From assembly GCA_963669175.1 (NCBI GenBank), contig OY769902.1:4224001-4288000 (forward strand): 64,000 nucleotides of DNA, in the 5' to 3' direction. This DNA comes from a bacterium (GTDB taxonomy: Bacteria > Electryoneota > Electryoneia > Electryoneales > Electryoneaceae). Numbering within the stretch: position 1 is the first letter of the stretch; every line of letters begins with the position of its first letter. This document shows, piece by piece, positions 1-64,000 of the stretch. Under the pieces are notes generated by a model. That model ran no database searches. It was not told the origin of the DNA and worked only from the letters and a program-made list of their open reading frames with translations. A program made the translations under genes and the position numbers.

Positions 1-734
1 AGGGTGTTAAATGCGTTGCTGCCAAGAACATTCCCGATAGCCAGGTCCCCTCTTCCCCGATAGGCAGCGACACCGGACGCCGCAATTTCAGGGAGGCTGG
101 TTCCCACAGAAACGATGGCAATCCCGATAATCCAACTGCTGATACCAAAAAAGGCTGCAATCCAGATAGCGCCATTCACGAGTAGCTGCGCACCTCCCAC
201 CATCGCTCCCAGTCCGCCGAACAGGAACAGGAGCGCTATGGGCAGCGAGTATTCCGGCACATCCGTATCAACCAGTGTCCGGTTCGGCCCTTTTAAGCCG
301 CGTAGCGTATGAAATACCATCACCCCGGTGCCCAGCAGCAGAATGATACCTTCCCACCTGTGAATCTGCCGGTCCCACGCAAATACAAGCAGAAGAGCCA
401 TTACCAATAGTGCAAGAGGTGTCTCATATTTGAGTGTCGCCTTGGGGAGAAACAGCGGTTTGATCAACGCTGCAACACCCAATATCAAGGCCAGGTTCGC
501 AATATTGCTACCAACCACATTGCTTAACGCAAGGCTCGGTTCATTTTTCAAACCGGCGGTAACGGTTACCAGAAGTTCAGGAACGGAGGTGGAAAACGCC
601 ACAACAGTTGCGCCGATTACATACGGGGAGATTTTCAGGCGAGCCGCTGTTGATGCCGCACCACGGACCGTACCCTCGCCCCCAAGGAGCAACAGTATGA
701 AACCGCCGAGTATGGCGAGCAATGCGACTACCAT
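1..734 (-). CDS. Calcium/sodium antiporter (CaCA/YrbG family), runs off the window start
   Basis: Manual translation from ATG at 734: MVVALLAILGGFILLLLGGEG...IGATVVAFSTSVPEL...NVVGSNIANLALILG. A second alpha repeat (VGTSLPE...GNVLGSN) lies near 1-110. Absent from the ORF track because it is truncated. Confidence 0.9.
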   Translation of the reverse strand, partial: MVVALLAILGGFILLLLGGEGTVRGAASTAARLKISPYVIGATVVAFSTSVPELLVTVTAGLKNEPSLALSNVVGSNIANLALILGVAALIKPLFLPKATLKYETPLALLVMALLLVFAWDRQIHRWEGIILLLGTGVMVFHTLRGLKGPNRTLVDTDVPEYSLPIALLFLFGGLGAMVGGAQLLVNGAIWIAAFFGISSWIIGIAIVSVGTSLPEIAASGVAAYRGRGDLAIGNVLGSNAFNT

Positions 735-780
735 CCGAAATCCTCAGTTAAACCTGAACTGCTTTTCGAGAATATGCGCT

Positions 781-1491
781 TCACCTGATATGTTCTTCGA
801 AGAACATTCGTTCCAAATGCTGACATTTTTTCTGCTTCAGCACTTTCGTTATCCAACGGTATTCAATTTCAAGACGGTCACGTTCATCCAACCGCCAATC
901 CACATCACTCCGGTGCAGACGTGTCACCAGATCATGCAGCGTCAGCGCCACACTGACTGAGATATTGTAACTCTCCGTGAATCCATACATGGGAATCCGC
1001 ACATGTTCATCCGCGAGGTCCAGGGCGGACTCCCTGATGCCAGTCCGTTCACGCCCAAACATGATTGCCAGCGGTTGATCTACGGGAAGATCCGGCAACA
1101 GGCATGCAGACGTATGCGGTGTGGTCGCAATGATACGATAGCCCTTTTCCTTCAAATGATTCAGGCAAATCGGGGTATTATCCACGCCTTTTTCATTCCA
1201 TCGGGTTAAGTCCACCCACTTGGAGGCGCCACGAGTTACGGCAGGGTTGATGGTAAACCGGTTCTCATTTTCAATGATATTCAGTTCCTGAATGCCGAAG
1301 CAGTCGCAGGAACGTACGGTTGCACTGGCATTGTGAGTCTGATGAATATCTTCCAACACAATGGTTATGTGACGGGTGCGATTATCCAGTACTTCCTGGA
1401 ATCCACCCACTTTATGATCGGTCAGGAAACTGCCCAGGTACGCGATTAGCTCGCGCAGAGTTGACGTGTCCAGTTCTTTTTCTGAGGCCAT
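781..1491 (-). CDS. trmH: TrmH/SpoU-family RNA 2'-O-methyltransferase (tRNA Gm18 type)
   Basis: SPOUT motifs VLEDIHQTHNASATVRSCDCFG, MFGRERTG, IPMYGFTESYNISVS. Confidence 0.8.
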   Translation of the reverse strand: MASEKELDTSTLRELIAYLGSFLTDHKVGGFQEVLDNRTRHITIVLEDIHQTHNASATVRSCDCFGIQELNIIENENRFTINPAVTRGASKWVDLTRWNEKGVDNTPICLNHLKEKGYRIIATTPHTSACLLPDLPVDQPLAIMFGRERTGIRESALDLADEHVRIPMYGFTESYNISVSVALTLHDLVTRLHRSDVDWRLDERDRLEIEYRWITKVLKQKKCQHLERMFFEEHIR

Positions 1492-1699
1492 AGTGCAAGC
1501 TACGCAGGAAAGTGAAACCCGGCAAGGGAATTACTCTGTCCGGTTTAACCAGCCCGGATATTTCATGTGTACGAAGTATTCATTCCCACGAAGAGCCTGT
1601 ACAAACTGCCTCTTGACAAAATAAGCTGAAGTAATTCTAGCATATTGATATTATTAGCAATAGAATGATTTTCTTCGTTACACTCGTAAAATAATCGAG

Positions 1700-3184
1700 C
1701 TATTTCTTCTCTGGTTCAGACTCCTGAGGCGCTTCAGCTTCGCCGGTCTCTGCATGACGCTCGTACAGCTTCATCAGTTCAGAGAAAGAGAGATCCAGTC
1801 GCCACAAGCTGAAGACGCCCATAAGTGTCAGGGTCAGGTAGTTCAGGGCATGCATTGTTGTGGCAAAGATAGCTGCAATTGAGCCCGGCACACCGAAGAA
1901 GTCAAGCCCGATCATAACTGACTTGTGGTAAGTTCCCACAGCCCCCGGCGCAGATGGAATACTCATCCCCAGTGCGGAAACAACGGTAATCGCCATGCTC
2001 TGGATCAGGGCAAATCCCTGCAATTCCGGCAGGGATTCGTTCCTGGTCAGCGAGAAAGCATCCAGTACATATTCCATCGCCAGCGCATACAGAAACCAGA
2101 GGAAAAACGTGGTTAGCAAGACCTGGATCATGATCTTCCAGTCCTTTAGAACAGCCAGACCACGCAGCAGGCTGACCAGCATATCTGCAAAACGCTTGAT
2201 CATGGGACCACGGTCGGCCGTAAACGATGACAACTTCCTTTCGATCCGGTCCGGGGTGCGAGAAAGGATATACCCGACAAACAATCCGCCGATTACCCCA
2301 ACGATGAGCACCGCCCCACCGATGCGCATCCATTCCGGGAAACTATAGGTCAACAGAGATACACCGAAAATCATCCCAAGCCCCAACAGGTCGAAAACAC
2401 GATCAAGCGCGCATGTTGTCAGGGTTGCCGGGATTGGCAGATTGGCTTTTCGTGCCAGGAGAATTCCGCGAACAACTTCTCCGATGCGGAAAGGCAGGAC
2501 ATTGTTTAGAAGATAGCCTACGTTGGTAGAATAAAATACCTGGAAAAAACTTGCCCCGCCGAATGGTTCAACCAGCAATTTCCAACGCCAGGAACGAACA
2601 TACAGCGAGACAATCAGTGTCAGGAACGCCAGGAACGAAGGAAGCGGCCGAAGAATTGCCAGAGCCTCGCCCAGATCTTTCATGTTAAAGCGCGGTTTCA
2701 GCCATCCCTGCATGGCAGTAAAAGGAAATCCCTTTATCATTTTGGGATAGGCTGCCTGGATGACAATCCTGTTCCGTTTGTGGATATCCCTTGCGGAAGC
2801 GTTTTTCGGCAGTGGTCCTACTTGTTCCTGAATCTCATGCCCGTAGAAGTAAGGCAGGCTGTCCAGCGTCATGGCAACATTGGCGGCTTCAATCAGTCTT
2901 GTAACCAATGTATCATTGAGTGGTTCTTCCGGATCCCAGCGCATTAACAGGTTCTGGCCCTGCTGTGTCAACAGGTTGGCAAGCACTACATCACCCGTAC
3001 GTTTCCGGGCATGTACTGTCTCAACAAATAAAGCAGGATCTACCAACTGCTTACGATCAATCGGAAATTCTTCAGCCGAACGCCCGCGAAACCATGCGAC
3101 CGGTTGTGGTTCAAGGAATACGAAATAGATGAGAATCAGACTTATTCCGAAGCCCAGGACTTGTTGGAGAAACTTCTTGTTCAT
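1700..3184 (-). CDS. Lysylphosphatidylglycerol synthase TM / flippase-like (UPF0104) membrane protein with a soluble insertion
   Basis: RSWRWKLL, GYLLNNVLPFRIGEVVR, DRVFD and IPSAPGAVGTYH motifs; many TM segments. Confidence 0.8.
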   Translation of the reverse strand: MNKKFLQQVLGFGISLILIYFVFLEPQPVAWFRGRSAEEFPIDRKQLVDPALFVETVHARKRTGDVVLANLLTQQGQNLLMRWDPEEPLNDTLVTRLIEAANVAMTLDSLPYFYGHEIQEQVGPLPKNASARDIHKRNRIVIQAAYPKMIKGFPFTAMQGWLKPRFNMKDLGEALAILRPLPSFLAFLTLIVSLYVRSWRWKLLVEPFGGASFFQVFYSTNVGYLLNNVLPFRIGEVVRGILLARKANLPIPATLTTCALDRVFDLLGLGMIFGVSLLTYSFPEWMRIGGAVLIVGVIGGLFVGYILSRTPDRIERKLSSFTADRGPMIKRFADMLVSLLRGLAVLKDWKIMIQVLLTTFFLWFLYALAMEYVLDAFSLTRNESLPELQGFALIQSMAITVVSALGMSIPSAPGAVGTYHKSVMIGLDFFGVPGSIAAIFATTMHALNYLTLTLMGVFSLWRLDLSFSELMKLYERHAETGEAEAPQESEPEKK

Positions 3185-3187
3185 GGC

Positions 3188-3841
3188 TTATCGCAGGTCA
3201 AAGACCTGGACTCCTTCCGGTATATCTAACACGAAACGATCCGCTGGGATCGTGGGATTTAGCTGTACATCAAGGATGATGAACGTGGTACGATTGCCGG
3301 AATCATCCGTCCATTCCATACGTCGGGTAATATAGTCCTCAGCATTGACCCAGACCTTCACTTCACGAACGCCCAGTCCGGGTTGTTTCGGTTCCAGCTT
3401 CATCATGTAAGCAAGCTGACCGTCAATAACAGATTCAATGACATCACCGGCATCAAACTGCTTGGGATATTCAAACAGGAAATCCTTGGGGAGCACTCCC
3501 TGCGCCTTGTCCAGCGGCTCGATGATAACCTGTTGATTGGCGACGCTGTACCGCCACAGTGTCTTGCCGTCTGTCACCATCATCTGAATCGGTGTTTCGA
3601 ATCTGAATTTTTTATCCCCTGCGATTTCCATGGTTCCGTCCGTGGATTCCACTTCCCCTGCCAGCGCCCACTGGAACTCCTTGCGGAAGGTACAGGAGAA
3701 CGACTCCATGTCATCATACGCCTTCTGAATATTGCGAATCAGCCGACCGCTCGAAGGCGGATCAGCCGCAAGGGCAAATCCGGCCAACAGCAATCCAAGA
3801 ACCGCTGCGGACAGAATATGTGGAATCGATTTAATTCTCAT
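3188..3841 (-). CDS. lolA: Outer-membrane lipoprotein carrier LolA family
   Basis: Signal peptide; KFRFE...VTDGKTLWRY; C-terminal F..D.PEGV; conserved position downstream of ftsK. Confidence 0.85.
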   Translation of the reverse strand: MRIKSIPHILSAAVLGLLLAGFALAADPPSSGRLIRNIQKAYDDMESFSCTFRKEFQWALAGEVESTDGTMEIAGDKKFRFETPIQMMVTDGKTLWRYSVANQQVIIEPLDKAQGVLPKDFLFEYPKQFDAGDVIESVIDGQLAYMMKLEPKQPGLGVREVKVWVNAEDYITRRMEWTDDSGNRTTFIILDVQLNPTIPADRFVLDIPEGVQVFDLR

Positions 3842-6251
3842 GATTGAAAAATCCTTCCGCTTCTTCCGGACCCATCAATACTTCACGCGCTTTTGAGCCT
3901 TCAAACGGTCCGACAATACCGGCCTGTTCCAGTTGATCCAGGATACGTCCCGCACGGCTGTATCCAACCTTCAGCCTGCGTTGAATCAGGGAAACCGATC
4001 CCTGCTGATGACGAACCACCAGCTTGACCGCTTCTTCAAACAGCACATCTCTTGTGCCATCATCTATCGCGCCCGGACCGCCGCCCACATCAGAATCAGC
4101 AGGCGCCTGCAGCTTGCAGGTTTTCACAAACGCAGGCTGATTGGCAACATGGGCGATCAGTTTGTGTACTTCTTCTGTCGAGATGAACGCACCATGAATA
4201 CGAACCGGTTGCGGCGAGGCATTGGTCATGATCAGCGCATCACCTTTACCCAGCAACGCCTCTGCGCCGGGACGGTCCAGGATGGTTCGGCTGTCTATCT
4301 TTGACGCAACCATAAACGCCAGCCGTGCCGGGAAGTTCGCCTTGATCACACCGGTGATGACATCGACTGACGGACGTTGTGTCGCTACGACAAGGTGAAT
4401 GCCAACCGCACGCGCCATCTGGGCCAGCCGCGCAATCGGCTCTTCCACTTCCTTCGCCGCTGTCAGCATCAGATCAGCCAATTCATCGACAATCACAACG
4501 ATATACGGCATCTTCACCGCTTCGTTGCCATCCTCATCCGGCTTGATCTTCCCTTTCTCTACGAACTCGTTAAATTCGCCAATGTTCCTGACACCCACTT
4601 CTGCCAGGTAAGTATAACGTCGTTCCATTTCGGTTACGATGCTTTGTAACAGCGCAACAGCGTTCTTTGGTTCGGTTGCGATAACTTCGTCCGCATCTTC
4701 CACAAAGAGCAGGTGATGCTTGCGAAGTTCGGCATAGGCTGAAAGCTCAAGCTTCTTCGGGTCAACCATCGCCACCAGCACATCTTCCGGCTGGTTACGC
4801 AGCAGCAGGCTGGCGATGATCGTGTTGATGCAGACTGATTTACCGGAACCTGTCGTTCCTGCAATCAGCATATGCGGCATTTTCGCAAGATCGATACAGT
4901 AAATATCACCCTGCGCCGTGCGTCCCAACGCCATAAGCAGGTGCTTATCCGATCCACGGAATGCTTTTGAATCCACGATTTCACGCAGAAAGACAGTTCG
5001 TGAGTGATGATTTGGCACTTCAATCCCCACCGCCCCGGCCCCCGGGATCGGCGCAAGGATGCGGACTGCCGGGGCCGCCAACGCCATGGCAAGATCATCA
5101 CCAAGCGATGCGATACGCCCCACTTTCACACCAGGACCGGGCTTCAGGTCGTAGCGAGTAATGACAGGACCGGGATGAATCGCAATTACTTTGGCCACAA
5201 CACCGAACTGTTCCAGCGTCTGCTCCAGCAGGGTGGCCTGCTGACGCAACGCCTGTTCATCGACCTCGGCAGAAGCAGCCGTATATTCCGGTTCATCCAG
5301 CAATTCTACAGGTGGATACAGGTATTCCGGGCGCTCACGTTTCGCTTCGGCATTCTCCGCTGCAGCAAGAGCTGCCGGTGTTGTTGCCGCCTCCTGCTTC
5401 GCTTCATTCATCTTATCCATTACAATTTCAGCATCAGATGGCGTATCCCGTTCATCCGGTTCATGCTCGAGCGTTATGGAATCAAACTTCTCTTCCGGCT
5501 CCTCATAGTCGTAATCATCCTCTTCGTCATCATCGCCAATGGAGATGGGAGGCGCTTCATATTCTTCTTCATCATCATCATCATCATCATCATCATCCGG
5601 CGCGCGCTTGGGATTCCGCTTCTTCAGTTCCGGCTTCAGCTTCTTTCCAGCCTTGCCGATACCCCGCCCGACCTTCGCGCCTACGGCTCCACTTCGCTCC
5701 ATCACTTTTGCCCATCGGATACCGAAGAATACAGTCAGGTAAATCAGGATCGCCGCACTCAGAACCAGGATGGAGCCGGTCTTGCCGAATCCGGACAGGA
5801 TCAACTTCGCCAGCTCAGTTCCGATAAATCCGGACTGGACATAGGGATCAATATCCTCAGGTCCGGTAACGGCAAACACGCCCCAGAAGGTGGAAACAAG
5901 CAATGCGGCAAAGATGAGCGGAACACCTGTCTGCCAGGTCCACCTGAAGCCCTTGGCACGGATCAACTCAATTGCAAACACCGCCATCAGTAACGGTATG
6001 GTCAGGCTGACAATCCTACCGAATGTCGCCAGGATCAGCCCGCAGGCTAAATTCGCTCCAATAACGCCCAACCAGTTATGCGGAGGGTCCTGCATTCCCA
6101 GGAACGGATCATCAGGATGAAACGTGAGAACAGCAAGAACCTGTAATGCGGCCATTGCGAGCAGAGCAATCCCGATCACGTCACGCACACTACTGCGACG
6201 AGTTTTCGGAGCTGCCTTTTTCTTTTTCTTGCTTGCTATCTTTTTAGCCAT
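3831..6251 (-). CDS. ftsK: DNA translocase FtsK
   Basis: N-terminal 4TM region, acidic linker, PHMLIAGTTGSGKS, VIVDELADLM, ATQRPSVDVITG, gamma domain (SVSLIQRRLKVGYSRAGR). Start placed at MAKK (6251). Confidence 0.97.
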   Translation of the reverse strand: MAKKIASKKKKKAAPKTRRSSVRDVIGIALLAMAALQVLAVLTFHPDDPFLGMQDPPHNWLGVIGANLACGLILATFGRIVSLTIPLLMAVFAIELIRAKGFRWTWQTGVPLIFAALLVSTFWGVFAVTGPEDIDPYVQSGFIGTELAKLILSGFGKTGSILVLSAAILIYLTVFFGIRWAKVMERSGAVGAKVGRGIGKAGKKLKPELKKRNPKRAPDDDDDDDDDEEEYEAPPISIGDDDEEDDYDYEEPEEKFDSITLEHEPDERDTPSDAEIVMDKMNEAKQEAATTPAALAAAENAEAKRERPEYLYPPVELLDEPEYTAASAEVDEQALRQQATLLEQTLEQFGVVAKVIAIHPGPVITRYDLKPGPGVKVGRIASLGDDLAMALAAPAVRILAPIPGAGAVGIEVPNHHSRTVFLREIVDSKAFRGSDKHLLMALGRTAQGDIYCIDLAKMPHMLIAGTTGSGKSVCINTIIASLLLRNQPEDVLVAMVDPKKLELSAYAELRKHHLLFVEDADEVIATEPKNAVALLQSIVTEMERRYTYLAEVGVRNIGEFNEFVEKGKIKPDEDGNEAVKMPYIVVIVDELADLMLTAAKEVEEPIARLAQMARAVGIHLVVATQRPSVDVITGVIKANFPARLAFMVASKIDSRTILDRPGAEALLGKGDALIMTNASPQPVRIHGAFISTEEVHKLIAHVANQPAFVKTCKLQAPADSDVGGGPGAIDDGTRDVLFEEAVKLVVRHQQGSVSLIQRRLKVGYSRAGRILDQLEQAGIVGPFEGSKAREVLMGPEEAEGFFNHEN

Positions 6252-6456
6252 AACCTTATCCTTGTGCAACCGGAAAGTACCTACACGCCCTGTCGGGCGC
6301 AAGGGGAAGTTCATCGGTTGCCCGAAACCAGTGAAACAGACGACTGTCTCGTGTAAAACAAACCCTGTCTAATCCGTTAAAACGGTTCATTGGGGGTTCT
6401 CCAAAGGGAATTTGATCCTTATATTCCGGCAACTTGAGGGGTATAATCCATAGGTC

Positions 6457-7035
6457 ATGTTACGCCAGATTCCTAACATATTAACTGCGCTACGGTTTCC
6501 CCTGACTGCGGTCTTCCTGTACGGTTTCCTGCAACCGGAAGGGGAAATAGTATGGCAGATTATCGGCATTCTGAGTTTTATGCTCAGTGCGTTGACCGAT
6601 CTGCTTGACGGTATCATCGCACGAAAAATGAACTCAGTCACAAAGATCGGCGCGTTCCTTGATCCCCTGGCGGATAAAGTGCAGGTCTTATCCGGTTTTG
6701 CCGCATTGTTGCTGAAGCCGGATATCGGCTGGGGCCAGTGGAAAATCCTCATCATTATCTCTGTCTGTGTCATTGCCTTGCGTGAAATTGTCATCACCTG
6801 GTGGCGTTCTTACAAGTTTGCCAAGAGTAAACCTCCACGCACTTCGTTCCTGGCAAAAGCCAAGACCATGACGCAAATGATCACACTGATCGTTGCCATC
6901 GTTTTGCTCGGCATCGTGGAATTGCTTCATGTAAACGAAACCTTATACCTTGCGATACTGGTACTCATCGGAGGCGGTATTGTAGCGAGTGCAGTTTTAG
7001 CTGCGATGAGCGCGTATACCTATCTGAAAGACTGA
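6457..7035 (+). CDS. pgsA: CDP-alcohol phosphatidyltransferase (PgsA-like)
   Basis: PNILTALR; signature DLLDGIIARKMNSVTKIGAFLDPLADK. Confidence 0.85.
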   Translation: MLRQIPNILTALRFPLTAVFLYGFLQPEGEIVWQIIGILSFMLSALTDLLDGIIARKMNSVTKIGAFLDPLADKVQVLSGFAALLLKPDIGWGQWKILIIISVCVIALREIVITWWRSYKFAKSKPPRTSFLAKAKTMTQMITLIVAIVLLGIVELLHVNETLYLAILVLIGGGIVASAVLAAMSAYTYLKD

Positions 7036-7051
7036 CCGGAAGCGAAGCATC

Positions 7052-7519
7052 ATGCGTACTTCATTGATTCTCATCCTGTTTTCAGTCCTGTTCATCTTGA
7101 GCTGTGGAACCGAACGCAAGAAAGAAGCGACTGTTCGGGACTCCACGGCCAGCGCACAAAAAGACACCCTGATGCTCGACAATGTCCCCCCGGGAGCAGA
7201 ACCTGTCTGGGACGAGGGCATCACATTTGATGAAAACACCATGAAGGCCACGGTTGCCATTCGCAGCGCCGAACTGCACAACCTGTTTCTACGTACTGAG
7301 AAGCGATACCCTGGGTTGCACGGGAATGTCACCGCGCATTTTGTCGTAAATCCGGATGGCACGGTTGAAGATGTGACCATAAAGGATGCCAGGTGGAATG
7401 AACCTGCCGGAGACATTGTCACTGACAGCCTGGTTCTGCTGGTTGAAGAATGGACATTCCCGCCGGGAGCCGCAAAATCCATTGGCATTACCCAACCCTG
7501 GAATTTCATCCGGGAATAG
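7052..7519 (+). CDS. Lipoprotein with a TonB-C/AgmX-PglI-like C-terminal domain
   Basis: Lipobox ILSC; G.V...F.V.PDG.V.DV.I...W.FP...P..F pattern. Confidence 0.6.
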   Translation: MRTSLILILFSVLFILSCGTERKKEATVRDSTASAQKDTLMLDNVPPGAEPVWDEGITFDENTMKATVAIRSAELHNLFLRTEKRYPGLHGNVTAHFVVNPDGTVEDVTIKDARWNEPAGDIVTDSLVLLVEEWTFPPGAAKSIGITQPWNFIRE

Positions 7520-7571
7520 TAGTAGCAGAAGACTGTGCCGCGTTAAACTATAGTTGTTCCGCTATGTAAAC

Positions 7572-7781
7572 AGTCAAGGGTGTAAAGAGCCTTTGTATCG
7601 TCCCATGTGCCGTTCTGCTATTCGTGCTCGTGGCACAAGTTTTTTGTTCGCACGGAACAGCGGCGCCCTAAACTCGAATCGTTGTCAAGCAACAGAATAA
7701 CTACCAGGGTCGCGTGTTCCCAATGGCATCGGACGATTCAATCACAATCTATGCTTTACCTACCTGCCAGCAGTGCTGGGG
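7572..7781 (-). ncRNA. Putative bridge/seek RNA of IS1111-type copy 1
   Basis: 3' non-coding region identical in both copies. 7671-7678 and 7653-7661 match the two insertion flanks in opposite orientations. RNA ends unknown. Confidence 0.7.
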
Positions 7782-8843
7782 TTATACGCAGGCAGGATTG
7801 TAGTCTTGTTCTTTGACCAGCATGGCCCACAGTATCACGGCTAGTTTTCGTGCCATGGCGACGATCGCCACTTTCCGTGTTTTCCCGGCATGGATCGCAT
7901 CGTATTTCTTCTTTGCATACGGATCTTTTTGCACCCAACGCCACGCAGCTTCGACCAATAGTTTTCGTAGATGGGACGGTCCCCAGTGGGTAATGTGTCC
8001 CATATGGCGTGTGTTGGCGCTTGACCATTCACACGGCGTCAAGCCAAGATGTGCGCCGACTTGCTTACCGGATGCGAAGCGTTCGGGACGATACATCTCG
8101 GTCACGAAGGCGTTCACGGTCAGCTCGCCCACGCCTTTCACCTGGCACAGGCGCTGGGTACGGTCCCGATACGTTGCGGACGCATTCATCGCCTTGATCG
8201 CTTTGGTGATCACCTTGAGTTGCTGTTCAATGGCCTCCAGCTCATCGAGAGCAACATCAATGGCTATCCGTGTCGCAGCCAGACAATCACACGTTCGCAA
8301 CCAGCGCCGGTATTCCTTTGTCCAATAGCGTTGCGGCGGAAACGGTGACTGTAAACCGTGAAACAATAGCAGACTCTTGATTCGGTTTTTGACCCGAACG
8401 CGATCATTCATCACCTGGTCACGGGTGCGAGACAACTGACGATCCGCCTCTTCCTGTTCTGTGGGGACATGTACCCAGGTACGAGGTGGTGTCCAGAACA
8501 TGTGGGCCAAGGTAAGGGCATCCAGATGATCGGTCTTCTGCTGCTTCGCTTGCGCCCCTTTGGGAACTTGGCTGGGCGGCGCGATCTGGCAGTCAACACC
8601 TTGGCCGATCAGGTAACGACAGAGGCCAAAGCCGGTGAGGCCCGCTTCATAACACGCCCACATGCGGCAGTTGGGAAAACGGGCAAAGAAGCGTTCCCAA
8701 GCGGCTGAGTCATGCTTGATCCGATTCTCAAAGAGCACTTCACCAGTCTGGGTGTCGAGCACAACGGCGAAAGAAGTCTGCGAATCAACATCCAGACCTA
8801 TAGACAATGAACGGTCCGCTGCAATAACTTGGTTCTTCGACAT
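7782..8843 (-). CDS. IS110-family DEDD recombinase/transposase
   Basis: IGLDVD, YEAG, KTDHLDA (DEDD); GVGELT; LGLTPCEWSS; LRKLLVEAAW; AMARKL. Confidence 0.96.
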   Translation of the reverse strand: MSKNQVIAADRSLSIGLDVDSQTSFAVVLDTQTGEVLFENRIKHDSAAWERFFARFPNCRMWACYEAGLTGFGLCRYLIGQGVDCQIAPPSQVPKGAQAKQQKTDHLDALTLAHMFWTPPRTWVHVPTEQEEADRQLSRTRDQVMNDRVRVKNRIKSLLLFHGLQSPFPPQRYWTKEYRRWLRTCDCLAATRIAIDVALDELEAIEQQLKVITKAIKAMNASATYRDRTQRLCQVKGVGELTVNAFVTEMYRPERFASGKQVGAHLGLTPCEWSSANTRHMGHITHWGPSHLRKLLVEAAWRWVQKDPYAKKKYDAIHAGKTRKVAIVAMARKLAVILWAMLVKEQDYNPACV

Positions 8844-8937
8844 GGCGCTTCTCCTTGTGTTGGAAAAATGGAATACTGCTAAGATAGCAGTTCCAACACG
8901 ACTTGATGCGCCTGTCGTTTAACATAGGAACTCGAAA

Positions 8938-9099
8938 GCTATTGCTGATTCGATAGCTATTGCTGATTCGATGTCTATTGCTGATTCGATGTCTATTGCT
9001 GATTCGATAGCTATTGCTGATTCGATGTCTATTGCTGATTCGATGTCTATTGCTGATTCGATGTCTATTGCTGATTCGATAGCTATTGCTGATTCGATA
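8938..9099. repeat. Tandem repeat, 9 x 18 bp (K)CTATTGCTGATTCGAT(R)
   Basis: Directly visible; units are gctattgctgattcgata / tctattgctgattcgatg variants. Confidence 0.95.
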
Positions 9100-9105
9100 G
9101 CCATT

Positions 9106-9714
9106 AGCCTGCTTCAGCAGGCTCCTCTTAGCACCCGGCTTTAGCCGGGTGGATGGATATAACAAAAGCTATGAGCGCGCTTTAGCGTGCTTTAACGTCA
9201 TAGAATCCATACGAATCAGGAAAGCACCCTGAAGGGCGCTCGAACGGTTGTTTTCCTTGTTCCCCCGGCTAAAGCCCTGTCTCTTGCTCACATCTTCGTG
9301 TTTCTGCCACCCCGGAGGGGGTGGTATATTTTAGCGTAGGGTTGACGCTGTCTGTTTAGCGTCTACCCTACGAAAAAGATCAAACCTTATCTCAACCCTG
9401 GAAGGGTTGCATAACGTATAATTTACACCCAATTGGTTTGTATAGAATATAAAATGCGTTATTTCCTGTATTTATTGAACGTACTAATATGAATCGCGTA
9501 TTATGCAACCCTTCCAGGGTTGATTATTCGTTAGAATACCTGACATAGTGTACAGGCCAAACAGACGGCCTGTACACTATGCTAAAATAGGGAATCCCGC
9601 CGGGATTCTAAAAATGCTATGTCCACAACTCTTTTACTGATACAGCTTTCAGAAGATGTGGGAAAGAGACAGGGCTAAAGCCGGGGTCTAAGAGGAGCAG
9701 GCTAAAGCCTGCTA
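9106..9714. repeat. REP/REPIN-like element with inverted hairpin arms, interrupted by a MITE
   Basis: Left arm agcctgcttcagcaggct-cctcttag-cacccggctttagccggg mirrors right arm cccggctaaagccgggg-tctaagagg-agcaggctaaagcctgct once 9277-9682 is removed. Confidence 0.75.
9277..9672. mobile_element. MITE with IS50/Tn5-like 19-bp ends (IS4 family, non-autonomous)
   Basis: Ends CTGTCTCTTGCTCACATCT and (reverse complement) CTGTCTCTTTCCCACATCT; flanked by direct repeat GGCTAAAGCC (9267-9276, 9673-9682). Confidence 0.85.
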
Positions 9715-9878
9715 ACACAAGTAAATATATTTTCGAAAGAGTGCAATCGGGGAGAATCGGACTCTACCCAAGAAAGATGTTCAGTGCCTGAAAGCTGCTG
9801 TCGCCAACCTGAAACGGTAAAGACTTTCGGGAACGACATAATCACCAGAAGCATTTGAAACTCAAGGGAGGTGGTTTC

Positions 9879-10202
9879 ATGCTTGGCTTGATCTTGATGC
9901 TCGCTGAAGCAATGTTGTTCTGGTTTATCACCGTATTTATGACCCAGGACCACTCGATTGACTGGAAGAAGTTCGCCCTCTGGACCATCCTGATTCACAT
10001 GCTTGGCAATGGTGTTGCCGTCCTCCTCATTCATGCCCTTGAAGCTCCAGTGCTTGGCGCTATTCTATCCTTGGCGATTGTCGTCTCTGGCCTCTACATC
10101 ATGCTAGGCTCCCATTTTGTCGGGATAAAATCCATAGCCAAGAAAGTTCAAATCCTTGCCATCTACTTTGTCGCTTCCCTGATTTTCAGCATTGTGTGTT
10201 GA
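9879..10202 (+). CDS. Small 4-TM hypothetical membrane protein
   Basis: RBS gggagg before ATG 9879; four hydrophobic segments. Confidence 0.65.
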   Translation: MLGLILMLAEAMLFWFITVFMTQDHSIDWKKFALWTILIHMLGNGVAVLLIHALEAPVLGAILSLAIVVSGLYIMLGSHFVGIKSIAKKVQILAIYFVASLIFSIVC

Positions 10203-10342
10203 GCATGGGCCACTGCTCTTATAACTAGTCTGAGTTCCAGAACCCCACATACATTAATACCCCAGTATCTGCAAATGCTCCGAAGCTCTTAACTATTTCC
10301 TGCCTTTCGCATCGTAAATTCGAATAACATTCTGGAGTTGAA

Positions 10343-11323
10343 ATGAGTACTCATCCTGTCAAAGTCAGGTATTCATTCCTGAAGATTCTGACCGGTTCGG
10401 ATTTATCCCGGCGCAAGCTTCCTGTTATGAGCGCTACCGGCGCCAAACCCGGGCCTGTTGTATGGATAACAGCCTGCGTTCATGGTGATGAAGTCGGAGG
10501 AATTGCCATAGTACAAGAGCTCTTCAAGTACCTGAAGAAGGGATTAAAACGGGGCAAAGTAATGGCTTTCCCCCTGATGAATCCCATTGGTTTTGAAACC
10601 GGATCACGGAACATCACGATCAGCAAGGAAGACCTGAACCGATCCTTTCCCGGTGATCCGGAGGGCAGCCTTGGGAATCGTATTGCCAACCAGGTGTTTG
10701 AAAGGATATTAAGTTCCGACCCTGATCTGGTTCTGGATTTACATAATGACTGGATTCATTCTATTCCCTATGCCCTGATTGATCCTCGAGGTGAAGCGAT
10801 CTCATCAGAAACCATGCGGACAACTCGCGTTTTCGCTCATCAAACCGGCTTCATAGTCGTAAAAGACTCGGAGAACCTGACCGGCTCGCTTTCATACAGT
10901 CTATTGCTCAGAGGGATACCTGCATTGACCTTTGAAATGGGTGAGCCGAAAATCATCAATGAACGAAACGTCAAATACGGACTCGGTGCGATCAAGAATA
11001 TTTTACGCGAGATGGATATGATAGAAGACGTGGACGATCCCTTCCTGTTTCCGTTGCTGAGCTTCGATTTCCGGAACCAGGAATATCTCTATTTTGATCG
11101 TCCCTGTACTTCGAGATCAGGAATAGTCCGTTTCCTGGTAAGCGTCGGGCAACGTGTTAAACAGGGTCAACCAGTTGCAAAGATTGTCAACGCTTTCGGT
11201 AAACAGATCCAGGTGCTACGTGCGAAAACGGATGGCGTTGTCCTTGGGATGACCGATTCGGCAGTTGTTTTCCCGGGGATGGTCGTTATGGCGTTTGCAG
11301 TTTCTGAAATCCCCCAGGATTAG
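10343..11323 (+). CDS. Succinylglutamate desuccinylase/aspartoacylase family (M14-like) protein
   Basis: ACVHGDE, DLNRSFPG, DLH, FEMG; C-terminal biotinyl-like hairpin. Confidence 0.88.
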   Translation: MSTHPVKVRYSFLKILTGSDLSRRKLPVMSATGAKPGPVVWITACVHGDEVGGIAIVQELFKYLKKGLKRGKVMAFPLMNPIGFETGSRNITISKEDLNRSFPGDPEGSLGNRIANQVFERILSSDPDLVLDLHNDWIHSIPYALIDPRGEAISSETMRTTRVFAHQTGFIVVKDSENLTGSLSYSLLLRGIPALTFEMGEPKIINERNVKYGLGAIKNILREMDMIEDVDDPFLFPLLSFDFRNQEYLYFDRPCTSRSGIVRFLVSVGQRVKQGQPVAKIVNAFGKQIQVLRAKTDGVVLGMTDSAVVFPGMVVMAFAVSEIPQD

Positions 11324-11365
11324 CAACATACGAACCCGTTATGCTTTTCAGGCAAGACGAAAATA

Positions 11366-11402
11366 AAAGCACCCATCCAGATATGTACCTGAATGGGTGC
11401 TT
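11366..11402 (-). terminator. Rho-independent terminator downstream of tRNA-Gly
   Basis: aagcacccat...atgggtgctt hairpin followed by a T-run on the minus strand. Confidence 0.65.
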
Positions 11403-11477
11403 GGAGCGGCGGACGGGACTCGAACCCGCAACATCCAGCTTGGGAAGCTGGTGCGCTACCAATTGCGCCACCACCGC
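11402..11477 (-). tRNA. tRNA-Gly (CCC)
   Basis: GCGGTGG acceptor, anticodon arm CCAGC-TTCCCAA-GCTGG, GGTTCGAGTCC T-arm, 3' CCA; 76 nt. Confidence 0.96.
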
Positions 11478-11634
11478 TTGTGTTGACCGGAGTATACATC
11501 CGTGGTAAGGATGCTGTCAAGATTTCATTTCCGCGTTCTTCGCTTGTGTTGGCTGTGCGAGACTCCTCCCCGGATAACATTGCACTACCATTCCCCCAAT
11601 CTTACCTTTGCCGAGTCACAACGGAGAGGTAGTC

Positions 11635-13092
11635 ATGCCGGAAATACTGGATGCGGTGGGCGAACTGAAAGAGGGAGTCAAGCTCCCGGACGCGGATCCC
11701 GCAGAAGATTTTAAGGGGTATCGTGGTGATGCCCGTGTGTTATTGGAAAAAACAGGCGCTCGTGTCTGGTGCGAAGTTGTACTGGAAACCACTCGCGGCG
11801 ATTTTCCCGGTATCCTGTTGCCACGTAGTGAAACGGCTGATGACAGGCATCTTGTCATCAAGTTGACCTACAACGGATACAACATTGGTGTCGCGATTGA
11901 CACTATCGAGAAAATTCGCATCGAGGGCTACCGCAAGGCAAACTACAAAATCCCGGAAAAAGAGTTTCCCACGGATGAAGGCAAGCCGAGCGTCGTTCTG
12001 CTGGGAACCGGCGGCACTATCGCCAGTCGTCTTGACTATCGTACCGGCGCAGTGATTCCGGCATTCAGCCCGGGCGAGCTGTATGGTTCTGTCCCGGAAC
12101 TGGCAGACATTTGCAACCTGCGCACCACCAAGCTGTATGGTGAGTTCAGCGAGAACATCGGCCCGACGCACTGGAAAGGTGTAGCGGCTGAGATCGCACG
12201 TGAGATTGAAGAGAACCACGTTGACGGTATCGTTATCGGTCATGGTACGGATACCATGCACTACACCGCTGCAGCGTTGACCTTCATGATCCAGAATCTC
12301 CCGGTGCCGGTTGTTGTGGTCGGCAGCCAGCGTTCCAGCGACCGTCCCTCATCAGATGCGGCGCTGAACCTGATCCGTGCCGTCAAAACTGCGGCTGATG
12401 GCGATTTTGCTGAAGTCATGGTCTGCATGTTCGGTCCGACCAGTGACTCCTATGACCTGCTGCACCGTGGCACGCGAGTCCGCAAGATGCACTCGAGCTA
12501 CCGTAGCACCTTCCGCACACTTTCCGACACGCCGATCGCGCGTGTGGATATGGATGGCTTCCGTCCGATCAAGCATGAGCAGGATTATACGCATCGCGAT
12601 ATGAATCGCAAGCCGATCCTGGACAACGTGTTCGATGAACGGGTTGCCATTGTCTGGTATTATCCCAACATGAAGCCGGATGTGATCGACAGCCTGATCG
12701 ACAACGGTTACAAAGGCATCATCATCGCCGGAACCGGCCTGGGTCATGTCAACAAGCCGCTCTACCCCGCCATTAAGCGCGGTGTCGAGCAGGGCGTACA
12801 CTTCTTCATGACAGTCCAGACTCTCTGGGGCTATGTCCAGATGTTTGTGTACGACACCGGCCGTGACATCATGGAGCTGGGCGTTACTCCGTTGGCGAAC
12901 ATGCTGCCGGAAGTCGCGTACGTGAAGCTGGGCTGGGTGCTGGGCCATACCGATGAACGCGACGAAGTGAAGCGCATGATGCTGACCCCGGTCAATGGGG
13001 AAATCACAGAACGCGAACCGATTGATGGCTACCTGGTCATGCAGGGCGGATTGCCTGAGCTGGATGAGTACTTCAAACAGTTCAAGGTCTGA
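11635..13092 (+). CDS. gatD: Glu-tRNA(Gln) amidotransferase subunit D (archaeal-type GatD)
   Basis: GatD N-domain (GILLPR...IKL..NGYNIG), GTGGTIASRLDYRTGAV, HGTDTMHYTAAAL, GSQRSSDRPSSDA, HRGTRVRKMHSS, MLPEVAYVKLGWVLG. Confidence 0.85.
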   Translation: MPEILDAVGELKEGVKLPDADPAEDFKGYRGDARVLLEKTGARVWCEVVLETTRGDFPGILLPRSETADDRHLVIKLTYNGYNIGVAIDTIEKIRIEGYRKANYKIPEKEFPTDEGKPSVVLLGTGGTIASRLDYRTGAVIPAFSPGELYGSVPELADICNLRTTKLYGEFSENIGPTHWKGVAAEIAREIEENHVDGIVIGHGTDTMHYTAAALTFMIQNLPVPVVVVGSQRSSDRPSSDAALNLIRAVKTAADGDFAEVMVCMFGPTSDSYDLLHRGTRVRKMHSSYRSTFRTLSDTPIARVDMDGFRPIKHEQDYTHRDMNRKPILDNVFDERVAIVWYYPNMKPDVIDSLIDNGYKGIIIAGTGLGHVNKPLYPAIKRGVEQGVHFFMTVQTLWGYVQMFVYDTGRDIMELGVTPLANMLPEVAYVKLGWVLGHTDERDEVKRMMLTPVNGEITEREPIDGYLVMQGGLPELDEYFKQFKV

Positions 13093-13182
13093 TCGCACCC
13101 TTCGGTAACTCCGGAGATAGCCTCAAACTGCGTTTCCGGTGGGAACACGAATTCATGACACTCGTATCATTCTACAGGAGAG

Positions 13183-13425
13183 GTGTGGCCTTCAGAGAAT
13201 GATGTTTGTGCGAGTTGTGTCATGGGAATACTTGTTTCGACGTACTGGTATTACTTACCTGCGCTGCTTTTTGCGCTCCTGTTTCCTTTTGCCGGGTGTA
13301 GAAAACTCCGGAAAGAGTTCCGTATGCACGCTCGGGGCACCCGGTGGTGTTTTTATGCGTCGTACGTAGTCACCTTCAGCCTGATGTTACTGCTGGTATT
13401 GATCACCTTCCGTCATTATAGCTGA
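13183..13425 (+). CDS. Small 2-TM hypothetical protein
   Basis: RBS-like aggag upstream, two hydrophobic segments, fills an intergenic gap. Confidence 0.4.
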   Translation: MWPSENDVCASCVMGILVSTYWYYLPALLFALLFPFAGCRKLRKEFRMHARGTRWCFYASYVVTFSLMLLLVLITFRHYS

Positions 13426-13437
13426 TTGCTGATTACT

Positions 13438-14166
13438 CTATTTCTTCGCTTTGCTTTTCCCCGCAAGTTCCTGTACTTCCTGTGCGGACAGGTTCCGCCA
13501 GTGTCCCTCTTTCAGGCTGCCCAGTGTTACCGTACCGATGCGTACACGAACCAGCTCGGCGATCCAGAGCTTTTCGGCTTTTGCCAGGTTTCGTACCTGT
13601 CGATTCCTGCCTTCACGCAAAACCACGCTGATCAATTGCCCTTTCCGGGTAACACGTTTGGCCCTGTATGTCTTCCCGTCTTCCTCGTAAGAAGCTTTCT
13701 TCATTTTCGCTTCCGCTTCCTTGGGCGACGATTTACGGAAACGCACCAGGTATTCCTTCTCCTTGCCATAGCGTGGATGCATAATCTTGTTCGCCCAGTC
13801 GCCATCGGTGGTCAGGAACAGTAATCCGCTGCTGTTCAGGTCGAGTCTGCCTACAGTAAAAAGACGCCTCTCCTTCTTCACCAGGTCACCGAGCAAACGT
13901 CCCGGTTCCGTAGACTTGGTAAAACTGGACAAGTAGCCGACCGGTTTGTTCAGCACGAGATAGAGATGCGGTTTAGGACGCGGTAGCGGTGTCCCCTCCA
14001 CCTCGATCCGTTCCTTACCCTCTTCAACCGGGTATGCCGGATCGACGATGATTTCGCCATCGACCGTAACCTTACCGTCACGGATGATCTCTTCGCTGAC
14101 ACGCCGTGCCGCAATACCACGCTTTGCCAGCAGGTGCGCCAGCCGGATCGTCTCTTTTTCTGCCAT
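13438..14166 (-). CDS. rRNA pseudouridine synthase (RsuA/RluB family) with S4 domain
   Basis: LNKPVGY, VGRLDLNSSGLL, EKEY.V, EGRNRQVR, LVRVRIG. Confidence 0.92.
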   Translation of the reverse strand: MAEKETIRLAHLLAKRGIAARRVSEEIIRDGKVTVDGEIIVDPAYPVEEGKERIEVEGTPLPRPKPHLYLVLNKPVGYLSSFTKSTEPGRLLGDLVKKERRLFTVGRLDLNSSGLLFLTTDGDWANKIMHPRYGKEKEYLVRFRKSSPKEAEAKMKKASYEEDGKTYRAKRVTRKGQLISVVLREGRNRQVRNLAKAEKLWIAELVRVRIGTVTLGSLKEGHWRNLSAQEVQELAGKSKAKK

Positions 14167-14346
14167 GTCTCTGTTTCTTTCCTGCAGATCAATTTCATTG
14201 AATTGATCCACATCTCCACACAAGTACACTGCGTTCTAGTGAGGGGCAATATACGTTCGGCCGCTCTGTTTCCAAAGCGGCCGAAACGTAAGAAAATCAC
14301 TCTCGTATCAGCTAACCGGCAATCAACCGGCTAACGGAAGAGAAGT

Positions 14347-16503
14347 TTAAAATTTCGCATGGTTCTGAATGTCCCTGCTGATGGTCGGTTCAGCATCAAC
14401 GATTTCATTGATGACAGTCACCGCCCCGGTCGAACCATTGACTTCACACACGCGCCAGTATTCACCATCCCCTGAACTCGGCACAGTTACAGTCGTAACC
14501 AGGCCACTCTCATCATACACCTGAACTCGTGCACCACAACCGGCCAGGTCCGGGGTACCCGAATAGTTATGGACATAGTAGGTATATGTTCCTGTAAACT
14601 GCTGGTAAACAGTGATGGTTTCCGGCCCGTAGCCGTTCATATCATCGATATCAAGCATTGCATAGGGAGCTTCATCTGCATAACCAGTGAATCCATAATA
14701 GACATGGTAATCACTGCCTTCAATCTCCGGTGTCAACAGGTGGCTGTCCAGATCGTACGGACTACTGCCCCATCCAAGAATAAAACGCAGGCTTCCTTCC
14801 CCGGTAAGCACTGGCGACATGATGAAGTTCACTTGAACTTCGCTATCCTGAACGATGTACGTTTCCTGGGTGTTATTGTAGTAACCTGTCGCAGTTACCG
14901 TAATATCATGAGTTCCTGTCGCAGTCAGGAAAGCGTAGTAGCCCTGTGCATTGGAATAGCCTGACTCACCGGTATCACTGTAAATGTAGGCGCCTTCAAT
15001 AGCGTTTCCGGTCTGTGAGTCGGTCACAAAACCGTACACAGTGCCACGTGTCTGTACAGATTCATCCAAGTTGAAGTACAAGGAATAAGCCCCATGCGTC
15101 CCCACACTGACAGATTCCGAGTCGTCATTATACCCGTTCGCAGAAGCTGTTACTGAGTGAATGCCGGCGGGAAGAAACATGGTGTAATAGCCATCGCCAT
15201 CCGTATATGTATAAATGCCATCCTGGTTGCTGACCATGGCATCTTCAATACCAACATAGTAGGTATTGGTAACCGTCCCGTAAACCAGACCATAACTGTA
15301 GTCACCGTTCATGGTCAGTTCGACGTCAAGATGGTATTCCTGGCTTTCCGCCAGAGTAATCGGATCGGACACAACGGTGTCGCCCATGGTATGTGTGAAC
15401 GAGATCTGGTTCACACCGGCGCTGACTGTGAAGGAATAGTAGCCATGTTCGTTTGCCATGGTAGAGTGTCCGAATTCATCCCAGACGAGAACATTCGGGA
15501 ATCCAACACCCGTAACCCCCAGGGTCACATTACCCCAGACGGTTGCAGTCCCGGATGCCTGCTGAGTCAGGTAGATTGTTGTCGCAGCAGGTGTGCCTGC
15601 GACGACCTGAACAGTCGCAGTATTGGACACATATCCGGTTGCGGACACGGTAAGAATGCGTGTTCCCGGATTCACATAAAGTGTAAAGTATCCAGTGGAT
15701 TGGGAATAGGCTGTATGGTTATCGTCCGAAACGATCATTGCACCTTCAATAGCGCCACCCGAGACAGCATCATAGATAAACCCATACACTTCACCGGTGA
15801 CATCAGGCTGAAGCTGGATATCAAACATCTGGTAACTGTTGGCAGACAGAACAGCGCTTTCTGAAACAGCCTGATACCCGTCTACGTCAACGTCAACAGT
15901 ATAGTTGCCTGCATCCAGACCGCCCTTGTAGAAGAAACCGTAGGCGTCTGTGGTGGCAGTGAACTCGTACTCCGTATCAGTCTGAATAATGGTCACATTC
16001 TGGTTGATGACAGGAGCATATTCCTCTGTGTAAAGCGCGCCACAGACAGTTCCCTTGCCGTTTCCTCCGCGTACCATGTACGTGACATAGGTACCATCTT
16101 CATCAGTTTCTGTGAGGGTTGCACGGTATGAATCGTACACAACAACCAGTTCCGTTTGATCGCCAATATCTTCCTCATCCATGGATTCAACAACGGTTAC
16201 GGTCAAGTAGTTATGACCGCCACTCACTTCCCATGTAGAGGTACCAGAAGAATAAGCGACACCGTTAATGGTGACCGTCCAATCCCCATTAGCAGAGATG
16301 GTATATACTATCATCTGGTCATATCCGGATGTATATCCGAAATAGTCAGCGACATTGTACCAGGTGCCGGTAAAGCCGCTTGGAATAATCTCGTTTTCTT
16401 CGTCATCATCTTCTGAATCATCACACCCGACAAACAGACCACCCGTCATTGACACTGCCAGCAGACCGATACAAAGCCAGAACAACCAGAACTTTCTGAA
16501 CAT
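14347..16503 (-). CDS. Lipoprotein with repeated carboxypeptidase-regulatory-like domains and a C-terminal YfaP/DUF2135-like domain
   Basis: Lipobox LFVGC; about 5 G.V.G.V.D..TG..I.GA repeats; C-terminal LGWG...DLDSH...LDIDD..GYGPETI. Confidence 0.75.
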   Translation of the reverse strand: MFRKFWLFWLCIGLLAVSMTGGLFVGCDDSEDDDEENEIIPSGFTGTWYNVADYFGYTSGYDQMIVYTISANGDWTVTINGVAYSSGTSTWEVSGGHNYLTVTVVESMDEEDIGDQTELVVVYDSYRATLTETDEDGTYVTYMVRGGNGKGTVCGALYTEEYAPVINQNVTIIQTDTEYEFTATTDAYGFFYKGGLDAGNYTVDVDVDGYQAVSESAVLSANSYQMFDIQLQPDVTGEVYGFIYDAVSGGAIEGAMIVSDDNHTAYSQSTGYFTLYVNPGTRILTVSATGYVSNTATVQVVAGTPAATTIYLTQQASGTATVWGNVTLGVTGVGFPNVLVWDEFGHSTMANEHGYYSFTVSAGVNQISFTHTMGDTVVSDPITLAESQEYHLDVELTMNGDYSYGLVYGTVTNTYYVGIEDAMVSNQDGIYTYTDGDGYYTMFLPAGIHSVTASANGYNDDSESVSVGTHGAYSLYFNLDESVQTRGTVYGFVTDSQTGNAIEGAYIYSDTGESGYSNAQGYYAFLTATGTHDITVTATGYYNNTQETYIVQDSEVQVNFIMSPVLTGEGSLRFILGWGSSPYDLDSHLLTPEIEGSDYHVYYGFTGYADEAPYAMLDIDDMNGYGPETITVYQQFTGTYTYYVHNYSGTPDLAGCGARVQVYDESGLVTTVTVPSSGDGEYWRVCEVNGSTGAVTVINEIVDAEPTISRDIQNHAKF

Positions 16504-16852
16504 GAGCCACCCCTCTTTGAATGAGCAGGACACCTGTGTATCCCGCTTCAGGTTTCTGCAAGTATACCTCAGTGAAACAAATATACAATGGAAAACAAGG
16601 CCAGAATGAATTGCCCGGAAAACACAATATCTTTACAAGTTCCAACTGATAATGTACAACTATTTTGATGAGTTGCCGTACAGGTTCCGGGAGTCACCTG
16701 CGTGATTGAAAGCATCAATCACACAGGATTAAACACGTGGTTATAATAAACATGAAAAGCACCCTGGAGAACTATATAATGCTTTGCGCTCATGCTTCTT
16801 ATCCTCTACATTATCATCTTCAACTATTGGTGATACCACGGAGTTTACTCTC

Positions 16853-17854
16853 ATGGCGAAGCTGGACTTGTACACGATACGGTCACATTCGTTCGACCCT
16901 TTTTACAATATTTCCCTGGAAGAAGCCATCCTGGACTGGATACCTGAAAATGGTGTTGCTTTCTACTTGTGGCAGAATGAGAATACCGTGGTCATCGGCC
17001 GTCATCAGAACGTGTGGAAAGAGTGCCGCTGGCAGGAGCTGGAGGATGATGGCGGTCGTCTTGCGCGGCGTCTCTCCGGCGGTGGCGCAGTATACCACGA
17101 CATGGGCAACCTGAATTTCACCTTTATCGCCGGGAAGAATCATTACAACCTTCACCGGCAACTGAAAGTGTTGCTCGAAGCAGTGCGCATGCAGGATATT
17201 CACGCCGAGTTTTCCGGACGAAACGATCTGACAGTTGACGGTCAGAAGTTTTCCGGAAATGCTTTCCATCGCAATGCACATGCTTCCCTGCACCACGGCA
17301 CCCTGCTTTTGAACGTCGATTTCAGCAAGCTGAGCCGGTACTTGAATCCACCTGTGGAGAAGCTCCGTTCCAAGGGCGTCGAATCAGTGAAAGCACGGGT
17401 TATAAACCTGAGTTCGCTGAATCCTGCGATTACCCTGGATACCATGATTGACTCTTTATTAGCTGCCTTTACCGATGAATACGCAGGAGACACGTCGGCA
17501 GTAACCCAACTTGAGGTAGATCAATTCACGCCTGAGATCGAAATTCGATACCCCAGATTTGCATCCTGGGAATGGCGTTTTGGGAAAACTCCTGTTTTTG
17601 ATATTACTCACAGCACACGTTTCCCCTGGGGCGGTATCGAGATGGGATTTACGCTGAAAGATGCCGAGATTATCCAGGCCGATGTCTTCTCTGATGCCAT
17701 GAACGCGGAACTGATCGGCAGGATTCAGCAGGTTCTGCAAGGCGCATTGTTCAAGCGCGATGTAATCCCTTCCCTGATTGAAAAAGCAGTGCAGGACAAC
17801 GAGGAAGCGCAAGTAGTGAATGATATTCAGACCTGGCTGGCTGAAGCGTTGTAA
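16853..17854 (+). CDS. lplA: Lipoate-protein ligase A
   Basis: WQNENTVVIGRHQN, RRLSGGGAVYHDMGNLNF, GRND, KFSGNA, HHGTLL, SWEWRFGKTP. Confidence 0.95.
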   Translation: MAKLDLYTIRSHSFDPFYNISLEEAILDWIPENGVAFYLWQNENTVVIGRHQNVWKECRWQELEDDGGRLARRLSGGGAVYHDMGNLNFTFIAGKNHYNLHRQLKVLLEAVRMQDIHAEFSGRNDLTVDGQKFSGNAFHRNAHASLHHGTLLLNVDFSKLSRYLNPPVEKLRSKGVESVKARVINLSSLNPAITLDTMIDSLLAAFTDEYAGDTSAVTQLEVDQFTPEIEIRYPRFASWEWRFGKTPVFDITHSTRFPWGGIEMGFTLKDAEIIQADVFSDAMNAELIGRIQQVLQGALFKRDVIPSLIEKAVQDNEEAQVVNDIQTWLAEAL

Positions 17855-17876
17855 CCCAGAACCATGACCACTCATC

Positions 17877-17909
17877 GGGACACTCTGTTTTGGAGCGTCC
17901 CGTTTTTTT
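17877..17909 (+). terminator. Rho-independent terminator of lplA
   Basis: gggacactc...gagcgtccc followed by a T-run. Confidence 0.65.
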
Positions 17910-18053
17910 GTATATAAAACGAACCCTCCCGCGGATGCAGGAGGGCACAAGGTGTATCGCAATTCATTTCCGTTTCGCGATCAACCTTGCGAACCTGTCT
18001 GCCCTGGGAAGGACAGGACAGGTTTACGCGAACCGGTATGTGAAGGGTATGTC

Positions 18054-18896
18054 TTAGCCAATCAATTGCGCAACCATCTGTGGCACCATATTCGCCTGTG
18101 CCAGCATGCTGATTCCCGACTGCATCAGGATTTGCGCACGCGTGAAGTTGCTCATCTCCTCGGCGATATCCGCATCTCGAATATCCTCTTCCGCCGCAAC
18201 CGAAGTCTCGCGCGATATCTGCTGATACAGAATCGTGTTCTGCAAGCGATTTACGTAAGCGCCCAAACGTGTTCGCAGGGTGTCTTTCGAGTTAATCGCC
18301 TCATCCAGGGTAGTGATGGCTTCCTGCGCGGTAGCCGTATTCAGGAGCGACAGGTTTGAAATCCCAAGCGCCCCGGAAGTGGCATTGCCCATCTGGACGT
18401 AGTAATAGTCCACATTCGAGGTATTGAAAATACCGATGTGGAACTTGATTCCACGCGCGTCTTCCTGTGACCAGGTGCCATCCAACAGGAATTTGCCGTT
18501 GTAGTTGGTCGAACGTGCGATGCGATCCACTTCGCTGCGCAGACTGTCAAACTCCATATGCAGGGCCTGCCTGTCGGCACTCGACAAGGGACCGTTTGAA
18601 GCTTGAACTGCCAGCGCACGCAGGCGGATCAGTTTTTCATCAATCACGCTCAACGCGCCATCAACCATGCTGATCAAGTTGATTGCATACGTAGCGTTTC
18701 GCTCGGCTTCCGTCTGAGAAGCGATCTGTGCGCGAAAACGCTCTGAAAGATTCAACGCCGCCGGGTCATCCCAGGCATTGTTGACTCTTAATCCACTGCT
18801 GAGCCTCTCCACAGCCGTATCAAGGCCGCTCTGTGCTCCTTTGATATATCGTTGTGCTGACAACGATAAAACATTGTGAGCAATGCTGGTACTCAT
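18054..18896 (-). CDS. fliC: Flagellin (short, 280 aa)
   Basis: ERLSSGLRVN.A.DDPA, LAVQASNG, LGAYVNRL, IRDADIAEEM, QILMQSGISMLAQAN. Confidence 0.93.
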   Translation of the reverse strand: MSTSIAHNVLSLSAQRYIKGAQSGLDTAVERLSSGLRVNNAWDDPAALNLSERFRAQIASQTEAERNATYAINLISMVDGALSVIDEKLIRLRALAVQASNGPLSSADRQALHMEFDSLRSEVDRIARSTNYNGKFLLDGTWSQEDARGIKFHIGIFNTSNVDYYYVQMGNATSGALGISNLSLLNTATAQEAITTLDEAINSKDTLRTRLGAYVNRLQNTILYQQISRETSVAAEEDIRDADIAEEMSNFTRAQILMQSGISMLAQANMVPQMVAQLIG

Positions 18897-18965
18897 GGTA
18901 GCCTCCTACCCCAGTGTTACCGGTTCGAATGTTTTGGAGCCCGTGGGCTCACCCTTCACTCCGAG

Positions 18966-18993
18966 GTATCGGAAAGCTTCGCTCTGAACTTTA
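18966..18993 (-). promoter_or_regulatory. Sigma-28 (FliA/SigD) promoter of flagellin
   Basis: Minus strand TAAA-N16-TCCGATAC, about 70 bp upstream of the ATG. Confidence 0.75.
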
Positions 18994-19298
18994 GCTTTTT
19001 TTACAGCGATTTTCAAAAATACTTCAAGTAAAGAGTGAGAAATCAACCTTAAATCATTATTTTTAATGCACTTAAAATTCAAAAGAACAACGAGAGGCAG
19101 GAGAGTAAAAGTTCAAGTAATGTTGCAGTTTTACCGCCAGTATCACCCTCAAGTAAATTCCAGCGTCACTTAACACATGCCTTTGCCTGTCTCGAGTTCT
19201 CTTCTTTTTATGAGAGAGTGACACGGAACAAACTACCATTGTATTAGATTTATTTTATTTATATTGTGAATTGACATCACATTGGAGGCCATGAAGTT

Positions 19299-20159
19299 AT
19301 GCTGAGAATCATGGGATCTATTGAAAATGTACTCTTCAGCAGAGTAGATGATTCTTCCCTGGCGCAACAGATTCTTGATGAGCCAACTTTTGCTATTGGG
19401 TGTGGCGGAATTGCGGATTCAGTTTCCGAAGCCAAACCCATCCTTGGCGAATTGGCGGTGCTTCCCGGACTGGCTGCTGTCCTTCCCGGCGATGGGCAGT
19501 ATTTTGCAGGCACCACATCCCTGACCTGCCAAACCTGGTGGACACCCTTTCAACTGACTGTTGCAGGCCTGAATATTGCCAGGATCGGCAAGTTCGGCAT
19601 TGAGGCAAATGAACTGGTATCAGCAAGGGACATTTGGAAACGTGCCATAGCCACACTCCCAACGGAAGAGCAACAGGCTCCGCTTTTCAGTATGATCTGG
19701 TCTGGCAAAATCAGTTCGTTGCGCGGATCATTTCTGAAAAAGCCACCGCTTCTTTCGCTGGCGCCGGAAAATGGAAAACCAATTGGCGACGTGTCCAACT
19801 ATGCTGACTGGTTTGGCATTGATCCGGATGGCGGCTCTGAAGGGATTAATGTCCTGGTGACAGGTGCGGCTTACAATCCCGAATCACCGGACCTGGTAAA
19901 GCTGTATGGATTGGATAAGCGGATTTTCTATCGCCATCCATCAGCCCCGGCCCAGGCCGATCCACTCATGATTCATCAGCATGCCGTATTGTTTAAGAAT
20001 AAGGTAAAATTTTCCTGGGAAGGCGCATTACTGGACGCGGTACTGTCCTGTTTTTCAGATGCCGAGATCATTGATGTGAAACATGTACTTGATGACAGCA
20101 CGTTTTCATTCTACGGTGGCGTTGTCAAGGCAGAGTGGGAAATAGAACCTATTGACTAA
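19299..20159 (+). CDS. Hypothetical protein
   Basis: 286-aa ORF with upstream ggagg; HQH motif near the C-terminus. Confidence 0.7.
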   Translation: MLRIMGSIENVLFSRVDDSSLAQQILDEPTFAIGCGGIADSVSEAKPILGELAVLPGLAAVLPGDGQYFAGTTSLTCQTWWTPFQLTVAGLNIARIGKFGIEANELVSARDIWKRAIATLPTEEQQAPLFSMIWSGKISSLRGSFLKKPPLLSLAPENGKPIGDVSNYADWFGIDPDGGSEGINVLVTGAAYNPESPDLVKLYGLDKRIFYRHPSAPAQADPLMIHQHAVLFKNKVKFSWEGALLDAVLSCFSDAEIIDVKHVLDDSTFSFYGGVVKAEWEIEPID

Positions 20160-20177
20160 GGAGAAGCAAACAGGGTA

Positions 20178-20603
20178 ATGTTGGGAAACGAGAGAACTGA
20201 AAGCCGTCAATTCCAGGTATCGCTGGATGACTTGCCTCGAGCGCTTGCGTTTGTACGCGAGTTCGCCCAGAAGGCCGGTCTCTCACGTAACGATGTGCTT
20301 GGCCTTGAGCTGGCTGTAGATGAAGCGCTGACCAACATCATCCGCTACGCCTTCACAACCATAGAAGGCAACTATGAAATCATACTGACCGAAGATTATC
20401 GGGGGGTTTACATTGAACTGATCGATGATGGCATCCCGTTTGATCCGACACGGGTTCCAGTCACCTGTAAATCCGCAGAAGAACTGGATGGATCGAACGG
20501 ATTCGGTCTGCTTCTGATCAACCATTTTACAGATGCGACGCAGTACCACCGCGATGGCGACAGCAAGAACCATTTCACCCTGATTCGGCTGAAAGCGTAT
20601 TGA
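20178..20603 (+). CDS. Anti-sigma factor / RsbW-like HATPase
   Basis: LELAVDEALTNIIRYA, DDGIPFDP, GFGLLLI. Confidence 0.88.
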   Translation: MLGNERTESRQFQVSLDDLPRALAFVREFAQKAGLSRNDVLGLELAVDEALTNIIRYAFTTIEGNYEIILTEDYRGVYIELIDDGIPFDPTRVPVTCKSAEELDGSNGFGLLLINHFTDATQYHRDGDSKNHFTLIRLKAY

Positions 20604-20698
20604 TCCTGACCTCCTCATTTTGCACCTTCCCTACTTCGTAATTCCAACACAACAGGCGAGCACTCTGCAACAACCTGACGTTACCAATTGAGGAATAC

Positions 20699-21220
20699 AT
20701 GGCTTCACCATTTTGTACGTTTGACAAGTTTGACCAAGGGATCACGTGGGAAGAGTACCTCGAAGCGGCAGCAGCATCTGAACTTCAGAGAAGACGATAC
20801 CTGGAAACGCCGGATGAAAAAATTCTGGATGCGTTTCGGGGAATATCCTCAACACGCTATGGTGTTATGCTTTGCCAGTTCGGCTGCGGTGATTGTGCTT
20901 TTTCTGTCCCGAGAATCTTACGCCTGCTTGATGAGATGCCCGATTGCGAAGTACGGCTTTTCCCGAAAGAAGCGCACCCGGACCTGATGGACAAGCTTGA
21001 GACCAACGGAAAACGCAGTGTACCGAAACTGGCATTATTGGATGAGAACATGGAGTTGTTGGCTACCTGGGGGCCACGCCCTGCCCCTATCCAGCAATTC
21101 GTTCAGGAGAGTGTCGCAGCCGGGAAGAAACCGCCCGAATGGAAGCCAACTGTACTCAAGTATTACCGGAACGAAGGTGTTCGCGATCTATACCATGAGT
21201 TGGTATCTCTCGTAAAATAA
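20699..21220 (+). CDS. Thioredoxin-family protein (Thioredoxin_9-like)
   Basis: CGDC motif, TNGKRSVP, WGPRP. Confidence 0.8.
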   Translation: MASPFCTFDKFDQGITWEEYLEAAAASELQRRRYLETPDEKILDAFRGISSTRYGVMLCQFGCGDCAFSVPRILRLLDEMPDCEVRLFPKEAHPDLMDKLETNGKRSVPKLALLDENMELLATWGPRPAPIQQFVQESVAAGKKPPEWKPTVLKYYRNEGVRDLYHELVSLVK

Positions 21221-21354
21221 TCACATACACAACCAGTCTTGAGATGTTGCCGAAAACTTCACTTAAAATTTTGAGCCATTCTTCTTCAATCACTTGACAG
21301 TGCGTTCTAAAGAGTAGCTCCTCGCCTTCCAGGGGGTAGCAGAAAGTTCGATAG

Positions 21355-21561
21355 TCTCATCTCGCGAAGGCTGGCTGTATCGGAACAGAAAACACTCTCA
21401 TCTCGCGAAGGCTGGCTGTATCGGAACAGAAAACACTCTCATCCCAGCGAAGGCTGGCTGTATCGGAACAGAAAACACTCTCATCTCGCGAAGGCTGGCT
21501 GTATCGGAACAGAAAACACTCTCATCCCAGCGAAGGCTGGCTGTATCGGAACAGAAAACAC
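21355..21561. repeat. Tandem repeat, 5 x 41-42 bp, containing a half REP
   Basis: Unit tctcatc(tc/cca)gcgaaggctggctgtatcggaacagaaaacac. Confidence 0.95.
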
Positions 21562-21712
21562 TCTCATCCCAGCGAAGGCTGGGATCCAGGCAAGCATCGA
21601 CAATATAACAAGTTGGATATAAAACGGCTCTTAATGTACCGCGTTTCTTGAGAAAACTTAATCTCTTGTGATAACGCAACATGACTGGATCCCAGCCTTC
21701 GCTGGGATGAGA
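21562..21712. repeat. REP-doublet (REPIN-like) element, copy A
   Basis: 28-bp IR tctcatcccagcgaaggctgggatccag at 21562-21589 and 21685-21712; homolog at 57933-58084. Confidence 0.9.
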
Positions 21713-21834
21713 ACCTCTGTGATTCTGAGACAGTTTGCTTTGTTCACGGCTGCGCTTCGCCCCCCGCAAGCTCCGCTTCGCTACGATTCGCATGAGATGA
21801 CAGAATGCGACATCTTTTCGAGTGTCGCAATAAC

Positions 21835-24405
21835 CTAAACCGCATTTCGGGCGGCATTGATATTTCCAAATAATGATCTCATCACCATTTTCTCGTATAA
21901 CGGGATCATGGCATCTTTATCCGTATTCCTGGATAATTGAATACGCATCAGGGCGTATTGCTGTATCGTCAGCAGCGGCAACACAATTTTTTCACGTAAC
22001 TGGATGCTCTGCCTGCTTCTTGGATTATCCTCCAGCAGATCGGTTTGCCCGGATATTTTCAGTGTCATTTCACGGGTCAACTGGTATTCCTCAAGAAGCG
22101 TCTGCCAGAATGCACTGAACTTGGAATCATTCTGCATGTAACTGGTGATGGCAAAGTTAGTTTTGCTCATGCTTTGCATACTGTTTGCCACAAATGCATG
22201 GAACAGGTTTGAGCTTTGATAGAGCTGGATGATATCATCCAGTTTCCCATCATCCTCCATCCTTTTCAGAGCTGTGCCGAGGCCGTAATAACCGGGGATA
22301 TTCTGTTTGAGTTGGCTCCATGCCCCTACAAACGGGATAGCCCGCAAATCCTCAAACTCAAACTCCTCCTTCTGCCCCCTGGATACCGGACGGCTCCCGA
22401 TATTCGCCATCCCATAGTATTTGAGGGTGCTGCGTTCCACCAGGTAGGGCATAAACAAGGGATGATTCTTCAGCGCCATATAGGCTTCATAGCTGAATGC
22501 AGCCATCTTGTTGATCAAGTCACGTTGCTCTGTGGAAAGATTATTCTGCTTTCCGGGGCGAAGTTTGCTTTTGACAATAGCCGTTAGCAACAATTCCAGG
22601 TTGTGCATGGCCGCTTCAACAATCCCGTAGTGTGAACTGATGGTCTGGCCTTGCAGGGTGAGTTGAACCTGCCTGCTTTCAATGGTAGAACCAAGGGAAG
22701 CATAGAACATATGCGAATTGCCGCCTCCCCTGGCGGGTGGGCCGCCACGACCATCGAAGAAATGCACCTTCACCCCGGCTTGGCGTGATACGGAGGTAAT
22801 CTCTTCCTTGGCGAGATAGATGGACCAGTTGGCCATCAGGTAGCCACCGTCTTTCGTGCCATCCGAGAAACCAAGCATCACAGTCTGGGTTTTATCCTGC
22901 TGTTCCAGGTGCCTCATATAGACTTCATGAGCATAAATCTCTTTCATGGCCCCTGCGGCGCTCTTCAAATCATCAATGGTCTCGAAAAGCGGCACAATAT
23001 CGACTTTGACTTCCTTGTCATCCCATCTGCACAGGCGAAAGAGCGCAAAAAGCCGCGCCATATCCACAGCGCCACGGCAATTGCTGATGATATACCTGTG
23101 CGCCCCTTTCTGACCATTGGATCTCTGGACATCACGAATCAGGCAGAAAGACCCGGCCGTGTCACGCAGGACCGGTTCTTCGATCTTTTGAACATCTATC
23201 TCCCCACTGACTTTCAGCAGAATGTCAATCTGTTCTGCTTCGCTTCGTTCATCCAGGTTTTCAGGGAAAATACCCGGATTCATGCTACTGATAGCTTGCA
23301 GGGTGGCATGTATGATTCGGCTGTCCTGCCTGATATCCAGGCTGGCAAAATGAAAGCCGAAATGCTGCACCTTCCTCTTGAAAGAATGCAGTTTGCCCAG
23401 GAATAGGCCCTGTTGTTCTTCTATCAGCGTGTTTTCTATGTCGTCAAGTTTCTGTAGAACACCATCCAGCGTAAGCTCATCTTCCAGCTTCACATTGTGC
23501 AATGCGCCATGTAGATCATCCCGCAAATCGATCAGCTTTTTGTGAATACCATCGAATGTCAGACGCCGGACCAGGTGATTGACGTCTTCCAGGTAACATG
23601 ACAAGATGGAATGCTTCAGTTCCGCAGCGACTTCTCTAGTAATCTCGCCGGTGACAAAAGGATTCCCATCTCGATCTCCACCCGGCCAGAAACCGAGCCG
23701 AATAATATCATCACGTTCTTCCATCCTTCCCGGGAAGGACTCCGCGATTTCATCCAGCAGGTTCCCGACCGCCGGGTAGAACACCTGCTGCAGATGCGAC
23801 ATCAGCAACTTCGCTTCATCGAGTGGGGTCGGTTTTTCATCATGGAAGAATGGTGTTCGCCCGAGCTGTTCCAGCAGATCCCGGATTTCAGCTATGGAGT
23901 TCTTCTGGATCGCAATCGTCATGTCAGCGATAATCGCCAGGACAGTCTGTGGGTAAAACTGGGTGGGATGGGCAGTCAAGACAGCGCGGATACCGGTATC
24001 ATCCATCTTCGAAGCGAGGAACTCCAGGCCATTCCTGCTCTTCTCTTTATCCAGGAGCTGCCCCCAGGAATGCGGACCGGTCACTCGATGAATCTGACTA
24101 TAGGCCGAATCTTCCAAGGCATCGATCAGTACGATCTGACGTTCAACATACTGAATGACTTTGAAAAGGAAGTTGATCTGCTCTGTTTCATCCAGATCAG
24201 GTTTATTGGCTGTAAAGAATTCCCTGATGATCCTCTCGGGGCTATGGTCATTCCGATACCCTTCCTGGCATGCTTCAAAAAGCAGGGTCATCCAGGCGCC
24301 GGTCTGCTGAACCGCATCCAACGGCAAGGCTTCAAAGAGACCATTGTATAACTGGTACTTGAGTTCTACCAGTTCCCTGAAGGATTGTTCTATATGCCCG
24401 CTCAT
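21835..24405 (-). CDS. ppc: Phosphoenolpyruvate carboxylase
   Basis: VLTAHPT, GGDRDGNPFVT, LDIRQDS, VPLFET, VMLGFSDGTKDGG, GRGG..ARGGG, LRAIP. Start placed at MSGH. Confidence 0.96.
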   Translation of the reverse strand: MSGHIEQSFRELVELKYQLYNGLFEALPLDAVQQTGAWMTLLFEACQEGYRNDHSPERIIREFFTANKPDLDETEQINFLFKVIQYVERQIVLIDALEDSAYSQIHRVTGPHSWGQLLDKEKSRNGLEFLASKMDDTGIRAVLTAHPTQFYPQTVLAIIADMTIAIQKNSIAEIRDLLEQLGRTPFFHDEKPTPLDEAKLLMSHLQQVFYPAVGNLLDEIAESFPGRMEERDDIIRLGFWPGGDRDGNPFVTGEITREVAAELKHSILSCYLEDVNHLVRRLTFDGIHKKLIDLRDDLHGALHNVKLEDELTLDGVLQKLDDIENTLIEEQQGLFLGKLHSFKRKVQHFGFHFASLDIRQDSRIIHATLQAISSMNPGIFPENLDERSEAEQIDILLKVSGEIDVQKIEEPVLRDTAGSFCLIRDVQRSNGQKGAHRYIISNCRGAVDMARLFALFRLCRWDDKEVKVDIVPLFETIDDLKSAAGAMKEIYAHEVYMRHLEQQDKTQTVMLGFSDGTKDGGYLMANWSIYLAKEEITSVSRQAGVKVHFFDGRGGPPARGGGNSHMFYASLGSTIESRQVQLTLQGQTISSHYGIVEAAMHNLELLLTAIVKSKLRPGKQNNLSTEQRDLINKMAAFSYEAYMALKNHPLFMPYLVERSTLKYYGMANIGSRPVSRGQKEEFEFEDLRAIPFVGAWSQLKQNIPGYYGLGTALKRMEDDGKLDDIIQLYQSSNLFHAFVANSMQSMSKTNFAITSYMQNDSKFSAFWQTLLEEYQLTREMTLKISGQTDLLEDNPRSRQSIQLREKIVLPLLTIQQYALMRIQLSRNTDKDAMIPLYEKMVMRSLFGNINAARNAV

Positions 24406-24585
24406 GTTCACCCTTTCCTTATGCCTGCCGATTGGATTCCTGTAGAGGAACAGGCTGTTGATTACAGTTGTGATAGAAGAAAATAGGACGCCAGTTGCAC
24501 CTGCAAAATGTGACCTTTCAGATTCTCCATTAATATCGAGCACACAAAGCTGTTCTCGATATTATTCCGTCATAAAGTAATTTTC

Positions 24586-24778
24586 GGGAAAAGGGACGGA
24601 ATCCTTTTCCTCGAGCTGATACGGAACATTCAAACTGAACCTATGGAAAAGGAAGCTGTCCGCTTTTCCGTGCAATTCCGGCCTGGTCTCAAGAAAAAGG
24701 GTACAGCCACCTTTCCCGCTCCATCTCACATCGGGAAGGTTTCATCACAGGGAAAGGAGGCAGTCCCCTTTTTCCATA
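24586..24778. repeat. Four-unit GGGAC/GTCCC palindromic REP array, copy A
   Basis: aaaagggacggaatcctttt, aaaaggaagctgtccgctttt, aaaagggtacagccaccttt, aaaggaggcagtcccctttt; homolog at 62876-63070. Confidence 0.8.
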
Positions 24779-24972
24779 TCCTTTACTCAAGCAATACAGT
24801 GGATCTTTCACTGATGCAGTAAATGAACATGTGACGGATGAATAACGGAGGTCGCTCCATCTCTGCCCCTGCCGATACAACAGCATCACCCAATTACCAT
24901 CTGAGATCATACTCTACTGGTTCCACAGCAGTTTCTTTTGTAGCTTAATAGCATCGTCAATTTTACCGGGAC

Positions 24973-27681
24973 ATGGTCATGACCAGAAGGATGCCAGCAG
25001 GGTTTGTTTGTATACTCATCAGTGTATTTCTGCTATCAAACGCATGGGCTGGACGACGCTTGTACGTGTTGCCCAGTGAAGATATCGAACTTGATGAGAT
25101 GCCCGCCATCCAGGCATTGAGTTCTTCAGTTCAATTCGAATCTCCCCTGGTTCAAAACGCACCGGTTGATGCTCGCTATAATCTCCATCGCTGGAAACTG
25201 GTCGAGCTGGCTGACGACGCAGATGTGGAAGCTGTCCGCTCTTTCCTCGAATCCCGTCCAGAAATAGCGGTAGCCGAGTTCGCTCCGGATCGTTCCATTT
25301 TTGCCGGTGGCGAGCTTGATGAACGTATCAATGATCCCTTTGCTTCGTTGCAGTGGCACCTGGACATCATTGATGCTTATGCCGCGTGGGACCTGGTGCC
25401 GGATGCTTCACAAGCGGTTGTGGCCATTGCCGACCTTGGGATTGCCATGGATCATCCGGACCTGGAAGATGCCCTCTGGACGAATACTGCCGAGGCCAAC
25501 GGTCAACCCAACGTGGACGATGATGGGAACGGGTATATTGACGACATCCACGGCTGGGACGCGGTAGACTGGGATGGCGATCCCACCCCAAGCAGTGGCG
25601 CTTATCATGGTACGCATGTTGCCGGTATCACCGGCGCTACGGCTGACAATAATCGTGGCGTTGCGGGAGTTGCTCCCGGCGTCAGGCTGATGAACCTTCG
25701 AATCGGAGCCAACAATAGTTTCGGAGCGGAACCCAGTTATGATGCGGTGATTTACGCTGTGCTTAATGGCGCAGACGTCATCAACATGTCCTATGGTGGT
25801 TCGGATAACAGCCTGTTTGAGAAAACACTGTTCGACTGGGCGTGGGATAATGGCGTGGTACCGATTGCGGCAGCGGGGAACAACGGCAGCCAGGTGAAGC
25901 AATACCCTGCCGCCTATGAATCCGTGATCGCGATTGCGTCAACCGATCCTGACGACCGCCTGTCCAACTTCAGCCAGTACGGAACCTGGGTGGATATTGC
26001 CGCTCCGGGCTCAGATATCATGAGTACTGTTATTGATGGTTACAGCTATGACAGCGGCACCTCCATGGCTTGCCCGGTTGCAGCCGGTGTGGCAGCACTA
26101 ATCGTTGCCTCTGATCCAAGCCTGTCACCCGCCGGAGTTCGCGCCCGCCTGATGCAGGGTTGCGAACCCCTGTACAATGTCGGCAATCCCGGTGTATTGA
26201 ATGGTCGGGTCAATGCGTATCGCGCAGTTCTTGGGAATCGTCCTGCACTGGAGCTGATCGATATCAGTTTCACCGGAAGCGGCGCTTACGGGCTGGTAGA
26301 ACCGGGGGATCATGCGAATGTTTCCCTGACCCTGGACCTGCTTGGCGCAAATGCCGGAGCTGTTCAGGTTGGCTTGACAACCTTGAGCAGCTCGATGCCT
26401 GCCAGCGGTACAGCGACTATCAGCAATCAGTCCATGGGACAATTTACCGTTGATCAGCTCGTTCTGGACATCGATGAAGATCTCGAACGTGGTTTCTACC
26501 CTGTTGGCTTAACCCTTTATGCTGACGGCTACCGTGACACAATGACTGTTACAGTGCCGGTAAGTCCGCCCTGGCTCGTGCATGAGGCGGGCGATATGCG
26601 TGCTACTGTCACAGACTTCGGCGCTATCGGTTTTACAGATCTGACCGGCCAAATGCTGGCAGATGGCGTGCGTGTTGAAGGTGTGCCCGGCTCCCCCCTG
26701 ATTCACGGATCATTGCTGGTGAATTTCGGGAACAGGGTATCCGATGCAGCCTATAACTTCGAGTTTGAAACTGTACTGAATGGCGAGATTCACCAGATAT
26801 ACTCCAGCGAAGGCTACCAGGTTTACCAGGCAACCTATGCTCACGAGATGTCCGGCCCTACGGAAAGCAACCGTGTTGCCCAGAGAACCACGTCCGACCC
26901 GGATGGCGGTAACTGGGTGATGTTCGAATATGAAGTAACCCGGACATCCACCGGTTCCGATCCTTACCGCATCGGGATGTACTGTGACTGGGATTTCCGT
27001 CCCTACCATGACAATACGGTCGGTTACGATCAATCACTTGGCCTGCAATACATACAGGGATCATCTGGTGCAGGCGGTATTGTGATCCTGGATGACACAG
27101 ACCTGTCAGCCGTAGTAGCTATTGATAATTATGACTACATCTATGATGGTTTTGCTGATACTTCAAAGGTAAGTTTAATGTCCAGTGGAACAGGCCATGC
27201 TTCCTCGTCCACAGAGAATGACTGGTCACAACTGGTTGTCTATGATGTCGGCACCCTGGATACCTGGGAATCGGCAGTTGTGCGCTTTGCGATCGTTGCC
27301 GGAACAACCGTGGATGAGATTAAAACAGCCGCACAGCAGGTTCGTGCTGTTGCTGGCGTTATCGCTGCGCCACGTTCCACATCGGGGCAAAATGGACTGG
27401 CGACCGATTTCTCCATCAGCCAGGTTTATCCTTCCCCGTTTAACAGTTCGACACGGATAGAAGTGGCGCTTCCCGGAACAGGACAGACAACGGTAGAGAT
27501 ATTCAATACCCTGGGCCAGAAAGTATCTGAATTGTATTCCGGTAATCTGCAAGCCGGGCATCACAGCTTCACCTGGAACGGAATGGGTTCAGACGGCCGT
27601 TCACTGGCATCCGGCCTGTACCTTGTCCGGGCACGTTTCACAGGAAATGAAGCGATGCGCAAAGTGATATTGTTACGTTAA
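24973..27681 (+). CDS. Secreted S8 (subtilisin-like) serine protease with FlgD-Ig/T9SS-type C-terminal domain
   Basis: Triad IADLG / HGTHVAG / GTSMA; C-terminal YPSPFN...IFNTLGQ...SGLYLVR. Confidence 0.92.
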   Translation: MVMTRRMPAGFVCILISVFLLSNAWAGRRLYVLPSEDIELDEMPAIQALSSSVQFESPLVQNAPVDARYNLHRWKLVELADDADVEAVRSFLESRPEIAVAEFAPDRSIFAGGELDERINDPFASLQWHLDIIDAYAAWDLVPDASQAVVAIADLGIAMDHPDLEDALWTNTAEANGQPNVDDDGNGYIDDIHGWDAVDWDGDPTPSSGAYHGTHVAGITGATADNNRGVAGVAPGVRLMNLRIGANNSFGAEPSYDAVIYAVLNGADVINMSYGGSDNSLFEKTLFDWAWDNGVVPIAAAGNNGSQVKQYPAAYESVIAIASTDPDDRLSNFSQYGTWVDIAAPGSDIMSTVIDGYSYDSGTSMACPVAAGVAALIVASDPSLSPAGVRARLMQGCEPLYNVGNPGVLNGRVNAYRAVLGNRPALELIDISFTGSGAYGLVEPGDHANVSLTLDLLGANAGAVQVGLTTLSSSMPASGTATISNQSMGQFTVDQLVLDIDEDLERGFYPVGLTLYADGYRDTMTVTVPVSPPWLVHEAGDMRATVTDFGAIGFTDLTGQMLADGVRVEGVPGSPLIHGSLLVNFGNRVSDAAYNFEFETVLNGEIHQIYSSEGYQVYQATYAHEMSGPTESNRVAQRTTSDPDGGNWVMFEYEVTRTSTGSDPYRIGMYCDWDFRPYHDNTVGYDQSLGLQYIQGSSGAGGIVILDDTDLSAVVAIDNYDYIYDGFADTSKVSLMSSGTGHASSSTENDWSQLVVYDVGTLDTWESAVVRFAIVAGTTVDEIKTAAQQVRAVAGVIAAPRSTSGQNGLATDFSISQVYPSPFNSSTRIEVALPGTGQTTVEIFNTLGQKVSELYSGNLQAGHHSFTWNGMGSDGRSLASGLYLVRARFTGNEAMRKVILLR

Positions 27682-27702
27682 GGTTTCCTGGAGAGGCCGT
27701 TC

Positions 27703-30357
27703 ATGTTTACAAACATCGCACGGGCCGCTGGCCCGTTTTTATTGTTGACCGGATTATTACTGGCAGCCCCTGCAATCGCAGCCGATTCGCCAATCATTCC
27801 CGGGTGTGCAGTTATCCATTTTGCCACTGTCCCCTCTTGGCAGTCGGCCGATCTGGCTTCCTCCGCCCCGACTGGTTACGCGCCCTTGGATGCAGCCTTG
27901 AAATCCATGGAAGTCAGATCTTTCCGGCATGAATTCGGACCGGTCGAAACAGGGTATCGTGTGCTGCGGTATGATCCGGAAATTCCGTTTGAAGTGATTC
28001 AGCAGGCCTTTGCACCTATTCCCGGCATACTTGCTGTGGAGCCGGACATCGCCCGTCCTGTCGCATCTTATACACGCAGACCGAATGATTTTCTGTTGCC
28101 CGCCCAATGGCATCATGAGGCGATCAACTCACTGCGTGGGTGGGGAATTGTGAACGGTAGCGACGACGTTGTCATTGGCATCATTGACAGCGGGGTCGAG
28201 TACATACACCCTGATCTCGCCCCGATCATGTGGGTAAATGAAGCGGAAGACTTGAACGGTGACGGCACCTATAGCATGTATGACATGGATTTAGAGGATA
28301 ACGACGGCAACGGGTATATCGATGATGTACTCGGCTACGACTGGGTTGACATTTCAACTGATCTGCTCTATCCCGGTGAAGACGGCGCACCACAGGATTC
28401 CGACCCTGCCGATTTCGGTGGTCATGGCACCCACTGCGCGGGAGATGCGGGAGCAGCCGGATTCAACCATATCGGCGTAACCTCAGCCGGATCAGGATGC
28501 CGGATTGCCGCACTCCGTGCGGGATACACAGGCGCAAGCGGTCAGGGGTATGTTGGGCTGTCTGCCGCAACAAGCGCTGTCTATTACGCGATCAACATGG
28601 ATTTTAATGTTCTGAGCATGAGCTTCGGTGGTTCCGGCAGCAGTCCGAGCTATTTCTTCAACGCCATGCAGGCAGCAGCCGACTCCGGCATTGTCCTTTT
28701 GGGCGCAGCAGGAAATGAATCTTCGTCCACGCCATCCTATCCCGCAGCCAATCCCTTTGTCATCGCGGTCGCCTCATCACAGGAAGGCAACACCCTCTCT
28801 ACTTTCAGCAACTACGGCGACTGGGTCACGATTACTTCACCCGGCACACAGATACGCAGCACACAGATCGGCCTCGGGTATGGCAACATGGACGGCACCT
28901 CTATGGCCTGCCCGGTTGCGGCGGGAGTAGTCGCACAGTTGAAAGCGCTGCGTCCTGAGTGGGGTTATGATGAAATCGTCGCCCGTCTGTCCGAAACCGC
29001 ACAACCTATGAACCAGTATGGAACCGGGGCAGGACTGATTGACTTTGGCGCTGCGGTGGACATGTTTGTCAGTGTGGATTCGCTTTGGACTGTCAATGCA
29101 AACGATGGTAATCGTTTGCATTTCGATGAAACCGGAACCCTGGGAATCCGCTGGCACAAACGTGATGGTAGCGCAACCAATGTGCTGCTTGAATTATCAA
29201 ACGAGGACGAACGTATCTACCTGGAAACCGAAGCGTTTACTATCGGTGATGTATCCGGGGGTGAATCGGGAACCTGCGAAACTGAGATTACCATCAGTTC
29301 CGGCTCATTGAATTTGGAAACCTTTGAATTCAATGCCACCATTTCAGGATCGGATGAGAACAACGAGTTTTTCACCTATAACCAGGTTCTTACTTTCAGG
29401 GTCGGAGCTGCCCAGGCGCTGGTGATCAATGCGGATCAGGGCGGAAAGGAGCGCATCGATTACTGGCTGCAGGAAACCCTTGAGACAGCGGAATATGAAG
29501 TTGAAGTTATAGTCCGTGATGATATCCAGGATCTTCCCAGCCTGCTGGATGAATACGATATGGTCATCACGTTGACCGGAACAGCCGAAACTGACCTGAT
29601 ATCCAGTGACGATTACGCCTCCTACGCCTCCTATGTCGCTCAGGGCGGACACTGGCTGCCAAGCGGGCAGAATGTGGCGCAGGATCTGGCGACCTCTTCC
29701 CCATTAACCCTGGACACGCTTTTCCATGTTGACTATATCGCAGAGCATGCCAACCGTCTGGCTATTCACGGCATCGACGAACAGGAGCTGACTGCTGATT
29801 TGTACCTTGTCATGGCCGGTCCGGGCGGCGCCTGGAACCAGACCAGCATGGATGTACTGAATGCTCGTGAGGGCGCCACGCCCCTATTCGTGTACAACCC
29901 TGACACACCGGATGAGCTTGGTGGTGTACTGATACGAAGAGGGTTGGGTGAAATAGCCTATTGTGCTTTTGGTCTGGAGGGGATCAACGACTCCACACAG
30001 ACAGCCTCAAAAAGGGAGGATTTCCTGATCAGGCTTTTCACTCACTGGGGAAATCCGAGTTCTGTACAGCAAACCACAGACGGCAACACTCCGGACGATT
30101 TCACCTTTAAAAACCTGTGGCCGAATCCGACCAATGGCTTTGTTACCCTGGATTTCTCCCTTTCACATACGGGCATTGTCACATTCACCCTGTATGATAT
30201 CCTGGGGCGCGAAATTCTGATGAGGAAGAACCATTATCATCCCGGTAGTCATTCACTATCACTTGAGTTGCCCCCTCAGCTCGCCAGTGGGCAATATTTC
30301 ATCAGGGTCGCAGGCAGAAATGCCCAGCAAGTACGTACCTTTACGCTGATCAAGTAG
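27703..30357 (+). CDS. Secreted S8 serine protease with T9SS-type C-terminal domain
   Basis: Triad IIDSG / HGTHCAG / GTSMA; C-terminal WPNP.N...YDILGR...SGQYFIR. Confidence 0.92.
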   Translation: MFTNIARAAGPFLLLTGLLLAAPAIAADSPIIPGCAVIHFATVPSWQSADLASSAPTGYAPLDAALKSMEVRSFRHEFGPVETGYRVLRYDPEIPFEVIQQAFAPIPGILAVEPDIARPVASYTRRPNDFLLPAQWHHEAINSLRGWGIVNGSDDVVIGIIDSGVEYIHPDLAPIMWVNEAEDLNGDGTYSMYDMDLEDNDGNGYIDDVLGYDWVDISTDLLYPGEDGAPQDSDPADFGGHGTHCAGDAGAAGFNHIGVTSAGSGCRIAALRAGYTGASGQGYVGLSAATSAVYYAINMDFNVLSMSFGGSGSSPSYFFNAMQAAADSGIVLLGAAGNESSSTPSYPAANPFVIAVASSQEGNTLSTFSNYGDWVTITSPGTQIRSTQIGLGYGNMDGTSMACPVAAGVVAQLKALRPEWGYDEIVARLSETAQPMNQYGTGAGLIDFGAAVDMFVSVDSLWTVNANDGNRLHFDETGTLGIRWHKRDGSATNVLLELSNEDERIYLETEAFTIGDVSGGESGTCETEITISSGSLNLETFEFNATISGSDENNEFFTYNQVLTFRVGAAQALVINADQGGKERIDYWLQETLETAEYEVEVIVRDDIQDLPSLLDEYDMVITLTGTAETDLISSDDYASYASYVAQGGHWLPSGQNVAQDLATSSPLTLDTLFHVDYIAEHANRLAIHGIDEQELTADLYLVMAGPGGAWNQTSMDVLNAREGATPLFVYNPDTPDELGGVLIRRGLGEIAYCAFGLEGINDSTQTASKREDFLIRLFTHWGNPSSVQQTTDGNTPDDFTFKNLWPNPTNGFVTLDFSLSHTGIVTFTLYDILGREILMRKNHYHPGSHSLSLELPPQLASGQYFIRVAGRNAQQVRTFTLIK

Positions 30358-30374
30358 CGTCAGGAGGAGAACAC

Positions 30375-31724
30375 ATGATCCTGCATGCGGCCGTAGTGGT
30401 TTGTGATGCTGAAGGTACCATCTATTCACCCGGCGCGGTACGGATAAAACGTACCGGCTCAGACCGTGGCTGTATCCTTGCAGCCGGTCCCCAATCCAAA
30501 GTCACCCCGGTTCCGGGCGAACCTGTCCTGGACCTTGGCCCACTCTGGCTTATACCCGGGTTGATTCAGGCCCATGTCCACCTGAATCAGACCTTGTTTC
30601 GTGGCCTCGCGGAAGGGTACCAACTGCTGGATTGGTTGCGTAAACGTATCTGGCCGTTGGAAGCGGCCCATGACTACGCATCCGTCTATGCCTCCGCACG
30701 TCAGAGTCTTGCCGAGATGATGTTGAACGGTTGCACCTCCGCCCTGACCATGGAATCTACGCATCACACCCAGGCCGCGTTCGATGCCTGCCAGGAAATG
30801 GGGATTCGCGCCCGAGTCGGAACTGCGCTAATGGATCGTACCGCGTCCGGGATGCCTGAAGCATTGTACCGTGGCGGGTTCGAAGCGCTGGTGGAAATGG
30901 TCGTATACGATCGTGAATATGGGGATGAGACTGACGAACGTGTGCGTGGGTGCGTCGCGCCTCGTTTTGTCCTGTCCTGCACGGATGACCTGTTTGAGAA
31001 AAGTATCGAAATCGCTTCCGAACATGATATGATCTGGCATTCCCATGTATCCGAAAACAGCATGGAATGTGAAGAGGTTCGTAAACAGACCGGAATGAAC
31101 AATCTCGAGTACTTCGGTCACATCGGGGCGTTGGGGCATAGCACGTCCCTGGCGCATGGTGTCTGGTTGACTGAAGCCGAGATTGAAATGGCAGCACGTG
31201 AAGGCGTGACCATTTTGCATTGCCCCTCGACCAACCTGAAATTGGGCAGCGGGATTTCCGATACCATGCACCTGCTGAATAAAGGTGTAACTGTAGCGCT
31301 TGGATCGGATGGCGCCCCCTGTAATAACCGTCTGGATATCTTTGATGAGATTCGTCTTGCCGGAAAGCTGGCGCTTCTGAAAGCCGGACCGGACAAGGTT
31401 GATCCGGCGAAAATTTTTGGTTTTGCCACATCAGGCGGAGCGAAAGCGCTTGGGCTGGATGGGAAAATCGGACGGGTTGCCGAAAATCATTTTGCGGACC
31501 TGGTCGCCATTAATCCCGGCTCGTTCGTAGGGGAAGCCTCTGATCCCGAACGTATCTATTCGCATCTCGTGTTCGCAGCGTCCGGTTCGGATGTTCAACA
31601 TGTCTGGATCGACGGGAAACAGGTTGTGAAGGATCGTGCCCTTCAGACTGTGGACCCGGCCGAAATTCTGGACGATTACAAGCGCCAGCGAACTGCGCTG
31701 CTGCACCGGGTCGATCTGCCGTAA
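30375..31724 (+). CDS. Amidohydrolase, MTA/SAH or 5'-deoxyadenosine deaminase family
   Basis: PGLIQAHVH, HSHVSE, LAHGVW, HCPSTNLKLGSG, LGSDG. Confidence 0.88.
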   Translation: MILHAAVVVCDAEGTIYSPGAVRIKRTGSDRGCILAAGPQSKVTPVPGEPVLDLGPLWLIPGLIQAHVHLNQTLFRGLAEGYQLLDWLRKRIWPLEAAHDYASVYASARQSLAEMMLNGCTSALTMESTHHTQAAFDACQEMGIRARVGTALMDRTASGMPEALYRGGFEALVEMVVYDREYGDETDERVRGCVAPRFVLSCTDDLFEKSIEIASEHDMIWHSHVSENSMECEEVRKQTGMNNLEYFGHIGALGHSTSLAHGVWLTEAEIEMAAREGVTILHCPSTNLKLGSGISDTMHLLNKGVTVALGSDGAPCNNRLDIFDEIRLAGKLALLKAGPDKVDPAKIFGFATSGGAKALGLDGKIGRVAENHFADLVAINPGSFVGEASDPERIYSHLVFAASGSDVQHVWIDGKQVVKDRALQTVDPAEILDDYKRQRTALLHRVDLP

Positions 31725-31859
31725 GTTGGTTTCAAACAATAGTCAGTCTTGAAGACAGTGTTGCATCTTCACAACAACTTAATTTTTAATGAATTGCGAT
31801 TCATTCTTTTACAATAGCGCCTCGCTGAACAACAGCGTTTCCGGATGACAGGGTAGCGG

Positions 31860-32101
31860 CGAAAAATGGGACTGCTACCATATCATCTTTATCAAATCGG
31901 TACTTTGAATCAATAGTTGCCGAAATGGTAGCTGTACCGGATTTTTCGTCAGCTAGTTGTTCGAGATCAGCCGAAAATCCTGGGACAGCTACCTTTTCTG
32001 CCATGTGTTTACGATTTGAAAGCCAGTTTTCACCTGTACCCCGTCATTACCCTTGTATTCAGATATGTCTCTTGCAGAAAAGTGTAGCAGTCCCGATTTT
32101 C
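31860..32101. repeat. Degenerate array of GGGAC(T/A)GCTAC-type REPs in mixed orientation
   Basis: gggactgctacc, ggtagctgtacc, gggacagctacc, cacctgtacccc, gtagcagtccc at about 50-60 bp spacing; another single copy near 42304. Confidence 0.6.
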
Positions 32102-32187
32102 CTGCGGATCTAGTCGCATGCTTCGATTCTTTCGAGCTTCACCACAGGCCCATCCTGATTTCTTTATCAACACTAAGGTCAATGCTA

Positions 32188-33789
32188 CTACTTTTCACAC
32201 GCACAAGCGAGACCGGCCGGCATCTCCTTTGCTTCTTTCGGGCGCGGACGGCCATGATAGACATCAAAGGCCAACGGCAATCGCTGCATGACATCCCCTG
32301 CCATCAAACCGGTTGAGCCGATCTCTTCGACAGCCAGGTCCCCGGCCATCCCATGCAACGCCGTTCCCGCAACAGCGGCCATTACCGGGAAAACACCCTG
32401 TGCCAGCAGTCCGGCAATGGTTCCGGTCAGCACATCCCCCATACCAGCCGTAGCCATACCCGGATTACCAACCATCAGCGCATATACGGGCACTCCCGGT
32501 CCGGTAACCAGCGTAGGAACTCCTTTCAATAACAAGACAGCGTTCCATTCGTTGGCGTATTTCCGCAGGATTGCGACACGATCCCGGCTGATTTCTTTCA
32601 CTGAAAGCCCGGTCAGGCGTGCGAATTCACCGATATGGGGAGTCAGGATGATATCCGGATTGAGTTTCTGCAACAGCTCCGGTTTTTGCGCCAGGGCGTT
32701 CAGGCCATCCGCATCAATAACCATCGGCTTCTTGACTGTTTCTACCTGGTGCTGAACCCAGGCAACCGTATCAGGATGTTGCGTCAGTCCCGGCCCGAAC
32801 GCCAGCACAGCCGCCCATTCCTTGGCATCTTTGAGCACTTCTTCCGATTCAGGAATCATGCTTCCTGCGTCATTTTCCGGCAACGGGATAGTCATAACCT
32901 CCGGGTGATGTCCGGCCAGGGTTAATTGCACCGATTCGGGTGTGGCGGCCTTGACCATTCCCGCCCCTGCACGCAGGCACGCTCCCGCGGTCAACGCTGC
33001 CGCGCCGGACATGCCACGCGATCCCGCGACGACCAGCACATACCCGGCATCTCCCTTGTAGGCCGACCTGCGACGATGCGGCAGGATATGGTGAATGTCG
33101 ATCTCGTCCATCAGGTAAAGATCGGTATCCGAATCTTTCATGAATTCAGGCGGGATCTGAATATCGACAACTTCAACCTTCCCGGTATAGTCCAAGCCCG
33201 GCGCCAGCACCAACCCGGCCTTCAAACCGCCAAAGGTCGCGGTCACATCAGCGAAAACGACTGGCCCTTCCACTGCACCTGTGGCGCCATTAACACCGGA
33301 AGGAATATCAACCGCCAGGACAGGGGCATCATGTTCGTTGATGGCGTTGATCGCATCGGCATAAATGCCCTTTACCGCGCCATGCAGGCCGGTCCCCATG
33401 ATGGCGTCAACAATCAGATCAGCGGGTGGCAATTCGGCAAGCTGATCCGAGCTGCTTACATCAACTACACGCCCGCCCAAGCGTTCATATACCTGGAGAT
33501 TCTGCAGCGCATCCCCTTTGATCCGGTCACGATCCGCCAGCAGGTACACAACCGGGTGCGCATACAGGTTGAACAACCTGCGAGCTACGGCATACCCGTC
33601 CCCACCGTTATTCCCCGGTCCGCAAAACACAAGAACATCTGCACCCTGTACGTCATCCAACAGCTTTTCACAATGTTCCGCTGCACCACATGCGGCCAGT
33701 TCCATCAGAACCATGCCCGGCAAGCCGAGATCTTCAATCGTCCGGCGATCCAACTCCCGCATCTGTTCCGGTGTAAATACGTGTTGCAC
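32188..33789 (-). CDS. nnr: Bifunctional NAD(P)H-hydrate epimerase/dehydratase (YjeF)
   Basis: LMELA, CGPGNNGGDG, DAIMGTG, AVDIPSG, IDADGL, LTPHIGEF, MATAGMGDVLTG. GTG start after gggagg. Confidence 0.95.
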   Translation of the reverse strand: MQHVFTPEQMRELDRRTIEDLGLPGMVLMELAACGAAEHCEKLLDDVQGADVLVFCGPGNNGGDGYAVARRLFNLYAHPVVYLLADRDRIKGDALQNLQVYERLGGRVVDVSSSDQLAELPPADLIVDAIMGTGLHGAVKGIYADAINAINEHDAPVLAVDIPSGVNGATGAVEGPVVFADVTATFGGLKAGLVLAPGLDYTGKVEVVDIQIPPEFMKDSDTDLYLMDEIDIHHILPHRRRSAYKGDAGYVLVVAGSRGMSGAAALTAGACLRAGAGMVKAATPESVQLTLAGHHPEVMTIPLPENDAGSMIPESEEVLKDAKEWAAVLAFGPGLTQHPDTVAWVQHQVETVKKPMVIDADGLNALAQKPELLQKLNPDIILTPHIGEFARLTGLSVKEISRDRVAILRKYANEWNAVLLLKGVPTLVTGPGVPVYALMVGNPGMATAGMGDVLTGTIAGLLAQGVFPVMAAVAGTALHGMAGDLAVEEIGSTGLMAGDVMQRLPLAFDVYHGRPRPKEAKEMPAGLACACEK

Positions 33790-33921
33790 AATCCCCTCCC
33801 ACTGATGGACCGTTTCAATTGTTCTTTCCCTGAAAATAGGGGTAGCCCCAAAGCGCTGCAAGAATGAGAAAAGAGTTTCCAATATTCATGCGGGTCAAAC
33901 CGTGATAGTGTATATTCCCTC

Positions 33922-34443
33922 ATGCCAACATTAACAGAAGCATCACAACCACAGACTATCCCCACCATCCTTGGGATTGATCCCGGAACCCAGGTGACCG
34001 GTTGGGGAATCATCACCGCGACCAAACGTCCCCAGATGATAGGTTGTGGCGCAATCCGTACCAAGTCCGGCGACCCCCTGGAACTTCGGCTGCACCATAT
34101 CTTTTCGGAAATCGATGAGCTGCTGGTCCGTTTCGCGCCGATCACCCTTGCTGTAGAAGACCCGTTTGTGGGAAAAAATCCGCGAAGTGCGCTGGTTCTT
34201 GGGCAGGCACGCGGTGTTGTCCTGGTTGCCGGTGTGCGACGTGGGGTTCCAGTCGCGCATTACCCGCCACGATCTGTAAAATCCGCCATTGTCGGCAAAG
34301 GCAGCGCGTCCAAGGAGCAGGTCCAGTTCATGGTGCAGAAACTATTGGGATTAAAGGAAGCGCCCAAGCCTCTGGACGCCTCCGATGCGGTGGCGGTAGC
34401 GTTGTGTCATCTTCACCGTGGCCGAATCGCGCGACGTTTCTGA
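33922..34443 (+). CDS. ruvC: Holliday junction resolvase RuvC
   Basis: ILGIDPG, AVEDPF, LGQARG, GKGSASKEQV, DASDAVAVALCH. Confidence 0.96.
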   Translation: MPTLTEASQPQTIPTILGIDPGTQVTGWGIITATKRPQMIGCGAIRTKSGDPLELRLHHIFSEIDELLVRFAPITLAVEDPFVGKNPRSALVLGQARGVVLVAGVRRGVPVAHYPPRSVKSAIVGKGSASKEQVQFMVQKLLGLKEAPKPLDASDAVAVALCHLHRGRIARRF

Positions 34444-34474
34444 AGCTGTACACTACCAGGATGGGCAGAATCGA

Positions 34475-35178
34475 GCAAGAATTCACAGGATGGACAGGAT
34501 GAAAAGGATATAACAGGATAAAAACATAAAACATTAATTATTAAAAATTTTTTCTCTATTGTTCTATTGTTGTAGTGCCGTAGTGTTGTAGTGTTGTAGT
34601 GTTCTATACTGTTTCTTGAAAGTATTGTCTTGTGCGAGAAGCAACCACACAAAGCTGTAAATGCGAATTCAACACATCCATTTCGCAGATATGCGACATT
34701 ACTTTCAAGCATTACTATAATATGTATGTCTTTACAATACAAGTGTGATTTATTGTTATAAATTAAGGCTGCTCACAAGAATTTGTGCATATTATCAACG
34801 AGCACGTTTCGTCAGGTCTTGACGTGATGCCTTATTCATGTTCTTCTCCGCAATTTCAGACACAAGTCCAACTTCACAACTGCTATTTCGCATGATAGAT
34901 CGTCATCAGGCATCACGTTGTGACCTGACGACAGCGAGAATGCAAATACCAGTGGCAGGTCACAACGCGACAATAACAGGACAAGAGGTGTTTCAGCATC
35001 ATCGTGCATTCTGAAATACATAGCGAAAGCAGAAAACAGAATGTCGCGTCAAGACCTGCCACAACATTGCCCTGATGCACAAATTCTTGTGAGGAACCTA
35101 AATTAATTTGCAACTAATTTCTTATGTTTTTATCCTTAATCCTTATCAGTTCATCCTTTTCATCCTGTAAATTCCTGC
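34475..35178. repeat. Element bounded by about 60-bp imperfect IRs rich in (C)AGGAT, enclosing a TTGTAGTG microsatellite, a hairpin and a MITE
   Basis: Left gcaagaattcacaggatggacaggatg...aggataaaaacata vs reverse complement of right gcaggaatttacaggatgaaaaggatg...aggataaaaacata. Confidence 0.65.
34767..35098. mobile_element. MITE (IS1595-like ends), copy 1
   Basis: 24-bp TIR ggctgctcacaagaatttgtgcat / atgcacaaattcttgtgaggaacc; 8-bp TSD TAAATTAA. Confidence 0.85.
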
Positions 35179-35191
35179 GAGCATGCCAGCG

Positions 35192-37456
35192 TTAACGTAA
35201 AAGCACCACTCGTGTCAGGCTTATCCATTCCGTACCGGCCTGCACCCGGATAAAGTATGTACCGGACGCGACCTTCGCATACCACTGAAACTCATGCCAA
35301 CCTGCATCCAGACGATCATCATACAGAACGCAGTGCCGTCTGCCAAGAATATCATAGATTTCAGCCCTGACATGCTCCGCACGGGGTACTGCAAGAGTAA
35401 TCCGCACCTGTTGATTGAAAGGGTTGGGGTGAGGCGGATACAACTTGAACTGCAGAGGTAGAGTTTCGGATTGCTTTCCCACAACATCCAGCATGTTGAA
35501 ATTCCACACCTGGTTTGACAGGGTACAATGTCCACGCGTATCGACTGCTTTTACGCGCCAGGAATACCTTGAACCAGAAGGCGATAATTCGTTCTCATAA
35601 ACGACGATTGCCGTATCCGAACCGGTGGGCCACACCATGGGATTATCGAAGCTGCCGTTGGGGGAAAGCTCAAGGAAATAAGTGACAGAATCATCCGTAC
35701 TGCAGTCGATCGTGGCATCCCATACGAATAGTATTGAATCCCGAATTCCAGTATCGTTGGGTGGCGAATCCAGGTTGAAAGCACAAGGCGCCAGTCCGAT
35801 ATCCGTGACGGTCAGAGTTCGAGTTTCACTGGTCCAATCCATCCACACATTGTCATAGGCAGTCACGCGCCAATAGTAGGTGCATTCCGGCTCCAGGTTT
35901 TCGACAATGTGGTTTTCTCCTGTAATGAACCAGTATTTATCTGATGAAGTAAACTGTGGCGTCAGGGAAATCTCAAGCATGTAGTCTATTTCATCATCGG
36001 GGTTAGGATCATTGGCTGCCAGCCAACTGAATCGAACCGGCAGGGTGTCGTTCATACTACCGTTTTCCGGCCAGAGAAGCTCAAACGGTTCTGGCGGCTC
36101 CATGATATTGCAGGGCTCGGTACAGAATGGAAGGATGTCCAGTTCGATAGCAACGGTATCCCCTTGTCCGTCTTCATTTTGCAGGATATGATAGGGACCG
36201 GAAGCATGCCCCCAGTAGTTATTTTCCACATTATACTGCGGCGTTGCAAGAATTGGATAGCCAACTGCATATCCAATATTTCCATGAAAATCGTTGTCAG
36301 TGGCAGATAAACAAACATCAGTACTATTGGCAATTAAAACTCCTTTCCCCGCATTTTCGCCCTCACTTTGAACCACATTGTCTCTGAATACGTTGTCTCG
36401 CAATTGAAGCACAAAATTAATACTATTGACACAGTTCAGACTGATAATGCTTTTTTCTGTTTCATTTCCTTCATAATAATTCCCTTCAATTCTCCCATAT
36501 GCTCTTAAACATGAAACAGAACCATATGTACTCGCATAATTATTATAAAAACCATTATTATATATTTTTATCGTACTATCATAATCACAAACATATATCA
36601 AGCCACCATATGGGCTCACAATGTTATCAGGAATTTCATTATTTCCAAAATAACATTCTCGTATTAAAAGATCATCATAGCCATAACATTCTATAGCGCT
36701 GGCTGATCCTCTTGAGATGTTTCCATCAAAACGGCATCGTACGATCTGATTATCAGTTTGTAAAAAATCAATAACCATGACACCCCCTTCTTCCTCTGCT
36801 TCATTGGCAAGGAAGATACTTTGGGCGCAATTAAACCTTCCTCCGTACAGGTATACTACTCCCCCATCACTTCCAGCGTAATTATCAATAAACTGGCATT
36901 GGGCGATGTCAAGAGAAGAATATGCCGCATAGAAGACAGCGCCATCGTTTTCCGTTTGATTGTTTTTAAAAATGCAATTATCGACGTTTGCAATTGCAGC
37001 ATCAGACAAGTAGACTGCACCGTAATGGGTGACCGCATGGTTTTCAACAACACAGTGGTCAAGGTTCAGAATACCAGAGTAAATGGTAATAGCGTGGCCC
37101 TGTTCATCCGGATCACGTGAAAGAGTAAATCCTGAAATGGTGACTGCATCCTGCGCCCCCAGGCTCAGGTATAATGTTGGCGAATCATCTTCCCCTTCCC
37201 ATGTTGTCCGATAAATCAATAAAGAATCTTGATGAAGAAGGTATTCACTGGTAATAAACAGATCCTGCGGTGTAATGTAGACTGACTCATGGTATGTCCC
37301 GGGCGCGACCAGTATTGTATCGTTGTCAACAGCAGTATTCACCGCAGACTGAATAGTATCGTAATGCTGCGGAACCCTGTGGATCGTTGCCCGCGATCCT
37401 TGCCAGATCCCGAAAAGTGCAAGTAATGTGAGAAGTAGTGTTTTTCTTCCCTGCAT
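35192..37456 (-). CDS. Secreted right-handed beta-helix protein with FN3-like repeats and T9SS-type C-terminal domain (paralog 3)
   Basis: VPQHYDTIQSAV...PGTY; F..N.A...GG repeats; NNYWG; YYWRV repeats; PNPFN C-terminal domain. Confidence 0.85.
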   Translation of the reverse strand: MQGRKTLLLTLLALFGIWQGSRATIHRVPQHYDTIQSAVNTAVDNDTILVAPGTYHESVYITPQDLFITSEYLLHQDSLLIYRTTWEGEDDSPTLYLSLGAQDAVTISGFTLSRDPDEQGHAITIYSGILNLDHCVVENHAVTHYGAVYLSDAAIANVDNCIFKNNQTENDGAVFYAAYSSLDIAQCQFIDNYAGSDGGVVYLYGGRFNCAQSIFLANEAEEEGGVMVIDFLQTDNQIVRCRFDGNISRGSASAIECYGYDDLLIRECYFGNNEIPDNIVSPYGGLIYVCDYDSTIKIYNNGFYNNYASTYGSVSCLRAYGRIEGNYYEGNETEKSIISLNCVNSINFVLQLRDNVFRDNVVQSEGENAGKGVLIANSTDVCLSATDNDFHGNIGYAVGYPILATPQYNVENNYWGHASGPYHILQNEDGQGDTVAIELDILPFCTEPCNIMEPPEPFELLWPENGSMNDTLPVRFSWLAANDPNPDDEIDYMLEISLTPQFTSSDKYWFITGENHIVENLEPECTYYWRVTAYDNVWMDWTSETRTLTVTDIGLAPCAFNLDSPPNDTGIRDSILFVWDATIDCSTDDSVTYFLELSPNGSFDNPMVWPTGSDTAIVVYENELSPSGSRYSWRVKAVDTRGHCTLSNQVWNFNMLDVVGKQSETLPLQFKLYPPHPNPFNQQVRITLAVPRAEHVRAEIYDILGRRHCVLYDDRLDAGWHEFQWYAKVASGTYFIRVQAGTEWISLTRVVLLR

Positions 37457-37465
37457 AATGTTCCC

Positions 37466-39772
37466 TCAGCGGACCAGAACGATTCGTTGCTGGTGATCCC
37501 ATCCCGTACTGCTGCTGCATCGAAGGAAATAGACGCCGGATGGAGCCACAGAATGCCAATTAGTTGTCTGCCACCCGGGGGTGACCTCGTCATTCATGAT
37601 AACAGCTACCGTTTGCCCGAGCAGGTTTATTACTTCCACTTTCAAGACACCATACTCTGGTATGGCAATTACAGCTTTCAGTGAAGCATTGAAAGGATTC
37701 GGATATAGCGAAGCAAGTCCCCATTGCCTGGGAATGCCCGTTTGACTCATTTCATTGACAGCCAGAACCTGGAAACTCCAGCTTTCACTCGAGAAGATGC
37801 TGTGCTCAAACAAATCACGGGCAAGTACACGCCAGTAATATGTTTCCCCTTCCTCCCAGTTCATCCCCGAAACAGCGTAAAATGTATCGGCGCCGGCATC
37901 AAAACATTCCCTGTTTCGGTAGTAGTTGTTGTCCGCGATTTGTAATTCGTATTGGACACAATCACCCGTGGTGAAATCATAAGAAGTGTGCCATCGGAAA
38001 ACCTGCTCCTGCGGGTTTACCCAATCCCCATCCTGGGGAGATTGCAGAGAGAATTCCCGCGGTTCCAGTCCTGTATCTGTAATATGAACCAAATTATTCA
38101 TTGTTGTCCTTGCCTGCCAGGTTCTATCATAGGCGGTAACTCGCCAGTAATAGGACTGTTCCGGTTCCAGGTCCTGAACAACAAAAGAAGTATTATCGAT
38201 AAAGAAATACTCCCTGGGATTCAAAAACTGCCAATCATCGGAAATCTCCAGCTTATAGTCAACATGATCAACAGGATCCGGATCAAACGCCTCGTTCCAA
38301 CTGAACCTCACAGGCAATGTATCATTGCTTGCACCAAATGCAGGGTACACCAGTTCAAATGCTTCAGGTACAGTAAAACTAGTCATGTGTGCAGGTGAAA
38401 AGGGCAATACATTGATACCAGCATTTACTGTATCGCCTTGTCCACCGGGATTCAGCGTAGCCTGAAAAGGGCCGCTTTCATGTCCCCAGTAATTACCCAT
38501 AGCATTAATATATGCGCTGTCATTATCATCGTAGTTCACAATCCCAACAGCCATTTCACCATTGAGGATAAAATCATTATCAAGAATCAGCAAAGTATCA
38601 TTGGGATAACCGGCAACAACCGCTCCAGCGTATTCTTCATACTCGGGATTATACGGGATATTGTTCGAAAACAGGCAATTTCTGACCAGTACCTTGCTGT
38701 AGTTCATATTGGCTTGCCCCAGGTACAAAGCGGACGTGCTCAGGGCGGAATTGCTCTGGACCAGGTTCCCATGAAAATCTGCATCTGTGAACAAAGAAAT
38801 CGCCCCAACATGTCTGGTACAACTATTGGATTTGAATACGTTGCTGAAAATATCTGCCGGGGTATCACCGTTGGTAATCATCAGGGCGCCATAGCCGGTA
38901 TTGAACCCTCCTGCATAGTTTTCGGAAAAACTATTTCCGGTCATTTCAAGAGTGCTGAATCCCCGTAGATAGGCTGCTGTTGCCCTGACCATCGCGGAGT
39001 TTTCAAAAAACAGGTTTCGAGTAATAACAACCGGGTTATGATCGGATTCACAATCAATCGCTCCTGCCCAATAGTCGGCCACATTGTTACGAAACAAATT
39101 GCATTCCAAGGTCAGTATAACATCTTCAAGCTTGAGCGCGCCGCCGTAATAAGAAGAATTGCTGTCAAAAATGCAGTGGTGCAGCCAGAGTGTGCTGTTG
39201 TCTACCCCCAATGCGCCTCCTGATACAAGCGCGGTGTTGTTCATAAACCTGGAACAGGATATCTCTGACCACGCGTTCGATACAAAAACGCTTTTCCGTT
39301 GGGTACACTCAAAGTCTCTTACAATACAATGGTCCATTTTGAATGCACTGTTATTACCATTTATTGTCATGACACGATAGGAATCCTGATCATTCCCGGT
39401 GAATGACAGACCACAGATTCGCAGGCTGTCATTCTCGTCAAGATCTGCCTGCAACACCTGACTGTTTCCTTCATTTGAGATTCGGGTACCAACGATATCT
39501 GCTGTATCTGAGGTGAGTATATACATGCTGGCCAATACGATTGATGTGCAGGAAATCGTATCAGACAGAGTATAGTCTCCGGGTGAAACCAGGACAGTAT
39601 CGCTGTTGGAAACTGCATCCAGCGCTTGCGAAATTTCTTCATACTCGCACGGAACATGCAGGATTGCGGCCTGTCCGAAATTCATCCCCAGGAGAAATAG
39701 TGTTGTCAGTAAAACCAAGTTCTTCAAGCTCAGATCCTTCCGGTAATAGCCAGGCGTAGAGTAAGATTTCAT
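37466..39772 (-). CDS. Secreted beta-helix/FN3/T9SS-CTD protein (paralog 2)
   Basis: Same architecture; GNYWGH.SGP, NDTLPVRFSW, YPNPFN. Confidence 0.85.
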   Translation of the reverse strand: MKSYSTPGYYRKDLSLKNLVLLTTLFLLGMNFGQAAILHVPCEYEEISQALDAVSNSDTVLVSPGDYTLSDTISCTSIVLASMYILTSDTADIVGTRISNEGNSQVLQADLDENDSLRICGLSFTGNDQDSYRVMTINGNNSAFKMDHCIVRDFECTQRKSVFVSNAWSEISCSRFMNNTALVSGGALGVDNSTLWLHHCIFDSNSSYYGGALKLEDVILTLECNLFRNNVADYWAGAIDCESDHNPVVITRNLFFENSAMVRATAAYLRGFSTLEMTGNSFSENYAGGFNTGYGALMITNGDTPADIFSNVFKSNSCTRHVGAISLFTDADFHGNLVQSNSALSTSALYLGQANMNYSKVLVRNCLFSNNIPYNPEYEEYAGAVVAGYPNDTLLILDNDFILNGEMAVGIVNYDDNDSAYINAMGNYWGHESGPFQATLNPGGQGDTVNAGINVLPFSPAHMTSFTVPEAFELVYPAFGASNDTLPVRFSWNEAFDPDPVDHVDYKLEISDDWQFLNPREYFFIDNTSFVVQDLEPEQSYYWRVTAYDRTWQARTTMNNLVHITDTGLEPREFSLQSPQDGDWVNPQEQVFRWHTSYDFTTGDCVQYELQIADNNYYRNRECFDAGADTFYAVSGMNWEEGETYYWRVLARDLFEHSIFSSESWSFQVLAVNEMSQTGIPRQWGLASLYPNPFNASLKAVIAIPEYGVLKVEVINLLGQTVAVIMNDEVTPGWQTTNWHSVAPSGVYFLRCSSSTGWDHQQRIVLVR

Positions 39773-39800
39773 AAAGACTCCCAAAGAACGTCAGGGCGAT

Positions 39801-42068
39801 CTATTTCAAGAATACAATTTTCCGGTTCTCTTTCCAGCCAGCACAGTTGCTGACTTGCAGGAAGTAGCACCCCGCCGGTTTATCCGCTGCATTCCAGACA
39901 AAACGATGAAATCCGGGCGCTGTTTTTCCTGAATATATCGTATCGATATGTCTGCCGAGCACATCATAAACAATAACACTGAGCATCCCGGTTTCGGGAA
40001 CGCTTACGGTAATACCGGTTTCTGAATTGAACGGGTTGGGATAGCAGGTCAGCAGATTCCACTTCGTTGGTATTTTTTCCTTTTCTTCCTCAACCCGGGT
40101 TGCCAGGTGTACCATCCAGGTTTCCGTAGAAACGGTCTGATGTCCGGCCTGGTCAATGGCTATCACTCGCCAGTAGTACTGCGGGGAATCACGCCAGGTC
40201 TCCCAGGGGACGAGAAGTGTTGTGTCCACCCCGGCAGGCAGTCGTGTCGATGAAGTGAACTGCTGAGTCGTATCATATTCCAGGCTATATCGGACCACAT
40301 CTCTGGTAGTAAAATCATACGCTGTGCTCCATTGGAAAGTCAAATCTTCGTAGTTCACAGGGTAGTTGTCCTGGGGGAATATCAAGCTGAAAGGCCTCGG
40401 CGCCAACTCCACGTCGGTAAGATATACACTTCGTATTTCGCTTTCCTGGCTTTGCCAGACGTTATCAAATGCCGTGACACGCCAGTAATAGGACCGTCCC
40501 AGCAATATGTCACGGACAATACGTGAAGTCCCTTCGATAAAATAGTATTGCTTCGGGTTGGTGAACTGTAAGTCCTCAGAGATTTCAAGCAGGTAATCAA
40601 CCTGATCCGCCGGATCTATATCGAAAGCGGTCTCCCATGCGAAACGAACAGGAAGCGTATCATTCATACCATCATCAGGCGGATATAGTAGCGCGAATGG
40701 ATCAGGTTCGTTAAAACTGGTCAGTGGGATCTGGGAAAAAGGCAGGACATTAATAGTCGAAGCAACGCTGTCCCCCAGCCCGTTATGATTTTGCATGGGT
40801 TGGTGCGGTCCTGTCATATGTCCCCAATAATTACCAGGCGCATTGACATATGCCGTATCCAGATCATTTTCAATCTTATCTGCGACATAACCGTTGTTGT
40901 TCACAATATCATTGTTGAACAGAAGCAATGTATCAAGCTCATCACGGGCAACAATAGCTCCCGTGTAATAATCATCATCAAGATCATAGGGGCCATTTCC
41001 GATGAACCTGTTGTTCCAGGCCTCTACTTTTGTACTGTAGTCGTTGACATGATATACCAACATGGCGGGAAAATTCTTCGCCCTGTTACCTGCAACCAGG
41101 TTATCATGAAAATCAGTATCCGCCTGCAAACAAACGGCTGCACCTGAATTCTCGTTATGATTATCTAGAAATCCATTTCGGGCGACTTCGAACTGGTCAC
41201 TTTCAGAGCTTAACGCTAAGGCTCCTCCATATGCGGAACCACCTACACCTTCATTTTGAGCAAAAAGACAATCATCTATGACAAGTGTATCAAGACTTGA
41301 GATAAAAACAGCAAATCCCTTTACTTCACTTCTGTTTGAAATGAACCGGTTTCGATGCAGGTAGGCCTCTCCCTCAGCACACTGTAGCCAGAGTGCCCCA
41401 CCGTACCAACTGGCGTAGTTGTTTTCGAATATGGAGCTTTCAAGAGAAAGATACAGACAGTGACATCTTAATGCTCCCCCGGATTCTGATGCATTTGCGC
41501 CGAAATAGCAATGGTCAATCCATGTAAAACCTTGTGAGATTGCCACTGTACTGATTCCAGTGGAATCACCATTAGCCACAAATGCGCAACAGGTCAAATG
41601 CACATCAGGACCATACAAGCTGACCTTAGAGTGACTCCCGCTGGTAAAATTGCAGACATAACAATGATCCATATATACAAATCCACCGGCTGATTCAACT
41701 TCAATGGCACGGTAATTCTGGAATTCACTGCTTTCGAATAAAAGACCGATAAGCGATAACGTATCCTCATTGGTCAATTCAGCACGTAATACACGCATAC
41801 CCGAAATGCTGGACAGGCGGGTCGCATGGATCGTTGCGGAATCCAGTGATGTGATGTACTGACTGGCAAGAGTTATGGACATATTCGAAACAGATATGTT
41901 TTCTTCGTAATTGCCAGGTGCAATTAAAACTGTATCTCCAGACGCACAGGCATCAATAGCCATCTGAATGGTAGGCAGGTAGGCAGGCACATTCAGGATT
42001 GCGGCCTGAATCACCACAGGGAATATCGTGGCCCAGAGAATAATGAGCAGAACGGTTTTTTTTGACAT
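39801..42068 (-). CDS. Secreted beta-helix/FN3/T9SS-CTD protein (paralog 1)
   Basis: Same architecture; GNYWGH.TGP, NDTLPVRFAW, YPNPFN. Confidence 0.85.
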   Translation of the reverse strand: MSKKTVLLIILWATIFPVVIQAAILNVPAYLPTIQMAIDACASGDTVLIAPGNYEENISVSNMSITLASQYITSLDSATIHATRLSSISGMRVLRAELTNEDTLSLIGLLFESSEFQNYRAIEVESAGGFVYMDHCYVCNFTSGSHSKVSLYGPDVHLTCCAFVANGDSTGISTVAISQGFTWIDHCYFGANASESGGALRCHCLYLSLESSIFENNYASWYGGALWLQCAEGEAYLHRNRFISNRSEVKGFAVFISSLDTLVIDDCLFAQNEGVGGSAYGGALALSSESDQFEVARNGFLDNHNENSGAAVCLQADTDFHDNLVAGNRAKNFPAMLVYHVNDYSTKVEAWNNRFIGNGPYDLDDDYYTGAIVARDELDTLLLFNNDIVNNNGYVADKIENDLDTAYVNAPGNYWGHMTGPHQPMQNHNGLGDSVASTINVLPFSQIPLTSFNEPDPFALLYPPDDGMNDTLPVRFAWETAFDIDPADQVDYLLEISEDLQFTNPKQYYFIEGTSRIVRDILLGRSYYWRVTAFDNVWQSQESEIRSVYLTDVELAPRPFSLIFPQDNYPVNYEDLTFQWSTAYDFTTRDVVRYSLEYDTTQQFTSSTRLPAGVDTTLLVPWETWRDSPQYYWRVIAIDQAGHQTVSTETWMVHLATRVEEEKEKIPTKWNLLTCYPNPFNSETGITVSVPETGMLSVIVYDVLGRHIDTIYSGKTAPGFHRFVWNAADKPAGCYFLQVSNCAGWKENRKIVFLK

Positions 42069-42325
42069 GGCGCCCTCTATAGCAGCACATCATTATATAC
42101 TGATCTGTTGTAAACTAGACATCGTTGGATAAGGAAACAAGCTGCGATGAGAACTGGGATGAAAAACATTAGTGGACCGATTTACTGGAGCAGCATCGAC
42201 TATTTGACCTGTAAAGTGGGAAAGCAGTCGAGAAATGAAACCATGGTGCCTTTTCATGTTTACTAATAATCGAGAATAACCAACTGTTTGCCAAGCGAAT
42301 AATGGGACTGCTACTTTTTCATTTT

Positions 42326-42656
42326 GGCTGCTCACAAGTATTTGTGCATATTATTGACGAGCACGTTTCGTCAGGTCTTGACGTGATGCCTTTTCTTGTT
42401 CTTCTCCGCAATTTCAGACACTTATACGTCTGACACCTGCTATTCCGCACGATTTGTCGTCATCTGTCATCACGTTGTGACCTGACGACAGCGAGAATGC
42501 TGATACCGGTGGCAGGTCACAACGCGACAATAACAGGACGAGAGGTGGTTTCAGTATCATCGTGTATTCAGGAAAACATAGTGAAAGCCGAAAACAGAAA
42601 GTCGCGTCAAGACCTGCCACAACATTGCCCGGATGCACAAATTCTTGCGAGGAACC
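42326..42656. mobile_element. MITE (IS1595-like ends), copy 2
   Basis: Diverged direct copy of 34767-35098; own 8-bp TSD TTCATTTT (42318-42325, 42657-42664). Confidence 0.85.
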
Positions 42657-42666
42657 TTCATTTTTA

Positions 42667-42714
42667 CTGAGCCTCCCCCGTTTTCGTGGACACCACGAAA
42701 ACGGGGAGGCTCAG
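42667..42714. repeat. Long near-perfect palindrome (REP-like hairpin)
   Basis: ctgagcctcccccgttttcgtgg-aca-ccacgaaaacggggaggctcag. Confidence 0.8.
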
Positions 42715-42921
42715 CCAGCTAACACAAGCAAATAAAGTGTTGCTCAAATAAATGTCCCATCTTGTCATCCCCGGCTTGAACCGTAGCGAAGCGAAGCTTG
42801 CGGTGTGCGAAGCCCAGCCGTGAAACAGGGGCAAAACATATTGATGCGTCACTTCTTCAAGAAGCATATAAAAAAAGGGACACGATTTCTCGCATCCCCA
42901 TGAAAGAACTTCAGTTTGGAT

Positions 42922-43857
42922 CTAGAGGAACTTCTTCACGTCTTCAATCAATCCCTTGACTGCATTTACGGAATTGTCAAACAAGCCCTGTTCTTCATCA
43001 TTGAACGGGTATTCGACAATCTTTTCCACACCGTTGGTGCCGATAATAATCGGGACGCCCATGTAAATGCCTTCGTGTCCGTATTCGCCTTGCAGCCAGC
43101 AGCAGCACGGCAGTACACGGTGGCTGTTCTTGACAATGGCTTCCACCATTTCAACAGCGCCGATTGCCGGAGCCATGTAAGCGGAACCGAATTTCAGCAG
43201 CTTGACGATTTCACCGCCGCCACCGGCAGCACGCTTCACCATGGCGTCGATCTTGTCCTTTGCCACCCAGTGTTCCAGGGGCAAACCGGCGATGGTGGTA
43301 AAACGCGGCAGTGGAACCATGGTGTCCCCATGACCGCCGAGTACCATTGCCTGGATGTCACGCACGCTGACGCCGGTTTCCATGGCGATAAAGGCACGGA
43401 AGCGGGCGGTGTCGAGGATGCCGGCCATACCGAAAACACGTTCCGGCGGAAATCCGGTAACCTTGAGCGCCACATACGCCATGGCGTCGAGGGGATTGGC
43501 CACCATGATCACGATGGCATTCGGGCTCAGCTCTTTCACCTTTTCCATGCAGGGGCGAACAATTGCAACATTCGCTTCCAGCAAGTCATCACGGCTCATG
43601 CCGGGCTTACGTGGACGGCCCGCAGTATGGATCACGATGTCGCTGTCGGCAGTGTCTGCCCAGTCATTGGTACCGGTGACCTTGGTGTCCTTCCCCCAGA
43701 CAGGAGCCGCTTGCCGCTGGTCGAGGCCTTTGCCTGCCGGCATATCCTCCACCACATCGATCAGTACCACTTCCTGCGCCAGTTCTTCGAGCATCAGGGC
43801 CTGTGAAACATGCTCCCCAACATACCCTGCGCCGACTACGGTGATCTTTTTGACCAT
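42922..43857 (-). CDS. mdh: Malate dehydrogenase (LDH-like type)
   Basis: KITVVGAG.VG, TAGRPRKPGMSRDDLL, ANPLDAM, GILDTARF, VLGGHGDTMVP, GGGEIV.LL. Confidence 0.96.
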   Translation of the reverse strand: MVKKITVVGAGYVGEHVSQALMLEELAQEVVLIDVVEDMPAGKGLDQRQAAPVWGKDTKVTGTNDWADTADSDIVIHTAGRPRKPGMSRDDLLEANVAIVRPCMEKVKELSPNAIVIMVANPLDAMAYVALKVTGFPPERVFGMAGILDTARFRAFIAMETGVSVRDIQAMVLGGHGDTMVPLPRFTTIAGLPLEHWVAKDKIDAMVKRAAGGGGEIVKLLKFGSAYMAPAIGAVEMVEAIVKNSHRVLPCCCWLQGEYGHEGIYMGVPIIIGTNGVEKIVEYPFNDEEQGLFDNSVNAVKGLIEDVKKFL

Positions 43858-44198
43858 AGTGTCTCTCCTCAACGTTTTGGCGTCTATTGCCCACCAGCGG
43901 CCACCCTCCTCCACCGGTAAGGCATGTCAATGAACCATCGAAAGGGTCAAGTAAAGCGTTTAACCAGTGTTGATGGTAACACACGCGCATGTGTATCTGC
44001 CGCATGAAAAGAGCCCGGTCAACCTCACCAGGCTTGCTCCTCCCTTTGCGGCACTTTTACAGTAGGCTTGCCATAGAACAATCGAATTGAAAAAAAAAAA
44101 TAGATGTTGCGTTGAAAACCGTGAGACAATCAAATCAAAGTTGAGCTGCACTTTTGCGATTGCCGCCGACACGGCAAAGCAAAAAAAACCGCCAAGCT

Positions 44199-44456
44199 TT
44201 ACTCGGCGGGATTTACATGGATCGTACGGTCACGCTTGCCGGCAGTAGAAAACTCTACGATACCGTCTATTTTCGCAAACAGGGTATCGTCGCTTCCCTT
44301 TCCGACATTTCGTCCGGGGTGAAACTTGGTTCCATGCTGCCGAACGATAATGCTGCCCGCGCTGACCATCTCACCGCCATACCGTTTGACTCCAAGAAAC
44401 TGCGGATTGGAATCGCGGCCGTTACGGGAGCTGCCCATTCCCTTCTTGTGTGACAT
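44199..44456 (-). CDS. rpmA: 50S ribosomal protein L27
   Basis: [16 protein letters not shown]...LGVKRYGG...IIVRQHGT. Confidence 0.98.
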
Positions 44457-44534
44457 GATGAACTCCTTCAGAAAGAAAACCCGGACATTACGCCGTATCA
44501 CACTCGACGCTCAGGTCCGAGATCGTGCACTTCG

Positions 44535-44852
44535 CTACACGTTCAAGCTGGAGACTTCCAACCGTGTCAGGTACTGACGTGCGCTGCCGCGCTTCCGGAA
44601 GCCCTTGCGGCGCTTCTTCTTGAGTACCATGACCTTACGGGTTCTGCGGTGCTCCAGCACCTTTGCCTCAGCCTTTGCGCCTTCCACGTAAGGTGCGCCG
44701 ACCTTTACTGCATCACCGTTGCTAACCAGCAGCAATTTTTCAAGCGTGACGGTTGCACCTTCCTCGTCTTCGAGCCGCGGTACGTCAACAAACTTACCTT
44801 CTTCCAGCTTGAACTGCCGTCCGGCGATTTCTGCTATCGCGTATTTGGACAT
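44535..44852 (-). CDS. rplU: 50S ribosomal protein L21
   Basis: [12 protein letters not shown]...VGAPYVEGA...KKKRRKG; adjacent to rpmA. Confidence 0.96.
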
Positions 44853-45316
44853 CCTACACTCCGTTTTTTTAAGCAAATTTAAATATACCGCAGATATCCG
44901 TCCCGGTCAACAACCAAAGACGCATACTCCACGAGATGGGGACTGCCCTTCAGGCGGGTTCCCGGCCTATGCCGTTTCACCACTATAACAAATAATATCA
45001 GCCTGTTATCAACAAATCTTCCGCAATTCAAAGCGAAAAACAGATTATACCCTCTGGGGCCTGTAAATATGCAGCTATTTTCACCCTGCGTCAAGCCTTC
45101 CCTGTCTCGTTATCTCTTTCAATTTTTGCAATTTATTTTGAACCTGACAAGGTGTACATTGATATACCATTCTAAATGGATATCTACAGAAATTCAGCGG
45201 AGCTGCTTGTGGGTGGGAAAACCTCAAAAAGTGACCAACTTCGAGCACAGCCTACCAAACTTGAGCAGGGAAATCTGCAATACAGGGACACTATTCAATC
45301 ATCAGGGAAAAAAAGA

Positions 45317-48300
45317 ATGGACAATTTAATCCTGAAAGAAACTATTCATAATGAACTGCTGAAGAAAGCTGTTGATGGCATATCAGTTTCTGATCCGGAT
45401 GGTAAAATCATCATCTGGAATGCAGCCATGGAGGAAATCTCCGGAATACCTGCAATGGATGCCCTGGGACAGAATATCTGGGATATCCAGGTCAGATTCG
45501 CTCCTCCCGGCTCAGATACCACCCAATTGAAAAAGTATATTGAAGCGTTATTTGTCGAAGACCGATTGTCCAACTCCCCCCCAATATTTGATAAACCTCG
45601 TGCAGTACTCATTTACATGCCGGATGGTTCTACGAGAAAAGTGGAACAACAACCCTTTGTAATCCAACTTGAGAATGGTGCAGGGCTGGCGAGTATTCTT
45701 CGAGATGTTACCGACAGGCAAGAAGCACAAGACTCCTTGCGTGCTTTTGAGACGGAATATCAGGACCTCTTTAATCTTGCCCCGGATGCCGTGTTCGTAA
45801 TAAGAAATTCCGATGGCAGAATTCTGGAAGCCAATTTTGCTGCCGAAGCTCAATACGGCTATTCACGCGAAGAATTGCTGAAGTTAAAGAATACCGATCT
45901 ATCAGCAGAGCCCAAACAAACCCGCCAGGCTACAGAAGACAGAAAGACCGAGAAAGTTACTATTCCCATTCGCTGGCACAAGAAGAAGGATGGAACGATC
46001 TATCCTGTAGAAATCACCGCAAGTTTCAGTATATGGCGCGGAGAAGATGTACACCTCGCGATATGCCGCGATGTAACAGAAAGGATAAAATCAGAGAAAG
46101 AATTTGAAAAAAACCGCGCTCAACTGGAGATGACCATAGAAGCAGTGGATCTCGGAACCTGGTCTTTAAATATTACTAATTCTAAACTTGAGTTAGATGA
46201 AAGAACATGTCGTATTTTTGGGATTGATACGAAGCCAGGTTCAGTCAAAGAGGCCATCAACGCTGGAATGATAACACCTGAAGATATGAATCGCGCGCTA
46301 TCAACCTGGGATCATTACTTGCAAGGCCTTAATGCCTTTTTCGAACTTGAGACCAGTACACTTGATCAGTTTGGAAACGAAAGGTGGATGCTTGCCAGGG
46401 GGCGTGTTACTGAGTGGGACAATAATGGCGTTCCATTGTATGCTTCTGGTACAGTAATGAACATAACGCAGCTTAGACGTGCTGAGTCTGATGCCGCTGA
46501 CTATTCCAGGATTCTTGAATCAATTCTGGAGAATCTTCCGATAATCATTGTAAAAATTGGATTTGATCAGACAATACAGACAGTGCTTGGCAAAGGACTG
46601 GAGCTTTCTTCTTATCCGAATAGCGAACTTGTTGGCAGAAGTATCACAAAATTGCTTCCTGATATTACTCCACATTTGGAGAAAGCCTTTTCCGGTCAAC
46701 CAGATCAATTCGAAAGCTCGGGTTCACACAAAGGAAAAAAGTGGTATTTCCAGAATTATATCATGCCCGATAACAATGGCGCGATCTGTGTGCTAATTGA
46801 TATAACTCAACAAAAGCTCTATGAAGAAAAACTGCATAACAGCCGTTCACAATTGCTGCTTGCACAGAAAATCGGGAAAGCCGGAAGCTGGGTCTTTGAC
46901 CTGTCCGAGAAACAGTTTGAAGGTAGCGAAGAAGCCAAGCGAATTTATGGATTGAATCCAGAAATCCCAAGTTACTCAATGAAGACAATCATCAGTCAGA
47001 CCCATCCTGAAGATCGCAAGCTTGTGATGACTGCAATCCGAGGCCTTTTGAAGAACTCGGATGAATACAACATCTCCTATAGAATTCATCAACCCACAAC
47101 GGATAAATGGATTCATGTTCAATCAATTGGTATTTTCGATGCAGCAAGACATCGTGTAATCGGGACAATCAGGGACATTACGGAAGAGACTCGTACTCTG
47201 GAAGCGCTTCGTGAAAGTGAAGCCAAGTACAGGACAATTATCAATACTGCACCCGATGGCGTACAGCTCACCGATAAAAATCTGAACATTCTTGCTGTTT
47301 CTCCTCGATTCCTGACGCTGCTGGGGTATAAAAGCGAAGAGGAATTACTGGGAAAATCTGTAATGGACATGATCAGCAAAGAAGAGGCTGACGCAATTAA
47401 GAATGGAATTGACAGTCTTATGTCCGGTAGTACTCGAAGACATATTCCCCATAAGCTTTTACGTAAAGATGGAAGCTCATTCTATTGTGAAATAAGCAGC
47501 GCCCCAATCTTTGATGATGTTGGTGAAATTATTGGCTTTGTCTCAACATTCAGAGATGTCACTGAACGGTTGAAGGTGGAAGAAGAACAACGAAAATTCC
47601 AGGAACAACTACAACAAACGCAAAAGCTGGAGAGTCTTGGTGTCCTGGCTGGTGGAATTGCGCATGATTTCAACAACCTTCTGGTTGGTATTCTCGGAAA
47701 CGCAGAATTGGCCCAAATGGAGCTTTCTCCGGAATCATCAGTACTCGAGTTTCTTCACGCTATCACTACTGCCGCCACTCGCGCTGCTGATCTGAGCAAA
47801 CAGATGCTGGCCTATTCAGGAAAGGGAAAATTTGTAATTGATACGGTCAACCTGAATGCTATTGTTGATGAAATGACCCATATGCTCGAGATTTCGATCT
47901 CAAAAAGTGTCGTACTCAACTACACTCCATTTCAGGCATTACCAAGTATTGAGGCCGATGCGACTCAGCTTCGACAGGTTATCATGAACCTGGTGATTAA
48001 CGCGTCCGAGGCAATGGAAAACAACAGTGGTGTTATCAGTATCAGAACCGGCGTCATGCGTTGTGACAGAGAGTATCTCAAAGACACGTTGATGAAAGAT
48101 CCCGATCCTGAGAAGGATTATATCTTCCTGGAGGTTTCAGATACCGGGAAGGGAATGTCACGGGGCATTCGTGACAAACTCTTCGACCCTTTCTTCACCA
48201 CCAAGTTCACCGGTCGCGGCCTGGGTCTGGCAGCCGTATTGGGAATTATTCGCAGCCACGATGGCGGGATCAAAGTGACCAGCAAACCGGGAAAAGGCAC

Positions 48301-48754
48301 CACGTTCAGAATTCTGCTTCCGGTCAATACCAACAATACGGATCAACCCGGTGATTCGCGAGAAGTTATTCTACGCAAGAGGCTTTCAGGTACGGTGCTA
48401 CTGGCCGATGATGAACAATATGTTCTCGCCGTTGGTCGTAAAATGCTGGAAAAACTAGGTTTTGTCGTCATCACAGCAAAGGATGGACAAGAAGCTGTTG
48501 ATATTTACAAAGAGGATCCGAACAAATTCGCCCTGGTCATTCTCGATCTGACCATGCCGCATATGGACGGCGAAATGGCTTATGCTGAGATGCAGAAAAC
48601 TGATCCCGATGTATGCGTCCTGTTATCCAGTGGCTACAGTGGACAGGAGATTGAGACCAGGTTTGCGGATACAGGGATCAAGGGATTTGTTCAGAAGCCA
48701 TATAAAATCAATGCGTTGTACCAGGAGGTTATCAAAGCACTAGGGGATGAATAG
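45317..48754 (+). CDS. Multi-PAS hybrid sensor histidine kinase with receiver domain
   Basis: Several PAS/PAC repeats; LAGGIAHDFNN, NLVINA, DTG.G, FFTTK..GRGLGL; REC domain (LADDE, LDLTMP, KPY). Confidence 0.95.
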   Translation: MDNLILKETIHNELLKKAVDGISVSDPDGKIIIWNAAMEEISGIPAMDALGQNIWDIQVRFAPPGSDTTQLKKYIEALFVEDRLSNSPPIFDKPRAVLIYMPDGSTRKVEQQPFVIQLENGAGLASILRDVTDRQEAQDSLRAFETEYQDLFNLAPDAVFVIRNSDGRILEANFAAEAQYGYSREELLKLKNTDLSAEPKQTRQATEDRKTEKVTIPIRWHKKKDGTIYPVEITASFSIWRGEDVHLAICRDVTERIKSEKEFEKNRAQLEMTIEAVDLGTWSLNITNSKLELDERTCRIFGIDTKPGSVKEAINAGMITPEDMNRALSTWDHYLQGLNAFFELETSTLDQFGNERWMLARGRVTEWDNNGVPLYASGTVMNITQLRRAESDAADYSRILESILENLPIIIVKIGFDQTIQTVLGKGLELSSYPNSELVGRSITKLLPDITPHLEKAFSGQPDQFESSGSHKGKKWYFQNYIMPDNNGAICVLIDITQQKLYEEKLHNSRSQLLLAQKIGKAGSWVFDLSEKQFEGSEEAKRIYGLNPEIPSYSMKTIISQTHPEDRKLVMTAIRGLLKNSDEYNISYRIHQPTTDKWIHVQSIGIFDAARHRVIGTIRDITEETRTLEALRESEAKYRTIINTAPDGVQLTDKNLNILAVSPRFLTLLGYKSEEELLGKSVMDMISKEEADAIKNGIDSLMSGSTRRHIPHKLLRKDGSSFYCEISSAPIFDDVGEIIGFVSTFRDVTERLKVEEEQRKFQEQLQQTQKLESLGVLAGGIAHDFNNLLVGILGNAELAQMELSPESSVLEFLHAITTAATRAADLSKQMLAYSGKGKFVIDTVNLNAIVDEMTHMLEISISKSVVLNYTPFQALPSIEADATQLRQVIMNLVINASEAMENNSGVISIRTGVMRCDREYLKDTLMKDPDPEKDYIFLEVSDTGKGMSRGIRDKLFDPFFTTKFTGRGLGLAAVLGIIRSHDGGIKVTSKPGKGTTFRILLPVNTNNTDQPGDSREVILRKRLSGTVLLADDEQYVLAVGRKMLEKLGFVVITAKDGQEAVDIYKEDPNKFALVILDLTMPHMDGEMAYAEMQKTDPDVCVLLSSGYSGQEIETRFADTGIKGFVQKPYKINALYQEVIKALGDE

Positions 48755-48851
48755 CACACACTTGCTCTTCAAGGAAATAAGCATCGTCCCGATGCGATGT
48801 TTATTCCCGTCTGAATCTTACCTACCTTTAGCGGGTTAAATACAGGTCATC

Positions 48852-50036
48852 ATGCAACGCTCACCCCTCATCATAATATTGGCAACCGTGTTTATCGGGC
48901 TGGTGGGATTCGGTATTGTTATCCCACTGCTTCCGGTTTATGCCGAGCAGTATGGCGCCTCCGGTGTCACTGTCGGCCTGTTGATGATGAGCTATTCCCT
49001 CATGCAGTTCCTGTTTGCCCCAGTGGCCGGAAAGCTGTCCGACCGGTTCGGCAGACGCCCGGTTCTCCTACTGGCGCTGACCATTACGACCCTATCCTAC
49101 ATCTTATTCGGATTTGCCGATAATCTTTTTCTGCTTTTCGTAAGCCGTGTCCTCGCTGGACTGGGTGGCGCGGATATTACCGTTGCACAAGCCTATGTAG
49201 CAGATGTTACTCCACCTGAGAAACGCTCCAAAGGGATGGGCATGTTCGGAGCGGCATTTGGAGTTGGCTTTACCCTTGGACCGGCAATCGCGGGCATCCT
49301 TGCGCCAATCGATCAGCGTCTACCGGCGTTTGCTGCGGCGGGGTTTACAGGTCTGACCACGATTTTCGCGCTGTTCATGCTGAAGGAACCTAGAAGTCAT
49401 GCGGACAGACTGGCTTCACGCAAGAACGGTAAAATCAAGCTGCCACGGCCTGTTCTGATAACGACAATCATCAATTTTTTTCATACAGTGGCTCAATCCC
49501 TTCTGCATGGGATGTTTGTTTTATTCACTGTTCATACCCGGGGATGGGATGTTCATGAGAACGGGCTATTTCTTGGTTTGACTGGCATCATTTCCGCTCT
49601 ATTCCAGGGTTTATTGATTGGCCCTCTTACCAAACGATTTGGTCAGACACTGGTTGTAAAAACAGGATTAGTATTCCTGGGATCCGGCTTGTTTATCATT
49701 GGCTTGCAGGATAGTCTTTTCCTCCTGGTTATTGGCGGTATGATCAACGCGATGGGCTTTGCGCTTGCCACTCCTACCCTCGCCAGCCTGGCATCGCTGG
49801 GTTCGCCGAGTCAGCACCAGGGACGTATGCTTGGTATTTATCAGTCGGTGGCCAGCTTGGCTCGCATCACCGGTCCACTTTTGGGCGGCATATTGTTCGA
49901 CCTCCTTGGTCCTACTTCGCCCTTTATTTCAGGCGGCCTGATCGCAGCCCTTGCCCTGCTTGGCTCAATGGCGGCTCTCAGACAAATAGATTTCACCGGC
50001 AATCCCAATCCTCCGGCGCCGGAATCATGTGATTAA
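48852..50036 (+). CDS. MFS transporter (TetA/DHA1-like)
   Basis: GKLSDRFGRRP motif A; GFTLGP motif C; 12 TM segments. Confidence 0.92.
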   Translation: MQRSPLIIILATVFIGLVGFGIVIPLLPVYAEQYGASGVTVGLLMMSYSLMQFLFAPVAGKLSDRFGRRPVLLLALTITTLSYILFGFADNLFLLFVSRVLAGLGGADITVAQAYVADVTPPEKRSKGMGMFGAAFGVGFTLGPAIAGILAPIDQRLPAFAAAGFTGLTTIFALFMLKEPRSHADRLASRKNGKIKLPRPVLITTIINFFHTVAQSLLHGMFVLFTVHTRGWDVHENGLFLGLTGIISALFQGLLIGPLTKRFGQTLVVKTGLVFLGSGLFIIGLQDSLFLLVIGGMINAMGFALATPTLASLASLGSPSQHQGRMLGIYQSVASLARITGPLLGGILFDLLGPTSPFISGGLIAALALLGSMAALRQIDFTGNPNPPAPESCD

Positions 50037-50113
50037 GCATTGCGCTTAACATTGACCTCCACCAGCGTGAACCGTACCTTTAAAGCTGTGATTTCGTTAC
50101 ATGGGAGCAGCTC

Positions 50114-50674
50114 ATGGATTTGGAAAAAATCAAGAGTGGTGTCAGCCTGATTCTGGAAGGCATCGGAGAAGATGTGAACCGTCCCGGGATCCAGAAAACA
50201 CCAGAACGTGTCGCAACCATGTACGCTGATCTGTTCAGCGGCCTGCATGAGGATCTGGATGCGTCATTTATCACCGAACCCGTTGATAATGAAGATGAAA
50301 TGATCCTGATGCGTGACATTCCTTTCTATTCCTTCTGCGAACATCATATGCTTCCCTTCTGGGGATTTGTGTCCCTGGCTTATATCCCCAAAGACAACCG
50401 AATTGCCGGTTTTTCCACGTTGATTCGTGTGGTCGAGCATTTTGCCAAACGTCCGCAAATCCAGGAACGTATGACCACCCAGATTTGCGAATACCTGGAC
50501 CGTTCCCTCAAACCAAATGGAATCCTGGTCACCATCCGTGCGCATCATCTTTGCATTTCCATGCGAGGCGTGAAGAAGGAACAATCGGAAGCTGTCACCA
50601 GCGCCATGCGTGGTTACCTGCGTAAGCAGGCAACACGTCTTGAAGCTCTAAACCTTCTTAGCAGACGGGATTGA
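50114..50674 (+). CDS. folE: GTP cyclohydrolase I
   Basis: TPERVA, SFCEHHMLPF, RPQIQERMT, HLCISMRGVK. Confidence 0.96.
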   Translation: MDLEKIKSGVSLILEGIGEDVNRPGIQKTPERVATMYADLFSGLHEDLDASFITEPVDNEDEMILMRDIPFYSFCEHHMLPFWGFVSLAYIPKDNRIAGFSTLIRVVEHFAKRPQIQERMTTQICEYLDRSLKPNGILVTIRAHHLCISMRGVKKEQSEAVTSAMRGYLRKQATRLEALNLLSRRD

Positions 50675-50675
50675 T

Positions 50676-52346
50676 ATGAGTCCATTGGAACAACTGGACC
50701 ATTACCTGTCCGGGTCAATGGCCTTTGGCATCTTGTTCTACATCAGCGCCACGATACTGGCCTGGGGCGCCTGGACCTTTATCTACTTTGTCTCAAAAGA
50801 CCTTTCACGTAAGGGTTTTATACGCTGGGGAATTCTGTTCACCATGTCCATATGGATGATGTACGGCGTTCAACGCTATCATCATCCGCCCCTGTTTCAA
50901 CCTCAACGCCTCTGGGTGCAACCGTTCACAGTTCCTGACAGTCAGGAACGTGAAGCGGACCTTGCCCGTTTCGCATTTGAAAAAGCCATGATGCGTTTGA
51001 ATGATAAGGTGGTCGGTTTCCAGACAAAACAGTGCGGCGAAGACCTGCTTCTCCGTTTGCCGCCGGATGCGAAAGCGCCACTTCCCAAGGGCGCAAAACT
51101 GATTGGCGCGGCCTGGTCGGTAACCGGTCATTACGAACGTGAAAACGATGAAGTCGCAACGCTCCAGGTCCACGTCAACAAGGTGAACTGGACCGGCGAG
51201 ATTACAACCGGTTTTGATTTCAAGCTGCGCAATTCTGATCCGGCATTCCTGGGCATCCTTGCCGCTCAGACCATGGTTGAGCGTTCCGGTTTGCAGACCT
51301 GGGAAGAGGGTGATTTTGAGCTATTCACGCCCGATGTGATGCAAGCGCTGTGCGTCAATGATACAGCGTCAGAACACACTATCCGTGAAGCGGCTCTGCT
51401 TCGCGCCATCAAAGAAGATTCTACACGTTGGATGGTCTGGGAAGCGTTGGCGGATATGTATTTCTTCTGGCAATGGCCGAACCACAACGGTGAGGCACGT
51501 TCTGCGCTGCAACAGACATTCAGGCTGAATGAAAAGGCCCCACGCGCTAATTATATCAGCGGTCTTTTGCTGTGGCGGGAAGGTGGCCATCGGGAAGAAG
51601 CGATCAGTGGTTTCCGGCGTGCCATGAAATTCGGTCCGCGAGATTCAGATCCCTATCTTGCACTCTCGCGCCTTTCTGACACCGAGCTGAAACAATTGAA
51701 GCTTGGACCCCGCCGAGATGTGCTCGAATTTGCGCTAAGCCTGCGCCCTTCCAATCCCCAGGCGCGTAATGTCCTCTATCATTATTACCGTGATCGCCGT
51801 CTGGAGAAACAGATTGCCCTGGAAGTGGTCAATCGTGGTCTGGAAATCAATCCCAATCAGCCGCGCCTGTTGATGATGCAGGCTGTCGCAGCTATCAAAC
51901 TTCAGCAGAATGACCTTGCCGAAGAAGCCTTGAATACGGTTCTGGCGCAAGACTCAACCAACACAACTGCTTTGTATAACCTGGGTATCGTTTACCGTGC
52001 CAAGGGTGAAGAAGAGAAATCGATTGAGACGTTCAAGAAAGTGGTTGAGCTGAACGGGCCGCCGGATGCGCATTATTACCTTGGCTTGTATTACATGGAC
52101 CACGGTGATAATGAAGAAGCATTCCGCCAGTTCCAGTGGCGCTGGGTAAAACGAACCGGGGAAGATGACGACTGGTTCGCTGTGGCCTCACGTGAACGTA
52201 TGCGCTTGATCAGAACAGGAAAATCGTTGACAGGAATTACCTTGGAAGACTGGGAAGCGCCAGATGCCGATTCTGCCGATGTCGCTCCGGACGTTTTTGA
52301 ATCCTCAGGTGAATTTCAAGATGAGGCGACCTTCATCAAGGGGTGA
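50676..52346 (+). CDS. Membrane-anchored TPR protein
   Basis: Two N-terminal TM segments, C-terminal TPRs (ALYNLGIVY, AHYYLGLYY). Confidence 0.8.
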   Translation: MSPLEQLDHYLSGSMAFGILFYISATILAWGAWTFIYFVSKDLSRKGFIRWGILFTMSIWMMYGVQRYHHPPLFQPQRLWVQPFTVPDSQEREADLARFAFEKAMMRLNDKVVGFQTKQCGEDLLLRLPPDAKAPLPKGAKLIGAAWSVTGHYERENDEVATLQVHVNKVNWTGEITTGFDFKLRNSDPAFLGILAAQTMVERSGLQTWEEGDFELFTPDVMQALCVNDTASEHTIREAALLRAIKEDSTRWMVWEALADMYFFWQWPNHNGEARSALQQTFRLNEKAPRANYISGLLLWREGGHREEAISGFRRAMKFGPRDSDPYLALSRLSDTELKQLKLGPRRDVLEFALSLRPSNPQARNVLYHYYRDRRLEKQIALEVVNRGLEINPNQPRLLMMQAVAAIKLQQNDLAEEALNTVLAQDSTNTTALYNLGIVYRAKGEEEKSIETFKKVVELNGPPDAHYYLGLYYMDHGDNEEAFRQFQWRWVKRTGEDDDWFAVASRERMRLIRTGKSLTGITLEDWEAPDADSADVAPDVFESSGEFQDEATFIKG

Positions 52347-52533
52347 AACAACCGCTGTCACATGAATCGTTCCACTAATTCGCTCTCCAAGTGCTTGTAC
52401 TCAAAGAGTCGTCGGGAACTTTCCACTATCCCTTCGGATATAAAAGGCGAAGTTTCAAACGTCAACCGGGTATCCTGGTTGCCACTGATCTGACACCGGG
52501 CCGGGAGAAACAAACGAACCTTGCTAGAAGATT

Positions 52534-54294
52534 ATGATTCGTTGGGGTGAACCACTTTGGCTGCTTGCGCTGGCACTTCCTGCCGCGCTTCTCGTTCTTG
52601 ACCTGATCGTGAATCGTTTCGCGACACGCGCCAGGGAGCGTTTCGCCTCCCTTCCCCTCTGGACAAGGCTCGCCCCTACTCGCAGCCCGAAACTGCGTCG
52701 GGCCAAGAGTATCCTTTTTATCCTCGCATTGGTTTTTCTGGTAATCGGTTTGGCTAATCCCCGTGTCGGCACTCGCTACGAAGATGTGACCCGTGAGGGC
52801 ATCGACATCTTCCTGCTGGTCGATGTCAGTAAATCGATGGACACCCAGGACATCCGTCCAAGCCGGATCGACAAGACACGCTATGAACTGCTGCAATTCC
52901 TGAAAGACCTGAAAGGGGATCGTGTAGGGCTGATTCCGTTTTCCGGCACGGCGTACACCGTCTGCCCCCTGACCCTGGATTATGCAGCAGTATCCATGTT
53001 CATCGACCTGCTTTCGACTGAGTTAATCCCGAATCCCGGCACCAACCTGGCCTCAGCGATCCACACGGCCATGAAATCGTTTACCTCTTCCGAGGAAGAA
53101 AGCGAACGCAGCAAGGCGATCCTGATCATATCGGATGGCGAGGATCATGAGGGCGGGGCTGTGGATGCGGCCAAAGAAGCGTATAAAAGCGGCATCCGGG
53201 TCTTCACCATCGGAATGGCGCTGGGAAAAGGTGATCCGATTCCGCTATTTGATGCGAGCGGCAATCCTTCCGGGTGGAAGACGGACGAAGAGGGCCATGT
53301 CGTAACCAGTCGCTTAAATGAAGATATATTGCGTGATGTTGTCAGCGCCGGTGGAGGCGATTACCGTCGTGCCGGTCAGGGTGGCGAAGCCTTCAAAGCG
53401 ATCTACAGGAAAATCTTCAACCTGGAACGCAGTGAATTGAGCCAGAAACGGATTTCCGGGTATGAAGACCGTTTCCAATGGTTCCTGATGGCCGCCTTGC
53501 TTTTATTCCTGGCAGAGTTTATCCTGCCGCTTGGCGCAATCAAGATGAAAGGACTTCCCATGCTTAAAGTTCTTTTGCCTGCATTGCTGCTGATTGGGCT
53601 CAGTTCGACCAATGTGTACGCCCAGAAAGCCCATAAACTGGTAAAAGAAGGCAATAATAATGTGGTCGATGGCGAAGTAGAAGAAGCTTTGACCAATTAC
53701 CTTGAGGCACGCACCACACGAGACAGCCTGCGTCCTGAACTGCTGTACGACCTGGGCGGCGCTTACGCTCGTATGGGTGATATCCAGCGTGCGGATTCGG
53801 TTCTGGCCAATCTGCCACCGGACACTGATCCCGGCATATTGTCACGCGCTCATTATAACCGTGGCACTGCATTCGCCGGCGCCCAGCAATACGATAAGGC
53901 GGTTGACGCGTTTATCAATGCCCTGCAATATGACCCGCAGGATATGGACAGCAAGGTCAACCTGGAAATGGCGTTGCGTATGATGCAGCAACAACAGCAG
54001 CAACAGGACCAGCAACAGCAGAACGACCAGAACCAAGATGAGCAGGACCAGCAGGATCAGCAGAACCAGGATCAGCAGGATCAACAACAGCAAGACCAAC
54101 AGCAGCAACAACAGGATCAACAGAATCAGGATCAGGAGCAACAGCAGCAACAACAACAGAACCCGGAAGAAATGCCTCCGGAAATGGCTCAACGATTCCT
54201 GGATAAATTACAACAAGACGAAAAAGAGCTATTGCAGGAACTGGTTCGTCAACAAGTACCGGTTGAAAAACAGAAAACCAAGAAAGACTGGTGA
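52534..54294 (+). CDS. BatB-BatC fusion: VWA domain, TPR and Q-rich tail
   Basis: DVSKSM..DIRPSR, PLTLD, ISDGEDH; TPR (HYNRG); poly-Q linker; terminal KKDW. Confidence 0.85.
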   Translation: MIRWGEPLWLLALALPAALLVLDLIVNRFATRARERFASLPLWTRLAPTRSPKLRRAKSILFILALVFLVIGLANPRVGTRYEDVTREGIDIFLLVDVSKSMDTQDIRPSRIDKTRYELLQFLKDLKGDRVGLIPFSGTAYTVCPLTLDYAAVSMFIDLLSTELIPNPGTNLASAIHTAMKSFTSSEEESERSKAILIISDGEDHEGGAVDAAKEAYKSGIRVFTIGMALGKGDPIPLFDASGNPSGWKTDEEGHVVTSRLNEDILRDVVSAGGGDYRRAGQGGEAFKAIYRKIFNLERSELSQKRISGYEDRFQWFLMAALLLFLAEFILPLGAIKMKGLPMLKVLLPALLLIGLSSTNVYAQKAHKLVKEGNNNVVDGEVEEALTNYLEARTTRDSLRPELLYDLGGAYARMGDIQRADSVLANLPPDTDPGILSRAHYNRGTAFAGAQQYDKAVDAFINALQYDPQDMDSKVNLEMALRMMQQQQQQQDQQQQNDQNQDEQDQQDQQNQDQQDQQQQDQQQQQQDQQNQDQEQQQQQQQNPEEMPPEMAQRFLDKLQQDEKELLQELVRQQVPVEKQKTKKDW

Positions 54295-54360
54295 TACATT
54301 AATTAAAAATTAAGAATTAAGAATTAAAAATGAAGGGGAGTGAATTGGGAGCCAAAATAT

Positions 54361-54444
54361 AATTAGGAATTAGGAATTAGGAATTAGGAATTAGGAATTA
54401 GGAATTAGGAATTAGGAATTAGGAATTAGGAATTAGGAATTAGG
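54361..54444. repeat. Microsatellite (AATTAGG)x12
   Basis: Directly visible. Confidence 0.97.
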
Positions 54445-54503
54445 ACAAAATATTTACCTATATTTAACATGTCAAGTTGTATATTATTAGTTTTAAATTT
54501 TGA

Positions 54504-54575
54504 ACAACTTTACAACTTTACAACTTTACAACTTTACAACTTTACAACTTTACAACTTTGGAACTTTGGAACTTT
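54504..54575. repeat. Microsatellite (ACAACTTT)x7 plus (GGAACTTT)x2
   Basis: Directly visible, immediately upstream of batD. Confidence 0.95.
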
Positions 54576-54589
54576 CAAACTAAAAGAAA

Positions 54590-56455
54590 ATGCCTGTAAG
54601 AAAAACGACATACACCATCATCATCCTGATGATACTGGCAACTGTAGCCATGGCGGACGACAGTTTTGTAGTCACAGCCAATGTGTCTTCTTCAGTTGTT
54701 CAGGCGGGTGCGCCCTTTACTTACCAGGTGACCGTATCTGGTGATGGCAGTGTGCCTAATCCAACCGTAGATATTCCCAATGAACTCCGTATTCTCTCAG
54801 GCCCCAGTTCATCACGGTCCATCTCTATTGTCAACTTCAAGCGTACCACAACATTGACACTGAGCTGGCAACTTGTAGGAACCAGGGCGGGCACGGTGAC
54901 CTTCCCGCGTCCCAAGGTGGAATCAGGCGGAAAATCCGTAACCGGCCCGAAAGTGTCCGTGAAGATTACATCCGGGGGGAATGCCCCAGCGCCAAGTCAG
55001 CAACCGTCCGGCTCACGATCCAGCAGCAATCCGACACCAGCCACGTCCGGAAATTCGACGCCATCCATCTTCATCGATGTCGATGTCTCCAATAAAAATC
55101 CCTATGTACAGGAACCGGTTACCGTGACCTACACCCTGTACTTCAAGGAAGATGTCCGTCGTTTCGAAATGAATTCATACCCGACGACAGATGGTTTCTG
55201 GACCGAACGTCTTGAAACACCCGGCAAACCGGAGACATTCCGAAAAAACATAAACGGTGAATTATATACAGGCGCTGTCATCTACCAGTTTCTTGCTTTC
55301 CCAACCCGTGCGGGCGAGCTGAAAATCGGTCCTATGGAAGTCAGCCTGGATGTGATGGAGCAGCGACGGCGACGTTCGCGGAGCATGTTCGAAGGTTTCT
55401 TCGATTTTGGAGATCCTTTTGGCGACCTGGTAAAAAAACCGGTTTCCGCGCCGACACAGACGCTGAAGGTCGAGGATCTTCCGAGTGCAAACAAACCTGT
55501 CGATTTTAACGGTGTGGTTGGCGATTTCGACATCGCCGCAAAGTTGGATCGTGATACGGTTATGACCAACGAGTCAGTGACCCTGAAAGTAACTGTTCGC
55601 GGGAAAGGCAATGTCGGATTTGTCCCCGAACCGACGCTGGTTATCCCACCTGATATTGAAGCCTATGAGCCGAAAGTAACCGAGCAGTCTCAACCATCCG
55701 CCGGCACCATGTCCGGTACCAAAACCTTTACCTACCTGCTTATTCCACGACGCGCGGGGGAGCAGAAAATCGATCCGGTCCGGCTCAGCTATTTTGATCC
55801 GAACCGTAAGATGTATGTATCCAAGAAGACGAGTACGCTGAATTTGTACGTTGAACCGGCCAGCGGCTGGGCGGCGCAGGATGTGGATTTACCCCACGGC
55901 GCCCCCGAAGAAGTCCGTAGCCTGGGTACGGATATTCGTTGGATTCTGGATGCAAGCCGTGGACTGCGACGAACGGGTACGCCATTATATCAGCAGGCCG
56001 TTTACCCGCTGTCTTATATCGCGCCCTTGGGACTGGTTCTGCTGTCGCTCTGGTTTCGTAAACACCAGGTGAAACTCGCTGGGGATGTTGCCGGACGACG
56101 CGCCCGTAAAGCGGCCAAACGTGCCATGCTGGCGTTGAAAGAAGCCCGAGATCTACACAGTAGCGGTAACACCTCTGAAGGTTACGACGCGCTGGCAAGA
56201 GGCATCGTCCATTACCTGGCCGATCGTGTTCACGCAAACGTGGGCGAACTTGACCGGGCAAAAGTCGAATCCATCCTGATCGAGCGTGATGTCACTGAAG
56301 GAAATCGACTCGAGATGTTGCAACTTCTGGATCGTTGCAACCAGGCCCGTTTCACTCCTGACGGTCTGGACAGTGCCGTCCTGGGTGAGTTGATTGACCA
56401 GGCGAAATCGTGGATCATGAAAGTTGACCGTCGCTTTGATATGCGGAAAAAATGA
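54590..56455 (+). CDS. batD: BatD-family protein
   Basis: Signal peptide, repeated Ig-like BatD modules (F.G.VG.F, G.GN, YFDP), C-terminal TM; locus context. Confidence 0.85.
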   Translation: MPVRKTTYTIIILMILATVAMADDSFVVTANVSSSVVQAGAPFTYQVTVSGDGSVPNPTVDIPNELRILSGPSSSRSISIVNFKRTTTLTLSWQLVGTRAGTVTFPRPKVESGGKSVTGPKVSVKITSGGNAPAPSQQPSGSRSSSNPTPATSGNSTPSIFIDVDVSNKNPYVQEPVTVTYTLYFKEDVRRFEMNSYPTTDGFWTERLETPGKPETFRKNINGELYTGAVIYQFLAFPTRAGELKIGPMEVSLDVMEQRRRRSRSMFEGFFDFGDPFGDLVKKPVSAPTQTLKVEDLPSANKPVDFNGVVGDFDIAAKLDRDTVMTNESVTLKVTVRGKGNVGFVPEPTLVIPPDIEAYEPKVTEQSQPSAGTMSGTKTFTYLLIPRRAGEQKIDPVRLSYFDPNRKMYVSKKTSTLNLYVEPASGWAAQDVDLPHGAPEEVRSLGTDIRWILDASRGLRRTGTPLYQQAVYPLSYIAPLGLVLLSLWFRKHQVKLAGDVAGRRARKAAKRAMLALKEARDLHSSGNTSEGYDALARGIVHYLADRVHANVGELDRAKVESILIERDVTEGNRLEMLQLLDRCNQARFTPDGLDSAVLGELIDQAKSWIMKVDRRFDMRKK

Positions 56456-56587
56456 TCAGTAGCAAGAGACAATCGAATTACTGTACATATGACAAGAGTT
56501 TTCGCAAATATTGCGTTGACGGCTTTGATCACTATCTTGAGGTGCGAAAAATCATATAGTTCGTAAGATGAAGACTTGAAGAGAGGG

Positions 56588-56714
56588 TGTGAATAAGCTG
56601 TGGATAACTTTTCCAGCATATGAAAAGATGTTCATTATTAGCATCTTAGATCATTTTTTTCAACAAGATAGATTTTAGCAATTTCTTAACATATTGATTC
56701 TTCGATGTGAATAA
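56588..56714. promoter_or_regulatory. DnaA-box cluster (candidate oriC or other DnaA-binding locus)
   Basis: TGTGAATAA 56588-56596, TGTGGATAA 56599-56607, TTTTCAACA about 56657, TGTGAATAA 56706-56714, within an AT-rich 320-bp gap. Confidence 0.55.
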
Positions 56715-56775
56715 CTTCAATGCCGTTCGTGACACAATTTTTGTAAACTACGGAGAACCAAGCGTGTCGAGCAGG

Positions 56776-57534
56776 ATGCATTTCACAGTAGTGCTTGTCC
56801 TTCTTCTCCTGGCGGCAGTTGCCCTGGGAGCCGGGTCCGGTGTGTCTGACCTGGCGGCCGAAGGCGACCGTTTGTACAAAGACGGTGAGTATGCAGGCGC
56901 TGTGGATGCCTATAAACGTGTACTGGAAAGTGGTTGGGTAAGCGGACAAGTGCTTTTCAACATGGGCAACGCGTATTACAAACTGGGGCAGATCGGTCCG
57001 GCTATCCTCAACTATGAACGTGCTCAGAAACTGATGCCGCAGAATTCCGATATCCGGTACAATCTTAAAATGGCGCAGGCGCGGACAGTAGACCGGATTG
57101 AAGCGCCGCCCCGTCTCCCGATATGGAACCTCCTTGATTCTCTGCGCGACCTCTTCAGTCCCGCCCTGGTTGCCTGGACAACGTGGATTCTTGCAGTTAT
57201 AACGGCGCTGCTGTTTGGCCTGTCATTAATCGTGAAACACCTGCTGGCTCGTTCGGCGTTACGGATTATCATGTGGGTATTCCTGGGCGTCTTTATAATC
57301 TCCGGAAGTCTTCTGGGATTGCGAATCGCTGAGGCGAACGGTCCGGCCAAAGCCGTGATCATGACAGAAAAGGTGATTGTTCGTAGCGCCCCCGATCCTG
57401 CAGCCAAGGAAGTTTTTCATCTTCATGAGGGCACCACGGTCACCATCGTGAAAGTCCTTGACACCTACCGTGAAGTACGTTTGATCGATGGTCGGCAGGG
57501 CTGGTTACCGGTTAACGTACTTGAAAAGGTTTAA
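56776..57534 (+). CDS. batE: BatE-like TPR + SH3 protein
   Basis: FNMGNAYYKLG..G.AILNYERA; two TM segments; LHEGT.V...GWLP. Confidence 0.88.
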   Translation: MHFTVVLVLLLLAAVALGAGSGVSDLAAEGDRLYKDGEYAGAVDAYKRVLESGWVSGQVLFNMGNAYYKLGQIGPAILNYERAQKLMPQNSDIRYNLKMAQARTVDRIEAPPRLPIWNLLDSLRDLFSPALVAWTTWILAVITALLFGLSLIVKHLLARSALRIIMWVFLGVFIISGSLLGLRIAEANGPAKAVIMTEKVIVRSAPDPAAKEVFHLHEGTTVTIVKVLDTYREVRLIDGRQGWLPVNVLEKV

Positions 57535-57561
57535 TCCTCTACTGATTCAAAATCCTTTCAT

Positions 57562-57589
57562 TAATGCTTTACCTTCAAACTGCCGATAA
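57562..57589 (+). promoter_or_regulatory. Putative sigma-28 promoter
   Basis: TAAT-N16-GCCGATAA, same spacing as the flagellin promoter. Confidence 0.5.
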
Positions 57590-57709
57590 GAGTAGTACAG
57601 GGTAATCAACAGGTTGACTGTTTCAATTTTTGAAATTTGATCACCAGGTGTTGCAAACTTAAAGCATACTGTTTACTTTGAAATAGAGATGTCAACTGAA
57701 GAGGGAGCT

Positions 57710-57910
57710 ATGGAAGAGTACGGCTCCAGCAAAGCGATCCAACCCGTGGTAAGGCGTGACGAGAGTTTTAAAGACACGCCCAAGCATGAATACTCCCCAA
57801 AAAAGAAACACGACGAAGAGGAAGAAAAAGAGGAAAAGCGTGATGAGGAAGAACCGCGCAAAGGCCCACCACCTCTTGATCGTGAAATAAAACTGGACAT
57901 CTTCGTGTAA
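57710..57910 (+). CDS. Small charged protein ending in LDIFV
   Basis: RBS gaggga; purine-rich ORF; C-terminal LDI.V motif. Confidence 0.6.
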   Translation: MEEYGSSKAIQPVVRRDESFKDTPKHEYSPKKKHDEEEEKEEKRDEEEPRKGPPPLDREIKLDIFV

Positions 57911-57932
57911 GGTATCTCAGAATCACCGATAC

Positions 57933-58084
57933 TCTCATCCCAGCGAAGGCTGGGATCCAGGCAAGTATCAACAAAATAAAAAGTTGGATACTTGAACGGT
58001 TCTCAATTTGCCGCATTTTAAGAGAATACTTAACCTCTTGTAATATCGCAATATGACTGGATCCCAGCCTTCGCTGGGATGAGA
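57933..58084. repeat. REP-doublet element, copy B
   Basis: Same 28-bp IR and homologous core as 21562-21712. Confidence 0.9.
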
Positions 58085-58272
58085 GTGTCTTTTTATCTGA
58101 TACACCCTGGAAGGCTGCGATAAGAGTGGTTTCTATTCTGATACTGTCTCGAAGGCAGTGATGAGACTGAATAAACCCGCCTTCGCTGGCGATGACAGTA
58201 TGCAACATCTCTTTCGACGCTCAGTATATGCATCACTCTTGCAGGATTTCCTTCTCCTCCCGATATTCAGGC

Positions 58273-59865
58273 ATGACCGCAACCTCATCGAACGAACCTG
58301 CCGGTTTACCCGAAAAGGTTCTGGGACTCTTTCGGCGGCTTCGTGCAGGCGCCCCGGAACCCCAGGAACAGGAACTCCCTTCTGTATCATGGGTTCGCTG
58401 GTTTGATACGCCTCAAACGAAACGTGGCCGATTACACCTTTCCCGTTCCGGACTCGAGACCTTCATTTCCATGGTCGTCGGCGCTCATGACGATGACGAG
58501 GGCGACTTGGTCCTGGTGGTTGATCCGCTTCTCCCAGCCCCGGAGCGCAGTATGCCCGATGAAGTGGTATCCCTGGACGCCAAACTGTTGCACATGGATG
58601 AAGGCATTGAGATCAGTACGACGTTTCGTGCGCTTCTGGGTAAGGAGACCGAACAGGACGGGTACGAGGCGGTTGAGCTGGTTGAAATCAGCGATCTGGA
58701 TGTCGATTACCGTGAATACATGGCGCGAGTTACCGAAGCGCATGGTGTCGAGCTGAACCTGATGTGGCAGGGCGGCATGGTCACCGTCTACCCTTCCCAG
58801 CTTTCGGCGGGACGATTCCTGTTTGATGCTGAGTTGGATGGCGATATCGGCCCGGATGGGATTGAAATCCCCAAGGCTTCTGTCTGTTTGGAGTCCGGTG
58901 GCGATGATTACGCGCTTTCACTTCGGTTATACCGTCGTCCCTCCCCAGAATACGAAGCGGAAATTACCCGTATTGACGCCCCTATCAAGGAGAAACTGGT
59001 ACGCTTGGTCGAGGAGGTCTGGCGCGCAGAATCCGGTCTGGGACGTCTGGCATCATCACCGCGTAAACAGGTTGGTTATCGTACCAAACAGCATGATGCC
59101 CTGGCAGATGCGTTCAAGCATCATATAGTCTACCTCGGTGAAGATCCGGGCTGGGGAGACTTCCTGAAGAACTATGGCATCGTGCGTGAAATAGCGACAC
59201 TCTCGCCAAGTGACCTGGTGGACATCGTGCTTGGGGGAAGATGCGATCTGTTTGTCGGTGATCTTGCTTTTTGTGGAGATGAATCCATCCCGATAGAACA
59301 CACCTTGCAGGCGTATGCTCGAACCAGGCGCATTCCCCGGTTCTGGATTCAACCAGCTGACAACGATACCGAGTACCCGGACATGCGTCTGGAAGGCGCT
59401 TTCGACCAGTTTGATTCCGAGCAATTGAAGCAGGCTGGATTAACAACCCTGTTCAAGTGGGCGCTGGGAGGAGACAGTATTGGTTCCGGGAATAAAGTCC
59501 TGTTGGTCAGCGGAGATGATCGTATCCGGTATCGTTTGGGATTGGCTATCAGCGAAGCCGGCGGTAGAATCGTCTGGCGTGATGGGTGGCGAGGTCTGCT
59601 CCCCCAGTTGAAACACCTTGCGCCCAGGGTCATTCTTCTCGACGAACGTACAGTAAAATATGATCTTGACTCCATTCTGGAGCCCATTCTGGAAGTAGCG
59701 CCTTTGTTGAACTATAAAATTGTGTTACTGATTGAGAAGGCTTCTGGCGCATCTATCTTGCGATGGAAGAAGATGGGAGTCTATGATATTGTATTGCTGG
59801 ACCCATCCCTGCGCGATACGGAAAAACGCGTAACTCTATGGCTGGACTTGGAGGAAAAACCATGA
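58273..59865 (+). CDS. Hypothetical protein, possibly degenerate PilZ-like N-half plus receiver-like domains
   Basis: Long ORF whose stop overlaps the thyX start (ATGA). Domain calls rest on weak pattern resemblance. Confidence 0.65.
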   Translation: MTATSSNEPAGLPEKVLGLFRRLRAGAPEPQEQELPSVSWVRWFDTPQTKRGRLHLSRSGLETFISMVVGAHDDDEGDLVLVVDPLLPAPERSMPDEVVSLDAKLLHMDEGIEISTTFRALLGKETEQDGYEAVELVEISDLDVDYREYMARVTEAHGVELNLMWQGGMVTVYPSQLSAGRFLFDAELDGDIGPDGIEIPKASVCLESGGDDYALSLRLYRRPSPEYEAEITRIDAPIKEKLVRLVEEVWRAESGLGRLASSPRKQVGYRTKQHDALADAFKHHIVYLGEDPGWGDFLKNYGIVREIATLSPSDLVDIVLGGRCDLFVGDLAFCGDESIPIEHTLQAYARTRRIPRFWIQPADNDTEYPDMRLEGAFDQFDSEQLKQAGLTTLFKWALGGDSIGSGNKVLLVSGDDRIRYRLGLAISEAGGRIVWRDGWRGLLPQLKHLAPRVILLDERTVKYDLDSILEPILEVAPLLNYKIVLLIEKASGASILRWKKMGVYDIVLLDPSLRDTEKRVTLWLDLEEKP

Positions 59866-61409
59866 GCGACCTGCCTCTGCGCATCCACCTGGCAGGATTC
59901 AATATCGATACAGATACCATTCGTGAGTTGGAAGATGCAGCGTTTGGCGAGGCTACCCCTCCCCCACGCGAAGCCATTACTCCCGAAACAATCTCGGCCG
60001 CCTACGCACGCATCAGTCGCAATCCCGCGCCTGTAGATGAATTGCGCGCTATTTCGCGCAAAGAGGTTGCGAAGGCACGAAAATCAAACGAGAGTATCAT
60101 CTTCGGCCTGGGACATGCCAGTGTCGCGGAACATGCCTGTTTCAACTTCGATGTGATCGGGCTGTCACGTTTGGCCGTGGAAGCCATTCAACATCACAGG
60201 CTGGCGTCGTTTACGGAAAAATCACAGCGCTATATCAAACTCAAGAAAGATTACGTCGTTCCCCCGGAAATTGCTGAAATCGGAATGCAGCATGAGTTTG
60301 AAGAACTGATCGTTGAGCAGAATGCCATGTACCATCGCTTGTATCCGTTGTTGCTTGATTATTTCCTGCAACAGGAATCTGCCAGCGGCGGAAAACTGGA
60401 AGCCGGACCGGCGAAGAGCCTCGCGGCGGAAGATGCCCGCTATGTGGTATCACTTGCCACTCAATCCCAGTTCGGTATGACTGTAAATGCACGAACGCTC
60501 GAGATCATGGTACGCGCCTGCCTGGCTCATCCCCTGGTGGAAGTACGTGAAATCGGGGAACGATTACGGATTTCTGTGGCGGAGTTGGCGCCTTCGCTGG
60601 TGAAATACACCGATGCGACCAGCCATGAGAAGACCGTACACAAGGATAAGGCGTGGTGGTGTGAATTAGATCCCGGTCATGGTGAAGCCGTACAACTCGT
60701 GGACTGGGATCAGAACGGTGAGGTGAAAGTCCTGGCTGCGTTGCTGGTTCGTTCACAGGGCGTCGGTTTTGATGATGCTGTCCGTCAGGTCAAAGAAAGC
60801 ATGGAAAACGAGCAGCGCCTGGAACTGGTGACTCGTGCCCTTCGTGGCGAACAGGCATGGGACCCGCTTCCCCGCGAGTTCGAACTGGCCTCGTTTACCT
60901 TTGAAGTGACGCTTTCTTCCACCGCTTTTGCCCAGTTTAAACGTCACCGTATGGCCACAATTCTGGCTGGTCCATACAACCCCACTCTTGGCTGGACCAT
61001 CCCTCATTCTATCAAGGCTATCGGGATGGAAGATGAGTTTCATGATATCATGGCACGTTCGTCTGCCCTGGCCTGTCGTGTGTCGGAACAGCAACCTGCG
61101 GCGGCGGCATCGTATGCTTTAACCAATGCCCATCGTCGTCGTGTGCTTTTCCAGGCCAACGCTCGTGAACTGGTCCATGTCTCACGCCTGCGTGAAGATG
61201 TTCATGCCCAGTGGGATATCCGTCAGATCGCGGCTGCCATCATCAGGCAGGCCCGGCAGGTCGCGCCTACCCTGATGCTGCTGGCTGCGGGCAAACATGA
61301 GTTTGATACGGTCAGAAGCCGAGTCTTTCCGTTTAATCCTGATCCTCTGTTCAATTTACAGGATGCAAAGGATAAAAAGGATATTAAGGATGAAGTGAAA
61401 AAAGTTTGA
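59862..61409 (+). CDS. thyX: FAD-dependent thymidylate synthase with tandem Thy1 domains
   Basis: GHASVAEHA, HHRLASFTEKSQRY, EDARY, NART; second domain RHRM, NAREL.H...R....AQWDIR. Confidence 0.88.
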   Translation: MSDLPLRIHLAGFNIDTDTIRELEDAAFGEATPPPREAITPETISAAYARISRNPAPVDELRAISRKEVAKARKSNESIIFGLGHASVAEHACFNFDVIGLSRLAVEAIQHHRLASFTEKSQRYIKLKKDYVVPPEIAEIGMQHEFEELIVEQNAMYHRLYPLLLDYFLQQESASGGKLEAGPAKSLAAEDARYVVSLATQSQFGMTVNARTLEIMVRACLAHPLVEVREIGERLRISVAELAPSLVKYTDATSHEKTVHKDKAWWCELDPGHGEAVQLVDWDQNGEVKVLAALLVRSQGVGFDDAVRQVKESMENEQRLELVTRALRGEQAWDPLPREFELASFTFEVTLSSTAFAQFKRHRMATILAGPYNPTLGWTIPHSIKAIGMEDEFHDIMARSSALACRVSEQQPAAAASYALTNAHRRRVLFQANARELVHVSRLREDVHAQWDIRQIAAAIIRQARQVAPTLMLLAAGKHEFDTVRSRVFPFNPDPLFNLQDAKDKKDIKDEVKKV

Positions 61410-61462
61410 AAGTTGTAAAGTTGTAAAGTTATTTCGATTCCTAATCTCAATTCCTAATTCTT
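61408..61462. repeat. Short reverse-complement copies of the ACAACTTT and AATTAGG microsatellites
   Basis: aaagttgtaaagttgtaaagtt followed by ttcctaatctcaattcctaattc. Confidence 0.7.
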
Positions 61463-61484
61463 ATAGCTGTTCTGCTATGTAAAC

Positions 61485-61694
61485 AGTCAAGGGTGTAAAG
61501 AGCCTTTGTATCGTCCCATGTGCCGTTCTGCTATTCGTGCTCGTGGCACAAGTTTTTTGTTCGCACGGAACAGCGGCGCCCTAAACTCGAATCGTTGTCA
61601 AGCAACAGAATAACTACCAGGGTCGCGTGTTCCCAATGGCATCGGACGATTCAATCACAATCTATGCTTTACCTACCTGCCAGCAGTGCTGGGG
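61485..61694 (-). ncRNA. Putative bridge/seek RNA of IS1111-type copy 2
   Basis: Same sequence as the copy 1 non-coding region. Confidence 0.7.
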
Positions 61695-62756
61695 TTATAC
61701 GCAGGCAGGATTGTAGTCTTGTTCTTTGACCAGCATGGCCCACAGTATCACGGCTAGTTTTCGTGCCATGGCGACGATCGCCACTTTCCGTGTTTTCCCG
61801 GCATGGATCGCATCGTATTTCTTCTTTGCATACGGATCTTTTTGCACCCAACGCCACGCAGCTTCGACCAATAGTTTTCGTAGATGGGACGGTCCCCAGT
61901 GGGTAATGTGTCCCATATGGCGTGTGTTGGCGCTTGACCATTCACACGGCGTCAAGCCAAGATGTGCGCCGACTTGCTTACCGGATGCGAAGCGTTCGGG
62001 ACGATACATCTCGGTCACGAAGGCGTTCACGGTCAGCTCGCCCACGCCTTTCACCTGGCACAGGCGCTGGGTACGGTCCCGATACGTTGCGGACGCATTC
62101 ATCGCCTTGATCGCTTTGGTGATCACCTTGAGTTGCTGTTCAATGGCCTCCAGCTCATCGAGAGCAACATCAATGGCTATCCGTGTCGCAGCCAGACAAT
62201 CACACGTTCCCAACCAGCGCCGGTATTCCTTTGTCCAATAGCGTTGCGGCGGAAACGGTGACTGTAAACCGTGAAACAATAGCAGACTCTTGATTCGGTT
62301 TTTGACCCGAACGCGATCATTCATCACCTGGTCACGGGTGCGAGACAACTGACGATCCGCCTCTTCCTGTTCTGTGGGGACATGTACCCAGGTACGAGGT
62401 GGTGTCCAGAACATGTGGGCCAAGGTAAGGGCATCCAGATGATCGGTCTTCTGCTGCTTCGCTTGCGCCCCTTTGGGAACTTGGCTGGGCGGCGCGATCT
62501 GGCAGTCAACACCTTGGCCGATCAGGTAACGACAGAGGCCAAAGCCGGTGAGGCCCGCTTCATAACACGCCCACATGCGGCAGTTGGGAAAACGGGCAAA
62601 GAAGCGTTCCCAGGCGGCTGAGTCATGCTTGATCCGATTCTCAAAGAGCACTTCACCAGTCTGGGTGTCGAGCACAACGGCGAAAGAAGTCTGCGAATCA
62701 ACATCCAGACCTATAGACAATGAACGGTCCGCTGCAATAACTTGGTTCTTCGACAT
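61695..62756 (-). CDS. IS110-family DEDD recombinase/transposase
   Basis: Identical to 7782-8843 except one R-to-G change. Confidence 0.96.
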   Translation of the reverse strand: MSKNQVIAADRSLSIGLDVDSQTSFAVVLDTQTGEVLFENRIKHDSAAWERFFARFPNCRMWACYEAGLTGFGLCRYLIGQGVDCQIAPPSQVPKGAQAKQQKTDHLDALTLAHMFWTPPRTWVHVPTEQEEADRQLSRTRDQVMNDRVRVKNRIKSLLLFHGLQSPFPPQRYWTKEYRRWLGTCDCLAATRIAIDVALDELEAIEQQLKVITKAIKAMNASATYRDRTQRLCQVKGVGELTVNAFVTEMYRPERFASGKQVGAHLGLTPCEWSSANTRHMGHITHWGPSHLRKLLVEAAWRWVQKDPYAKKKYDAIHAGKTRKVAIVAMARKLAVILWAMLVKEQDYNPACV

Positions 62757-62875
62757 GGCGCTTCTCCTTGTGTTGGAAAAATGGAATACTGCTAAGATAG
62801 CAGTTCCAACACGACTTGATGCGCCTGTCGTTTAACATAGGAACTCGATTTCATTCCGTCATAATAGAGATTGCC

Positions 62876-63070
62876 GGGAAAAGGGGACGGGATCCTTTTC
62901 CTCGCGCTTATACAGAATATTTCTGAAGTATTTCTGGAAAAGGAAACTGTCCCCTTTTCCGTGTAATTCCTGCCTGCTCTCAAGAAAAAGGGTACAGCCA
63001 CCTTTCCCGGTCCATGCTCACAGCGGGAAGGCTTTACTTCAGGGAAAGGAAACTGTCCCCTTTTTCCATA
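62876..63070. repeat. Four-unit GGGAC/GTCCC REP array, copy B
   Basis: Homologous to 24586-24778 (shared ctcaagaaaaagggtacagccacctttccc). Confidence 0.8.
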
Positions 63071-63248
63071 GGCTTTTTCCTAGTCACCTATGAATCGTTC
63101 GTCGGATACTATCATGACGGTTTATTTTCAAGAGTAGCTATAATTCCTCGGTTTTGTTGAATTACTCAGGTCTTGCAAAAAGTAAAAGGCATGGTTCATT
63201 TTACAACCAAGAAGACGCCAAATCTCTTCAGTTGTAAAGGAGATAACC

Positions 63249-64000
63249 ATGCCTGTCATAACATCGTCATTTTTTGAGTTACTTGCAAGTTTTCGTCCGG
63301 TGTTTCGGAAGCCTGTTTATGAGAATTTTGTACTGTTGGCTATCGGCGCTGTATTGAATTTCGGTCGTCAGACAGTCTGTCAGTTATTACGTGTATTTCC
63401 CGGACCGGTAGCGAAGAGTTGGTCTTGTTATCACCATTTTCTTTCGTCTGCCAACTGGTCCGCCCTGAAACTGGCAAAGATTCTCTGCTCTTTGATACTT
63501 GATCAGATTGCCGAACGTGATCCGATCCTTCTGATCGTGGATGATACCCTGATCCGTCGTTGGGGAAAGCATGTTTACCAGATATCCGTTCACCGCGATC
63601 CCGTCCGTTCGGGCAAAGCAGGGACAAAAGTCGTTTATGCTCGCGGTCTTCAATGGATGGTGATTTCGATTGGTTTGCGCACCCGTTATCGTTCGCAGAT
63701 CTGGGCGCTTCCTGTATTCGTGTTTCCGGAGATCGCCAAAAAGCGTGTTCCGGAATCGAAGTACCGCAGTCCTGTACACCTGATCATTCTCGGGGCGCGT
63801 CTGCTGCTTCGATGGTTCCCGGACCGCCGTTTCCTTATCCTTGCCGACGGTACGTTGAACTCCCACGAACTTCACCGTTTCGTGGCGAAAGAGAACCGTC
63901 TTGCTATCATCGGGCATTCGCGTATGGATACGGTGCTGCATGATCCGCCGCCTCCACCGAACGGGAAACGTGGACGTCCGCGCAAAGTCGGTGACCGTTT
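63249..64000 (+). CDS. IS701-family DDE transposase, runs off the window end
   Basis: Manual translation: MPVITSSF...YHHFLSSANWS...LIVDDTLIRRWG...ILADG...KRGRPRKVG; RBS aaggag. Confidence 0.85.
   Translation, partial: MPVITSSFFELLASFRPVFRKPVYENFVLLAIGAVLNFGRQTVCQLLRVFPGPVAKSWSCYHHFLSSANWSALKLAKILCSLILDQIAERDPILLIVDDTLIRRWGKHVYQISVHRDPVRSGKAGTKVVYARGLQWMVISIGLRTRYRSQIWALPVFVFPEIAKKRVPESKYRSPVHLIILGARLLLRWFPDRRFLILADGTLNSHELHRFVAKENRLAIIGHSRMDTVLHDPPPPPNGKRGRPRKVGDR

What the first reader, a model, noticed from the sequence alone, without database searches (positions are those of the whole stretch)
7553..7781. IS1111-type element whose target guides can be read directly from its non-coding RNA (bridge-RNA geometry)
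Seen: the region 3' of the transposase reads, on the minus strand, ...GA-TTCGAGTT-TAGGGCGCC-GCTGTTCCG... TTCGAGTT (7671-7678) equals the flank on one side of the insertion (8929-8936, 8/8; copy 2 62842-62848, 7 nt). GCTGTTCCG (7653-7661) is the reverse complement of the flank on the other side (copy 1 7553-7561 and copy 2 61466-61474, each 8/9, mismatched at different positions). The RNA therefore holds the consensus of two independent target sites. Known: IS110/IS1111 recombinases use a bridge/seek RNA in which one guide matches the top strand and the other is complementary, and IS1111 members encode it downstream of tnp. Inference: this is a programmable RNA-guided recombinase with target about TCGAGTTC(C)RGAACARC, a short 9-nt inter-guide linker and an apparent shared core of about 1 nt. 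Donor guides are unclear; weak candidates lie at 7603-7623.
Basis: partly seen in the sequence, partly recalled or inferred. Interest (0 to 1): 0.85.

Follow-up and report, generated by a model that had tools for sequence, protein, structure and literature searches.

The report
IS1111-type insertion sequence with bridge RNA

Summary
The element is an IS110-family, IS1111-group insertion sequence: 1370 nt plus a 2-nt core, 12 copies, transposase on the minus strand. Its ends were misplaced. The second, GCUGUUCCG (7653-7661), is the 3' strand of the basal stem of the target-binding loop. The true long guide is UAGUUAUU-CU (7694-7703), 5' of the short guide, the order published for IS1111 seekRNAs.

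Evidence:
- The 14-nt pattern read from the RNA finds one 14/14 site in the genome (occupied) and four 13/14 sites (3 occupied).
- TA at target positions 7-8, read only by the true guide, marks 9 of 16 occupied sites against 0 of 57.
- In the relatives (48-53% protein identity) the longest exact flank match lies at the homologous position in 4 of 7, and 2 more show 5-nt matches by eye.

A second loop carries AUAGC-AG, which equals the right end plus core.

Verdict: new member of a known kind. RNA expression was not shown.

The parts
7561..8930 (-). IS copy 1, 1370 nt. The right end (RE, ...ACATAGC) is at 7561 and the left end (LE, TTCCTATG...) is at 8930, in transposase orientation.
   Evidence: There are 12 copies of exactly 1370 nt. 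Empty sites were found. DNA runs give a collapsed repeat contig covering 7561-8933 at about 10x the depth of the flanks.
7782..8843 (-). Transposase / recombinase gene, 353 aa
   Evidence: PF01548 E 5e-18 and PF02371 E 1.4e-19. D18, E66, D105, D108 and S275 are invariant in 15 aligned relatives. All 12 copies have open frames.
7559..7560 (.). Core dinucleotide kept from the target at the RE junction. It reads CC here and CT in 8 of the 12 copies.
   Evidence: Type-b empty sites read ...GTT-CC-CGAAAG.
8931..8932 (.). Core dinucleotide CT at the LE junction (donor-derived), present in 12 of 12 copies
7551..7558 (.). Right target (RT) of copy 1: + strand TAGTTGTT, which is AACAACTA in transposase orientation
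   Evidence: It matches the long guide at 7 of 8 positions.
8933..8936 (.). Left target (LT) of copy 1: + strand CGAA, which is TTCG in transposase orientation
   Evidence: It matches the short guide at 4 of 4 positions.
7654..7721 (-). Target-binding module of the RNA: stem P1, a 7x7 internal loop, and hairpin P2
   Evidence: Minimum-free-energy and centroid folds, z -1.72. P1 is present in 8 of 8 elements with different sequences. Cognate arms average -14.1 kcal/mol against -8.45 for non-cognate arms.
7694..7703 (-). Long target guide UAGUUAUU plus core-binding CU. It is complementary to the transposase-sense strand of core plus right target. It is followed by GU (7692-7693), which can pair with the last bases of the RE.
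   Evidence: It matches the flanks of copies c10 and c11 at 10/10. Genome occupancy supports it. In the relatives the longest exact match lies at the homologous position in L006, L026, L027 and L028. L005 and L029 show 5-nt matches there by eye. L007 is unclear.
7673..7678 (-). Short target guide UUCG plus core AG, the same sense as LT plus core. UU at 7671-7672 equals the first two bases of the LE and is handshake-like.
   Evidence: In the relatives the two bases next to the core match at 15 of 16 positions (p 1e-8). The only unoccupied 13/14 site is mismatched at LT -1.
7653..7661 (-). It is the 3' strand of stem P1, pairing with GGAACAC at 7714-7720 (C7660 bulged, G7653 outside the stem).
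   Evidence: It does not predict occupancy.
7607..7653 (-). Donor-binding module: stem P3 (GUGC/GCAC), an 11x11 internal loop, and hairpin P4
   Evidence: Fold with z -1.79 and 0.74 frequency in the ensemble
7615..7621 (-). Donor guide AUAGC-AG, which equals the last 5 bases of the RE plus the core. The next base, A (7614), equals RT position 1 and is handshake-like.
   Evidence: GAAUAGCAG is invariant in 8 of 8 elements. The base after AG equals RT position 1 in 7 of 8.
7637..7649 (-). 5' side of the donor loop, GAACAAAAAACUU. This is a tentative second donor guide. Only AACU is complementary to core plus the first two LE bases.
   Evidence: By inspection. It is weak: L026 has 6 nt (GAAACU against AGTTTC), L005 has 5 nt, and the others have less.
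7561..7577 (-). RE terminus, TTGACT-GTTTACATAGC. It holds the -35 half of the predicted circle-junction promoter and the right subterminal inverted repeat.
   Evidence: TTGACT, 17 nt, TATGTT across RE-AG-LE. The same arrangement is found in all 8 distinct elements.
61474..62843 (-). IS copy 2, with core CT at 61472-61473 and 62844-62845. Its target-binding module is at 61567-61634.

Best explanation
This is an active IS1111-group insertion sequence whose 221-nt region downstream of the transposase gene encodes a two-module guide RNA (bridge RNA / seekRNA).

Module 1 (7654-7721, minus strand) is a stem closing a 7x7 internal loop.
- Its 5' side, UAGUUAUU-CU, pairs with the transposase-sense strand of core plus right target.
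- Its 3' side, UUCG-AG, pairs with the opposite strand of left target plus core.
- Together they specify about 14 bp: (T)TCG-AG-AAYAACTA.

Module 2 (7607-7653) presents AUAGC-AG, which equals the right end plus core, and so recognises the joined ends of the excised circle.

Inferred by analogy with IS621 and ISEc11: the element excises as a circle, which creates a TTGACT-17-TATGTT promoter across the junction. The RNA-loaded recombinase then exchanges strands just beside the core. As a result the target's own core (CT or CC) stays at the long-guide junction and the donor's CT ends up at the other junction.

Read with the window + strand as 'top', the geometry is that of IS621. A long same-sense guide sits on the 5' side of the loop, a short antisense guide on the 3' side, the core is CT, and one or two handshake-like bases follow each antisense guide.

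Shown here: anatomy, copy number, empty sites, guide-site statistics, and comparative support. Inferred: that the RNA is made and bound, circle formation, and the chemistry.
For: Family: PF01548 plus PF02371. DEDD and Ser are invariant. Subterminal repeats CTATGT(T)AAAC are seen.

Boundaries: 12 copies of 1370 nt. Empty sites read TATAGCTGTT-CT-CGATTTT and TATAGTCGTT-CC-CGAAAG.

Guides and the genome scan: the genome was scanned with the IS copies excised, using the 14-nt pattern read from the RNA. Occupied sites by score were:
- 14/14: 1 of 1
- 13/14: 3 of 4
- 12/14: 4 of 74
- 11/14: 3 of 821
- 10/14: 1 of 5879

The one empty 13/14 site is mismatched at the base next to the core.

Among sites TCG-RG-AAYARC-NN, those with TA at RT positions 7-8 are occupied in 9 of 16 cases, against 0 of 57 without TA (p 1.2e-7). 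AATAAC and AACAAC sites are occupied 6 of 6, against 3 of 10 for AACAGC (p 0.011).

Relatives: the longest exact match to the reverse complement of core plus RT lies 5' of the short guide in L006 (9 nt), L026 (8 nt), L027 (11 nt) and L028 (6 nt). L005 and L029 show 5-nt matches at the homologous place by eye. The bases at LT -1 and -2 match in 15 of 16 cases.

Structure. P1 is cognate-specific. A junction promoter is present in 8 of 8 elements.

Core inheritance: the 4 copies in GG-core (CC on the + strand) targets all keep the target's core at the RE junction and the donor's core at the LE junction. This is as expected if both strands are cut beside the core, as reported for IS621 (passages read).

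Published order for IS1111 seekRNAs: the top-strand match lies 5' of the bottom-strand match (sections read).
Against: - No RNA evidence. The one RNA run holds only two 151-nt contigs inside tnp at 95-99% likeness. No Rfam family matches.
- The fold z-scores are modest: -1.4 to -1.8 and -0.57 for the whole 220 nt.
- The relatives are few. There are 7 distinct elements, and three of them (L027-L029) are kin.
- L007's long guide is unclear. For L007 and L029 the best-scoring 12-mer window lies elsewhere.
- For three relatives the best 12-mer score is no better than shuffles give (P 0.33-0.62).
- The second donor guide is weak, and the donor guide cannot covary because the ends are conserved.
- All 12 copies carry identical guides, so there is no within-genome covariation.
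- Many occupied sites lie in two repeat families, so the insertions are not fully independent.
Confidence: 0.85

Rival explanations
1. The two target guides are UUCGAGUU and GCUGUUCCG, 9 nt apart on one strand of the RNA, with the second one reading the right flank.
For: GCUGUU-CC is complementary to GG-AACAGC. It is 6/6 to the right target of the commonest repeat, against 6/8 for the other guide. It is followed by GU, like the guides of the relatives. With this guide, 5 of the 12 occupied sites fall among the 137 genome sites scoring 11/12.
Against: - Both 12/12 sites are empty.
- It cannot explain the need for TA at RT positions 7-8: 9 of 16 against 0 of 57.
- Sites perfect for it are occupied 3 of 10, against 6 of 6 for sites closer to the other guide.
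- It is fully paired in P1 in the minimum-free-energy and centroid folds. P1 exists in 8 of 8 elements.
- In 6 of 7 relatives the homologous position does not resemble the target, scoring 5-7 of 12. L007 scores 9 of 12 there.
- No stem-loop separates the two segments, unlike published bridge RNAs and seekRNAs.
- Matches of this quality are expected by chance.
Confidence: 0.04
2. Dual right guide. UAGUUAUU is the main guide, but P1 can open so that GCUGUUCC serves as an alternative guide for the abundant GCTGTT repeat sites.
For: Four copies sit in AACAGC sites that carry one A.C mismatch and one U.G wobble to the main guide but are perfect for GCUGUU. L007's P1 3' strand also resembles its right target at 9 of 12.
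Against: Those sites still need TA at RT positions 7-8, which only the main guide reads. They are under-occupied at 3 of 10. 5 of 7 relatives show nothing similar. The resemblance is within the chance range.
Confidence: 0.06
3. Target choice is made by the protein, which reads the conserved motif at the start of two repeat families. On this view the RNA matches are incidental.
For: 10 of the 12 copies lie in two repeat families that share TATAGNNGTTCYCGA. No RNA has been shown.
Against: Relatives with unrelated targets have matching changes at the same RNA positions. Two copies (c10, c12) lie outside the repeats at sites that match the guides. Published experiments show RNA guidance in this family.
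Confidence: 0.04

Closest known systems
IS1111-family seekRNA elements ISEc11, ISPa11, ISKpn4 (Siddiquee et al. 2024, PMC11187229; sections read)
   Same: - DEDD transposase of about 340-350 aa.
- Subterminal inverted repeats.
- Long non-coding region downstream of tnp.
- Site-specific insertion without duplication.
- A promoter formed at the circle junction.
- Two RNA segments matching opposite strands and overlapping at the insertion point.
- The top-strand-complementary segment lies 5' of the other.
- Targets that are repeated extragenic hairpin elements, as for ISPa11.
   Different: Nothing nearer than 48-53% protein identity was found among the loci whose DNA could be fetched. Closer proteins, at 85% and 64%, exist only as protein records. 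The host phylum and the target are different. A donor-matching segment (AUAGC-AG) and handshake-like bases can be read here; the sections I read of that paper do not describe these. The supplementary figures with their folds could not be seen.
IS621 bridge RNA (Durrant et al. 2024, PMC11208160, passages read; Hiraizumi et al. 2024, PMC11208158, passages read)
   Same: - Two stem / internal-loop / hairpin modules.
- The 5' side of the loop carries an 8-10 nt guide for one strand, and the 3' side a 4-7 nt guide for the other.
- Both guides cover a 2-nt core, which reads CT on one strand.
- Bases after the antisense guide match the other DNA partner (handshake).
- The crossover lies beside the core, so each junction keeps one partner's core.
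   Different: The RNA lies downstream of tnp, not upstream. The DNA frame is inverted relative to the direction of transcription, so the core reads AG in transposase orientation. The ends have 10-11 nt subterminal repeats. One donor guide is only weakly readable. The membership features of the IS110 subgroup (long LE, short subterminal repeats) are not met.
ISPpu9 of Pseudomonas putida, an IS110-family element (PMC12288879; search listing and start of the abstract only)
   Same: [quoted passage not shown]
   Different: No solo copies of the RNA region were found here. A blastn search with window 7500-9000, which includes the whole non-coding region, found only the 12 full copies.

Membership tests
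IS110 family (DEDD recombinases) | N-terminal DEDD RuvC-like domain (PF01548) plus C-terminal Tnp domain (PF02371) with a catalytic Ser | tested here: met
   E 5e-18 and 1.4e-19, both above the curated cut-offs. D18, E66, D105, D108 and S275 are invariant in 15 sequences. The motif reads SSA here, where most relatives have SSG.
IS1111 group | Subterminal inverted repeats of 7-17 bp set in from the termini | tested here: met
   The LE reads TTC-CTATGTTAAAC and the RE reads GTTTACATAG-C. The match is 10 of 11 with one indel, set 3 nt and 1 nt from the tips (read directly).
IS1111 group | The longer non-coding region lies downstream of tnp | tested here: met
   221 nt downstream (7561-7781) against 87 nt upstream (8844-8930).
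IS1111 group | Sequence-specific insertion without target duplication | tested here: met
   Empty against occupied sites. Only the 2-nt core appears on both sides.
IS1111 group | Circular intermediate whose junction forms a promoter | tested here: inconclusive
   TTGACT-17-TATGTT is predicted across RE-AG-LE in 8 of 8 distinct elements. No circle junction appeared in the contigs of 4 runs (table 5: none), which does not show absence.
seekRNA / bridge RNA | Two RNA segments matching opposite strands of the target and overlapping at the core. For IS1111, the top-strand-complementary one lies 5'. | tested here: met
seekRNA / bridge RNA | The guides lie in an internal loop closed by conserved stems | tested here: met
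   Folds. P1 cognate against non-cognate arms. Column-wise covariation with the pair-counting tool was not run, because MAFFT misaligned the arms.
seekRNA / bridge RNA | A donor-binding loop with two guides for the joined ends | tested here: inconclusive
   AUAGC-AG is invariant and equals the RE plus core. The partner guide is only 4-6 nt readable. No covariation is possible because the ends are conserved.
seekRNA / bridge RNA | The RNA is transcribed and bound by the recombinase, and is needed for transposition | not testable with these tools
   The only RNA run covers part of tnp at low depth, as contigs.
Rfam RNA families | A match to a curated covariance model | tested here: not met
   only 3 matches, with E 8-10 and far below gathering scores. 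None lies in the guide region.

The most novel reading that the evidence does not exclude
The natural insertions in this genome work as a footprint experiment for IS1111-type bridge recombination. The RNA has exactly the IS621 geometry, but in a DNA frame that is inverted relative to transcription, and it includes handshake bases. The recombinase tolerates C in place of T at core position 2; on the long-guide side this is a U.G wobble. Both strands cross over immediately beside the core, so the target's core is always inherited at the long-guide junction. The element has filled nearly every best-matching site in its host (4 of the 5 sites scoring 13/14 or better). A bolder add-on, which is much less likely, is that the P1 stem strand GCUGUUCC doubles as a second right-target guide for the abundant repeat.
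Probability: 0.5. Interest if true: 0.4.

Novelty: new member of a known kind. Interest (0 to 1): 0.3.

Why it matters
This is a clean, fully readable natural example of an IS1111-type RNA-guided recombinase in a phylum where none has been studied. It has 12 intact copies, about 75 unoccupied copies of one target repeat, and both target guides, one donor guide and handshake-like bases assignable from sequence. It shows which mismatches a natural system tolerates: the distal base of the short guide, an A.C at RT position 3, a U.G wobble, and C at core position 2. It also shows which mismatch it does not tolerate, namely the base next to the core. It does not change the known picture. It also shows that single 8/9 matches between a non-coding region and its flanks are not evidence on their own.

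Tried and rejected
- Rfam scans of 7000-9500 and 62800-63300 gave only chance-level hits.
- The scan of representative genomes gave 3 relatives. A phylum-wide search found matches in 6 of 79 genomes, G000 included. Neither found anything closer than 48-49% identity.
- The metagenome scan gave 58 loci, the best at 51-53%. Only L026-L029 were used, plus L005, L006, L007, L011 and L013 from the genome searches. The other 54 metagenome loci (30-44%) were not analysed.
- Closer proteins exist (85%, 64%, 60%, 58%).
- MAFFT alignments of the non-coding regions and of the target loop misplace the arms. I therefore built no covariance model, did not run the pair-counting tool, and used duplex energies of cognate against non-cognate arms instead.
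- My first regular expression for the right end was too tight and found 1 of 10. It was corrected.
- Sequencing runs: one RNA run with two contigs inside tnp, and three runs of unknown kind that hold the element. There were no joints, and there is no information on the small RNA.
- Promoter and terminator scan of 7450-9000: 1 promoter-like site (outside the element, + strand) and 2 terminator-like sites, no more than in shuffles.
- GGGAACACG (7714-7722) was considered as a donor guide and rejected. It is the 5' strand of P1, and the relatives have unrelated sequence there.
- The 12 copies have identical guide segments, so covariation within the genome is impossible.

Full report
WHAT IS THERE

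The finding lies in the 221-nt region downstream of a minus-strand gene (7782-8843, 353 aa). The gene carries both IS110-family domains: PF01548 at E 5e-18 and PF02371 at E 1.4e-19. In an alignment with 14 relatives the DEDD residues (D18, E66, D105, D108) and the serine S275 are invariant.

The genome is a single 5.45-Mb contig, and the window is 4224001-4288000 of it. It holds 12 copies of the element at 99.0-100% identity. All have open frames. Only 14 of 1370 positions vary among the copies, and one of those lies in the non-coding region.

BOUNDARIES

All coordinates are window + strand. The left junctions read ...TAG[C/T/A][T/A][G/A]TTC[T/C] | GCTATGTAAAC.... The right junctions read ...CATAGGAACT | CGA....

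Seven copies sit at the edge of a hairpin repeat that occurs about 82 times in the genome. Unoccupied copies of it read TATAGCTGTT-CT-CGATTTTATTCC. Three copies, including window copy 1, sit at the start of a second repeat family whose unoccupied copies read TATAGTCGTT-CC-CGAAAG.

Comparing occupied with empty sites gives an element of 1370 nt plus a 2-nt core:
- Copy 1 is 7561-8930. The target's core CC is at 7559-7560 and the donor's CT is at 8931-8932.
- Copy 2 is 61474-62843.

An independent check comes from two DNA runs of the same organism. They give a collapsed contig covering exactly 7561-8933 at about ten times the depth of the flanks.

The ends carry subterminal inverted repeats: TTC-CTATGTTAAAC at one end and GTTTACATAG-C at the other. 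With the downstream non-coding region, this places the element in the IS1111 group as defined in the literature (sections read, passages read).

CHECK OF THE OBSERVATION

The last base of its other match is the terminal base of the element.

As raw matches they carry no weight. 34% of 300 shuffles give an 8/9 hit to the true flanks of copy 1, and the only real hit of that quality is a different segment, at 7695-7703.

THE GUIDES

I fetched relatives. The nearest loci with DNA are 48-53% identical in protein: L005, L006 (with L011 and L013 as further copies of the same IS), L007 and L026-L029. All of them share:
- an LE reading AG|TT(C/T)CTAT...;
- an RE reading ...TTGAC-N-ATAGC|AG or GG;
- an invariant GAAUAGCAG in the non-coding region.

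A segment complementary to core plus right flank lies 5' of a short segment identical to the left flank plus AG. As the longest exact match it is found there in four relatives: L006 (9 nt), L026 (8 nt), L027 (11 nt) and L028 (6 nt). In L005 and L029 I see 5-nt matches at the homologous place by eye. L007 has an exact 8-mer in that region, but out of register. For L007 and L029 the best-scoring window is elsewhere.

The two left-flank bases next to the core match the RNA in 15 of 16 cases (p 1e-8).

This order, with the top-strand-complementary segment 5', is the one published for IS1111 seekRNAs (sections read).

In the window the homologous segments are:
- UAGUUAUU-CU, the reverse complement of 7694-7703;
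- UUCG-AG, the reverse complement of 7673-7678.

The first segment is 10/10 to the flanks of copies c10 and c11.

GENOME-WIDE TEST

I excised the 12 copies in silico and scanned both strands with the 14-position pattern read from the RNA: TTCG, RG, AATAACTA.

| Score | Sites in genome | Occupied |
|---|---|---|
| 14/14 | 1 | 1 |
| 13/14 | 4 | 3 |
| 12/14 | 74 | 4 |
| 11/14 | 821 | 3 |
| 10/14 | 5879 | 1 |

The single empty 13/14 site is mismatched at the left-flank base next to the core.

Among sites TCG-RG-AAYARC-NN, the 16 with TA at right-target positions 7-8 hold 9 insertions. The 57 without TA hold none (p 1.2e-7). AATAAC and AACAAC sites are filled 6 of 6. Three of the 12 copies (c3, c10, c12) do not fit that pattern and are outside this count.

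STRUCTURE

The region 7604-7721 folds into two adjacent modules.

Module 1 (7654-7721): stem P1 closes a 7x7 internal loop with UAGUUAU on the 5' side and UUCGAGU on the 3' side. It is capped by the hairpin GUUG-CUUGA-CAAC.

Module 2 (7607-7653): stem GUGC/GCAC closes an 11x11 loop with GAACAAAAAAC on the 5' side and AUAGCAGAACG on the 3' side. It is capped by a 6-bp hairpin.

The z-scores are modest (-1.4 to -1.8). P1 exists in all 8 elements, each with a different sequence. Cognate arm pairs average -14.1 kcal/mol against -8.45 for the 56 non-cognate pairs, and the cognate 3' arm ranks first for 5 of the 8 5' arms.

It pairs with GGAACAC (7714-7720), with one C bulged and its last G outside the stem. 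In 6 of 7 relatives that position scores 5-7 of 12 against their own targets. L007 is an exception at 9 of 12.

DONOR SIDE AND HANDSHAKE-LIKE BASES

AUAGC-AG (7615-7621) equals the last five bases of the RE plus the core. It is invariant across the 8 elements, so it cannot be tested by covariation.

The base after it equals right-target position 1 in 7 of 8 elements, as A, G or C.

The U after the short guide's AG equals the first LE base in 8 of 8 elements.

These positions correspond to the handshake guides of IS621, which pair with the other partner after strand exchange (passages read).

The second donor guide is weak. Only AACU matches in the window, against 6 nt in L026 and 5 nt in L005, by inspection.

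MECHANISM

Joining RE-AG-LE creates TTGACT, 17 nt, TATGTT. All 8 distinct elements have the equivalent arrangement. No promoter-like site lies inside the integrated element on the minus strand. This fits transcription from the circle, as published (sections read).

The four copies in GG-core targets (CC on the + strand) all keep the target's core at the RE junction and the donor's core at the LE junction. That is what is expected if both strands are cut at the same side of the core, as seen for IS621, where top and bottom strands are both cut between positions 9 and 10 (passages read).

Taking the window + strand as 'top', the RNA has the IS621 layout: the 5' side of the loop is a long same-sense guide, the 3' side is a short antisense guide, and the core is CT (passages read). 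A CC core then gives a U.G wobble with the long guide and an A.C mismatch with the short one.

WHAT IS NOT SHOWN

- There is no evidence that the RNA is made. The only RNA run has two low-depth contigs inside tnp.
- No Rfam model matches.
- Closer relatives exist only as protein records. Their DNA could not be fetched.
- The supplementary figures of the seekRNA paper, which hold the folds of the long forms, could not be consulted.

VERDICT

This is an ordinary but very legible member of a known class. It misplaced the element's ends and took a stem strand for the second guide.

Noticed in passing
window 62846-62970, and about 82 places in the genome: A hairpin repeat family, TATAGCTGTTCTCGATTTTATTCCGTCATAATRGAGATTGCCGGGAAAAGGGGACGGGATCCTTTTCC.... 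It is the main target of the IS: 7 copies lie next to an IS and about 75 are unoccupied. Rfam gives only chance microRNA-like hits, which reflect the long hairpin.
   Followed up: partly
window 8932-9105: An 18-nt tandem array (9.7 copies, 93% matches), followed by the hairpin AGCCTGCTTCAGCAGGCT. One search found 23 matches to its unit across about 16 loci in the genome, with variable repeat numbers. It begins with the same 15-nt motif (TATAGNNGTTCYCGA) as the other repeat family, and that motif is what the IS reads.
   Followed up: partly
window 7638 (+ strand): This is the only variable position of the 221-nt non-coding region among the 12 copies: U in 9 copies and C in 3 (c1, c5, c7). It lies at the 5' edge of the donor-module hairpin, in the tentative CU of the weak donor guide.
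   Followed up: no
window 7782-8843, residues 274-276: The catalytic-serine motif reads SSA here and in the 85% and 58% relatives, where most family members have SSG. The serine itself is invariant.
   Followed up: no
L026, L027 and L028, between the tnp stop and the target loop: The relatives carry an extra palindromic insert (CCACATTCCCACAC...GTGTGGAAATGTGGA) inside their non-coding regions. It looks like a small mobile hairpin element nested in the IS.
   Followed up: no
L028 and L029, RE junctions: As in 4 of the 12 copies here, these relatives have GG rather than AG at the RE junction, while their RNA has CU at the core position. Tolerance of the second core base therefore seems general in this clade.
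   Followed up: partly
window 9300-9335: A weak match to a CRISPR repeat model (E 9.7, 17 bits against a gathering score of 45). I take it as chance.
   Followed up: no

What the first reader, a model, noticed from the sequence alone, without database searches (positions are those of the whole stretch)
9267..9682. Natural MITE with Tn5 mosaic-end-like termini, inserted in a REP hairpin and carrying a different REP cargo
Seen: a 396-bp element with ends CTGTCTCTT-GCT-CACATCT and CTGTCTCTT-TCC-CACATCT, each 16/19 identical to the engineered Tn5 mosaic end CTGTCTCTTATACACATCT. It is flanked by a 10-bp repeat GGCTAAAGCC that is the centre of the host hairpin. Inside are paired hairpins (caaccctggaagggttg / caacccttccagggttg; gtagggttgacgc..gcgtctaccctac; tagtgtacaggcc..ggcctgtacacta) and no ORF. 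Inference: a non-autonomous IS50-group element, implying a resident Tn5-like transposase that recognises near-ME ends, within a three-level nest of parasites.
Basis: partly seen in the sequence, partly recalled or inferred. Interest (0 to 1): 0.7.

Follow-up and report, generated by a model that had tools for sequence, protein, structure and literature searches.

The report
Orphan Tn5-type MITE in REP hairpins
This is a real small mobile DNA element with Tn5-like ends, present in about 44 copies that sit mostly at the tips of the host's palindromic repeats, but the genome as assembled has no Tn5-like enzyme to move it.

Summary
Window 9277-9672 is a 396-bp element with the two stated 19-bp ends, a 10-bp duplication GGCTAAAGCC and no ORF of 40 aa or more inside.

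It is one of 44 copies in this genome. 36 of the 44 have a perfect 10-bp target duplication, and paralogous empty sites exist. It is therefore a MITE, not an adapter artefact.

The same ends bound autonomous insertion sequences elsewhere whose transposase has the Tn5 domain set. One of these, in a genome of the same family (G009), also makes 10-bp duplications in hairpin loops. Insertions are centred on the dyad of GC-rich palindromes, and half lie in GGCTNNAGCC REP loops.

The interior is an inverted doublet of three-hairpin modules. The order matches the flanks of this genome's two RAYT (Y1 transposase) genes, so the "REP cargo" reading stands.

The inferred resident Tn5-like transposase was not found by Pfam, NCBIfam, tblastn or a custom HMM. 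The resident IS4, IS5, IS701 and IS110 elements have other ends and other duplication lengths.

Verdict: an orphan, recently amplified IS50-group MITE, a new variant of a known kind.

Five earlier notes of this scan on this genome describe REP/BIME repeats. None describes this family.

The parts
9267..9276 (.). Left copy of the 10-bp target-site duplication GGCTAAAGCC. It is the loop and inner stem of the host REP hairpin.
   Evidence: Empty paralogues join 9276 to 9673 with a 10-bp overlap.
9277..9672 (+). The 396-bp MITE, subfamily 1. It differs from the subfamily consensus at 2 positions.
9277..9295 (+). Left 19-bp terminal inverted repeat CTGTCTCTTGCTCACATCT.
   Evidence: The same end occurs on other elements in related genomes.
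9654..9672 (-). Right 19-bp terminal inverted repeat CTGTCTCTTTCCCACATCT. The family consensus has ACC at positions 10-12. The TCC variant is shared with only one other copy.
9673..9682 (.). Right copy of the 10-bp target-site duplication.
9307..9324 (.). Hairpin H1 (ccaccccggagggggtgg), followed by TATTTTAG. It is terminator-like and faces inward.
9336..9371 (.). Long hairpin H2 with a 13-bp stem and a GTCTGTTT-type loop. The stem carries a compensatory change between the two subfamilies.
9393..9409 (.). Hairpin H3, CAACCCnnnnnGGGTTG.
   Evidence: The same module lies directly upstream of both RAYT genes.
9506..9522 (.). Hairpin H3', the inverted partner of H3.
9546..9579 (.). Long hairpin H4 with a 13-bp stem and an AAACAGAC loop.
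9590..9608 (.). Hairpin H5 (gggaatcccgccgggattc). On the minus strand it is followed by CCTATTTTAG, so it is terminator-like and faces inward.
9086..9276 (.). Left part of the host repeat. The host repeat is a REPIN-like element of about 350 bp made of inverted REP doublets. It has many copies in the genome, with and without the MITE.
9673..9840 (.). Right part of the host repeat.

Best explanation
The element is a miniature, non-coding derivative (MITE) of an IS50/Tn5-group insertion sequence of the IS4 family.

Inferred mechanism: a Tn5-type DDE transposase supplied in trans binds the two 19-bp ends, excises the element and inserts it with a 10-bp staggered cut. The target is a symmetric site centred on the dyad of a GC-rich palindrome, with optimum CCC-GGCTNNAGCC-GGG, which is the tip of one of the host's REP hairpins. 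The tips of REP hairpins may thus serve as harmless landing pads.

Composition: the core of the element is not IS-derived. It is an inverted doublet of three-hairpin REP modules of the kind that flank this genome's RAYT (Y1 transposase) genes. The element is therefore a chimera of Tn5-type ends around REPIN-type cargo.

History: it amplified recently to about 44 copies in two subfamilies. The transposase that did this is not in the assembled chromosome, so the family is at present an orphan. The enzyme was either lost or lies on DNA outside the assembly.

What is shown: copy number, ends, TSD length, target pattern, empty sites, the existence of autonomous relatives, and the absence of the enzyme from the assembly. 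What is inferred: the transposition chemistry, trans-mobilisation and the origin of the cargo.
For: Copies and duplications:
- The genome holds 93 ends with at most 2 mismatches, forming 43 inverted pairs. Pair sizes are 27 of 396 bp, 12 of 395 bp, one each of 397 and 398 bp, and two copies interrupted by other elements.
- BLAST finds 42 full-length copies.
- 34 of those 42 have a perfect 10-bp TSD. Counting the two interrupted copies, the figure is 36 of 44.
- The first and last TSD bases vary among copies, so 10 bp is not an artefact of boundary choice.
- Empty paralogues of the host repeat join the two flanks with a 10-bp overlap, for example G000 2630329-2630674.

Autonomous relatives with the same ends:
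- L086 is 1557 bp with a 482-aa transposase. Pfam gives Tnp_DNA_bind 2.3e-16, Dimer_Tnp_Tn5 4.4e-9 and DDE_Tnp_1 4.4e-6. It matches the PDB Tn5 transposase at 2.8e-41.
- The IS in G009, a genome of the same family, is 1476 bp and present in 2 copies. Its 463-aa transposase scores 425.6 bits on NF033590. Both copies have the 10-bp TSD ggttccatcc in a cccgg...ccggg hairpin loop.
- A Tn5-like IS in G003 abuts cacccGGCTTCAGCC.
- Of the 9 short elements with such ends that I tabulated (Ktedonobacter, haloarchaeal MAGs, Calditrichaeota-labelled MAGs), 7 have a perfect 10-bp TSD flanked by stems. Two MITE-like pairs in G-handle genomes (L045, L046) show none.

Ends: they meet all conserved positions of the IS50-subgroup consensus CW------Y---CA-A--W- (PMC2266710 Table 1).

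Target:
- 18 of 36 TSDs are GGCTNNAGCC.
- All 18 have 3 or more flanking stem pairs, against 118 of 223 intact GGCTNNAGCC sites (binomial 3.4e-5).
- Dyad pairing peaks at the TSD centre: 5.81 of 10 pairs, against 2.49 +/- 1.4 at random sites and about 1.7-3.1 at shifted centres. The 18 non-GGCT sites give 4.72.

Recency: 13 of 29 subfamily-1 copies equal the consensus, and mean pairwise identity is 99.4%.

Cargo:
- Blastn matches of 113 and 94 aligned bases from the right half of the element match the region upstream of a Y1_Tnp gene (E 1.6e-25) at 80.5% and 77.7% identity.
- The second RAYT gene is flanked on both sides by the same module order.
Against: - No Tn5-type transposase was found in G000. 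PF02281 and PF14706 gave 0 matches at E up to 1. NF033590 scored at best 23.9 bits against a cut-off of 160, and those hits fall on the IS4_1-type elements. tblastn with two Tn5-like transposases gave best E values of 1.7 and 0.56. A two-sequence HMM on six-frame ORFs gave a best E of 0.98. Mobilisation is therefore inferred, not shown, in this organism.
- The TSD is 10 bp, whereas the IS50 subgroup is tabulated at 8-9 bp. L086 and the ISVa18-type IS, which have similar ends, make 9-bp TSDs.
- 8 of the 44 copies lack a perfect TSD.
- The hairpin bias could partly reflect selection against insertions in genes rather than targeting. Non-hairpin GGCTNNAGCC sites may lie in coding DNA, and I did not test this.
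- No autonomous element sharing sequence with the MITE beyond about 20 bp of its ends was found in any collection.
Confidence: 0.82

Rival explanations
1. The reading is the same, but the element is not an orphan. A cognate Tn5-like IS is present in the cell on a replicon or repeat missing from the single-contig assembly, or it is too divergent to be recognised, and it still mobilises the MITE.
For: 13 of 29 subfamily-1 copies are identical to the consensus, which suggests very recent activity. The assembly is one contig with 95.9% marker completeness, so plasmids may be missing. Relatives in the same family carry such IS.
Against: Five independent searches of the assembly found nothing. The only unpaired ends in the chromosome are solo or truncated relics with no adjacent transposase ORF. 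The MITE has no match in the plasmid collection, and the viral collection holds no match to the end pattern.
Confidence: 0.12
2. The MITE is cross-mobilised by a resident transposase of another kind: the IS4_1-type IS (5 copies), the IS5-type (2 copies), the IS701-type (7 copies) or the IS110-type (12 copies).
For: These are the only transposases found. One IS4_1-type copy even lies inside a MITE copy. The IS110-type element sits next to the host repeat at several loci.
Against: Their ends are unlike the MITE's: CACTGCTGTCCGG or CAGAACTGTCCGG for the IS4_1 type, GTCGTCTCTGAAG for the IS5 type, and CTCGGTTTTG for the IS701 type. By my reading of the flanks printed, their duplications are 9, 6 and about 7 bp, not 10. 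IS110-family elements have no terminal inverted repeats; this point rests on established knowledge and was not tested here.
Confidence: 0.03
3. The element is a REPIN/BIME-type repeat spread by the RAYT (Y1, HUH) transposases, and its Tn5-like ends are incidental.
For: The interior has the module order of the RAYT gene flanks. The genome is full of REP-type repeats.
Against: Precise 19-bp terminal inverted repeats plus 10-bp duplications in 36 of 44 copies are the signature of a DDE cut-and-paste enzyme. That HUH enzymes make no such duplications is established knowledge and was not tested here. Elements with the same ends but unrelated interiors exist in the same genus and elsewhere. The internal hairpin modules are almost confined to the MITE copies: 0 to 6 occurrences of each lie outside them.
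Confidence: 0.02
4. The ends are Nextera/Tn5 adapter chimeras or another assembly artefact.
For: The ends are 16 of 19 identical to the mosaic end.
Against: Positions 10-12 are GCT, ACC, ACT or TCC and never ATA, in all 71 exact-pattern ends in G000. The ends come as inverted pairs with TSDs inside a closed contig. True adapter remnants in two other assemblies have the exact ATA form: 5 matches in G032 (3 at contig starts, 2 far along their contigs, whose lengths I did not check) and 2 in G026 (both at contig starts). In the isolate's own runs the MITE core forms a unitig of depth 919 against 33 for the flanking unique contig. That is consistent with many copies, although the tool warns that such depths are not copy numbers.
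Confidence: 0.01

Closest known systems
IS50 / Tn5 and the IS50 subgroup of the IS4 family (NCBIfam NF033590; Pfam PF14706 + PF01609 + PF02281)
   Same: The 19-bp ends fit every conserved position of the subgroup consensus. Both ends are 16 of 19 identical to the mosaic end. Autonomous IS with the same ends encode transposases with the Tn5 domain set and match the solved Tn5 transposase at 2.8e-41. The target is palindromic with G and C at the ends of the duplication, like the Tn5 motif AGNTYWRANCT and the Tn10 motif GNNGCTNAGCNNC (PMC2577343 Table 1).
   Different: The element carries no transposase gene, and none is in the genome. The duplication is 10 bp, not 8-9. Insertions concentrate at the dyads of REP hairpins. 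The interior is REP-type DNA, not IS-derived.
ISVa18-family IS4 elements on Vibrio plasmids (named in plasmid annotation)
   Same: They are the closest named relatives of the G009-type transposase: 40-41% identity over 98-99% of its length. Their ends begin with the same CTGTCTCTT. Both copies examined sit in palindromes.
   Different: They are autonomous, 1503-1505 bp long, make 9-bp duplications, and the distal half of the end sequence differs.
REP-targeting insertion sequences: IS1397/ISKpn1 (IS3 family), IS621, ISPpu9, ISPpu10 and ISPa11 (IS110 family), ISRm22 (IS4 family). Source: PMC1525189 passages; PMC12288879 abstract.
   Same: They insert specifically into REP palindromes. An IS4-family case (ISRm22) is already on record.
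   Different: Those are autonomous IS, and none is of the IS50 subgroup in the passages I read. Here the REP-targeted element is a MITE with Tn5-type ends.
REPINs / BIMEs and RAYT (REP-associated Y1 transposases): PMC3116915 and PMC3333891, abstracts only
   Same: The core of the element is an inverted doublet of REP-type hairpin clusters with the same module order as the flanks of this genome's two Y1_Tnp genes.
   Different: The whole element has DDE-type terminal inverted repeats and 10-bp duplications, which REPINs lack.
Prokaryotic MITEs in general (review PMC10969869, passages)
   Same: Small, non-coding, with terminal inverted repeats and target duplications, many copies, size variants, mostly intergenic.
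   Different: In the passages shown, that review mentions Tn5 and IS50 only as a textbook composite transposon. No IS50-derived MITE appears there or in the listings.

Membership tests
MITE (non-autonomous DDE transposon derivative) | Short and without coding capacity | tested here: met
   The element is 396 bp and has no ORF of 40 aa or more inside it.
MITE (non-autonomous DDE transposon derivative) | Terminal inverted repeats | tested here: met
   The 19-bp ends agree at 16 of 19 positions with each other in the window copy, and at 17 of 19 in the subfamily-1 consensus.
MITE (non-autonomous DDE transposon derivative) | Target-site duplication of fixed length, and empty sites | tested here: met
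   36 of 44 copies have a perfect 10-bp TSD. Empty paralogous host repeats exist.
MITE (non-autonomous DDE transposon derivative) | Multiple dispersed copies | tested here: met
   There are 44 copies plus relics across the 5.45-Mb contig.
IS50 subgroup of the IS4 family (Tn5-like) | Ends fit the subgroup consensus CW------Y---CA-A--W- | tested here: met
   C1, T2, T9, C13, A14, A16 and T19 are all present in both ends of the window copy. The consensus comes from PMC2266710 Table 1. In subfamily 2, one end has C at position 19.
IS50 subgroup of the IS4 family (Tn5-like) | Elements with these ends encode a Tn5-type transposase (Tnp_DNA_bind + DDE + Tn5 dimerisation domain; NF033590) | tested here: met
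   Met for L086 and for the G009 IS. In G009 the dimerisation domain scores 24.3 bits, just under Pfam's cut-off of 26.7.
IS50 subgroup of the IS4 family (Tn5-like) | Direct repeats of 8-9 bp | tested here: not met
   The repeats here are 10 bp. The autonomous G009 IS, which has a Tn5-type transposase, also gives 10 bp. This therefore looks like a property of a sub-lineage rather than grounds for exclusion.
IS50 subgroup of the IS4 family (Tn5-like) | A cognate transposase in the same genome able to act in trans | tested here: not met
   None was found by five searches.
IS50 subgroup of the IS4 family (Tn5-like) | The transposase binds and cleaves these ends | not testable with these tools
   This needs a biochemical or genetic assay.
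REPIN / BIME (RAYT-mobilised REP doublet) | The sequence matches the REPs flanking a RAYT gene | tested here: inconclusive
   Only blastn matches of 113 and 94 aligned bases from the core match the RAYT upstream region, at 80.5% and 77.7% identity. The module order is the same at both RAYT genes.
REPIN / BIME (RAYT-mobilised REP doublet) | No terminal inverted repeats of DDE type and no target duplication | tested here: not met
   Both are present.
Nextera adapter contamination | The exact mosaic end, lying at read or contig ends | tested here: not met
   The middle triplet is never ATA in G000, and all copies are internal to one contig. The contrast cases are G032 and G026.

The most novel reading that the evidence does not exclude
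The MITE marks an undescribed sub-lineage of Tn5/IS50-type transposons, found in Calditrichaeota-labelled genomes, Ktedonobacter and haloarchaeal MAGs. The enzyme of this sub-lineage would cut targets with a 10-bp rather than a 9-bp stagger. It would be specialised to land on the dyad of REP-type hairpins, possibly reading extruded or bendable palindromic DNA rather than sequence alone. Its natural ends are nearly the engineered hyperactive mosaic end. Its MITEs can pick up REPIN cargo from a second, unrelated (HUH) transposition system, so that two mobile-DNA systems are coupled in one element.
Probability: 0.35. Interest if true: 0.55.

Novelty: new variant of a known kind. Interest (0 to 1): 0.42.

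Why it matters
Tn5 is the workhorse of tagmentation and transposon mutagenesis, yet its natural relatives and their non-autonomous derivatives are little described.

This family shows three things:
- Near-mosaic ends occur in nature.
- A branch of Tn5-like elements makes 10-bp duplications.
- That branch homes to the tips of REP palindromes, a neutral landing pad.

This gives a concrete enzyme-and-end pair (the G009-type transposase with these ends) in which to study what sets stagger length and target choice in Tn5-type transposases.

It is also a clear case of layered genomic parasites. A REPIN-like host repeat holds a Tn5-type MITE with REPIN-type cargo. At other loci that MITE holds an IS4-family IS or a further repeat. 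An IS110-family IS lies beside the host repeat.

For genome annotation, the family explains 44 intergenic insertions and several flank mismatches that look like recombination between copies.

Tried and rejected
- Rfam, permissive mode, on 8500-10500: the only match was MIR3627 at E 0.69, 19 bits against a gathering score of 64. I treat it as chance.
- Search for the parent IS:
  - The 40 relatives scored for the whole MITE gave only a 53-bp hairpin-module hit in the same genus.
  - The metagenome scan with a 21-base end pattern gave 1 locus, with no partner end and no transposase-like ORF in my script's ORF list, which I did not scan against a family library.
  - The viral scan gave 0.
  - blastn against plasmids gave no match.
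- The locus L042/L052, an end next to a 375-aa ORF, is a solo end beside an ORF that I recognised only by eye as NeuB-like. No family search was run on it.
- Sequencing runs: no RNA holder was listed. All four runs laid were Logan contigs, so starts, ends and rare alleles cannot be seen.
  - One contig in X1 joins 9276 to 9683 (side 23, one letter between). It most likely comes from a paralogous empty host repeat, and I do not count it as excision.
  - A marine metagenome run (X3) holds pieces of the MITE core at 90-99% likeness. This shows only that relatives exist there.
- PMC532410 (comparative analysis of IS50/Tn5 transposases) is not held, so I could not check which natural end sequences were already tabulated. 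The supplementary PDFs of PMC2266710, which align the IS50-subgroup ends, were not read.
- I considered whether the composite of host repeat plus MITE spreads as a unit. In one search, the 10 matches that span the host-repeat flanks and the MITE together are 84-95% identical overall, while the MITEs alone are about 99% identical (subfamily 1). I did not compute flank-only identity. On this basis I take most as independent hits on the same hairpin. The window copy and G000 4482758-4483153 share the rare TCC end and their flanks, and may be one duplicated or converted unit.
Full report
**Observation**

The sequence is as described. A 396-bp element lies at window 9277-9672. Its left end is CTGTCTCTTGCTCACATCT. 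Its right end, read inward, is CTGTCTCTTTCCCACATCT. It is flanked by GGCTAAAGCC on both sides inside ccccGGCTAAAGCCgggg.

The pattern CTGTCTCTTNNNCACATCT occurs exactly twice in the window, as an inverted pair. 0.06 matches are expected, and none of 100 shuffles gave two. No ORF of 40 aa or more lies inside.

**A family, not a singleton or an artefact**

The window is G000:C1:4224001-4288000, in a single 5,447,365-base contig.

- The genome holds 93 ends with at most 2 mismatches, forming 43 inverted pairs.
- The pair sizes are 27 of 396 bp, 12 of 395 bp, one each of 397 and 398 bp, one of 870 bp and one of 1717 bp.
- The 870-bp and 1717-bp pairs are MITE copies with other elements inside. One holds a 470-bp repeat with 4-bp flanking repeats. 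The other holds a 1312-bp IS4-family IS with a 9-bp duplication.
- BLAST finds 42 uninterrupted full-length copies, plus truncated and diverged relics.
- 34 of the 42 have a perfect 10-bp duplication. With the two interrupted copies the figure is 36 of 44.
- The outer bases of the duplication vary among copies, so the length is truly 10.
- Of the 8 copies without a perfect duplication, several have two different REP-loop variants on their two sides. This pattern is expected from recombination between copies. That is inference.
- Paralogous copies of the surrounding repeat lack the MITE and join window 9276 to 9673 with a 10-bp overlap, for example G000 2630329-2630674.

On the adapter question:

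- The middle triplet of the ends is GCT, ACC, ACT or TCC, and never the adapter's ATA.
- In two other assemblies of the phylum the exact ATA form occurs: 3 of 5 matches in G032 and both in G026 lie at contig starts. I read those as true adapter remnants.
- In the isolate's own runs the MITE core is a unitig of depth 919 beside a unique contig of depth 33. This is consistent with many copies, although the tool warns that these depths are not copy numbers.

The adapter-chimera explanation is excluded.

**Two subfamilies and recent spread**

- 29 copies form subfamily 1. 13 of them are identical to the consensus, and mean pairwise identity is 99.4%. The window copy differs from the consensus at 2 positions.
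- 13 copies form subfamily 2, with mean pairwise identity 97.9%.
- The two subfamilies are 89.6% alike.
- They differ mostly in the AT-rich centre.
- One stem of the long hairpin H2 carries a compensatory change, A-T to G-C.

**What kind of element**

The ends meet every conserved position of the end consensus that De Palmenaer et al. tabulate for the IS50 subgroup of the IS4 family (PMC2266710, Table 1, passages read).

A scan of one genome per species for CTGTCTCTTRCYCACATCT gave 43 loci. Two of them overlap on one contig.

- One locus, on a Chloroflexia MAG contig (L086), is a 1557-bp IS with a 482-aa transposase. The transposase has Tnp_DNA_bind, DDE_Tnp_1 and Dimer_Tnp_Tn5. It matches the solved Tn5 transposase at E 2.8e-41 and NF033590 at 316 bits. 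It made a 9-bp duplication.
- That overlapping pair (L094/L095, another Chloroflexia MAG contig) holds a 1539-bp element with two perfect ends, but its reading frame is split into ORFs of 254 and 388 aa. I did not study it further.

I then searched the 79 genomes of the window's phylum with the L086 protein. 4 of the 79 had a match.

- G009 is in the same family as G000. It carries two copies of a 1476-bp IS with ends CTGTCTTTTAGTCACATCT and CTGTCTCTTAGTCACATTT. Its 463-aa transposase scores 425.6 bits on NF033590. Both copies have the 10-bp duplication ggttccatcc in the loop of a cccgg...ccggg hairpin.
- G003, also of the family, has a Tn5-like IS abutting cacccGGCTTCAGCC.

Among the short elements with such ends, I tabulated nine, from Ktedonobacter (137 bp), haloarchaeal MAGs (259-293 bp) and Calditrichaeota-labelled MAGs (232-366 bp). 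Seven of the nine have a perfect 10-bp duplication flanked by stems. Two MITE-like pairs in G-handle genomes (L045, L046) showed no clear duplication.

In the same-genus genome, an element shares only the first 20 bases with this MITE. The ends are thus the conserved, functional part, and the interiors are free to vary.

**Target**

- 18 of the 36 clean duplications are GGCTNNAGCC.
- All 18 have at least 3 flanking stem pairs. Only 118 of the 223 unoccupied GGCTNNAGCC sites do (binomial 3.4e-5).
- Pairing of positions mirrored about the centre of the duplication averages 5.81 of 10. At shifted centres it is 1.7-3.1, and at random genome sites it is 2.49 +/- 1.4. The 18 non-GGCT sites average 4.72.
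- About five sites are not palindromic.

This is a symmetric target motif longer than the duplication. It is the kind known for Tn5 (AGNTYWRANCT, 9 bp) and Tn10 (GNNGCTNAGCNNC, 9 bp), both from PMC2577343 Table 1. Here it has one more central base.

One caveat applies. Selection against insertions in genes could add to the bias, and I did not map the coding status of the unoccupied sites.

REP targeting by IS of five families, including one IS4-family element (ISRm22), is in print (PMC1525189, passages).

**The host site**

Window 9086-9276 plus 9673-9840 is itself a repeat of about 350 bp built from inverted REP doublets. It has many copies.

Ten further loci match the window across both flanks and the MITE, which puts a MITE at the same hairpin of this repeat. 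Those spanning matches are 84-95% identical overall, whereas the MITEs alone are about 99% identical. I did not compute flank-only identity. On this basis I take most of these as independent hits.

**The cargo**

The two halves of the element are diverged inverted copies of each other (73% over 89 bases). Each half has three modules:

- a small hairpin followed by a T-rich tail, facing inward;
- a long hairpin with a GTCTGTTT/AAACAGAC loop;
- a CAACCCnnnnnGGGTTG hairpin.

The exact hairpins are nearly confined to the MITE copies, with 0 to 6 occurrences of each outside. The same module order lies upstream of a 151-aa Y1_Tnp gene (E 1.6e-25) at G000 2672106-2672558, matching at 80.5% and 77.7% identity over 113 and 94 aligned bases. 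It also lies on both sides of a second RAYT-like gene at G000 5013755-5014207.

The core is therefore REPIN-type DNA enclosed by Tn5-type ends. How it was captured is not shown. Template switching during gap repair after excision is one ordinary route, and that is inference.

**No resident enzyme**

- PF02281 and PF14706 have no match in the genome at E up to 1.
- NF033590 reaches 23.9 bits against a cut-off of 160, and only on other IS.
- tblastn with the L086 and G009 transposases gives best E values of 1.7 and 0.56.
- A two-sequence HMM over all six-frame ORFs of 40 aa or more gives a best E of 0.98.

The transposases that are present belong to other groups:

- IS4_1 type: 5 copies, 9-bp duplications.
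- IS5 type: 2 copies, 6-bp duplications.
- IS701 type: 7 copies, about 7-bp duplications.
- IS110 type: 12 copies.

Their ends are unlike the MITE's. The family is thus an orphan in the assembly. A missing plasmid cannot be excluded.

**Literature on novelty**

- The prokaryotic MITE review PMC10969869, in the passages shown, mentions Tn5 and IS50 only as a textbook transposon.
- The listings show no paper on an IS50-derived MITE.
- I could not read PMC532410, the supplementary end alignments of PMC2266710, or ISfinder. Prior description of 10-bp IS50-type elements therefore cannot be ruled out.

**Verdict**

The element is a real, recently amplified, orphan MITE of the Tn5/IS50 group. It has a 10-bp duplication, homes to REP-hairpin dyads and carries a REPIN-type core. 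It is a new variant of a known kind, of moderate interest.

Noticed in passing
window 7549-8935 (transposase ORF 7782-8843, minus strand): An IS110-family IS (PF01548 + PF02371), 1387 bp, with 12 copies in the genome at 99.0-99.9% identity. At several loci it lies directly beside the same REPIN-like host repeat that holds the MITE, with or without the MITE. This suggests that it too targets that repeat.
   Followed up: partly
window about 8930-9100: A tandem array of an 18-base unit (tgattcgat[ag]gc[tc]attgc) lies between the IS110-family element and the host repeat. A longer array of other short units lies between REP modules upstream of the RAYT gene at G000 2671400-2671960.
   Followed up: no
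G000 847595-848464 and about 50 other loci (for example G000 3605870-3606348): A repeat of about 470-478 bp, with ends CCCGAATATTTC... and flanking CTAA, lies inside one MITE copy. It occurs about 50 times at 92-95% identity. Its hairpins match the flanks of the second RAYT gene.
   Followed up: partly
G000 5013755-5014207 and 2672106-2672558: Two RAYT-like Y1 transposase genes, 46% identical. The first-named is flanked on both sides by inverted three-hairpin REP clusters, the layout I recall being called a REPtron. Three weaker tblastn matches lie elsewhere.
   Followed up: partly
window 63147-64000 (runs off the window end): One of 7 copies of a 1465-bp IS701-family IS (NF049999, 289.5 bits) with ends CTCGGTTTTG.
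   Followed up: partly
G032 (5 matches: 3 at contig starts, 2 far along their contigs) and G026 (2 matches, both at contig starts): The exact mosaic-end sequence occurs in two MAGs of the phylum, at the very start of contigs in 5 of the 7 matches. I read these as unremoved Nextera adapter in public assemblies.
   Followed up: no
L059, L068, L070, L077, L085, L091, L093 (Legionella records): Seven Legionella loci carry a solitary CTGTCTCTTGC[TC]CACATCT. Five of the seven have no partner end (up to 4 mismatches) within 2.5 kb. L068 and L085 have only poor candidates at 104 and 89 bases, with 3 and 4 mismatches. No Tn5-sized ORF adjoins any of them in my script's ORF list, and no family search was run. 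Their meaning is unexplained.
   Followed up: no
G000 4509706-4510101 and 4510267-4510661: Two MITE copies, one of each subfamily, sit 166 bases apart in neighbouring hairpins of one host repeat. Several copies have non-matching REP-loop variants on their two sides, as expected if copies have recombined with each other.
   Followed up: no
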